A DNA stretch of 64,000 nucleotides. Source: Selaginella moellendorffii. Lineage: Eukaryota; Plantae; Lycopodiophyta. This document shows positions 1 through 64,000 of the stretch, one piece after another. The notes beneath the pieces were generated by a model. That model was not told the DNA's origin and searched no databases. It saw only the letters and a list, made by a program, of their open reading frames with translations. The stretch lies in contig NW_003314331.1 of assembly GCF_000143415.4 (NCBI RefSeq), positions 292,244-356,243 on the forward strand, in the 5' to 3' direction. The translations under genes and the position numbers were made by a program. The number at the start of each line of letters is the position of its first letter. Position 1 is the first letter of the stretch.

Positions 1-1828
1 TTCCTCCATTCGTCTCTCATCCGAGAGACGTGAGGAACGTCCCGATTGATTGGCAGGATCCCGCTCCACCGCCGCCACCTCCGAATCTCTCCATTGAGGA
101 GGTTACTGGACTTGAGAATGTGCCCCGTAGTCCTGGAGGTGGGATTGTTAGTATGGAGGATGATGCGCCACCTTTTCCTGGTTTTTATCCTCGGAGGAGT
201 CCAGAGCGCGGTGCCACGGAAGATCCCGAACTGGAAGAGCAAATGGTCAGAGCGGCCATTGAAGCGTCAAAGATGGATCCCGAGACAGGAGCTGTAAGTG
301 TTCTTCTTTTCGTTTTACAAGGTCTTTTCTAACGATTTCAGGGCTCTGCAGGATTCCGCAAGTCAATCTGTGCCGGGTACTGAAGACGATGACATTGCCC
401 GTGCGGTTTCGCTATCCTTGAAGGTACACTCGGAGTTTTCTCGTAAAGAGTTTTATGGTTGAAGCGTTTTACCTTAGACTGCAGAGGACGAGAAGAGGTT
501 TCGAGATTTACTCTCGCAGCCGGAAGATACAGCAAGGTATGCTTGATCGCTGCCGTTTCTGCAAGACGTGATTGTTTCTATTGCAGGGGAGAGAATCCAA
601 GTACTGGTCCAAGCAGTTTCCCGACACGGAACGTCATCCAGGAGCCAGAGGAAACTCCTGACGAGCAGCCTTTACTCAGACGCAGACAGAGGCGCGTTGT
701 TCCAATAGTGGAGGAGCCTGCTGCCGAGGAAGCCTTTGAGAGACAGCCACGAAGTGCTGACGAAGAGCATCGTCCAAGTGCGCCGCAGCCCAATGGCGAC
801 ATGATCCCCGCTGACGAGGTAGAGGATCTCTGCAGAAAGAAAGTCAGTGCTGACGCTCTCGACTTGTCATGCAATCTTCAGTGGGCAGGAATATCCTCGG
901 AGGAGCAGGACGAAGCAGTGATGCTGGAGGCGGCGTTTTTTGGTGGACTTCCCGACATCCAGTATCGTCCAACACCTGAGTTCGCTGCTGCTAGCGCCGC
1001 CGATGTGTCAAGTTCTCGCCCCCAGCAGCCGCTTTCACCCTCCGTCGTTGCGCAACGGCTGTTGCGTGAGCAGCAGGTACTTTGATCTTCTGTGGTTTTT
1101 TCTACTTTTCCCTTCCTGGGAAAACGAAAGAAGTTTTTCCATTTTATCACTCCATGATTCCAGGATGATGAATACCTGGCCTCGCTAGCGGCCGACAGAG
1201 AGAAAGAGGTGAAAGCGAAGCAAGACGCCGAGGCCGCGAGCGAGATGGAGAAGCTCCGGCGGCAGGAGGAGCAGCGCAGATCCGAGGCAGCAGCGGTAAG
1301 CGCTCCCTCCTTTGTCTCGTTTTCCTTGTTTGTTTCCTTGCAACTGAGTGTGTGATGTGAACAGGAGCTGGAGAGAAAGCTGGCGACCAAGGCCGAGTCG
1401 CTGCCAGCCGAGCCAACGCAAGAGGACGATCAAGCCGTGACGATTCTCGTTCGCTTGCCAGACGGTAGCCGGCACGGCCGCCGATTCAGAAAGTCAGACA
1501 AGCTCCAGGTGAGCTAAGTGCATCCGCACTGACACACATGTCGAGATATCATCAATCTCATATCTTTTTACGTGTCTCTCGCAGAATCTCTTCGATTTTA
1601 TTGACCTCAGCCGAGCAGTGGAGCCTGGCACCTATAGGCTGGTATGTTTCCTCCCAAATCCTTTAGTCGCTCCTCGGTTTTGATTCGATTTGGATGGATT
1701 GGAAAAATTTTCTTTCTCAGGTGAGACAGTATCCGCGAAGAGCTTTTACTGGTGACGACCACGCTGCGTCGTTTGATAGCTTGGGCCTCACGAGCAAGCA
1801 GGAAGCACTGTTCCTGGAAACCATTTAA
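1..1828 (+). CDS. UBX domain-containing protein (PUX8-13-like, with UIM-like motifs); multi-exon, 5' end outside window
   Basis: Exon peptides [23 protein letters not shown]|[39 protein letters not shown]|VRQYPR, ending QEALFLETI* (TAA 1826-1828); short GT-AG introns. Confidence 0.9.
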
Positions 1829-2616
1829 AGCGCGAATGAGAGAACGCGAAAGAATAGAAAGAAATCGCGAGGAAGAGCTTCTCTTCTTTTTTTTTGGACG
1901 GGGATTTGGCGCGAGCGATTTTTTGTGTGTATCTACGAGGGAATATTGGGCGTGGTATATTCCATCGAGCTCCAAAACTCACCTTTTTACGAATATTTTA
2001 CAACCGAGTGTGAGTGATCTTGTGCTTTGTGCATTGCTTAGGCTAGGGTTCCTCGGGCTGCGCGGGCGGCGGCTCTCGATCGATCACCCGGAATTTCATC
2101 TTCGTATCCCCGCCGGGGCGACGCGATTCGATGAAGGGGAGGTAGCGGCGAGAATCGGGAGATTTTTTTATTCTCGCGCTTCTTCTTCTCGAGCAGTCGA
2201 TCAATCTGGGACGCGCGCGGGCTTGCATTTGGATGTGAATCGATCGCTGCGGTGAGTTTTCCCCCTTTTTCCATATAGTTACTGTTTGGATGTCGATTCG
2301 ATACATTTGAGCAGTGTGGGAGCGTCTGAGGGAGAAAACATGGCATGCCTCTCCGGAGCTCCTGGATTGCCTCTAGCCTGCGAGCGATTGGAGAAAGAGG
2401 AAGAAACTGGAATGGTAAGAGGATTTCCTTGAAGGAAGTTTCTCGAAAGCCGCTGATCTTTGTCTCGTTTCACGCAGCGTTAGCCCCAAAGCAGAAGCCG
2501 AAGAAGAACACGAAGAACAGAAGAAGAACAAGAGGAAGGAGAGGATGCTTGCCACGAGGTGAACTCTCCCAGGCCAAAGGACTTCCTTGGATCGAACAGG
2601 AGGGGAGAAGGAAGCC

Positions 2617-3354
2617 ATGGCTCCCCTCAAGGGTCCTCACAATGAGAGCTACACGGACTTCTACGACGATTGGTCCAACACGCAGCTCCAGCAGCTGGAA
2701 GAACTGGAGCGCGCTCTCAACAGCAACATGTCCGAGTCGGAGATCAAAGCTCTGGTGGACAAGGCCAAGATGCACTACGACTACTACTACGGCGCCAAGG
2801 ACAACGCCGCCAAGCAAAACGTCCTCCAAGTCATGACCCCGGCCTGGAAGACTCCACTCGAGACGGCCTTCATGTGGACAGGGGGGTGGCGGCCGACGAT
2901 GGTGTTCCAGCTCGCCTACGCGCTCGCCGGCCAGCTCGTAGAGGCCGAGCTCTCGGAGCTCCTCTCCGGGGTGGACAGCCCGAGCCTGGCTTCGCTCTCG
3001 GCCCGGCAGCTCGAGAGGATCAACGAGATGCAAGTGAAGGTCCAGAAGCAGGAGGACGACATCTCGCACCGGATGGCGGTGCTGCAGCAGGGGATGGCGG
3101 ACCAGCCGTTTGTGGGGATCACGCAGACGCTGGCCGCGAGCGAGGATGATAAGATGGAGGCGGCGCTGGATTCCAAGCTCAAGGATCTGGAGAGCCTGCT
3201 GGAGGAGGCGGATAACTTGAGGAGGGAGACGCTGCACAACATGCTGGACACGCTCACTCCCGTCCAGGCGGCTCAGTACCTGGTGGCGGCGGCGCAGCTC
3301 CAGGTGGCGTTCCGGAAGATTGGGGCAGTGAAGAACGGCAAGAGTGACGATTGA
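2617..3354 (+). CDS. DOG1-domain protein (DOG1-like/TGA C-terminal domain, no bZIP)
   Basis: Intronless ORF with FYDDW...HYDYYYGAK...PAWKTPLETAFMWTGGWRP...LSARQL...EADNLRRETL...LTPVQAAQYL; first ATG 2617. Confidence 0.9.
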   Translation: MAPLKGPHNESYTDFYDDWSNTQLQQLEELERALNSNMSESEIKALVDKAKMHYDYYYGAKDNAAKQNVLQVMTPAWKTPLETAFMWTGGWRPTMVFQLAYALAGQLVEAELSELLSGVDSPSLASLSARQLERINEMQVKVQKQEDDISHRMAVLQQGMADQPFVGITQTLAASEDDKMEAALDSKLKDLESLLEEADNLRRETLHNMLDTLTPVQAAQYLVAAAQLQVAFRKIGAVKNGKSDD

Positions 3355-3632
3355 GACGAGCAGCGGCGGAGGAATGTGGATCGATCGAGCCTTCGATGGG
3401 TCGATCCAAGCGAGAGTGGCGACGATACGATGGAGAAGAGAGGAAGAAAAGAACAAAGAAGTATCATGAGACCAGCGAGTGTTAGATTTCTTTTCCAATC
3501 GCATTTGTACCTGGAATATTCTTGGTATTTAAGACTTGCTTTTAGGGTTCTTTACAGTCGCATTTGAATTTCGAATATTCGTAGAATGTCCCTTTTCCCC
3601 AAATGCGAGACTTTCTTTTAGGGTTCTTATCG

Positions 3633-5085
3633 CTAGATCGATCGCGCGATAGCTGTCGCGGCAAGGAGGAGAATGGCGGCGATGAGGCGCGGCGCCAGCG
3701 GAGGATCGGCGCCGGAGGTCGCCGACGCCGAATCCCCCGCCTCGTTGATGCTGCGCAGCTCCAGCGTGTTGCTGTAGAGGCTGCCGAGGAGATCCTCGGC
3801 GGTCTTGTTGGAGGCGACGGACGAGGAGGCGCCCGCGGCGAACTCGTTGGCCAGGAGGTTCTCGCCGCTGAAGAGGTTCTTGAATGTCTCGTTGTTGTTG
3901 GCCTTGTCCATGACGTCGTTGAACTCCTGGATCTCTTTCTTGGAGAAGTTCCCGGCCACCATGATGGTGTGGCCGGGCGCGGTGCCGAAGTTGCAGGATC
4001 TGTAGCTGGAGATGCTGGCGCAGGGCTTTCCATCGAGTGGAGTCGGGCACACGAGCTGGTAAGATCCGGTGTCTTGGAGATTGGTCCAGTTTTGTTCTAA
4101 GTCGCCGCCCTTTGCATAGAGGCTCGGGATGGTGTGCTTCGTGAAGGCGATGTCTCCGCCGCCCTCCACCAAGCAACGGAACGCTCCAGAGTAGTCGTAG
4201 TAGTCGTCGTCCTCCGAGCATCCAGACTTGATCTTACAGCCGCTGCAAATGCTCTTCCTGGGATCGTTGCTCGCAGCACACGATGTGGAGAAGAAGGATC
4301 TCACGGACTCGATGTCGTTGGTGATCTGTGGATCCCTGCAAGAACACAAAAAAGTTTGCCAAGGTGGGTTTTTCCTTCTTTTTCTTTTACTTCTACTTCG
4401 ACTTACTTGCTGACCAAAGGCATGATTTTGTTGTGGATGAAGTATGTGACGGGGAGAACCCAGCCTGCCGATCTTCCGTAGCCGGTGTGGCAGGACTTTT
4501 TGCCGCGTAGATCTGATAGCTTCCTCGGGCAGCTGTCGGCTTTCACGATTCCAACGCCGTAGTATCTGCTGCTCTCGAGTTGATTCACCTCAGTCCGGAT
4601 GGGGAGGAGTCCATACTGCTGGGATGCCTGGAGGATCTCGCCACCGTCAAAGATGCCAATCTTTGCGCCGCCAGTCGCGATCTTCTTCATGCAGCTCTCG
4701 GCATCGCCTTCGCCAGCAACGCTACAAGCAGAAGACATGAGGTTTGGTTGCTTCTCCTCTTTTAATTGTGCGACTAAACAAAGATCTTACCAGCTGTGCT
4801 GGTGTTCTCTTTCAGGATCAATGCCGTCAAGGATGGTGTTCATCCTCTTGCACAAGTCAAGCTCGTCTTCGTCTTCCACGCACCACACCCAACCTGTTGC
4901 AGAGGAACAGGCGCTGCTAAGATCTCTAAGCCAAGGCTCTGAAACTTACTTTCCTGGAAAGGATCGTCGTCGTCATCATCGTCCCCGGATGGAGGAGCTG
5001 CTGCTGGCCCCTGTGAATCCACCTTGACCACAAAGAGCGCAACGCAGATCAAAAGCAGCAACAACCACAGGTACGACCGCTCCAT
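3633..5085 (-). CDS. Single-lobe transferrin-family protein with signal peptide and GPI-like tail (~418 aa; exons 5085-4950, 4893-4791, 4721-4407, 4335-3633)
   Basis: VWCVEDEDELDLC, IFDGG, YYGVGIVK, LRGKKSCHTGYGRSAGW, YYDYSGAFRCLVEGGGDIAFTKH, YQLVCP, CNFGTAPGHTIM; splicing keeps frame (1257 nt). Confidence 0.93.
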
Positions 5086-6386
5086 TCTTCCCTGTAAGAA
5101 TTTTACCAAGCTTCCATCAACAGGGAGAGAGGTCAATCAACACTCGCGCAACGAGAGAGCAAGGAAAACAAGAAAGAACTTGTGAGGCGCCGAAGAGCCA
5201 GGCAGGAAGATAAGGCCGTGCAATGTGCTCAGCCTCGCAGCAGTGGCACAAACACTTTTCTTTTCCTGATTGGCTGAGAGGGAGCTAAAGTAATAGATAT
5301 GCTCTCGCTCCTCGGTACTGCTAATCTTCTTGGTCATGAAACAGATACTTCTTTAACAGCATCGCAGAGAGAAAACGTACAGACAGCACATGATCAAAGA
5401 TTCAACCCAGAGGAACGCAAAGACCTGTAAGCTACATTTGCAGGAGAGGTATTACTGACCTGAGACCTCTTTGTTCTTCTAGAAAGGCTTGATCATCTAG
5501 TATCTGGGCTGTAAAGGCTCTATAGCTGCGAGCGAGAGCTTGTCGCTATGTAACATGATATGTGAGGTGACTCACTTTATATATTTCGCTCTCTCCTTGA
5601 CTAGCAGAGCGTTCCTCGTCACATGAAGTGCTCCTACGGGCAGAATATGCGCCGGCATCCACAGCGACGTGTGACCACGAAGCAAAAGTACGCTCGCAAT
5701 GTGGGCGACACGGGTGCGAGCAGGAAACTAGCTGAGTTGGCCGCCACATCAGCTGGCACGTAAGATATGTATCAATTTACACATAGGCATATTAGCGATT
5801 GAATACTTAGATAAAAAGAATTTGAAAATATCTGAATAAATTGAATTTGAAAATTTAATATAGTTTTAAAGCAAATCATTTTCGAATTTGCGTTTTCTAA
5901 AGCTCAAACAGTTCTACAAGAAAAAGGAGACAACGTTTCATCAAACTTTGTCGACAGATTTTCTGATTCACCAAATATATGTAAAGATGTACAAAGGAGC
6001 TTCCTAAAAAGGTCAGAGGCAAAGAAGAAAGAAAATCTAAAGAGGAAGAGCAATGGTGGATGTTACCTGCGGCAATGGAATGGAAAAACAGACCTCTACA
6101 AATTAAAAACCATGGAAGGCCGCTTGATCGCTTGCTTGCTCGCTAGAAACGTAAGCTTCGCATATCTTTGTTGGACGGTGGTACGCCGCCTTCTTTGTTT
6201 CATCATCATCTTGAGTGGAGAGGAGTAATGTTACAGGATCGGGGAACTTGGAGGAGAAGGTACGCTTTACAAGGAAGGATGGAATTGTGCTTCTTTTGTT
6301 GGATGGTTGTTTGTTTCATCGTTGTCTCTGTTGATCTTCTTCTTTCTTCTTCTTCGTCTTCTATACACGCGAAGCCCCGGCGAGAA

Positions 6387-9216
6387 CTAAGCTTCTAGTT
6401 CCGCCTGCTCCTTGGCCTGATGGGCCGCCCAGTAATTGTTTGCTGCGATCACTCGATCCAGCAGCTCCTGAGGCACCGGATCCCCCCGGCGCTGGTGGGG
6501 AGCGATCTGTGCAGTGTGGACCAGTGTCTTCCACTTGTCCTGGAACAACAGGCCTGTTAGATGGAAGAAAAAAAACAAAAAGACAATCCAACAGCACTGA
6601 CCTTAAGATCCACGTATGTCCTGTGCTTGGCGTTCTCAAAAGCCTGGAGTTTGACATCACGCCACCTGGAAGGAAAAGACCAAACGAGATAAGTCAAGAG
6701 AAACAACAAAACAAGAAACAAAACTTCGTTACCTTCCAGTTCCAAGCTGCTCGACGGCCTGGACAAGGGATTCAACCTCGCCAACGCTAAACGGCCTCCT
6801 TATGCGCCGCTTGTGGATCTCCAGCGAGTGGCTCTTTGGACGCATGGGAACAAGAGCCAGCCCCTGAGCACCACCATTTTCCACTCCAACCCCGACTCCG
6901 ACCGCGGGGTGGAGGATTATGGCCTTCGCGTCGAGCACCCGAGGCTTGTACGGGGTGGCCTGAGATAAAGTCGAGGTCGAGTCCGACTCGTTCTGCTTGG
7001 CCTGGTCGTCCAGATCTCCCTCTGGCTTCATCGTTGGCACAGCGGACGCGTCATTGTGCTGTTCAGGAGCAGGGCCCAGCGAAGTCGTCGGGACTGAAAC
7101 ATTTGCTGTAGCATCTGGCTCTTGTTGCTGTGTACTGTCGGCTGATGGACGAGTCCACGCGCCATCTACAACATAAGCTGACCTGCAAGCCAAAAAAATA
7201 TAAAAACTCATTCAACACAACCAAAAACACGTTTTTCATACCTGGAATTCGGCTCACTCGCCGCATGTAACAGGACAAGGAGAGGATCGTCCTGCTCAGT
7301 TGACGCGGAAGGAATGGACGTTGGCTCCAGCATAAAGCCCAAGTCAGACTTTCCGCCGTGAGAGATTCCCATCTCAGATAACGTCGCGGCTTCGTCGGGA
7401 ACCTTCCTACCCTGGACAAGAACGCAGACCCTTAAACCGCCTCCAAGTAAATTCATTGCTGCATCCATCACAGCCCTCTACATTTATACCAGAAAGGAAA
7501 TTAGCGGCTGGGATGCAGTAACCTACAAGGCTTACCTTCAAAGTTCCAACCGTGGCCGACTCTGGAATATCTACATAGAGCTCTGGAATGGTGAACGACT
7601 TGACGCTAACTTTGACTGCGAAAAAAGAGAAGAGAAAACGTTATTAAAACGCAAAGCCAGACGAAGCTTCCTTACCATGGCCGTCAGCTGTCTTTCGAGA
7701 TCCTGGTGGCGTTGCTACACTGGCTGCTTTGGCTGTAAAAGAAACAACAACGTTAGAATCCAAAACCTTCACGAAACTATTCTAATCTAAGCAGCCAGCA
7801 CACCCTCGCTCATTTCCGCGGTCTACGTTTACCTCTACGAAGTTTAGCAGCTGCTGCAGGAGGCTCACAATCTCCGTCAACATCCAAATCATGTGGCATG
7901 ATGAACGGGACATCCCCCTTAAACCGTTTCTTTCCTTTCACGGTTCTTTTATAGTGAGTGCCATCATCTGAAATTCAGGCCAACTCAGAACTTCCAAAGC
8001 AAACCACAACACTGAATCCCCACACAGGACTGACCACCACCCAACCTGTTTTCCAAAGGGTTATTGTCCGAACCAGCACTTTGCACACAGGCAAAGCTCA
8101 CGAACAACCCTTGTCCTTCCACACAGGTTGCCAACGTAAGGAAAAACTAGATCCGAAAACGATAAAGAATTCAATCGTGCCAAGAGTAGAGAAGCATACC
8201 TGAGGTTGGCGAAGAAAACTCGTCGTGCTTGTTGCGCTTGCCTCCCCAGCCAGAAGACCTGGACACGTTCTTCCTCTTCCGTGAACGCCTGCTATTCTTC
8301 TGTGGCTTTTCCAGACCCTCCTCGGACATGATGCACTCCGAGCTGCACTCCTCGTCTTTCACTTTTGCCTGATTTCCAGTCTCAGCACTCACGTGACTCA
8401 CTGGCTTATCGGTCACTACCACGCCATCTGGATTGCCCGGAACTACCGGAGCTACCGCTGCTGCCGCTGCCGCCGCTGCTTCAGCCTTATTCTTCCCTTT
8501 CATCTCCTCCTCGTGAGAAGCCTGGTTTACCTGACACTGCAAGTTGAGCAGCTTCCTGATGTCCGATTCTACTAGCGCGAACGACGTTCCGGATTCGTTA
8601 TCAGACTTAACGTCCTCCTGCTTCCGAGGCTGCACTGGACCGTCTTTAACAATAAACTTATCTTCTACGCTAGAAGCAGCTTCCGCAGCGTCCCCAGTAC
8701 CTGAGCTTACTTGCTGCCTGAGCGCCTCCCTTTGAGTCTTCTGCTCCTCGCTACCCTGTAACAGCTCTAGCCCCGCAACCTCGGCTAACCAGTCAAAAGG
8801 AACACCAACTTTCCTGGATCCTCCAGCTCGACCCTGTAACAAAAAAAAAGGCACAGCCGCGGATAAGAACCCCGAGCAATGGAGAACAAGACGAAAAAGA
8901 GAAAAAACCAAAACCCCAACAACGCAGCATGCATGCATGCATGCCAAGGAAGCACAACACGGGCAGCAAAACCGAAAGAGAGAGAGGAAAAAAAAAGGAA
9001 GAATCTTAAAAACCCACCCGAGTAGAGGAACGAGTAGAACGAGGAAGCGCTGGTCCACTGTACCCCGGGACTCCCGATCCCATCCTTCGCCGAGCTCCCA
9101 TAAACATACACCGCGCGACGGAACTAAGGCGCTTTTATCTATCGTCCAGGCACGGCGCACAAGTGTCAGCTCCTACTACCTCTCTAAAACCTCGCTAAAG
9201 CCCAAAACCTTACCAT
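6387..9216 (-). CDS. Telomere repeat-binding protein (TRP/TRFL family: ubiquitin-like domain + telobox Myb + Myb-extension); 5' exons uncertain
   Basis: RRPFSVGEVESLVQAVEQLGTGRWRDVK...HRTYVDLKDKWKTLVHTA...RRGDPVPQELLDRV; VKSFTIPELYVDIPESATVGTLKRAV...LGFMLEP; FDWLAEVAG; stop 6387; start 9216 tentative. Confidence 0.88.
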
Positions 9217-12200
9217 ATATAAAAACCCCAGATCTAAAGGGTTTCCTCGAGCAATTTTAAAAATTTTAAAGGCGAGGATTTATCTGCAAGAAAATGTTTC
9301 GTAAAAACCAAGAAAAAAAAATTAAAAGGGAAGAGATCCGGTAAGAAGAAGAACAGGCAAATTTCTTTAAACTGACCCAAGCAACGAGATCAAGCATCAA
9401 GGAATCAAAAGGGATCTAAGAGATCTTACAATGCGCTTCTTGGAGGCCGATAATTCCCTACCGTACGCGGCCAATTCGCCCCCAATTCCTCGCACGCCCC
9501 GCAAGAAGGCCTCGGATTTCCCAATAGCCCCTACCGCCGCAGATCGATCCCCGGAACAAGGCCGCAAGATCTACCCTGGATGCCCCAATTCGCCGCCAAG
9601 ACGACGGATCTTTGCCTTCTTTCTTGACTTCTTCCAAGAATTTCTCACCCCTATCTCCTCGCCCGCCCGGCACCTAAGCCTCAATCCCTCGAGGAGCACG
9701 GCGCCGCCGTGGCGGCCAGCGCGCGTTCCTTCACAGGCACGCCCTCGAAGCGGCCGGCGCGAGCGCCACAAATTCCCCCTGCCGGAGGACGATCGCGCCC
9801 GCTAGAGCTCGCATTCGAGGCGCTTGGCGGCGGATCAAACGCCCAAAACGCTCCCTTCCTCTCTCTCCCTCTCTCGAAAAAATACCACACTCCAAATCTT
9901 TCTATGTCTTCCCAACGCGTGTTCTTCTTGTGTGTTCTGTAGGGCTTTGTTGTGTTTTTACCCCGCGGTTAAAAACTAATCTTTACCTCCAACTACAAAT
10001 ACCGGGTCGTCATTTACGGCATAAACCTCCGTCAAACCCAACGGCGATCCTCCGCCGTCCATTCCCAACCATCCGACGGTCCGGGCCCCGCGTGCTCTAA
10101 CGTGCGGCCAGCAATTGCAGCGCCATGCCCACTCGTATTCCACGTGTAGCTCTCTTTTAAACAGATAGGCTAGCGCAGCCCCGGCACAGGCCCAAGACAG
10201 GCCCGGCACAGCCTCGGCACAGCCTCGGCACACAGGCTCGGCCATCTTAAACCCCCTGGGTTTGAGATTTCGGGCTTTTTCCCTCCCTTATCTGCCACGT
10301 CCGCGCCTACGTGGCGAGCGGACCCAATGGCGCGTGTCCGTTTAACGTGGTCATCATCCACTTTTCCCATTGGCCAGCGTGTTTTACGTAGTGGGTTATA
10401 ATCCGTGCAGTCCAGAATGCCGTACGGGGCCATGCGCGCGCTCTATCCTCTGGCGCCCCCGGTCTGTGTGTGAGCCGGATGGATTGGCAGGGGAATCTTT
10501 TAGATTCCGGGCCGATTCCCCTAGTTGTTTTCTTTTCCCCTCAAGAAACATTCTAATCGCCAGTTTCTTGGAGGGGCGGCCATTCATGGCAAGCATGATT
10601 GGGTCATACCTTGGCAACCGAGCTTTGGATCTAAACAAACCCATCACCGTCCATTTAAGAAGAGAAGCGATTGTGTAGAGCTTACTTGATTGTGTGATTT
10701 TCCAGATTCCAATAACCCAGTTGTTGGATAGTAAAAAAAATGCGATTGATTATATTTTTTGGGTTTTGTATAGCTTATACAAAACTATACAACGAGTGCC
10801 TCGGCATTGAGGCTGGCATGTGGCCGCCCAACTACGCACCTCAACTTGAAAGGGTTGTTTTCTTGCAAATATTAGAGAAAGCTTGGAGGAACAACGCGGG
10901 ATGGATTGTTCCAAGATCTCAATCAAGTGTCTCGTCGGGATCAAAGAGAGAGATTTGGCATCGAAAACGTGACAGTCGCGTGGGGACAAAGAAGAAGAAG
11001 CGAGAATCAATCTCCTCCATATCTCAAGCCGCACAGAGTTCTCTTATTTTTCCTCTCAAAACCGCGATCAACTTGCTCGAAAACTCAAGGCGAAATCCTC
11101 GAAGTCAAACGTATTCAAAGGAGTTGACTATAGAAAGATTCCATCGCACCTCACATGTTGGTTGTATGGCGCCACAAGCAAGATGCCACGAACCGGGGAA
11201 TCGAATCATCGGTAATGACATAAACACAAAAAAAATCAACACACGACAGCCCACATTTGTGGCCAGGCCAGCCAGCGATAGACGATGTTCCTTTAACCTA
11301 AAAGGCTATTATACAGACTGGGAGAATCCAGATCCTCGAGAAAACAATGTGTGACTGTGAATCCCCTCGCTTTCCTCGCTCAGGGCTTCGATTCGAGCCG
11401 CGGACGTTTTGTTCCTGGTGTAACGTAGCTCTCGCCTCTAAATATTAAGAATAAAGGAATAAATAAAATAGAAGCACACATTCTAAATTGCTGACGCGTT
11501 GCTGGTGCTGTTCGTTTTTTGTACTATCCTGTTGTAGGAGGTGGTTTGGTAATTTGGTTCTTCCAGCATGATTCAAGGCAAGCACAGGCCAGACGCACCC
11601 AGTATAACTGCCAATTTTGTTCCAGAATTTATTTATAAATTCCAGAAAAAAGTATTGAATTTATATTTTTCGTGTAAATATTTCCGTTTCTTTTTTAATT
11701 CATAGAATGCTGTAAGAAACTGGCGATGGCGTGCGATGGACTCCTGTTGGTTACGTAATGGACAAGCGGCCAAGCAAACAGGTCAGTCAACTGGCCAGCG
11801 CGCAGCAGCGCTGCTACGTGACGATCGAAGATACCACTCACGCAATTGGAGCTTTGATCCAAAGTAATAACCATGTCTTCGCAACAAAATACTATACTAT
11901 AGAAACATCCACACCATTCAGAACACGAAATCGCTCGTGGAGGAAACAATACCAGTCCTGCTCGCATACGTCAGCAAAGCATTCTCTTTTCCTCCCTTAG
12001 GGCAGCTTTGTCAACTTTTATAATGGTCTCTGGAGCTTGATCACTCCTCTACCTACACTCTTTAGGAGAAAGCTTGTCCACTTGTGGATATATGTGTAGA
12101 CTATTTAATATGTATTCTAGATATTTAAAATTATTAAATGGTTGTTGCTTAGAATATGCTAGCATCACTCACTGGCGGCCTGCCACCATGAAAGGTCCAG

Positions 12201-22366: not shown

Positions 22367-23715
22367 TTTTAGGGTTCTTAATAACAGAGCCCAGATTTTT
22401 AGGGCTCTTGGATGTCTGCTTATTTTTATAATAAATAAACACTAGGAGCACGATGGAACTTACTACGCCAGTGTGCCGCTGCCAAGGATCGAATCAATGG
22501 AAGGGATGCTCATGGAATCCGGCCAGGATTCCCCCACCTTGATTGGGAATTTGCTTGTCAAAATGTATGGTGATTGTGGCGATGCGTGGGCAGCGTCCCA
22601 GCGAATCGCGAGCAGGAACGTCTTCTCGTGGAACATCCTGATGGCCGCGAGCGCCGACGGGGAAAATGAGAAGCCCGCCGCGATCTTCTTGGTGATGTCG
22701 GAGAGGGATGTTTGCAGCTGGAATTCCTTCGTCCCCGCAAATGCCCAAAGTGGGCATCGTGATAAAGCAATCCTCGCCTTTCTAAAGATGCCTAAAACGC
22801 AATCCACTACATGGAACGCCATCGTCAGCGCGTATGGAGACAACAAAAGAATTCCTGAAGCGAAAGCTATGCTCGATCGAATGGTGAAAGAGACGCCACG
22901 TCATGGAACGCAATCGTCGCCGCACATGCCATGAACGGTGATCTGGAGCGCGCGAGAGATCTGATCCAACGGATGCCGCAACACACACTGTGCTCGTCCA
23001 ACGCGCTCCTCACGGCGCCTGAGGGGACGATTGGAAGAGGCTAGGGTTTTGCTCCTGGATGGATCGCGCCCCAGGAATCTCTTCGGCTGGAGCGCCGTAA
23101 TCGGAGGCTACGTGCAGGCAGGGCGCGGCACTGAATCGCTCCAGCTCTTCCGCGCCATGGATCTCGACGGCGTCCAGCCGGACAACATCACATTCATCAG
23201 CGTCGCCTGCGCGATCGCGAGCACTCCATCGATCGCCCAGGCCCGGCTCTTGCTCGGGATCATCCGGGATCACGGATTACCCGAGGACACTCCCCTGGGC
23301 ACAAATTTTTTTTTTACTAATTTGTCAACTTACCTCACTTTAAACCACCTTTAACTTTGTTATAGTTAAATTTTGTAGAGCGTGCGGAGCGTATTGCGTA
23401 GATTCTCTCGTCCTATGTTCTTCTCTCAGGCACATATATAAACATGGATGTTGATTTTCTATACTTTGGTAGTTTTCAAAACTAGGATTGCACCCGCAAG
23501 AAAGGAAGCTAGGCTTGTGGCTCTATCTGGAATTTGTTTCCTAGCTCAAAATTTCAAAGGCCAAGGTTAATGGATGCTATTTTATCAACTGAAAATAAGA
23601 CAATGAATAAGCATTTAAACCATGTTGCTGTTATACAATAAGTGTTGTATACTAATCAAATTGTTGCTTTAGACTATGTATTGTTATGTGAGTTTGCTTA
23701 CATGTAAAATTTGAT
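22367..23715 (+). pseudogene. Truncated, frameshifted direct duplicate of the PPR gene at 17146-18714, with flanks
   Basis: Near-identical sequence to ~17098-19060 with internal deletions (loses ~17400-17505 and ~18150-18580) and frameshifts. Confidence 0.9.
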
Positions 23716-23939
23716 CAAAACAGAACTGTATTGTGTCTCCCAACTCTCTTCTCTAGTTTTTGTAAGTCTAACCAAGCGTGCCAACTCTCTGCCACATCTG
23801 GATACTCAGCTGTTTTGACTTCCAACAGCTGTAGAATCTTTCGTGGTCGACGACACTTCATTCGACCACCTGATGGGCAACTTGAGCAGAATTCCCCTCG
23901 ATCGCAAGGGAGTTTGCTGCCACACTCTTGAAGTTACTA

Positions 23940-24305
23940 CTCGCAGCTCTCAGGATGCGCCATTGCTTGAGGTGTTTGCTCCTTCTCTCGCCTCTAGAAA
24001 CAGGGATTTGCTGAAAGGAGAGTGCTAAAGGAACTCCAAGATCTTGGATATACCCGATAGTTCCAACACCCTACGAAGAAAAGAAGGAAGAAAAAAAGGA
24101 ATCGAGCAAAGAATACAAGAATGGTGGTGATAAAAATGAAATGCGAGGGGAAGAAAGAAATGAGAGAGGCTGAGTCGTTGAGCGATGAAGACGAAAAAGA
24201 AAGAATGGGCTGTCACACAAGCGAATGTGTGGTAGTGTACAAAAAGTATGAAGTGGTGGTGTTGTTTTGCATTCCACTGTTTAGAAGAGTGACACACTCC
24301 TCTTA
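23940..24305 (+). pseudogene. Inverted duplicate remnants of the PAC4 3' end and the acidic-protein 3' end
   Basis: gatttgctgaaaggagagtgctaaaggaactccaagatcttggatatacccgatag matches reverse complement of 33066-33120; 24060-24300 matches reverse complement of ~31815-32105 with deletions. Confidence 0.85.
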
Positions 24306-24333
24306 GTTTGCTTCTTTCAATCGAATCGATGAG

Positions 24334-25014
24334 CTATTTCTTGGTGTAATCCTTGAGCCCCTGCCGGAGAGCTTCCAGGTTGACGCCCTCGTCCACAAGA
24401 ATGCTTGTGACGCCCATTTGTGAAACCTTGAACAAAGAAAAGTTTTAGAGAACGAAACGAAAAGAAGGTTTTTGCTCACTGCTTTTATGTTGCGTTGCTC
24501 GTCATCGAAGAAGAGCATGTCCTTGAAAGGCGTGCTGGACTTTTGATGGATCTTTTGGAAGTGCTCGGTCTTGTGGCTCCAGCTCGGGTAGATTTCCTAG
24601 AGATAATTGCTGTGGAAGATGGAAGGAACGAGAAAAATACCTTGGGGAAGAAGAGAGTAGCGAGGTTGAGCTTGGATAGAAAGGCGGTGGCAATGTCGGG
24701 TGTGGGAGTTCTCGACGCCACAGCCATGGCGACGCCCTTCTCCTGGAGCGCGCTGAGAATCCCGGTCACCTGGGGATAGAGCCGCGGATTATCTCGCTTT
24801 GACATGCATTCGCTGGAGAGAAATCAAAATCGACCGAGAAATCTTGAGGAAGGGAGAGAAAGAGAGGCGCTCAGTCGCTCAATCGCTCACTCACTCACCA
24901 CCAGAAGGGCCACAGTGTGTAGTCGAGATCGAAGACAACGAGGCGGGGGAGGCGCTCGGCGCTTGCCAGGAGCTCCAATGCCTGGGCTTTGACGGCATCG
25001 CTGCTGGTGCTCAT
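24334..25014 (-). CDS. MDP1: Magnesium-dependent phosphatase 1 (HAD family), 4 exons
   Basis: LPRLVVFDLDYTLWPFW|C, AVASRTPTPDIA, EIYPSWSHKTEHF, MLFFDDEQRNI, MGVTSILV...GLKDYTKK*. Confidence 0.93.
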
Positions 25015-25133
25015 CCTCGCCGGTGCCCTAGGTCCCGCTGGCCTCTGCGCGCACGCGTGAGGAAGAACTAGATCGCGCTGGCGTAGCATGAAGCCAAAAT
25101 GCGAAGCCCTAAAAACAGAACTGTTAATACTTA

Positions 25134-26037
25134 GGGGGGTTTCGCACCCACCATTAAATTAGTAAATTTAATGGTAATTCGTTCACACCACCACACTATT
25201 ATATTAGATTTTGTAAACTCTAATTTAATAGATAATTTAATGGTAACTTGTTCACACCAGAAATAAACATTAAAGTAAGCTAATGTTACAATTAGCATTT
25301 CTTTCACATTTTTCGCTAAAATCCTAATGCTACACTTTTGTAGCATTAGGATTAAATTATTCCACGAATATTCTATAGGGCAATGTTAGATCCGTGCTGC
25401 TGCTGCTTCTTCATGCGCACAACTCTCCGAACGCCACCTCTTCCTCCTCCCTTGGTTGCTTCCATGACACACCCATTCCGCTGCCCCCACTGGAGAAGCC
25501 CACTGGGCTTGTTGGGGCTCTTGCACTTGTGCCCAACGCCACATTCCAGAGCACTTGCCTCCCCGTTGCTCTGCTCTGCCATGCCACTCGACGCCATTAC
25601 CGCCGCCAGGCTGGGGGACGAGGCCATTGCCGCTGCTGTGGAAGCTCCTCCTATCGTTGTCATTGCTGCCGCCTCCTCCACTGCCACTTTTTGAGGAGGG
25701 AGGGGGGAGATGGAGGAGCTAGTGCAAAGAGGGTGAGGGAGATTGATGGGGGTGGCTGGTGCCAAGATCTTCGTGATTGTTGCCGCCTTTTGCACTGCTG
25801 CATGTTATAAGGTATAACTTAATAGCTGGTGTGAACAGAGCATCATTAAATTAGCTAATTTAATGGGAGTGTGAACCAGTTAACATTATCCAAAGTTTTT
25901 ATCACCCAAAATGACTAATAACTACTAATGCTATTATTAACAAATATTGGTGTGAAAAGAATAACATTAAAATTTTAAATTAGGCTAAAATCCTCTGATG
26001 TAAAAGCCCTAAATTAATGGTGGGTGCGAAAACCCCC
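25134..26037. mobile_element. Non-autonomous PIF/Harbinger (Tourist-like) element with a GC-rich internal segment
   Basis: TIRs GGGGGGTTTCGCACCCACCATTAA ... TTAATGGTGGGTGCGAAAACCCCC; TTA target-site duplication (25131-25133, 26038-26040); subterminal TTCACAC / GTGTGAA repeats. Confidence 0.85.
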
Positions 26038-26879
26038 TTAGAATATAATTCCAGTTTACTAATGTCCTATATCATTGTTGTGCTATGTCATCCATGTTTT
26101 CCCAATCTTGGACCTCAATGTCTTTTTTCCATGCTCTAAGCGTTGTAAGGGAATCTTGCAACCTCACCACACAATCAAAATCCCATTGATTTCTCACTAA
26201 AACTGCCACTGAGAAATGTGTAATGAGTATATCCATATCCAGGAGTATGCCCAAAATTGTACCCCACTCCAGCATGGAAGGATTGCCTAGGCTCCAATGT
26301 AACAAGAACCCAAAGCTTGTAACTGAAAAAGAATGGCTAAATCTCACACATAGATAGATAGATTGATGAAAATTGAAATGATAAAGAGAAAATAGAAAAC
26401 GAAAGTAGAGATAAATAAGAATAAAGTGTGGAGTTTAAAAACACAAGAAGAGAAAAATTGGAATCTAAACTAAAAAAAAAAAAAAGGAAAAAGGAAGAGA
26501 TGATAAGACCTAAAGAAAAGAGTCTAAAATTTGGATTTTGGCCTCAAAAACATGTATAACATTGTGTTGTCAACAATATTGAATAAAAGGTGGTGGATCA
26601 TCTATGTTAGAAACTGTTTCTCACTAAGAAAGGTGGAATGGGATAGACTTGGATGTTTCTTTGCAAAAGCCTTAATCATCCATTAGCAGTCTCATCTTGT
26701 TGCTAAGTTGATATTATTGTATTGATCTAGTTGTAGTTTAGTAGTTTAATCCTTAGTACCATAGCAAGTTAATAACTAGTTTTTATAGATGGGTATGGGT
26801 AAGTTATAGTATTTCAAAATATCATTTTAAAATCTATGACTATAAAAAGGAAGAAATAATAAAGGGTATAATTATATGA

Positions 26880-28090
26880 TGAAGAAGTCTTAAATGTCAA
26901 TAGGACTTAGTGGATAGGCTTTTATGCGCTAACTCAATAGTGGTATTAACATGCACTACTATGATTAAAGAGGGGCTTGATGGGATTGGAAAAAGGATAT
27001 TAGAGGATTCTAGATCCTAGGGCTTCTTTAGAAATTGTCATAAAGAGATCATTTATGAAAGGATAGTTTTATCGTGGAAAGATAAATTTGTGATATGAGT
27101 GGTTTTGAATTATTAACAAGATTGTGAGAAGAGACGTGGCCTTAATGTAAGAGGTTGATATATTAGTGGTACTTTTGGATGTCGGAAGTGGGACTTAGAA
27201 ATATGAAGCACTTGGACTAACTTTAATAACAATATGGCTTTAGGCCATCTTTAAGTTAAAATGAGGACTTATAGAGGTTGTGAGTGAGGCTTCCAAAGGC
27301 ATAGTTAAGTGATTAAAGTAAAATAGAAAATTTAATCTTTTACATTCAGTATCAAATAAGTCTTATGATTTCTAAAATGAAGCATGTCGATGTTGCTATA
27401 ACTCTTTTAAGAGTCTTGCTCTCTTGAAACCTTACCCCTCAAGTAAATTAGACTACCAAATATCAATCTTAATATGTGATGTGATTTTCCTAAAGCAACT
27501 AATAATATCTTTGAGTTGAAGTAGTACTAGGTTAAGTGACTTTCCGTAAACTTTAAATTTAAGAGTTTACATTTGGTATATCAAGTCTAAAGACAACTTG
27601 TGTTTTTGACTATTGATATTGTTCAGCATTAGATTCTTGATTCTCTTTAGCATACTATACTAAAGAGTTGCCAACTGGACCCAATCCATATAAGCTCCTT
27701 TATTGCATCATGAATAAGGAGATTTTACTTCACAAATCCATTCATGCACTAGGACATTTAAACCTTAAATATCTCAAGACTTGTGTGCTTTTGTTCATAA
27801 GTTTTTTCCCTTTATATTTAGACCTTATTAGATTAATTTTCAAGTTATTCTCTTTAATTGCTTACACTCCATTGGTTTGAAGGGGCACAAAGTCTAACTT
27901 GGAGACACATTAGATATAAAGAATAACTTAGCTAAGATATATGAGTTAAGTGGGATAAGATAGGAGTTGAAGTTGGTATGTCTATCTGGGAAGCTATAGA
28001 CCATAAATATTTGACAGTATGGCAAGCAACATAAGTACAAGCACTTTGGGAGGCACACAATCATCATCACTTTGACAAACAATAAATGAT
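26880..28090 (+). mobile_element. Highly degenerate LINE (L1-like) ORF2 3' relic
   Basis: Broken frames give RLLCANS, GLRNMKHL...TIWL, LFNCLHS and WQAT.VQALWEAHNHHHF, resembling post-RT, zf-RVT and terminal W..RN...F motifs; many stops. Confidence 0.45.
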
Positions 28091-29509
28091 GGTTTCAACT
28101 TTGTGGCTACATAGTGAAGACTTACTCTAGTAGCTATATTCCTTCACTATGATATTTTGAAAGAATGGGAAAAACTTATTTGGCTAAAAGAATGGTAGAG
28201 CTGGTTGACTCCCATATTTTAGTAAGATGGTTGAAAATGAGGTACACTAGTAGTCAATCAATTGGAGGGGGGGAAGGGGATTTAGACATTGATGTGATTT
28301 ATAAAATATGTTCATATTTGCTTTTACTTCAAAACTATATGAGACACAAAGTAGAGTAACTTGATGAGAGGGTGGCATGCTTGATTTTTATGTTAATCCT
28401 CTTGGGACATTGGGAAATATATATATACATTTATTAAAGAGATCTTGAGTCTAGCTTTATTAGTTAGTTAGGGGAATCATATCATATGTTTAGGTTAATA
28501 TATAATTTACTTCTGCTAGGCTAAACCTGAGGGGTACAGTATAGAGATTAGGGCTCTTAGGAGAGTTATAACTCTTAGCTTTTATCACGAGGGTATGAAT
28601 TTATAGGGCAGTATGGTGGATTCAAGAAAATAATAAAAAAATTTATTAAAGTTCAATATAAATACAAAGGGCCCATGAATAAGAGTGCACCCTTTTTTCA
28701 ACCGATTAAAGGTTTTGGGTTAAATATACTTGAGTTTAAATAGTATTGAGCTAAGTTATAGTAAATTTAAGAGTTTACACCTCCATCAAAGCAAAACCAT
28801 TTACTATATAATGTGAAATTGGAATAATATCTTTTAAGTGGGAGATTTAAAATCTTATTATTGTGCTAGCTAAAGAGCATCATCAAGGGTTGCTAAAACA
28901 AATGCATGCACAAGCCCTATAAAATTTTGACAAAGTGCTAACCATAACATGCTTATTTAATTTGTTTTAACATATTTGACTCCACATAAAGTAAAAGGTT
29001 TTGGAAGTAAATTTTAAATTTGATAATATGGAAATAAGAAGGTATTTCCTATTATAAAGTAAGAGGTTATATGATATGGGAATCCATGCTTGAAGACGTC
29101 TAAAAGAAAGCTCTAATTTGCATAAATGGTAGCATTAAACATTATACCATTGTAATGCCATCCCTTGAAGACAAATAGGAAATTTGTGTAAACATTAGGT
29201 ATCATCTCATGAATGATAGATGTTAAGTATTATGAAGTGATTAAACCAATAGTACACATTATATTTAGGATTCCCATAGAAAAAATTTAGTCAAACATGA
29301 GGATTAATTAAAGAAACTAAACTATGTGTTGTGAATGTTGTTATCAATTACGTTTGATTGTTCAACTACATTTGTAATGCATTAAGCAACCACACCAACT
29401 ACTACTTTACAAAGGAGGTAGCTCTTGCAAAGGAAGTGGCAACTACTACAAAGGAGGTAATAGTTGCCCATCCATAGGTGCCAAAGAAAAGAAGAAAGAG
29501 AAGGCAATT

Positions 29510-29680
29510 CTAAATGGCCTATAGCCTCATGTTTTATAAAAAGAAGGATGGACTTAAGGAAATGGCTTCAGGGCCTCATGCTATCTAGGAATATAAAATT
29601 AATAAATGGCATGTGGCCTCATGTCATCTGAAACATTCTTAATAAATAACTAGTATGTAGCCTCATGCCATCTTAAATAT
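29510..29680 (+). repeat. Four imperfect ~45-50 bp repeats with core GCCTCATG
   Basis: atggcctatagcctcatg, atggcttcagggcctcatg, atggcatgtggcctcatg, tagtatgtagcctcatg. Confidence 0.5.
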
Positions 29681-30149
29681 TCCTAGGATTTCCACAACAA
29701 TGATGGTCTAGACAATAATAAAGCTAAATCTGGGAGAAAAAAAGCAAACAAAAGGCACAAATCTAGGCACTTCTTAGGGACACTTAAAGTTGCTACTCAC
29801 CTCCATGAATAGAATAAAAAAATACATATATATCTATATTAGCTTAAAACCTATATGAGCAAGTGGTCCAGATTAAATCCAATCTGGTGGCTATTAAAAT
29901 ACCACTATATTAATAATAGTATATGGCATTTACTTAGACCTCTTAATTATAAATTTTATAAAATTATTTGTATATATTTTTATTTTTATTTTATTTAAAT
30001 TATAAAATTAGTTAAGCATAAGTGATACTCAATTTATACATTTATGTTTATTTTTATTAAATAATAATCTATAAATTTACTTAAAATACATATAATTTTT
30101 TACTCTAAATAACTTTTAATATATATATATATTTAGGAGTTTAATTAAG

Positions 30150-30980
30150 ACATAAATGATGGTTTTGTCATAAAGATTTATGTGGAAACTTTGTTGTATA
30201 TAATACAAGGTTACAGTCATTTTGAAGACTTAAAAATGTACTTATAATACAAAAGGATTTTTTGTTACAAATAAAGTTTTTTGACCATTCAACTTTTTTA
30301 TGATTGCCATATAAAAATAAAAGTCCATCTATTTGTAGTTTAAGATAGCAATAATATATATATATGGTTTATTTGTTTTACTATCCCAAATCATATTTTC
30401 TCCTGAAAATAAAACAAGATTACAGTTTGAGTTTAAGAATAATATATGTTTTCCATTTGGTGAAATTAAAAATTCACTATAGAACAATATTGAACTATGC
30501 ATACCACCTTGAACAGTCATTTTAGATATATCACAATCTTCAAATGATAATAGTAAATTTGGATTTTTAGAATAAGATTTTGTGACTATAACTGATTTCA
30601 AGATTTCTCACTGTAACTCCGAAGTAATTTGCTGTTGCCCATAGCATAGAAGGTAAGTCTTAATTAGTCTTTCTATTCTTTGATAAATAGATTTTGAAGT
30701 TGCAAAATTTGGACTCCCACTAGAAATACAATTTGGTGGATTTCCATCAAATCTTGCAACTCTTACAATAACTGTTCCTACTGATATGGCATGTGTTATT
30801 TCATCTGACCAATCACTAGGATAATCACCTGTAAGAGGTCTAATGAGCTACCAAATGCTTGCAATTATCATCTCTATATCATTATCACTTACTTCATAAA
30901 AATCTCCATATTGAACACTCCTGCCATAAACTTTAAAAATTATTAACACAGTAGAGAAACTTAAGTCTTAAAACCATTTC
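30150..30980 (-). pseudogene. AT-rich relic of a secreted bulb-type (GNA-like) lectin gene with an extra N-terminal domain
   Basis: LISPNGKHILFLNSNCNLVLFSGENMIWDSKT, LKLQIDGLLFLY and LSLQNDCNLVLY (QxDxNxVxY); in-frame stops and frameshifts. Confidence 0.7.
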
Positions 30981-31244
30981 TACATATTTACATGTTTTCT
31001 TCCTGATTTTATATACAAATTGAAAGCAATATTTTTACAGGTGGAATACATATAGATGATAAAAAAATACTTAGAGTGCAAGAAATGTTACAATGACAAA
31101 CTATGCTGTATTAACAATCTTAGGACAAACTATGCTATGCTAACTATCTTTGGTCACTTTTGCCATATATTTATTGTCACTAATGGAGAAACTAAAACCC
31201 AAGCTTTCTTAAATACGAAGTATTAACAATCTTAACACTGAACC

Positions 31245-31735
31245 CACGCCTCATTTTCCTCGATCTCGACTTGGCCCTTCGTGAGTGGTTTCTCGGTCGA
31301 TTTTGATTTCTCTCCAGCGAATGCATGTCAAAGCGAGGCTCGATATTCTCACCGCGCAGGGCGTCGCCATGGCTGTGGCGTTGAGAACTCCCACACCCGA
31401 CATTGCGACTGCCTTTCTATCCAAGCTCAACCTCGCTACTCTCTTCTTCCCCTAGCGTTCCTTCCATCTTCCATAGCAATTTCTTCTTCTTTCCAGGAAA
31501 CCTACCCGAGCTGGAGCCACAAAACCGAGCACTTCCAAAAGATCCACCAAATGTCCAGCACGCCTTTCAAGGACATGCTGTTCTTCGATGACGAGCAACG
31601 CAACATAAGAGCAGTGAGCAAAAAACCTTCGTTCTCTAAAACTTTTCTTTGTTCAAGGTTTCACAAATGGGCGTCACAAGCATTCTTGTGGACGAGGGCG
31701 TCACCGGCAGGGGCTCAAGGATTAAAGAAATAGCT
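31245..31735 (+). pseudogene. Degenerate inverted duplicate of MDP1
   Basis: ETYPSWSHKTEHFQKIHQ...KDMLFFDDEQRNI; lacks start and has deletions relative to 24334-25014. Confidence 0.88.
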
Positions 31736-31784
31736 CATTGATTCGATTGAAAGAAGCAAACCAAGATTACAGGTAAGGAGAAAT

Positions 31785-32990
31785 CTAAATGCATAGGCAG
31801 TAGGAGCGCATCTTGAGTGTCACTCTTCTAAACAGTGGAATGCAAAACAACTCCACCACTTCATACTTCGTGTACACTACCACCCATTCGCTTGTGGGAA
31901 AGCCCATTCTTTCTTCCTCGTCTTCATCGCTCGACGACTCAGCCTCATGAAATGACTCAGCCTCTCTCATTTCATATCTATTCTTGCATTCTTTGCTGGA
32001 TTCCTTCTTTTCACACCCTCGCTTTTCACTTTCATCACCACCATTCTTGTATTCTTTGCTCGATTCCTTCTTTTCTTCCTGCTTTTCTTCGTAGGGTGTG
32101 TGAAGTTCCTCGACACCGACGCTAAGAAGTTCCTCTTTTATCTCATCTTCATCACCACCATTCTCTTTCGCATCGTATTCGTCGCTCAAATCCTTCGGTT
32201 CCTCGTCTCCCTCTTTTATATACTCGTCAGTGGTTTCGTCTTCATCGCTCGAATCGTCCTCTTCGTCTTCAATATCATCCTGTTCGTCACTATCGTTTTC
32301 ATTCTCATCATCATCTTGGTTAGAATCCTCCTCTTCCTCATAATCTTCCCCATGGGATGGGGACGGGGACGGGGATATAGATATAGAAGAATCACTGGAA
32401 TCCTCCTCCTGACTGCTCAAATATTCTTTCATATCATCCTGGAATCCTTCCCGCTGTTCCTCATCATCACCATCATCGCTCAAATTTTTCATATCATCCT
32501 GGAATCCTTCCTGCTGTTCCTCATCATCACCATCATCGCTCAAATTTTTCATTTCGTCCTGGAATCCTTCCTGCTGTTCCTCATCACTATCATCGCTCAA
32601 ATTTTCCATACCATCCTGGAATCCTTCCCGCTGTTCCTCATCATCACCGCTCAAACTCGCTTTCATATAATCCTGGAATCCTTCCTGTTCTCGGCCCTCG
32701 TTCCCTAATCCTTCCTTTCCTTTTTCGCAGTACGCTTCATCATCTTGCTCCTCGTTGCGAGTATGATCGATCTTTTCCTGCTCCTCCACTTCGCTATATG
32801 CGTACTCGGGCGCCGGTATATCTATACCATCGAAAAACTTCTTCAAGACTTCCTCTTTCCCGGGGACAACATCGTCAACTTTCGGGTAAACTTGGGTATC
32901 CTCGGGCCAAACACTGCAGAAGTCCTTTCCCACGTCCTCAAAGGACGAATCATCGCTAGCATCCACAACAACAAACCCGTCATCGGCCAT
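31785..32990 (-). CDS. Very acidic, probably disordered orphan protein (~400 aa) with tandem 20-aa repeats
   Basis: Intronless open frame from MADDGFVVVD; D/E-rich; no recognised domain. Confidence 0.6.
   Translation of the reverse strand: MADDGFVVVDASDDSSFEDVGKDFCSVWPEDTQVYPKVDDVVPGKEEVLKKFFDGIDIPAPEYAYSEVEEQEKIDHTRNEEQDDEAYCEKGKEGLGNEGREQEGFQDYMKASLSGDDEEQREGFQDGMENLSDDSDEEQQEGFQDEMKNLSDDGDDEEQQEGFQDDMKNLSDDGDDEEQREGFQDDMKEYLSSQEEDSSDSSISISPSPSPSHGEDYEEEEDSNQDDDENENDSDEQDDIEDEEDDSSDEDETTDEYIKEGDEEPKDLSDEYDAKENGGDEDEIKEELLSVGVEELHTPYEEKQEEKKESSKEYKNGGDESEKRGCEKKESSKECKNRYEMREAESFHEAESSSDEDEEERMGFPTSEWVVVYTKYEVVELFCIPLFRRVTLKMRSYCLCI
32415..32690. repeat. ~4.5 copies of a 60-bp coding tandem repeat (QQEGFQDDMKNLSDDGDDEE)
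   Basis: Lines starting 32461 and 32521 are nearly identical; flanking units are slightly shorter. Confidence 0.9.
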
Positions 32991-33065
32991 CTCTTCCTTT
33001 GGATTCGCCAACCCTATGAACCCTAAAGCTAGTCTCGCAATTATATACACAATAATAAAAAGGGG

Positions 33066-33688
33066 CTATCGGGTATATCCAAGATCTTGGAGTTCCTTTA
33101 GCACTCTCCTTTCGGCAAATCCCTGTTTCGAGAGAGTTAGATTCGCGAGAGAAGAAGCAAACACTATGGGACACCTCAAGCGATGGCGCATTGGACGGAA
33201 GATTTGCGGCGAGAACAACGCTATATCCCGTCCTGAGAGCTGCGAATTCGAGCAAAGAAAGAGATTGATTGGAATGGAAAAAAAGCATGAGAGGATCTAC
33301 CCAGCCTGCGAGCAATGCCGCCTCCCGCGCTGTTGGCGCCACCGCCGCCGATCAAGGCGGATAAGCTCGGCATCTTGTCCTGGAAAGAAAGCAAACCATG
33401 GAGTGATCGAGGAGATCCAATGCCAATCCAGGGGCTAGACGTGCTAGAATCTACTCACGTATGGTGTGGAGATTGAGGCGAAGAGATGCCCCAGCCTGGC
33501 GGAGTTACATCCGATCCAGATATAAAGCTGCGAGAAAGAGAGGCGAGAAGGAATCGATCAAATCCGGGAAAATGCGAGGGAAAGAATCGATCGATCACCA
33601 TTACCTGCTTGTCCAGGCAGAGGATCTGGAAATGGAAGCTCGCGTCGTGCGCCTCGTCGGAAAAGCAAGTGAGCCGCGGCGCTTCCAT
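33066..33688 (-). CDS. PSMG4: Proteasome assembly chaperone 4 (PAC4), 5 exons
   Basis: LTCFSDEAHDASFHFQILCLDKQ|LYIWIGCNSARLGHLFAS...PSLSALIGGG...GIARRL|ALRTGYSVVLAANLP...FAERRVLKELQDLGY. Confidence 0.85.
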
Positions 33689-33891
33689 CGCAAAAGACCT
33701 TAGAAGTTAGAACCCTAGCAACAAGAACTCCAAGATTTCTAATAGGTGAAGGACGAATTTCCAAAGATGACAAATCCAAAACCACGCACACCCGCGTGAG
33801 AGAAGAATGTTGTTCTTGGAGGAGAAAGAAGAGTCCTCCTCTCCTCCCATAAATTAGAATCCCATCCCATCCCTTCCCTGCTATCCCAAAA

Positions 33892-36684
33892 TCACGCAAA
33901 CTTGGCGGCGCCCTGGTGGTGCTGCTGGTGCTGGTGGAGATCCAGCGGCACCATCTTGAGCCACTCCGCCAGCGCCGGCCCCTGCCCGACGAAGCACCCC
34001 ACATTCAACCCATCCAGGTGGAACGGCGAGTTGAGCGATCGCAGCATCCCCTCCACCGCCTGCTTGACGAGCGACGCGCCGGGCACCCGGCTCCGCCGCC
34101 CCCACCCGGTGATGATGTCGATCCTGTACGGCGCCGCCCCCGTACGCACCACCGCCTCCGCGAACATCGCCAGCGTCCTGGCCAGCGCCACCAGCGCTGT
34201 GCCCGTGGACATGACGTGGAGGTTGATGGACCAGTACTGCGGCGCCTTCTCGCGCACCGCGTTGGGGTAGAGGTTCTTCTCCGCCGCCACCTCCCACACG
34301 CTGCCCGCCGCCACCGCCTTGCCCGCGCGGTGGAGGAAGTCGATGAGCGAGTCCGCGAAGCCGCGCCGGCTCTCCAGCTCCTCGAATTGCATCGCGTCGA
34401 AGAAGCAGCGGATGCCGACCACCATCTCCGCGGTACGCGTGCCGTACACAGCCCGAACGTCGGTCCCGTACGGGAGCCCGACGACCGTGCCGCCGGCGGT
34501 ACCGCCCGAGGCTAGTAGCGAGCAGACGAACGGATGGGCCGGGTGGCCGGTCCCCCCCATGAGTCCGAACAGCGCGTCGTACTCCCAGGCCGCGCGGCAC
34601 GCCGCACAGCTGCTCAGCAGCGACGTGTACGTCTGCAGCGTTGGGTAGAGCCCCCACTTGGCCATGCCGCCCAGCACGCCGCCGGCGGCGTCGTAGAAGC
34701 TGGAGCGCAGGTAGGCGCTGAGGAGTGAGTTGCAAGCCGGGACGTTTGGCTGGAGGCCCGAGTCGAGCATCCGGTTAAACCACTGTGCGGCCTTCTCGGC
34801 GTTGCCCGTCTTACCCCACATATCCACCATGAGCCCGAAGATCGGGTTGTCCGCCACCCAGCCGGCTCGCTCCATCTCCTCGAAAACTTGCTCCGCGTCC
34901 TCGATGTGGCCGCAGTTCCCGAGAACTTCCATGATGATCCCATACGTGACTCGGTCCGGAGCGTAGCCGACTTCCTGGAGATCCGAGTAGAGCTTGAGCG
35001 CCATGTCAAACTTGCCAGCTTTCGCGTGGAGGTCGATGATGATGTTGTAAGTCACCAGGCTGGGAGCGTAGCCGCGGTCAGTCATCTCGCAGAAGAGCTT
35101 GTAGGCCGCGTTGAGCTTCCCGGCCTTGCCGAGGCAGTGGATGATGATGCTGTAGGTGAAAGTGTCCGGCCGGAAGCCGGCGTGCTGCATCTGGCGGTAG
35201 AGCTCCATGGCCGCGTCGTGGAAGCCGGCCTTGGCCTGGAGATCGATGAGCGTGCAGTAAGTCACACGGTCCGGCTCGCAGCCAACCATCTGCATCACGT
35301 TGAAGAGCTTGAGCGACGAGTCGAGATCGTTGGCCCGGCCGTAGCAGTGGATGAGCCGGTTGTAAGTCACCACGTTTGGCTCGCAGCCTTCCCGGATCAT
35401 CTCGTCGAGGAGATTGTTGAGAACGTCGAAGCTCTTTGCGCGGCCGAGGATGCCGAGAATGGTGGTGTAAGTGTGGACGTCGTGCTTGAAGCCGGCTTGC
35501 TTCCTGGCCCAGATGAAGAAGTTGTACGCCACCCCGGCCTCCTTTTGCTGCTTGAGGATCTCGTTCACCTGGTACGCGTTTAAGCTGGCGTTGAGTCCGG
35601 CTAGAGCTCGCACGGTCTCGTCTCCCCAGCCGTGCTGGTTTAGAATGCCGCAGACGCGGGCCACCAGGCGGTGGCTCTCGCTGCTGTTAGACCTGTTGTT
35701 CCTATGGTGGTGGTGGCCGTGTTTCGCCTGGCCACCGCTCTTCCTGTGAAAGTTGCTAGAGTTCGTCGACGGTGTAGTGCTGCTAGTTGCTGTTGATGAT
35801 GTGTGAGTAGTGCTGCTAACTGTTGAATCGCTGTTGCGGCTTGTAGCTGCTGCTACTGCTACTGGTTTAGTCCGGGTGACTTCGGTGGAGCTTAGAGAAG
35901 AGTCCGAGGACGCTGCCGAGCTCGGCCTGGGGACGAAAGGTTCTGCGTTGCTAGCACTAGAGGCGGGAGTGAAACTTGGAGTAGTAGCAGCATCCTTGTG
36001 TAGCTCGGGGGCTGAAAATGCTGGAACTGTCTTTGCGGACTCGAAGGAAGTATCTCTCCGCAGCTCGGACGGCTGGAACGGGACCGGCTTCTCAAAGTCG
36101 TTGAGGTCTCCGAGGGAAGGAACGCTGCCAAAGACGGGGACTGCAGCCGGAGCTTCCACAGGCTCGCTGCTGAAAGTGCTAGAAAGTGTCTCGGATGCGT
36201 TCCTCGCAATCGCATCTTCCTGCTCGACACAGCTGGCCTTTGCAAGCGTTGAGCTCTTTGGCTCGTTGCTCGACGCCTGAGGCGAGGCCTTGGTAGTTTT
36301 CTTGACATCGCTACTCCCCGAGGACTTGTACTCCACGGAGTATCTCCCAACGCTTGCAAGTCCATCGGTTTGCCCGAGCTCAGGATATCCTCTAGCGTGA
36401 TTCGGGCGTGGAAAGTTCTGGCGAAAGGCGGCGTCTCTTGGAGCAAACTTCTTTGTTGCCGACGGCTCGCTCGAATGCGTGTGTATGTCTTTGTTGGCGG
36501 AACGTCCATGCCTGTTATACGGTGGAGCTCTGTTCTCGTAGCCCCTGGAGTCGGGTGCCTCGTCTCTCCTGTTATCGTCACTGTTGCTAGCGTCTCCAGT
36601 GGCTTTCGGTCCATAGACAGTCCCAGCGACGAGCCAGTTCCTCGCGCCCTTGCACAAAGGTAATAACTTCGCCGAGCGCAGCAT
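33892..36684 (-). CDS. P-class PPR protein with C-terminal SMR domain (At1g18900/At1g74750-like)
   Basis: GFKHDVHTYTTILGILGRA, tandem P repeats, YWSINLHVMSTGTALVALARTL...RIDIITGWGRRSRV; ATG 36684. Confidence 0.93.
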   Translation of the reverse strand: MLRSAKLLPLCKGARNWLVAGTVYGPKATGDASNSDDNRRDEAPDSRGYENRAPPYNRHGRSANKDIHTHSSEPSATKKFAPRDAAFRQNFPRPNHARGYPELGQTDGLASVGRYSVEYKSSGSSDVKKTTKASPQASSNEPKSSTLAKASCVEQEDAIARNASETLSSTFSSEPVEAPAAVPVFGSVPSLGDLNDFEKPVPFQPSELRRDTSFESAKTVPAFSAPELHKDAATTPSFTPASSASNAEPFVPRPSSAASSDSSLSSTEVTRTKPVAVAAATSRNSDSTVSSTTHTSSTATSSTTPSTNSSNFHRKSGGQAKHGHHHHRNNRSNSSESHRLVARVCGILNQHGWGDETVRALAGLNASLNAYQVNEILKQQKEAGVAYNFFIWARKQAGFKHDVHTYTTILGILGRAKSFDVLNNLLDEMIREGCEPNVVTYNRLIHCYGRANDLDSSLKLFNVMQMVGCEPDRVTYCTLIDLQAKAGFHDAAMELYRQMQHAGFRPDTFTYSIIIHCLGKAGKLNAAYKLFCEMTDRGYAPSLVTYNIIIDLHAKAGKFDMALKLYSDLQEVGYAPDRVTYGIIMEVLGNCGHIEDAEQVFEEMERAGWVADNPIFGLMVDMWGKTGNAEKAAQWFNRMLDSGLQPNVPACNSLLSAYLRSSFYDAAGGVLGGMAKWGLYPTLQTYTSLLSSCAACRAAWEYDALFGLMGGTGHPAHPFVCSLLASGGTAGGTVVGLPYGTDVRAVYGTRTAEMVVGIRCFFDAMQFEELESRRGFADSLIDFLHRAGKAVAAGSVWEVAAEKNLYPNAVREKAPQYWSINLHVMSTGTALVALARTLAMFAEAVVRTGAAPYRIDIITGWGRRSRVPGASLVKQAVEGMLRSLNSPFHLDGLNVGCFVGQGPALAEWLKMVPLDLHQHQQHHQGAAKFA

Positions 36685-37557
36685 TATACGAATCGATAGT
36701 TCCAACTACACGAGAGTGATTCCTGCAAGGAAAAAAAGAACATGAGAAAAAAAAGTACTCTTTTTGGCGCATAAAATAAAGAAAAAAGATCTATTTGGAA
36801 ACCACGCACCGAAAAGCGAGCATCACAAAAAGAAAGGAAGGAAAAAATCTAGCACTGTGACAGAGACTAGCAGTGGAAGAGGAAGAAAATATGGAAAAGA
36901 AAAGCAGCATTGCTTTACAAAAGAGAGCTACATTACGATCTCCCACGGGACAAAGCATAGAGCAAAAAGAAGAAACCAAAGAGCTTGGAAGAAAGAATAG
37001 CGAAGAAAATCCATGCAAGCATGCCGAAACTAGCGCGCAAATCCTTCACATTGTTTACACTGGCACGCAAAAGAAGACCTTGACCAGGCAGCGCAACAAG
37101 CTCGATCAAGGATCGTAGGAGCGATATTTCGAGGCGGCGATCACGCCAGAGCACAGCCGGAAGCAAAGCATACCTTGATCGATCGTTTAGGCCACCAGAA
37201 AAGCGCGCCGCGCGGCGCCGTGCGGCTCACCCAGGGCTGCACAGCACGACCCTCCCGCCGCCATCGCCGCCATCGCGCTTGGAATGCCGGGCGCTACTCG
37301 CCGCCGCCATCGACACCGCCGCCGCCGCCATGAGAGCGCGTGAAGGAGCGCTCCCCTTTCCCCGTTGAGCAGGAAAAGAGAAGAGTCTTTGGCTCCAAGG
37401 CAGCCGTACAATGCGTACGTGCCTATTAGGTCCCAAGCTCGCCGGAGAGAAAATATGGGCAGATGGCCCATCGCATCCACTGGGCCACGTTGCGCCAATA
37501 AGGCGCCGGCCCCTCGTGGTGGCATCCTGGCCGTCGGGTTGTGAAAGTATCTAAGAA

Positions 37558-38019
37558 ATTAGGGCTGCGTCAGATTTAGGGACACGTGGCAAACAAATAT
37601 TTGATACGCGTGGTGACGTGGCTGAGGGGCGAGGTCAAGGCTTTTCCAGAAGAGCTGTAAGATCTCTTCTTTCGTGCTTTGCTAGGATATTAAAATCCAT
37701 ATCTTGCTCTCTAGATTCGCGTGAAAATGCTGGAGGGAGTGGAACAACGAGCACAAACTATAGCATTGTCACACAAACTCCTGTTAGTTTTGAATGCAAG
37801 GTGTGTGTTCTTCGTGCTTGAGGGAAGAACAGGCCCAAGATCGAGGCGAGCAGCCAGCCGGATGATCCCACTGAGGAAGAGATTGAGCAGCTCAAGGATG
37901 CGGTGCTTTACAAGGTTTGATTTTTTGAGATTCACTCCCGTGTTTCGCTGCCACTGGAAACTTTAGGACGAGGATTTGATTTGATAGTTGTCAACAAGCC
38001 ACCAGGATTGCCGGTCCAG
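37558..38019 (+). pseudogene. Partial, internally deleted duplicate of the 5' part of the RluA-type gene
   Basis: Matches 38921-39765 (ttagggctgcgtcaga; DPTEEEIEQLKDAVLYK; DEDLIVVNKPPGLPVQ) but lacks the ATG and most of exon 1. Confidence 0.85.
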
Positions 38020-38499
38020 GTTCCATTGTCGATGCTTTATACAGGACTCTACAGTGACTGGGCAAGAGATCGGAGTCCTTGAGTTTGGGACTCATGAGCA
38101 GATAGTGAAATGTCTCGTAATGGTGCAAACCATTTCAGAGGTGTCTAAGCAGAAACAAGTGGACAAATTCGAACCAGTTTCCATGGACTTCGAGGCTTGT
38201 ATGGAGGCCTTCGAAAGGCCTCTATGTGAAGCTTTTTTGTAAGTAATCCTGTTTCCAGCTTCGTTTTTATTTCATTCCAACTCTTTTTACTTTAGTACTG
38301 TGGGCAACGCCTTTAACGAGCAGTGCGGACACGAGCTCCATGCAGCTCTTTTTCGTGGATTCTCACAGCTAACTCGCGCCGGTGGAGAAATATGAAATGC
38401 CAGAGTTCCCCCTTCAGGCTGATTGCGGTCCGATTCTTCAGCAGCTTCTTCATCAAGGCTCCTGAAAACGATCGAACTTAGGAGCAGTGGGAATCCAAG

Positions 38500-38915
38500 A
38501 GATGGAAATAAAGAATGTACTTCTGTCTAAGAACTTACAAGAAGTTCTATCGGGATTGCTCGAGCGTCTGGGGATTGTGATCATCCATTCGGACGCTACA
38601 CTTGAGGCCGTACACGTAGTACGTCACCTTGTCCTCGTCGTTCAACCGCGACACGAGCTTGCAAAACCGGGAGCTATACTCCCTCAGCTGCCGGAGATCC
38701 ATGAGCGCAAACTTGGCCTCGCGCTGGTAATTCGCGGGCATGAAGAACTTGAGGAACGCTTCCCGGAAATCCCCCACCATGAGCTGGAGCTCGAGTTCTT
38801 CCTCGCGTCCTTGAGCGCAATCAACACTTTCTCATCCGCGCTCGCCGCGGTAGATCAGGGTCCTTGGCGGCTGGTTGACGGATGCTTGAATCGAAGGAGC
38901 CATTGGAGCTTCGTT
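38500..38915 (-). mobile_element. Ty3/gypsy-type retrotransposon gag fragment (frameshifted)
   Basis: DEKVLIALKDA...SWW / DFREAFLKFFMPANYQREAKFALMDLRQ...EYSSRF...DEDKVTYYVYGLK...PQTLEQ. Confidence 0.7.
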
Positions 38916-38992
38916 GGGAGATTAGGGCTGCGTCAGACCTAGATACACGTGGCATACGTGGGTCTAGGGTTTAATTTAGGGTTCTTCGAGGT

Positions 38993-40971
38993 ATGCTTCG
39001 CGCTCTCGCGAAAAATGCCACAATGCGGCGCCATTTCCTGGGAAATCCCCAGCTCCCGCAGGTCTCCAGATTGTGCTCCACGGATTCCTTGTCTTCGTCC
39101 TCCGGGGATGAGGAGGAGGACAATCCTGGGATTGGTGCCTGGCTCAAGACTCTCCCGCCAGTTCCTCGCCGGGAGATTGGAAGCGAGGGGCAGACGATTA
39201 AAACGAGTGCGTGTAAGTGGGTGAGCAAATGCTTGCCCGAGTTACCGATCAGCACACTCTCAAGGCTTTTCCGGAGAAGGGCTGTAAGATCTCTTCTTTC
39301 GTGCTTTGATAGGAGTTTTAAAATCCATCTCTTGCTCTCTAGATTCGCGTGAAAATGCTGGTGGAGGATCCGGGGAGTGGAACAACGAGCACAAAATATC
39401 GGAGGGTATAGCTTTGTCACACAAACTCCTCTTAGTTTTGAATGCAAGGTGTGTGTTCTTCGTGCTTGAGGGAAGAACACGTCCCGCTACTTAACGTTTT
39501 GGCCTTGTTTGTTTTAGGTGAAACGGAATGCCATCATGCCGGTAGGAGCTCTGATTTGCGTGCCCGACAGTGTGACGAAGATCGAGGCGAGCAGCCAGTC
39601 TCACGAGCCGGATGATCCCACTGAGGAAGAGATTGAGCAGCTCAAGGATGCGGTGCTTTACAAGGTTTGATTTTTTGAGATTTACTTTAGTGTTTCACTG
39701 CCACTGGAAACTTTAGGACGAGGATTTGATAGTTCTCAACAAGCCACCAGGATTGCCAGTCCAGGTACTACTTACTGTGTATGCTTTATAATGAAATGAT
39801 CTATCGTTTTCAGGGTGGAAGTAAAGTCGAGAGGAGTCTAGTCTCCATGATGAGTTTGGCTCTTCAGTTCGAATACAAAGAGCCTCCAAGACTGGTAATC
39901 ACTATTCGCTTTCTATGAACCGTGCAATGATCTCGCTAACAATGTAGGTTCATCGTCTCGATAAAGATGTGAGCGGTGTCATGATTCTTGGGCGCACTTA
40001 CGAAAGCACTGTCAAGATCCAGAGCTTCTTATGCTCAAAAGACAACTTGATGCCCAGTGTGAGTACCTTTTGTTAGGCAAAAACATTTGACCAAAGTTAC
40101 AATCCAGGGGAGTGTTGGGAAAGGCTTGGACCGGAAATACATAGCTCTAGTGATTGGCTCACCTACGGCAGACAAAGGTTTCATTTCAGCTCCACTGTTG
40201 AAGGTACTACACTTTCATTTTACGCGTTTGGATTGCTCATAGATGTGAGAGCGTTGAACAGATGGTTCTGGAAGATGGAAAATCCGATCGTGTGTTAATA
40301 GCGGCTGATCCCAAGTCCGAGAACGCGATCCCAGCTATTACCGAGTATCAGGTTTTGAAGCGTTCAGTACTGGGTGAGAGGACTCTTTTGCGATTGATTG
40401 ATTTCTTTGCTTGTAATTATCTTATTTCTCTTCGTAGGCTGTACATGGCTACAACTACGTCCACTCACTGGAAGAAAACATCAGGTGGCTTTTCGTGACG
40501 TTTAGTACTCACTAAAGTTCCTTATTTTATTTTTATAATCAGCTCCGCGTGCATTGCGCTCAAGGCCTTGGACTTCCTATCGTCGGAGACATGAAGTATG
40601 GATTCAACACGCATAAGAAATGGATGGCGGAAAGAAACATGAACACGGTGGACCCTCAAGACATCAAAGCGAGGAACAAGATGGCAGGCAGCGTAGTCTC
40701 CAAGAATCCTCTGCTCCATCTCCACTCAAGGGAGCTTACCATCCCCCGGCTGCGGAAGAAACCAGGCGCGGTGGACTTTGGCCTGGACCCCGAGCGGATG
40801 AGATTCGTGGCACCACTCCCGACTCATATGGAATCGAGCTGGGAGGCCAAGCCATACGTGAAGAAGAGGCCGGAGAAAGTCGCCGGCTGGGGATGGACAG
40901 TTCCAAAGCGTGTGCTCAGGCTGCAACACATGAACTGGCAGAAATCCAATAGGAACATCTACAGAAGATGA
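38993..40971 (+). CDS. RluA-family RNA pseudouridine synthase, probably mitochondrial; multi-exon
   Basis: Transit-like N-terminus; LIVLNKPPGLPVQGG, PRL|VHRLDKDVSG, LQLRPLTGRKHQ|LRVHCA..LGLPIVGDMKYG, LHLHSREL. Confidence 0.9.
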
Positions 40972-41221
40972 AAGAAAGTCCAGGTATGTTTCTTCTCAAA
41001 GTTCCAGCTATAGAAGTGTGATGACAATATCGTATCATATCTTCCAGGAAAAGTATTCTAAGTCGATGTTCGGGTCTGCCAAGCTCGAGGGCTATCAGTC
41101 AAAGTTAGATTTTTGGTCTCAAGATTTTATTTTTCTTCTCAGTTAGAAGCTCGAAAGCTCGAAAGCTCGAAAGCTGGTCTCCGAAGCAATGAAGTTATCA
41201 ATCAATCGATCAATCTATCAG

Positions 41222-43150
41222 TTAGTATCGAGGTAGAATTATCCTGCGGGGCTGCCACACCGAAACGCACTGCGTCGTCACCTTCTTCCACGCCAACTTG
41301 ATCCATCCATCGCTGTAATCCAGCTCAAAGTTCCGGTTGTAGTTCCCCATCATCGCCTGGGCTCTCAAAACCGTGCTCTCCTCCAGCGGCAGCGCCACGA
41401 ATCCAGCGCCAACCATCGCGCGCTCCCACTCCTCGCAAGGCGCTGTTCTAACCAGCCGGTCACTACCGTCGCACGCCACCAAGTTAAGTATCTCGGGCCC
41501 CAAGAACTGGCCCTCGTATGCCGCGCGGCCCGCCGCCTGGGCGCCGCCCGACCCACACTCCAACGCCGCGTCAAACTTGGCGTTAAACCGCGTCACCGCC
41601 TGCACAAAGCGCTCCAGAAAGCTGAACTGCGGTACCGCGCGGTACCCGTGGTTGATGCCCAGCACCAGCACCGCCGGGTCCATGCGGCGCAGCGCGGACA
41701 GCACGGCGCGCCGCGGGCTGCGCGCCTGTACCGCCGTCTCGTCCTCGAGGAAGTCGAGCGCGAAGAGGGCATTCACGACGAGCACCTCGCCCGGGGCGGC
41801 GCGCGGCACGATCCGCGGGAGAACAGCCTCCCAGGCGTGCGCGTCGGCGATCTCCAGCTCGACCTCGGCCTCCAATCCCAAGCGCGAGGATTCAAAGATG
41901 ATGCGCTGCGCAAGCTGGGCGAGCAGCGCCTTGTGCTGGGGCGAATCTACTGCCGTGACGCGGAGGCGGCGCAACGGTACGTCGCGGCGGTGCGCCAGCG
42001 CCTGGAGGAGGAGCGACCACTGGAAGCGATTCCTCGCCATGCCGATCTCGACAATGTGGAGAAATCGCTTGCCCTGCGCAGCCGCCACGATCGTGGAGGT
42101 GGAGACGAAGTGTGGCACCAGCGGGCTGGGCGTGGCGTGGAGCCGGAACTCGTAGACTCTCTCCATGACGTCCGGGCCGCCAGAGTTGGATGCCGTGGCG
42201 GCAGCCAGCGCGGTACCGGTGCCCAGCACGCGCGCCAGCAGCGACTCCACGAAGTAGTAGGCGACGCGCCGCGCGGGGTCCGCGGCGGTGGACGACGCGC
42301 CGTGCTGGCGCCGGATGGATACCGCCAGGCTGTTGGCGTTGGTCACGTCGCGTACCGCCACGGCATGGGCGCAATCGTGGAGCAGTGTCATGATGTCGGG
42401 CGACACGGAGTATAAGCGCGGATTGTGGCCGTTGGATTTGTCGGCGGTCTCGGATCCCTGCCGTCGGATCTTGATCACCGTCTTGAGCCCCTCCACCGCG
42501 TCTTCCTCCTCCGATGTGGCTGCGCTGTTTCGCTTCTTTCGATTGATCGCAGTAGCAGCGGGCTTCTCTTGGCTGTTCCTTTTGTGATTGTCCGTGGCCA
42601 GGTGAGAGGCGATCACTTCCTGGAGAATGCCGACCAAATCCGCTCGGTCGGACGAGAACCCACGCAGCTCCTGGCGATCCGCGACGTGGGTCGGGGTCAG
42701 ATCGCGCAAATTCGCGCTCCCGGAGGAATCGGAGCTGGAGAGCTCCTGGTTGCTGCTCCTCTCCATTGTGTTGCAAGAGGACGACGAGACCTCCTGATCC
42801 TCGCCCACTATCATCTCGCTCGTCCAGCTCTTGATCGATAGGCCATCCAGTGAGCTCCAATCGCTGGCGCTAGTGGTCACGGTCACTGCCTGCTGCTGCT
42901 GCGACGAAGAAGAAGAGGGCGACGGGGAATCATAGAGAATGAGCTGCTGGAGCTCCTTGATCATGCTGGATCCTGCCATAGCGCTCTCGCCACCGCCATT
43001 CTCGTCCATCATCAAGCTGTTGAGCTCCTCCAGCGTGAAGCCGGACGATCCGGGCGATTCCACCGCCGCCGGGGAGGAGCCATCGATCCCATAGCCGTAA
43101 TTCTCGCCGCTACTCACCGGATCGCTAAGGTCTCTTCCCAGGAACTCCAT
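41222..43150 (-). CDS. GRAS transcription factor (LISCL-like, tentative subfamily), intronless
   Basis: LLHDCAHAV, RRVAYYF, LHIVEIG (VHIID), FQW..LLQAL, NLVACDG..RL.R, C-terminal CVSVW (SAW). Confidence 0.9.
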   Translation of the reverse strand: MEFLGRDLSDPVSSGENYGYGIDGSSPAAVESPGSSGFTLEELNSLMMDENGGGESAMAGSSMIKELQQLILYDSPSPSSSSSQQQQAVTVTTSASDWSSLDGLSIKSWTSEMIVGEDQEVSSSSCNTMERSSNQELSSSDSSGSANLRDLTPTHVADRQELRGFSSDRADLVGILQEVIASHLATDNHKRNSQEKPAATAINRKKRNSAATSEEEDAVEGLKTVIKIRRQGSETADKSNGHNPRLYSVSPDIMTLLHDCAHAVAVRDVTNANSLAVSIRRQHGASSTAADPARRVAYYFVESLLARVLGTGTALAAATASNSGGPDVMERVYEFRLHATPSPLVPHFVSTSTIVAAAQGKRFLHIVEIGMARNRFQWSLLLQALAHRRDVPLRRLRVTAVDSPQHKALLAQLAQRIIFESSRLGLEAEVELEIADAHAWEAVLPRIVPRAAPGEVLVVNALFALDFLEDETAVQARSPRRAVLSALRRMDPAVLVLGINHGYRAVPQFSFLERFVQAVTRFNAKFDAALECGSGGAQAAGRAAYEGQFLGPEILNLVACDGSDRLVRTAPCEEWERAMVGAGFVALPLEESTVLRAQAMMGNYNRNFELDYSDGWIKLAWKKVTTQCVSVWQPRRIILPRY

Positions 43151-44237
43151 CAATGTGCCGTGCCGGTTTTGAGCTCGCAAAGGTCAATATAAACACGTGC
43201 CACGAGGGATCCACGTCAGCATTCTTTCCCTGCTGACCTTGCGGACCTTGAATTTTCATGTCGTGCTTCCGAAAAATAATCTATAATAGAGTGCCGAATT
43301 TGCTGGGCCGCCGGATCCAGCCAATGGCAGCCGTCCGATGGGGGGTAACTGTAATTGTCCTTTTCTTTAACCACGTCTTAGCGAATAAGGTCAGCGCCCT
43401 GAATTGAACAAAGGGAAGGGATTTGACGATGGCGGGAAGCTATAGGTCGGCAGAGGAGGAGGAGATCGCAATAGAGCTGGTGGCGGTGCTGAAAGTTCCT
43501 ATGCATCCATCCCATCCACCCCAGAAAAGAGTAAGCATAGTTTGATTTCTTCTTCTTTTTTGTTGGATTGCATCTGTCGAGCGAAGAACGCACTACGTGG
43601 CATTGCTTGGGTGCTTCAGATCAATTGGGAATAGGTATCATGCTTCTTTTTTGTGGAAGAAATAAAAATATCACCAAGAGCTTTTCCTTTATTATCTAAC
43701 GGGAAAAGAAGAACAAATGCAAACTAAAACATAACATAAGACAATAATTAGTACGTTGCATCAGTTTTACACTAAATTTACCCTTGCTAACCGTGCACCT
43801 TTTGCTGGAGAGGCGTGTATTAACTATTTACCTCGTGTGGATAGCTTCAAGAGATCACTGCTTTGACTCGTGTGATTCCGCGCAGCTCTTTGAACAAGAC
43901 CCTACCTTTTCTTGTAATGAATGGACACCACCATAAACGAGAAAGAAAAATCTGTCATGTCAAAACACGGGTTCCAAATCCCAAAATGTCTAGAACTCGG
44001 AAGAGAAAGCAAACAAGGCAACCAAGCCAGGAGTCACTTCCTGGAAATCAAACAAGAATAGACCTTCTGTCTATCAAAAAGGTCGGAATAAAATGAGTGT
44101 ATGTAAATGCCAAGGTATGCTTTGGAAGAAATTCTATACCTTGACTTGACATTACCTCACTGTGGCCTTGAATGAACCACAACGCGGTGACGATGAATCT
44201 AAGGACTGCCTGCCTTCCAAAGCATCGATCCATCTCT

Positions 44238-45890
44238 CTAGAGATTCGTGTTCACTCTTAGCAGTGCCTTTACTGGCCTGTGGTCCGAGCTCTTCAAGGA
44301 GTTGATCGAATCGTAGTCCTGGACCGCCACACTGAGCCAGCTCTTGTGCCGGACTTTGAACAAGATCCTATCCGTCCATGACGGCACTCTTTCCTGGATA
44401 GGAAAGAAAAAATCATGAGTTCTACTGATTCAAAGTCAAGCCGAGTTTTAACAGGAGAAGCAGTCGCTTGCCTACCTTTGAGCTCGTGTCATAGTTATCG
44501 GTTCCCACGTCATACTTGTAAGTCGGTCTGAAAGTTAGCGGGCCTTCAACAAAGCCGTTGAAGATGTTGCCTCGCGCGACTTCTCTCGAGAGCTGGTCTC
44601 TCGGCCATAAGAGCTGTAAAATCAGACAAACAAACGCTGGAGTTATTTGAAAAGGAGTGAAAGAAAAAGCGAGAACCTTTTCGAGGTTGTTCTTGATCAA
44701 GATCCCTACGGAAGTTTTGTGCCCGACAACTCTGTAGTTCAAGTCCCCCATCAAGATGACGAGATCGGAGCCCTCGACAGTGTTGTTCGTGCAAGCTTGA
44801 TGCTGGTTTTGCTTGTGTTGGTCCTGCGGCTGATCGAGGCCATACTCGTCCACGACCACGGCGGTGGCCGTGTGCAAGCACGAGCACCCGTTGGCAGTGT
44901 TTGGCCTTGCGAAAACGCTCTGAGTGATGCGAGCAAACTGAGCATTTCGAGCCCCTACATTGCCTTCGTGAGCTGAGCTGAAGCATTAAAGGCTAGAGTA
45001 AAAAACCTGGTATCGGTAATGGAAAGCTTGAAATGCAAAAAAAGGAAAAACTTACGGGCGAGGTGGCATGAAAGGAAGAGAAATCTGAGCTGACGGTATC
45101 GCAACGAGACAGCAACAGCCCCCTTTTGACGACCAATAACACCTCCAAATCCCCCTACGCTAACCTTGTCGCTCCTGGGATCTGAAGAAACAAACAACGA
45201 GTGTAGAATTCTCGTTTGGAGAGAGTGAGATTGTACACACCAGTTAAAAATGACAGGAGCGCGGTCCTTGCGAACACGAAAAGTTGCAAAGATGACATGA
45301 CCGACGATGCAACCAAGCTACATGACAAAAAAGAAGAGAGTTGCAATGAGAGAAACGTTAAAGAGAAAAGATCTTCTTTACCAGTAACTTTCGCCCAGAA
45401 TCTCTAGAAAGAAAGACTCGACGTAGAAACTTGGAGCTTCCTGGAGACCAATCACGTACAAGTCGTGCTTCCTTCTCGCCGATTCATCGTCCACGAGATT
45501 TGCGAGATTTCGTTCAGGTATCTAAGGAAAAAAGAAAATATCAATCCTGCTGAAAAAAGAAATAGAAACTCTCACCTTTCCATTCATGTTCCAAGTAACA
45601 ACGTAGATTCGCAAGGCGCCGCTGGCCTCTCCCTCTCGATTCTCCGAAACGGGCATATTTTGATGGAAGATGTGCTCCAACTGCGACCGGCCATCGATCT
45701 TCTCCCTGTCAGACGCGAAATCGAGCTGCTCTTGGCGCCGCGGCCGGCGGCGCTGAGAATGCCGATCCAAGAGAAGCCCCAGCACCTCGCGATCCTCCAT
45801 GCGCAAGAAATCCATCAGCCGCGGCCGGAATCTCTTGGGGCAAGGGCCAAATCCGTCGCAGCTATCCGAGCACACGCAGCAGTTCCCCAT
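44238..45890 (-). CDS. Inositol polyphosphate 5-phosphatase (5PTase11-like), multi-exon
   Basis: IYVVTWNMNGK, LYVIGLQE, FLSCHLA, LMGDLNYRV, FRPTYKYDVGT, RVPSWTDRILF, SSDHRPVKA. Confidence 0.92.
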
Positions 45891-47221
45891 GGCCGCCGCG
45901 TCCGCCGCGTCGCGCATCCACACCATCTGGCAGCAGCATGGACCGATCCAAGACCTAGCCTATGGATAGAGCGATAGATCTTTCGCCGGAAGAAGAAGAA
46001 CAGCAATCAAACAAAAAAACCAAAATGGCGCCCGTTGTGGTTATGTTCTGTTGCAGGGCCACACATGCCCTAAAAAATGTGGAGGAAAAAACGCTACCGT
46101 TATCATTTATCACGCAAGGCAGCTACCAAGATCCGGTATCCTCCCCCAGTGTCAAATTCAATTCCATGGCGGGCAATACAAAATCAAATATCTTTCTAGA
46201 AGTCTGCAACGGTAAAATCAAAACAGAGCCCTAATAGCATCAAACTACCCTAAACACATATTCGTTATAGCCCTAAACGTATTAAAAGTATAGTCTTTGC
46301 AAGCCCTAAAAGCATATTCCTTACACGTAACGAACATCACTTCGATGGGAAAAGGCTATGGATCACGTTCAAAAGAGAAAAACTTTGGATCTATAGGACG
46401 GTACCATGTTTTGCTCGTGTATTTGCCAGAGACCAAGTCCTCAATAGCTCAATGACGTCGTAGCTACGATATGCTTCATCTGAAAGAACCACGAAGAACA
46501 CCAGTGTGAGCAGCATATTACAGTCGGTCCAAGCAAGCAATTCACCGCCAAATATCTCAAGAAAACAAAGAGTTTCGCACCGCACCTCACTCGACTTTCC
46601 CGAGAAAGATCTGCCGGCTGCCGCCCCCAAAACTGTATTTTTTAGCCTCCGGGTTCCTTCGCCATCGCACCATGCACAGGAGCTTTTACACCTGGCGATG
46701 TCTTTGTGATCCCAAGTCATGTCTGATGCGAATATAGGATACATTAGTAATAGAAAAAAAAAAAAAAAACAATACCAAAATGGTCGGTCCACACCACTCG
46801 GCCATACGAAATTTCTAGAGCTGAGAAATTCTTACAAGGTCGCAGTTGAATCCGGAAAGGAGGAATTTTTCCCCGACGTGTGTCTCCTCTCTTCCTCATG
46901 TTCCTGGATAATGATCATCTGATAGAGAGAATGGAGTCAGCTAAAGCTCTCTGGCTATGGACGACGAGTCCACTGAAAAAAAGCTCGCAAAAAAACAGTG
47001 GTGTTACCTTTCCGCGGTACATTGGCGACGATGAGTGCAATTATCCGTGATGGCGACTTGCCGGATACAAATACCCGCCCCTGCCAGCACAACACGCAAG
47101 CTCACTCCTCCTTTCTCTCTCTTTTCTCACTCTCACTCTCTCTCTCTCGTGAGCAAAGTTGCAAAGCTCAAAGCTTCAAGCACAAAGGGTACCTCTTGTA
47201 TAGAAGTTGTAGTCGTCCAAG

Positions 47222-48136
47222 ATGGCTGTTTTCCGGCATTCCATCGTCTCGATCTTCCGGCAGCCGCATGGAGCAGCAGCGTCGTTTGATTCTTCCCAGC
47301 AGCAAAGCGGGAACCTTACCGCCGTGCCTCACTACGGGAGTCCTGTGAGATTCAACCCGATGATAGGATTCGGACTCGCGGCTCTCTTCACGGCCTTCTT
47401 CTTCATGGGATCCCTGTGCGTCTATGTCAAGCGGAGCTGCTCCATCGCTCGCAGGCGCCGTGCTCACGCTGCGACGATCGCCCTGCCACCGTTCTCGGAA
47501 CTTTCAGCTTTCGCGACGCCGATTCAGCCGGGACTCGACAAAGAGACGATCGAATCGCTGCCGGTGTTTCCGTTCACGTCGGAGAAGTGCTCCAAGTATG
47601 GTAAGGTCGCCACCGAGTGCTCGGTCTGCCTCACGGATTTCCAAGAGGACGAAGTTGTCAAGATCCTCCCCGGTTGCTCGCACTTCTTCCACACCGACTG
47701 CATCGATATGTGGCTCTTTTCTCACTCCACCTGTCCGCTTTGTCGATGCATCTTAGTTCCCGTCAGGTGTTGCTCCGACCACCCCGAAAGTCCGAACTCC
47801 ATCTCTCAGCCCCCGGCTGAAGTCTCCATTGCCATCAACGACGAGCAAACTCGATCGGAGGAACTCGAGAGCCAGTCTTTGTTGGATTCCTCGGAGCAAC
47901 GAGACCAGTTTTCATTGGACTCCTCGGAGCAACGGTCCAAGACGCCAAAAGTTTCTGCAAGGGACAGGTTTCTCCAATCTTTGCATCGAAGCAACAGTAG
48001 CCCACCGATACAGTCGTTCTTTCCAGAACAAGAGCATGGTGATAATGGCCGCCGCGAAAATGCCGTGAATGAATCTTTGAGTCGTCCCCATAGCTTGAGG
48101 AGGGCCGTTTCCAGCGATATCTATCAATCTGTGTAA
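47222..48136 (+). CDS. ATL-family RING-H2 E3 ligase
   Basis: TM segment, GLD motif, CSVCL...LPGCSHFFHTDCIDMWL..HSTCPLCR. Confidence 0.92.
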   Translation: MAVFRHSIVSIFRQPHGAAASFDSSQQQSGNLTAVPHYGSPVRFNPMIGFGLAALFTAFFFMGSLCVYVKRSCSIARRRRAHAATIALPPFSELSAFATPIQPGLDKETIESLPVFPFTSEKCSKYGKVATECSVCLTDFQEDEVVKILPGCSHFFHTDCIDMWLFSHSTCPLCRCILVPVRCCSDHPESPNSISQPPAEVSIAINDEQTRSEELESQSLLDSSEQRDQFSLDSSEQRSKTPKVSARDRFLQSLHRSNSSPPIQSFFPEQEHGDNGRRENAVNESLSRPHSLRRAVSSDIYQSV

Positions 48137-49478
48137 ATTTGTGTATGGAAATACTTAGCAAAGATTGTAAATTCTTGAAGTGCGAGGGAGAGATACTCAC
48201 AGGATTTTAATATGTTTCGTCTGGATTGATCAAGGAATCGTGTTCGTACACCATTCCTGATAATTGGATACCTGATTCATGCCCGATGAGCCTGTGCAAG
48301 ACGAGCACTTTGATCGTTCTCGAAAAAGTAAAACACTCCACTTGCTTTCCTTATGCAAGCACGTAGAAGAAATGTGCCTGGAGTAGCGAAGATAAGCCTG
48401 ATCGGACAGAAAACGAATTTGTGACCCGGAAGAGAGAAAGAAAACTAGATTCCCACCTTTGAATTTCATCTCCATTCGACGTAACGAGCACAAAGAAGTC
48501 CCTGTAGAATGCTACAGTGTCAAAAACTTTGAAAGGAAAACAAAAAGCACCTACTTTTCTTTTTTCTGTCTCTCTCTCTCTCTCTCTCTCTGTTTTTTTT
48601 TCTTTTCTTTTCTTTTCTTTTTTGTCTTTGGAAGCCCGTGTCGACGATCACTAGAGCTGATGGAGCACTAGGACAGCATTAGAGAGATTAGCTTGATGAG
48701 AGGAGAATCATTACCTTCTTTCCTTAATAAAAGAAGCGCAACGCAGGCCACGAGTCGGTGCTAGAAAAAAAAGGCTTTGAGAATCAATCGAGCTGACACG
48801 AACACAGATAAACTCCCGACAAAAGCTTAAAACAATAGCTAAGAACTAAAAGCTACATTTTGACCCCTGATAGAAAGAAAACAAGCCAGTGTTCTATGTT
48901 ATAACGGAAGACACTCTACCAAAACATTCCCATCTCTTGTCAATCAATGCGGCATGGCCAAATCTCTGGACACAATCGATCAAATGCTCAGTCGGATCGC
49001 GCATACCTCTTTATCGCCGCTCCTCCCTCTTGATCGCCATCGCCGTCGCCAGCTTAGAACCCTAATCCCTCGCCCATCGGACGGCCAAGATTTCATCCAT
49101 CCCCTGGCCGTTGGATCCTGGCGACGGTCCAGATGCGGTCCGGAGCGTTGAAAATGAGAGAGGCAGGGGGTAGACGGAGAGAAAGAAAAAGAAAACGAGC
49201 TCTCGTCTCTCCTCTCTTTAGGGCGGATAGAACACGACTGGCCCTCGCTTCGCTCCGCGAGATTCATCTGGTAAGCCGCGACGATAACTAAATCGCTCCA
49301 CCGTGTCCGTGAGTAGATCGATCATTTACTTCCACTGTTGTTTTCGCTCTGGAGCAAGATCGGCCATCGGTTGATCGATCCCAGTCTAGATTTCACGCAA
49401 TTCTCCTCCCCCGCATTCTAATTCACCGATCCATATGATCTCGCAGATGGAAGAATCGCGCGATCCAGAGCTATAGCA

Positions 49479-50906
49479 ATGACGGAGCCTCATCTCCACA
49501 CCTCGCGCTCCAAGGATCTCGCAAGAACACACAGGAATTTCCAACAATCATCCAAGAACCGCGCCATGGCGCCGCAAGACTACGCAGTTCCCACTGTCGA
49601 TGATCCAGGATTTCCATTCCCCTTCCCCCCTTACAGCTCCTATCCACCCTGGTACTGGCCTCCCTATCCCCCTGTCGATTTCTTCCCTCCTCCATCCCCT
49701 CGCTCCTCCTCCTCGGGCGGTGGCATCAGCAGGACGTCCATCCTCACTCCCGCGATCGTGGCCAGCGTCGCGCTCCTCGGCAGCGCGATCCTCCTCGTCA
49801 GCTACTACAAGGTCTTCGCAAAGTACTGCAGCGCGTGGCAGATCTTCTGGGGTCTCAGCGGCCGGGGCGGCGGTGTCAATCGCCGCGGTCGCGGCGAGAA
49901 TCTCCATGGGGCGTCGTTGAGCGCCGGGGATCTAGAACAGGGCTGGCTGCTGGCCATGAACACCGGCCTGGACGAATCCATCGTCAAGAAGATCCCGGTC
50001 TACGTCTATCGCGTCGGCGGCGAGGGCGTGGTGAGCGGCAGCGAGTGCGTGGTGTGCCTGGGCGAATTCGAGGAGGACGACGAGCTACGCATCCTCCCAA
50101 AGTGCTTGCACGCCTTCCATCTCTCGTGCATCGACGTCTGGCTGCGATCGCACTCCAATTGCCCGCTGTGCCGCGCGCCAGTGATGGCACCGCCGGATCA
50201 ACACCCGATCGCGCCACTGCTGCTCACTCCACCGATCCAGACGATGGGCAATCCAGAAGGAGGTGATGATGATCAAGAGCGCCAACTTCATCCACCGGAG
50301 CTGGAGGAGCCGCATTGCGATGATCGAGGAGGGGACGAAGAGCTCATGAGGAAGCAGCGGCTGCCGAGATCGCTGAGCTTCCAACTGGACCACCGGCGGC
50401 GAAAGGCGGCCACCAAGAGCCGAGCCATCCCTCCGGTCCTTCGCAGGTCCCATTCCACAGGATCCAATCCCGTCAGCTACCACGAAATGATGCTCGTCCT
50501 CGCGCAGCCACCACTGTCATCGCCGCTACCGCCACCGCCGCCACCCTGCCACCGCGACTCGGGCTTCCTCCTCGCGCCCAACAATTCCGCCGAGCTCTCC
50601 ACGATCCTGTGTAACCTCCGTGAGGACCAGCGCGATCACGAGTACGTGGTGCTCGACTTTGAGGTGGTGGAGGAGCCATGCTCGTCGCCCGGGAAGATCG
50701 AAACCGGCGTCTCGAGCTACGCCGCCTCTTCTTCTTCGTCAGCTTCGTCCAGCGATCGCAGCGGCAGTAGCGTTAGCAGCAGCCGACCGCTGCTGTGGGT
50801 TCGAAAGTCTGGATCTTTCAAGGCGTCGCTCAAGAGGTCCTTGTCAACCGGGCGGGTTTTCTCGTTTCGCAACTTCGGGAGGAGTAGATCCCAGTCCCAG
50901 CCTTGA
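49479..50906 (+). CDS. ATL-family RING-H2 E3 ligase (start may be the downstream ATG 49566)
   Basis: TM segment, GLDES, CVVCLGEF...LPKCLHAFHLSCIDVWLRSHSNCPLCR. Confidence 0.92.
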   Translation: MTEPHLHTSRSKDLARTHRNFQQSSKNRAMAPQDYAVPTVDDPGFPFPFPPYSSYPPWYWPPYPPVDFFPPPSPRSSSSGGGISRTSILTPAIVASVALLGSAILLVSYYKVFAKYCSAWQIFWGLSGRGGGVNRRGRGENLHGASLSAGDLEQGWLLAMNTGLDESIVKKIPVYVYRVGGEGVVSGSECVVCLGEFEEDDELRILPKCLHAFHLSCIDVWLRSHSNCPLCRAPVMAPPDQHPIAPLLLTPPIQTMGNPEGGDDDQERQLHPPELEEPHCDDRGGDEELMRKQRLPRSLSFQLDHRRRKAATKSRAIPPVLRRSHSTGSNPVSYHEMMLVLAQPPLSSPLPPPPPPCHRDSGFLLAPNNSAELSTILCNLREDQRDHEYVVLDFEVVEEPCSSPGKIETGVSSYAASSSSSASSSDRSGSSVSSSRPLLWVRKSGSFKASLKRSLSTGRVFSFRNFGRSRSQSQP

Positions 50907-52229
50907 AACAGAGCCTCGCTCCCCATACTTTACTCGAACACACAATGGACGAGCGAGCGTTCTTCTCCAACCTTCGAGTCCAAGGATTAGTGAGCTTCTA
51001 AAAAAGCTGGTATTCTATACGATCGAAGTCACGTCACGGAATTTTTCCCATCTAAAGGCCCCGCCTTTGGGAAGACGCCGCCTAGCTACCAGTCTTCGAA
51101 AGCTTTGACAAGGAGAGCTAGCACTAAACAAAGAGAACATAGAAAAAAAGAGATTAGTGACAAAAATGAAGGTTCTATTGGTGAAATGTGCTTACCACCT
51201 AATCTCCAAGCGAGCGGTATCTCATCGGAACGATGCTGATATCTCCCTCGAATTTTCTATTTCGATGCGTTGAAGTTTTGGCGATCTTCCAAAAAATTGC
51301 TGGTGAACAGAACTAGAGAGAGCCCTGTCTCTGTTGTTAGTAGAAGGGACATCAAATCAAACCAGGACGAGCAGTGGTGTCATCTCTGTAGCTCTCGACA
51401 AAAAGTAGTTTTAATCGAGCAAGCAAGATATAAGAACTACAAAGGAAAGAAGGAAACTCACGAAAGCACTTGAACCGACAATAATCATCACCAAAAGCTA
51501 GCAACACTTGTAAGGAGGACAGCCAAGACAACACTTGGCCGAGCAACGACGAGAACACGATATAACTCCACGCTGACCCACAGCCGGATGAAGATCACAC
51601 CCTACGCCACACAACAAAGAAAATACGTACACATGCTCGCCATGCACGCCAGGAAGATCCAAGTCTTATTCGGGAAGCAGCATTGAAGAGGATAAGCCCG
51701 GGGTCGCCAATGGGTCTCCTCCACAGTAGAGCGAAGGCTTGCACTGGAATAGAAACAGCCAGTCGCAGCAGCTGAGTCATCCATTCCAAACGAAGAAACT
51801 TTTGGAGAACTTGCCTGAAACGGGAATTTTTGTAGCCTTATGATGTGCTCATGAGGTTGTTCGTAGTAGAAGTAGTCGCCCTTGGCAGCGGGGCGGGATG
51901 GATTCTTAAGGTCCTCTAAGTCGCGACTGATCGAGGAGCAAACGGTCCAGGATCCTCGCTCGCAAGGCATTGTCGTTGTTAAATGTCTTTATGACGCTAT
52001 AGTCTGCTGTGCTGGGTAAAAAATGCGATTTTGATCGTTTTGCTGCGGCCCCTTGGAGCTGAAGTAGCCGCAGCTCAACGGTTTGTGTTGGCCCGATTAG
52101 ATCACGCCTGGAAAACAGCAGGAAAAAAAGGAATGAGGAGCTAGCAAAAAGAAGAGTAGTAGTAAGACAGGAAGTCACTTACACGAGGGAGAGGCTGCAA
52201 GGAAGAGCTCCAGGAAAGAACCAGCCAAG

Positions 52230-53156
52230 ATGGTGTTTTTGTTGCCCATCATCGCCTCATCCTCGATGCCACCTCTCCTTCCATCTGTAGATCCCAGCTC
52301 CGATGAAGACTCTGAAGTACCGTGTGGATTCGAGCCCAAAGTCGCGATTGTGGTCGGGATCCTCGCAGCTCTTCTCTGTGTGACGTTCTTCCTCGTCCTC
52401 TACGGCCGGCATTGCAAGAGGGTGCTCTCGTCGCGAGCCGCTGCCGTAGCCTCCAGCCCCGCGACTGGAAACGGGAATTTCTCCTCCACTCGCCACCACC
52501 ATGTCCAAGGCGGGGCTTTGAGGCTACCACTCGACTCCCACGGCACCCTCTCCCAGTGGCTCGTCGATGCTCTCCCGAAGCTCCAGCCTTCGCTCAAGCT
52601 TCAGGGAGTCGGAGTTCTCGGCGTGGACGAGTGCCCGGTTTGCTTGTCAAAGTACGAAGGCGGTGATCTTCTCCGGCTCTTGCCGCGGTGCAAGCACGTC
52701 TTTCATGTTGTCTGCGTCGACAAGTGGCTTGCGTCTCGTCCCAGCTGCCCGGTTTGTCGGACGTTCGTCTCGTGTCAGGACATCGTCGATCTCGAAAATT
52801 ACTATCTTCACCACGAGGAGCAGCCGGAGTGCCACCACCAAGAACGGGCTTCTCCTCCACCGCAAGAGCTCGGCCCTCAAATTCCAAGTCCCGCTGCTCT
52901 TGTGATCGAAGTGGCTTTAAAAGCTGGCAACGACGAGCTCGATGATCTCTCTTCGTCGTCCTCGTCATCTTGCTTTCGTCCGGTGAAACCTGGGTCGCAA
53001 ATCTCCTCCAACCTGTCCACTGGCGGCAGTCACTCTGGCCATTCTGAATTGGCCGCGATGAGAAGAAGCGCGTCTCTGGATTCATCGTTTAGATACAGCA
53101 GCTTCTTCAGTCCGAAACTTAAGCCTTCTTCTTCCTTCGCACATAGAAGCATCTGA
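52230..53156 (+). CDS. ATL-family RING-H2 E3 ligase (ATL42-like)
   Basis: [14 protein letters not shown] segment, CPVCLSKY...[17 protein letters not shown]...CPVCR. Confidence 0.9.
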
Positions 53157-53463
53157 TTCTGGAAATAAAAGAGAATTTATAGATTACCAACGCAGTAACA
53201 AACAGTAAAATGATCCTGTTTGCTGTCTTATCTCTTGCCTGGAGTATGGAATAGAGCTCGTAAGAAACCAGCATGGAATCGCTGCTCTCCTGAAGAAGGT
53301 TGAATTAAAAAGGTATGTGAAATTGTACAATAAATCTGGCTAAAACCTTGCCTGAGACGCACTCTCCTAGTGTACAAAATGCTCCTCCTTGCTCGGCCAG
53401 CCGGATTGCTCCTAGTAATGAATTGTTGTAGCTAGCTAGTTAAAGTCCAAGACAATATGTTAC

Positions 53464-56400
53464 CTAGAGCCTCAGCCGGACGTTATTTGATGGCCAAGCT
53501 ACTATCAACTTTCCAAGCTTCTTCTCTGCTTCGTCAAACGTTGTTCCCATGAAGTCCGATCCGATTGGAAGCTTTGTCCCTCGATCAACCTTGAGATCGA
53601 CGATCTCCACCAGACACATTGCTACAGCTCCTTCTTCGCCTGGCGTGACTGCCTTTGTGATGCCGTAGGCAATCTCTCTTCCCAGCTCATCCTTGAGTAC
53701 GACGTTCTGGCCTATCTGCGTGACACTTGGTTCCATTTCGATCACCGGCGGCTCCGGACGGTGGCTGACATTGTTGTTATATGCTGTTCTGTGATGTAAG
53801 TCTTCCTCAATAACCGGTGGTTCTTCGAAATTGCTGCTACTAACGTAGCATGGTTTTGGTCTGTTGACAACGGCGGGATCCAAACGGCCCTCTTTAGCCA
53901 GCTTGGCGAGTTTCGCCTTCCGGTTGTTTATCCTGAAATTGCGAAGTGAGTAGAGGATAAATGACGAGTGCTAAAGCTTACCAGTTCTTTAGCTGACCAG
54001 TAGTGATCTCGGGACCCTGAAACAGCAGAAACTGAGAACACGAATTTTCAAGCAGAGAACTTACCATCTTGTTGAGAATAATGCTCCAATGTCGTACTCT
54101 CTCGGCGTATCTTTGCATTTCAGGCTCCTCCTTCAGAGCAGCCTCCATCACAGCAATTTGCTGCTCGCTCATGATACGTCGTTGCCTCTTTCGAGGTTGT
54201 TCCATATGATGATGGTCAGCTCTGGCCTCATCTTCATGCTTCCGTATTAAACTTATTCTCTCCCTCTCCTCAACTGCCGCAGGATGGTTTTGTAGTGGCT
54301 CTACTTGAACTTGCGGAGGCCGAGGTGGCAGTAGTCTTTCTGGTGGTCTTTCTATAACTGGTGTAGCAGCCTGCAAACCGCTAGGATGTACCAGCACTGT
54401 TGGTTCCGGCAGCGGTTCAATCACGGGCAGCGGATCAATTATGGGTACGTTTGTTACGCTCGTTTTGATATCTTCTTTTGGTTCTTCCTCCACCTTTGGA
54501 GCCACTTCATCTGGCTCCTTCACTTCAGTGTCCGTCTTCATGACCACCTCATCAAGTTCTGTCTTTACAGGCAAGTCCTTCGCATCAGATTCCCTGGCAG
54601 AAACACACTCCTCTTCTACTTTTACACCGGACTGTACACCGGACTGTGGCCCTTCGTCTTCTTGCAGCTTAACGTCTACGTTGACATCTGCCTTGCTATC
54701 AACAGCAGATGAAGCTTCCTGATCAAACAAAAAATAATAAAAAATAAGCTCTACAACCGCACAATTTACCTCAGGGACGTGTAATGGAGTGGTCTCCTCA
54801 TGAGCGGGTAAAATATGGGGATCGCATTCGGGAATATTTTGCTCCATCTCGCGTTGTAATCTTTGCCAGCGTTCTGAAGGAACCCGGCGAGCTACTATAG
54901 CTCCAAGCCGTTGTTCATGAGCATCTCGTACGTATGTAACCACGGGAGCGTCCTGCATTCTCAAAGTTATAAACACATTATTTATATAAAGCATGCAGAA
55001 AAATCTCACCGCATGCACGTCGGGAGATAAGCAAAATGCTTCATGTAACTCTGCAGCAAAAACACTAGAACCACAAAACCACATTAGTAATCACAGAAGA
55101 GAAAATGCATAATGATACCTAGCAAGCTGGACATCCTCGTCGTTTGCCAAATCAGAAGGAAGCGAAGCCACGTGATCGACAAGTATATCTATAAAGCATA
55201 TGCACTTGTGATGGAAATGTTGTGATTGATAAAACTTACGAAGATTCTCGCAAACTCTGACAGCAGTTTGATCCGAAGTCATAAAAAAAGAGCTGCTTAA
55301 GGGGCTCAGTGGACCGGCGGAGAGACAGCGCATAAACAAACACAAAAATCGATCCTTTTCGTCGGCTGTAGAAATGATGTCATGTCAGGATAAAATGACA
55401 AAACAATAATACCTGGACAAACTTCGGGATTGAAACAATGGAGATTTGCGAATAGCTTTACTAGCAAAGCTGAGAGTTCTTGGGCATAGAACGTCGGCTC
55501 CACCGGCTTAATAGACAAGCTACAGCCACTGTTACCTTCTTCAGAAGTTCCTGGCGATGGCTTGAAGGACAACATTGCTGCTCCTGAACCATGAAACGGA
55601 TCATAGACGAGGGTAGCGTCAATTTCACAGTCAGCCATATCTTGAGCTGAGCAACCCCCACACCACTTGGAAAAAAATTCTGAGGGATCCATAGCCAAAA
55701 TCGTAGCTAAATCCGGAGCCTGTAATATAAATGATACGTTAATGAGTGAAGAAGTCCAACAAGCACTTACTATACGGTCCATAAAGAAGTTGCGAAAGTT
55801 CGAGTCATCCGACAAAACATCCGCAAGCCGCATAGCATTTAAATAAAGCATTCCGGCTGGGCACTTTTCAATATCTTCCTGAACCATTTGCACTGTAAAC
55901 GTTTCAAAGAATGCATTTTTGACGAGCAAAACAATCTGCAAGGCGGAGTCAGTCATACGGAGACAAATAAGAGGTTTTACCTCTGCTGCAACCATCTTCG
56001 CCAACTGCATGCTTTTCGGATCAGTTGCCACTTCGTCCAGAAACGAGACTGTTTCCGTCTCACAAAACTTCAAAAGCTGCAATCCTCCCGAATCAAAATC
56101 CGAACAAAATTGAATCAAATCTCACCATTGCAAGAACTTTAGATTTCACGCGAGAGATTGATGCTGATAAAGCTTGTATGTGTTGCAAATGTGATGGCAG
56201 TTGTAGCTGCAGCACTACCAAAACTAGTGATAGAATACCACCATTTTTACAGAGTTCCTGCAACCAAGTAACCAAGGTAAATAAAAACAGAAAACCACAA
56301 GGAGACAACAAACCTTATGATTAAGCAAACGATCCCTGAAAGCTTGGGGTTCAGACAGAGCTTGTAGAACCTGCAAAGAAGCTTCGCAATGCTCCAACGT

Positions 56401-57360
56401 TGTCGATGAAACTTGTTCAGCACCACAGAGTGGAGGTGTCTTCTCCTTTGCTAGCTTTGCACTCAAAGCTTTGAATCTCCCTTGCAACAGCCCAATATCT
56501 CGCCTCACAGCATCAAACGCAGCATCCATAAATATGTCCACCTGGCATAGAGAAAGTGTTACCTTGAGATGCAATAAAAGTGTTGCTTGCCTTGGGATGA
56601 GCCAGTAAAACAGGAGCAACGTCTCGCCATTCTGGCGTGACAAATGCTGTCAGAAGGTACAGGCAGCAGGCTACCAAAGCCGAGTGAAGTACTGCTAGAA
56701 AACTTCCCCAGCGACCATCCTGGATACAAAACAGGCCCTCAGAAAAGTAGGAAAAGCAAAAATGGGGCGCACCGGCTCGACATCTGCCAGAACAATCAGC
56801 ATGAAAATCACTAGGTCGATTATCTGTTCGCGTATCTTAACTTCTTGAAGCAGTATCTGCATAAAGAAATGAAACCTTGAGAAACTCAATCGGTCAGTCA
56901 AAGTCCAGTACCTGCTCAAGCTTAGGATAACGAGGAGCCAAATTACTTAACGAGTGTAAAAGCCGAACTCCTCGAAGAAGATAGCGAAATCGGGGCTGGG
57001 AGATGCTAGACGCTACACACGCGAGCAAGTGAAGTGGAAGAAAAGTAGCTAGCTTCTCGATGTCCACCTAGATCCAGTAAAGCGTTAGAAAGAAAACCCA
57101 ACATGCCTAAAAAATTTCCAAAAGCTTACACTGACGATCGCTCCCTTCGTTGTTGAGCTCACACGGAAGCTTAGGCAGTGAGTATCCTGAAGGATTTTCT
57201 TCATCTCATGGGGACTAAACTTGTGTAGCTCCTCAATGGCCATGTTGATATCAAGCACCTGCGCCACAAACACCGCAAAGCCTCAGTCCATGAAACCACA
57301 CCCAACACGATCGACACTCACAACACTATCCGCACGTCGGCTTCCATCCTCCTTCACCAT
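53464..57360 (-). CDS. NDX: Nodulin homeobox protein, many exons
   Basis: KLATFLPLHLLA, LLAHPK|VDIFMDAAF, LNAMRLADVLSDDSNFR, ANLHCFNPEVC, homeodomain RRIMSEQQIAVMEAAL...QLKNWINNRKAKLA. Confidence 0.9.
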
Positions 57361-57800
57361 CTTACTAGCGGCCGATTTCCAGATCTTTTCCCTGCGGCTA
57401 TCCTAGCAGCGCGTTGCAAGCGCCTACCCGCCGGCTCCGTCACTAGATCACACAGAATGTGCCCCAAGCGCCCTCACCTTCACGGAAAAATGACGAATCC
57501 CTGCGCATCACACCGAAATATCGCTCGCGATTACCCGGCATTGCCGATGCCAAGAGCTGAATCTGGATTCGCGAGCATGGAGAGCGCAGCGTAGAAACCC
57601 CAATTCCTGCCGGCAGCTCCCACCGCCTTGCGCCTTCTTCCGTGGAGGACGAGAGAACAAAAAAAATGCCAATATGACTATCAGTGAACCCTAGATAGAC
57701 ATATACCCGGTGGAGCATATTCGTCCCCACTTTAAAGAATATTCCCCATTGCAAAGGTTTAGGGCTTATGGCTATCGTGTGATTGGCAAGTGGAAGCGCC

Positions 57801-59391
57801 ATGGCTTCCCTGGTGAGCCCTAGCTCACTGTCAGTGCGATTGGGCGAGAACTATGGCAGGAGAGGCGGCAGAGCAGCCGCATTGTGCGTCTCGCAAGCTG
57901 GATTCTCGATCAACAGCAAAGATTGCTCGAGCTCGAGTTTTGAAGTGAGTGATTTCCCCCTCCTCTTCCGGATTTGCGTTGATCTAGGTCGGTTCAGGCT
58001 GAGCTCAAGAGCGTCCTCTCACAACGTGACATTCTCACGGCGAGAGGAATCAACATGCCTTCCTCGAGGCCGGATAATCGCTTGAAAATTTTCTCGGGAA
58101 CAGCGAATCTGCCACTGGCCAAGGTAGAAGGAAAACTTTCTTTTGTTCTCATTGTCTCTATTGTTAAGACTTTCGCTGTTTTGTTCCTCCCTTTGTCTCT
58201 TCTGTTGCTATCAGGAAATCGCGTGCTACATGGGCCTAGAACTTGGAAAGATTTGCATCAAGCGCTTTGCTGACGGTGAAATCTACGTCCAGCTACAGGA
58301 AAGCGTGAGAGGCAGTGAAGTGTTCTTGGTCCAGCCGACTTGTCCACCCGCAAATGAGAACTTGATGGAGCTACTGGTCATGATAGACGCATGCCGGCGT
58401 GCATCCGCCAAGACCATCACAGCAGTAATTCCATACTTTGGATACGCCAGAGCTGACAGAAAGGTAGTCACTGTGATCCAGCTTTTTCTTTCAATCTACA
58501 CGTCGTGTGATGTTTTTCAGACTCAAGGACGTGAATCGATTGCAGCAAAGCTTGTAGCAAATCTTTTGACAGAAGCCGGTGCGAACCGTGTTCTTGCATG
58601 CGACTTACACTCGGGGCAGGCGTTGGGCTACTTTGACATTCCCGTGGATCATGTTTATGGTCAGGTAACTTTGGTTTCTCTCCTCTAAGCGAGCTTATGT
58701 TTGGAGCTACAGCCCGTTATACTGGACTACCTCGCAAGCAAGATGATATCAGCTGACGATTTCGTAGTAGTCTCCCCGGACGTGGGTGGTGTTGCTCGCG
58801 CTCGGGCCTTCGCCAAGAAACTCTCGGATGCACCGCTCGCGATCGTGGACAAACGACGTCAAAGTCACAATGTTTCTGAGGTGCGATTTGTTTTCTTCTT
58901 TGGTTTCTTTCAAAGATTTTCTTTTTCTTTTTCTTTTCAGGTGATGAATCTTATCGGTGATGTCAATGGCAAAATCGCAGTCGTGGTAGATGATATGATT
59001 GACACTGCTGGTGAATTGAATCTTTCATCTTTGCTTTGTTCTTCGGGAAGTGATTTGCGTGGTTGTTTTCTTTTCTCAGGGACGATAGCAAATGGAGCTG
59101 CGCTTCTTCGTCAAGAAGGAGCCAGAGCTGTCTACGCTTGCTGCACACACGGTGTTTTCAGGTTCACACATTTTTCTCTCAGTGGGATTTTGGTATTCAC
59201 TTCGCTGTTCTTGCAGTCCTCCTGCGATCGAGCGCCTATCAGGTGGTCTCTTCGAAGAAGTTATCATCACAAACACGATTCCAGTGAAAGAGAGCTTCAA
59301 GGAGCTTACAATTCTCTCGGTGGCGAACCTCCTCGGTGAAACCATCTGGCGGGTGTATGGGGATAGCTCTGTGAGTAGCATTTTTGGGTAG
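57801..59391 (+). CDS. PRS: Ribose-phosphate pyrophosphokinase (class I PRS, plastid transit peptide), multi-exon
   Basis: [66 protein letters not shown]. Confidence 0.95.
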
Positions 59392-59655
59392 CTTAGTGGA
59401 TCCAAAATTCTTTTCATTCGAGTTTCTTCTTTTTCCTCCATGAAAATGCTTTTGATCTTCTCGTCATTTCTATTCTCCAGCAAGATTAAATCTTTGTTCT
59501 TGATCGCGTGCTAGACTGGATTTGAATCGCACTTGGGACTTGGTATCGACTGATCAATCGAAACAATGCCAGGCAAAGCAATGTAATTCTTTGTTATGTA
59601 ATGTTATAAACTCGTTTTTGAATCTTCTTTCCCTCGATTTAGGGTTTTTCGAGCT

Positions 59656-64000: not shown

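What the first reader, a model, noticed from the sequence alone, without database searches (positions are those of the whole stretch)
3633..5085. Monolobal, probably GPI-anchored plant transferrin with a complete iron-binding ligand set
Motifs equivalent to the human N-lobe ligands are all visible: Asp (IFDGG), Tyr (YYGVG), Tyr (YYDYSGAF), His (APGHT), plus anion-binding Thr/Arg (CHTGYGRSAGW). It has a signal peptide, a poly-Asp stretch and a small-residue plus hydrophobic C-terminus (melanotransferrin-like anchor). Transferrin-like genes are known in algae and some plants, but they are not part of the textbook Strategy I/II iron uptake. Inference: a cell-surface Fe3+ capture protein.
Basis: partly seen in the sequence, partly recalled or inferred. 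Interest (0 to 1): 0.72.

Follow-up and report, generated by a model that had tools for sequence, protein, structure and literature searches.

The report
Single-lobe transferrin gene of a spikemoss
This is a real, expressed Selaginella gene for a one-lobe transferrin that keeps every iron- and carbonate-binding residue and ends in a lipid-anchor-type tail; databases already call it "serotransferrin", but its role in plants is untested.

Summary
Window 3633-5085 (minus strand) runs exactly from the stop to the start codon of a four-exon gene. It encodes a 418-aa protein identical to RefSeq XP_024515470.1, "serotransferrin [Selaginella moellendorffii]".

- **Expression:** spliced contigs from four runs in four studies skip exactly the three predicted GT..AG introns.
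- **Family:** Pfam Transferrin matches exons 3 and 4 (E 7e-18 and 7e-19). The best solved relative is human melanotransferrin.
- **Binding site:** Asp105, Tyr133, Tyr233 and His307, plus Thr159/Arg163, fall on the known iron and carbonate positions. The iron ligands and Arg163 are invariant in seven land-plant homologues; Thr159 is Ser in the mosses.
- **Structure:** an AlphaFold2 model (pLDDT 87) matches closed, iron-bound human N-lobes best (TM 0.77).
- **Ends:** the protein has a signal peptide. Its C-terminus has a small-residue site, a short spacer and a 14-residue hydrophobic end, a GPI-signal layout seen in all homologues with a complete C-terminus.
- **Origin:** the plant sequences form one clade outside all sampled animal lobes, next to a green-algal transferrin. 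No flowering-plant member was found.

Iron binding, anchoring and the role in iron capture are all inferred. The gene is a new, uncharacterised member of a known family. It is moderately interesting and can be tested through its Marchantia orthologue.

The parts
4950..5085 (-). Exon 1. It holds the ATG (5083-5085), signal peptide residues 1-24, a likely cleavage before the invariant Gln25, and an acidic/Pro-rich linker.
   Evidence: Translation; 10-residue hydropathy maximum 3.58 at residue 8; Gln25 invariant in the plant alignment; exon borders confirmed by spliced contigs.
4966..4986 (-). Run of seven Asp codons (Asp34-Asp40), just after the signal peptide. The run is not conserved in the homologues.
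   Evidence: In the alignments this stretch is variable; in the ferns it is Pro/Ala/Ser-rich.
4894..4949 (-). Intron 1, 56 nt, GT..AG.
   Evidence: Skipped in contigs of 4 runs from 4 studies; splice sites.
4791..4893 (-). Exon 2. This is the start of the lobe (the WVWCVE strand) and holds Cys50 and Cys60 of the conserved disulfide framework.
   Evidence: Translation; Cys conservation; contig borders.
4722..4790 (-). Intron 2, 69 nt, GT..AG.
4407..4721 (-). Exon 3. It holds Asp105 (4646-4648), Tyr133 (4562-4564), Thr159 (4484-4486), Arg163 (4472-4474), and Ala165/Gly166 at the start of the anion-binding helix.
   Evidence: Pfam PF00405 E 7e-18. The alignment to melanotransferrin puts Asp and Tyr on its positions 78 and 107. 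Column conservation. The model has a helix starting at residue 164.
4336..4406 (-). Intron 3, 71 nt, GT..AG.
3633..4335 (-). Exon 4 with the stop codon. It holds Tyr233 (4191-4193), Lys251, His307 (3969-3971), four N-glycosylation sequons, the end of the lobe and the C-terminal signal.
   Evidence: Pfam PF00405 E 7e-19. The alignment to melanotransferrin puts Tyr and His on its positions 210 and 279. Sequons and column conservation.
3636..3716 (-). Putative GPI-attachment signal. It comprises small residues Ser392-Gly393-Ala394 (candidate attachment site), a 7-residue spacer, hydrophobic Leu402-Ala415 (3645-3686), then Arg-Ser-Ile.
   Evidence: Rule-based reading. All plant homologues with a complete C-terminus show the same layout, and it resembles vertebrate melanotransferrin tails. 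The model shows a low-confidence linker at 392-394 and a terminal helix at 398-417.
5086..5559 (-). Long 5' leader. Contigs reach 5398 to about 5559. It carries seven upstream ATGs, including a 66-codon upstream ORF at 5137-5337.
   Evidence: Contig extents; ATG scan.
3498..3632 (-). 3' untranslated region. Two of the four contigs end at 3498.
   Evidence: table 8.

Best explanation
The gene encodes a secreted, single-lobe member of the transferrin family.

**Shown here:**
- It is transcribed and spliced as modelled.
- It carries a signal peptide-like N-terminus.
- It folds in prediction as one two-subdomain transferrin lobe.
- It keeps the full Fe3+ site (Asp105, Tyr133, Tyr233, His307) and the carbonate site (Thr159, Arg163, and the helix start at Ala165/Gly166).

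**Inferred:**
- After signal-peptide removal before Gln25, the C-terminal 26 or so residues are exchanged for a GPI anchor near Ser392. The lobe then sits on the outer face of the plasma membrane, close to the wall, on a very short stalk.
- There it closes on one Fe3+ together with carbonate, as animal lobes do. It holds iron at the cell surface for later release by acidification, reduction or endocytosis. This is how the membrane transferrins of the green alga Dunaliella are thought to work.
- The animal N-lobe 'dilysine' release switch is absent. The partner of Lys251 is Ala/Ser in all plant sequences, so the release trigger must differ.
For: - **Gene model and expression.** Exon-by-exon translations equal the database protein P0001. 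Contigs from 4 runs in 4 studies skip exactly the three introns.
- **Family.** PF00405 matches at 7e-18 and 7e-19. PDB matches to melanotransferrin and serum, ovo- and lactotransferrins reach 1e-33.
- **Ligands.** They align to melanotransferrin positions 78, 107, 210 and 279. The four iron ligands and Arg163 are invariant in 7 plant sequences, and Thr159 is Ser in the mosses.
- **Fold.** AlphaFold2 gives pLDDT 87.1 and pTM 0.78, with a helix starting at residue 164. Foldseek gives TM 0.77 to closed holo human N-lobes and 0.65 to open apo forms.
- **Ends.** The hydrophobic N-terminus and the GPI-type C-terminal layout recur in moss, liverwort, fern and Selaginella homologues and resemble melanotransferrin tails.
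- **Constraint.** The second genomic copy differs at 4 of 1257 coding bases (1 amino acid), against 13 in about 500 bases of leader.
- **Surface-transferrin precedent.** Dunaliella transferrins are surface proteins induced by low iron (PMC10372677).
Against: - No metal binding, anchoring, localisation or iron-regulated expression was measured.
- No trained SignalP or GPI predictor was available.
- Contig depths cannot rank expression.
- The nearest algal relative found (Neomeris) shows no hydrophobic tail, so the anchor is not ancestral evidence for a surface role.
- GPI-anchored melanotransferrin contributes little to iron uptake in mammals (established knowledge, from memory).
- The gene is missing from many plant lineages in my searches, so it is dispensable for plant iron nutrition in general.
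Confidence: 0.6

Rival explanations
1. Same protein, same iron site and same surface or apoplastic location, but the role is iron withholding or buffering. It would starve microbes of iron or prevent iron-driven oxidative damage in the wall space, as lactoferrin, ovotransferrin and insect transferrin 1 do. It would not serve uptake.
For: The binding site and secretion signals fit withholding as well as uptake. Animal family members with this role are among the matches. Insect transferrin 1 in nutritional immunity is cited in PMC9343624.
Against: Withholding proteins are usually soluble and abundant. A membrane-tethered single lobe with a very short stalk suits capture at the membrane better. 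No expression data under infection were available.
Confidence: 0.22
2. The hydrophobic C-terminus is kept as a membrane-spanning anchor (a type I protein with a 0-11-residue cytosolic end), as predicted for Dunaliella transferrins, and is not replaced by GPI.
For: [quoted passage not shown] The model draws residues 398-417 as a helix.
Against: The uncharged run is only 11-17 residues in most homologues. In the mosses and the liverwort it runs to the very last residue, with no charged cytosolic stop. A small-residue triplet lies 7-10 residues upstream. That is the layout of GPI signals, including melanotransferrin's.
Confidence: 0.15
3. The lobe has been taken over for a ligand other than iron. 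Family precedents are saxiphilin, the inhibitor of carbonic anhydrase, and the non-iron-binding Dunaliella transferrin-like protein.
For: Such family members exist and appear among the PDB matches. [quoted passage not shown]
Against: Those proteins have lost ligand residues. Here the four ligands and the anion-site Arg are invariant, and the anion-site Thr changes only to Ser, from liverwort/moss to Ginkgo. The same columns vary in the animal lobes of the alignment.
Confidence: 0.06
4. The gene is an animal contaminant or a recent transfer from an animal, as was proposed for the two insect-like transferrins of Theobroma cacao.
For: The best solved match and the next-best database matches after plants and one alga are vertebrate melanotransferrins. 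The cacao case is reported in PMC8401529, citing Bai et al. 2016.
Against: - The gene lies on a scaffold of about 1 Mb beside a plant DOG1-domain gene.
- A second, 98% identical copy has the same neighbours.
- It is transcribed in several Selaginella studies.
- Plant sequences form a 100/100 clade, with the mosses apart from the vascular plants.
- That clade is separated from all sampled animal N- and C-lobes by a 98/94 branch and groups with a green alga.
Confidence: 0.02

Closest known systems
Human melanotransferrin (MELTF/p97; PDB 6xr0)
   Same: It is the best solved sequence match (E 4e-29 and 1e-33). Its N-lobe has the same four ligands. Both have a C-terminal small-residue plus hydrophobic signal, and melanotransferrin is known to be GPI-anchored (from memory).
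   Different: Melanotransferrin has two lobes and about 738 aa; the plant protein has one lobe and 418 aa. The plant clade lies outside all animal lobes in the tree. The tails are therefore probably independent inventions, and the HMMER alignment of the tails is low-complexity.
Human serum transferrin N-lobe (e.g. PDB 1a8e, 1d3k)
   Same: It is the best structural match (TM 0.77 normalised to the target). Equivalent residues are Asp63/Tyr95/Tyr188/His249, Thr120/Arg124 and Lys206. Twelve of the 14 mature Cys fall on Cys columns that are conserved in nearly all animal lobes (8 invariant, 4 with only gaps as exceptions).
   Different: About 27% identity. Serum transferrin is soluble, has two lobes and depends on a receptor. 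The plant protein lacks the Lys296 partner of the dilysine switch (Ala351). It has a plant-specific Cys144/Cys290 pair. The RefSeq name 'serotransferrin' is therefore a family label, not orthology.
Dunaliella plasma-membrane transferrins (TTf and the TFN family)
   Same: They are green-lineage, cell-surface transferrins with a signal peptide and a membrane attachment. Their conserved five key residues go with strong induction by low iron (PMC10372677).
   Different: Dunaliella proteins have one to ten lobes and predicted transmembrane helices. They were too long for my length-limited searches, so I did not align them. The nearest alga I recovered was the ulvophyte Neomeris, with two or more lobes and no hydrophobic tail.
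Diatom phytotransferrin ISIP2a / Chlamydomonas FEA1
   Same: The proposed job is the same: carbonate-dependent Fe3+ capture at the surface of a photosynthetic cell (established knowledge, from memory).
   Different: It is a different family. The Selaginella protein matches only PF00405, plus the related periplasmic-binding model PF12974.

Membership tests
Transferrin family (Pfam PF00405) | Sequence match above the curated Pfam threshold | tested here: met
   Exon 3 scores 65.3 bits and exon 4 scores 68.6 bits against a cut-off of 20.3. The database record carries PF00405.
Transferrin family (Pfam PF00405) | One lobe made of two alpha/beta subdomains around a hinge (periplasmic-binding-protein type II fold) | tested here: met
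   AlphaFold2 model with pLDDT 87.1. Foldseek gives probability 1.00 and TM 0.77 to human N-lobe structures.
Transferrin family (Pfam PF00405) | Iron ligands Asp, Tyr, Tyr, His at the canonical positions | tested here: met
   Asp105, Tyr133, Tyr233 and His307 align to melanotransferrin positions 78, 107, 210 and 279. They are invariant in 7 plant sequences.
Transferrin family (Pfam PF00405) | Synergistic-anion site: Thr, Arg and the N-terminus of the following helix | tested here: met
   Thr159 (Ser in mosses), Arg163, Ala165 and Gly166. The model helix starts at residue 164.
Transferrin family (Pfam PF00405) | Conserved disulfide framework | tested here: met
   Twelve mature Cys fall on Cys columns conserved in nearly all animal lobes (8 invariant, 4 with only gaps as exceptions). 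Two more (Cys144, Cys290) are plant-specific and invariant. Pairing was not checked in coordinates.
Transferrin family (Pfam PF00405) | Reversible, carbonate-dependent binding of Fe3+ | not testable with these tools
   This needs recombinant protein and spectroscopy.
Serotransferrin (the name given by RefSeq) | Two homologous lobes, a soluble plasma protein, and orthology to vertebrate TF | tested here: not met
   The protein has a single lobe of 418 aa. It has a hydrophobic C-terminus. It falls outside all vertebrate lobes in the tree.
Melanotransferrin | Placement within the melanotransferrin clade, and two lobes | tested here: not met
   The plant clade is separated from melanotransferrin N- and C-lobes by a 98/94 branch. 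The protein has one lobe.
GPI-anchored proteins | N-terminal signal peptide plus a C-terminal signal: small residues at and after the attachment site, a polar spacer, and a hydrophobic end with no cytosolic domain | tested here: inconclusive
   The layout is present and conserved: Ser392-Gly-Ala, a 7-residue spacer, 14 hydrophobic residues, then 3 more. It was judged only by simple rules; no trained predictor or experiment was used.
Phytotransferrin (ISIP2a/FEA1 type) | Membership of that sequence family | tested here: not met
   The Pfam scan at E up to 1 reported PF00405, PF12974 and a chance-level DUF7111 match (0.11; 13.4 bits against a 27-bit cut-off).

The most novel reading that the evidence does not exclude
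GPI-tethered single-lobe transferrins are an ancestral land-plant system for capturing Fe3+ with carbonate at the cell surface. The system was inherited from green algae and kept in liverworts, some mosses, lycophytes, ferns and Ginkgo, and was lost in flowering plants. It would be a third iron-acquisition route beside the reduction and phytosiderophore strategies, and a land-plant counterpart of Dunaliella transferrins and diatom phytotransferrin.
Probability: 0.3. Interest if true: 0.75.

Novelty: new member of a known kind. Interest (0 to 1): 0.5.

Why it matters
Accounts of plant iron nutrition are built on flowering plants, which, as far as my searches show, lack this gene. A transferrin with an intact iron site appears to have been inherited vertically from green algae. 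It is kept under constraint in liverwort, moss, lycophyte, fern and Ginkgo. This suggests early land plants handled extracellular Fe3+ partly the way algae and animals do.

The idea is directly testable because Marchantia polymorpha, which is easy to edit, has an orthologue (MARPO_0071s0117). If the protein captures iron at the surface, it would also be a compact, single-lobe, membrane-tethered Fe3+ binder of interest for engineering iron uptake. If it does not, it is simply one more uncharacterised family member that automatic annotation has already named.

Tried and rejected
1. **Literature.** Nine full-text searches found no paper on a land-plant transferrin. Many hits were the word 'transferring' or pharmacology reviews. 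The one relevant title, Bai et al. 2016 (Comp Biochem Physiol D 17:1), is not held. I cannot say whether it lists this gene. Citing papers mention only insect-like cacao genes and the absence of transferrin receptors in flowering plants.
2. **Genomic context.** Pfam scans of neighbouring ORFs gave only a DOG1-domain gene. Nothing iron-related lies next to the gene.
3. **Contamination or transfer from animals.** Rejected; see the rival explanations.
4. **Earlier notes of this scan.** Nothing on transferrin.
5. **Ligand distances.** Model coordinates are not exposed to scripts (one search lists /data).
6. **Joined spliced model.** Searches were made exon by exon by reference. In some searches an open read-through upstream of exon 4 served only to widen the length window, and scoring was restricted to exon 4. 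Full-length work used the database's own protein P0001, which those searches returned.
7. **Exhaustive representative search.** Left unused because of its stated cost. The absence from flowering plants therefore rests on three word-seeded searches only.

Full report
**What is in the sequence**

On the minus strand, an ATG at 5085 opens a gene that ends at the stop codon 3633-3635. It is not a single open frame.

Reading the DNA gives four exons: 5085-4950, 4893-4791, 4721-4407 and 4335-3633. They are separated by GT..AG introns of 56, 69 and 71 nt. The exon lengths sum to 1254 coding bases, or 418 codons.

- Exon 1: the hydrophobic N-terminus and seven consecutive Asp.
- Exon 3: FDGG, YYGVG and CHTGYGRSAGW.
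- Exon 4: YYDYSGAF, APGHT and the small-residue plus hydrophobic C-terminus.

**How the spliced model was handled**

Family and structure-database searches were made exon by exon, by reference.

For the word-seeded protein search, the 233-residue exon 4 would have excluded a full-length protein of 418 aa by the tool's length rule. I therefore gave a longer stop-free read of the same strand (window 3636-4445) and restricted words and scoring to exon 4 with the region option.

That search returned a database protein, P0001, of 418 aa. It is identical to the four exon translations plus the three split codons. All later full-length work used that database record.

**Identity and expression**

- P0001 is RefSeq XP_024515470.1, "serotransferrin [Selaginella moellendorffii]", on a scaffold of about 1 Mb.
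- A second record, XP_024545775.1, differs by one residue. It lies on another scaffold with the same neighbours: a DOG1-domain gene downstream and a ubiquitin/TPR gene upstream.
- The two loci are 98.1% identical over 2.45 kb. They differ at only 4 positions in the coding sequence, against 13 in about 500 bases of 5' leader. This fits two haplotypes (inference) with the coding sequence under constraint.
- Twenty public runs hold the stretch. In the four I laid, from four studies, assembled contigs skip exactly 4335-4405, 4722-4790 and 4892-4947. With the stated offsets these are the predicted introns, and the ends read CT..AC on the plus strand. Contigs that lack introns must come from RNA, so the gene is transcribed and spliced as modelled.
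- One contig carries the other copy's variants at 5132 and 5155, so both copies appear to be expressed.
- Contig depth cannot measure expression level.

**Family and binding site**

- Pfam Transferrin (PF00405) matches exon 3 (E 7e-18) and exon 4 (E 7e-19). A weaker match to the related periplasmic phosphonate-binding model is also present.
- Against solved structures the best match is human melanotransferrin (6xr0), followed by ovo-, sero- and lactotransferrins.
- Counting along the printed alignments, the Asp of FDGG falls on melanotransferrin residue 78. The first Tyr of YYGVG falls on 107, the Tyr of DYSGAF on 210 and the His of PGHT on 279. By my recollection of the UniProt record, these are the four metal ligands of its N-lobe. 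They correspond to Asp63, Tyr95, Tyr188 and His249 of human serum transferrin.
- In the Selaginella protein the ligands are Asp105, Tyr133, Tyr233 and His307.
- The carbonate-binding Thr and Arg (human Thr120, Arg124) are Thr159 and Arg163. Ala165-Gly166 follow at the start of a helix, which begins at residue 164 in the model.
- In an alignment of seven land-plant sequences with 34 algal and animal lobes, the plant residues at these positions are invariant, apart from Thr to Ser in the mosses. The same columns vary among the animal lobes.
- Twelve of the fourteen mature cysteines fall on Cys columns that are conserved in nearly all of the other lobes. Two more, Cys144 and Cys290, are invariant in plants and absent from animals, which suggests an extra plant-specific disulfide.
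- Lys251 matches human Lys206. The position of its partner Lys296 is Ala or Ser in every plant sequence, so the N-lobe dilysine release switch is not present.

**Structure**

An AlphaFold2 model built on that alignment has mean pLDDT 87.1 and pTM 0.78. Low confidence is confined to the stretch between the signal peptide and the lobe, and to the linker before the C-terminal helix.

Foldseek finds transferrin lobes only. It gives TM 0.76-0.77 (normalised to the target) for closed, iron-bound human N-lobes and about 0.65 for open apo forms.

**The two ends**

- *N-terminus.* It has a short polar start and a strongly hydrophobic core (10-residue hydropathy 3.58). Val-Asp-Ser precedes a Gln that is invariant across the plant alignment, and the mosses have Val-Trp-Ala before the same Gln. 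This is the shape of a cleaved signal peptide.
- *C-terminus.* It reads Ser392-Gly-Ala, then a seven-residue spacer with two Pro, then 14 uncharged hydrophobic residues, then Arg-Ser-Ile.
- *Homologues.* Every plant homologue with a complete C-terminus has a small-residue-rich stretch followed by 11-17 hydrophobic residues, with 0-11 residues after them. In the mosses and the liverwort the hydrophobic run reaches the last residue.
- *Reading.* That is the layout of a GPI-attachment signal rather than a membrane span with a cytosolic stop. It resembles the tails of vertebrate melanotransferrins recovered in the same searches.
- *Caveat.* This is a rule-based judgement. No trained predictor was on hand.
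- *Poly-Asp run.* It sits in a variable linker and is not conserved.

**Relatives and origin**

Three word-seeded searches, one of them with a profile of the plant sequences, recovered plant-clade members from these species only:
- Selaginella.
- Ginkgo biloba.
- Two Adiantum ferns.
- The moss Ceratodon purpureus, with two loci (chromosomes 3 and 11).
- Marchantia polymorpha (MARPO_0071s0117).
- A few unnamed transcript fragments.

The next hit is a two- or three-lobed protein of the ulvophyte green alga Neomeris dumetosa. After that come vertebrate melanotransferrins at about 30% identity. No flowering-plant protein appeared.

These searches score only the 8000 candidates that share the most words. 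The absence is therefore probable but not proven, and I left the exhaustive search unused because of its cost.

A maximum-likelihood tree of plant sequences and separated algal and animal lobes gave these results:
- The plants form a 100/100 clade.
- Mosses split from the vascular plants (100/99 and 90/91).
- The clade is joined to the two Neomeris lobes and separated from every animal N- and C-lobe by a 98/94 branch.

This fits vertical descent within the green lineage followed by repeated loss. It argues against contamination or recent transfer from an animal. The tree is unrooted, and only one alga was sampled.

**How it most likely works**

Shown:
- A transcribed, correctly spliced gene.
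- Secretory-type ends.
- A confidently predicted single transferrin lobe.
- A complete, conserved iron and carbonate site.

Inferred:
- The signal peptide is cleaved before Gln25.
- A GPI anchor is attached near Ser392.
- The lobe is displayed on the outer face of the plasma membrane on a very short stalk.
- It closes on one Fe3+ with carbonate.
- It hands the iron on by acidification, reduction or endocytosis.

The precedent is the iron-deficiency-induced surface transferrins of Dunaliella. In that alga, domains that keep the five key residues belong to the highly induced proteins (PMC10372677).

The main rival is the same chemistry used for withholding or buffering iron in the wall space. 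A retained membrane span, a non-iron ligand and contamination are less likely, for the reasons given under the rival explanations.

**Comparison with what is known, and novelty**

By every sequence and fold criterion I could test, the protein is a member of the transferrin family. It is not a serotransferrin or melanotransferrin orthologue, because it has one lobe and sits outside their clades. It is unrelated to the ISIP2a/FEA1 'phytotransferrins'.

The homology is already recorded by automatic annotation. A 2016 phylogenomic survey of animal and plant transferrins, which I could not read, may list the gene.

I found no functional study of any land-plant transferrin in the open literature available here. 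I therefore rate it a new, uncharacterised member of a known kind. Its architecture, a single lobe with a GPI-type signal, and its pattern of retention make it moderately interesting.

Noticed in passing
window 5086-5559 (minus strand): The transferrin mRNA has a long 5' leader of at least 313 nt, up to about 474 nt. It carries seven upstream ATGs, including a 66-codon upstream ORF (5337-5137) that ends 52 nt before the main ATG. This may mean translational control. The upstream ORF has no Pfam match.
   Followed up: partly
window 2587-3354 (plus strand): A DOG1-domain gene (Pfam PF14144, E 9e-30) converges on the transferrin gene. Contigs of two runs continue from the transferrin 3' end across 3400 into it, so the 3' ends of the two genes may overlap.
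   Followed up: partly
L001 4001-5453 (GL377629.1) against window 3633-5085: A second, syntenic copy is 98.1% identical and differs by one amino acid (Lys to Arg at residue 92). It is presumably the other haplotype of the assembly. One RNA contig carries its variants at 5132 and 5155, so both copies seem to be expressed.
   Followed up: yes
P0001 residues 144, 290, 239 and 245 (window exons 3 and 4): Cys144 and Cys290 are invariant in plants and absent from animal lobes, which suggests an extra disulfide. In the mosses the otherwise universal Cys239 is Gly, and a new Cys appears at position 245, which suggests a shifted disulfide partner for Cys157.
   Followed up: partly
P0176 (Marchantia PTQ35516.1) and P0002 (Ginkgo Gb_31201): Two public gene models look faulty. 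The Marchantia model lacks the stretch that carries the first ligand Tyr and the Thr/Arg anion site, and it has a long, non-secretory N-terminal extension. The Ginkgo model stops before the C-terminal signal. The original 2011 Selaginella annotation had only a 161-aa fragment (EFJ13093.1).
   Followed up: no
window 3498-3632 (minus strand): The 3' UTR holds two copies of a roughly 20-nt motif that contains AACCCTAAAAG, which resembles a telomere-repeat-like box. The other copy of the gene has an 11-nt deletion (3538-3548) inside the second copy of the motif.
   Followed up: no
window 12001-14000 and 26001-32000: These are AT-rich stretches (GC 0.26-0.34) in a window that otherwise has about 50% GC. 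They may be repeats or transposon remnants.
   Followed up: no
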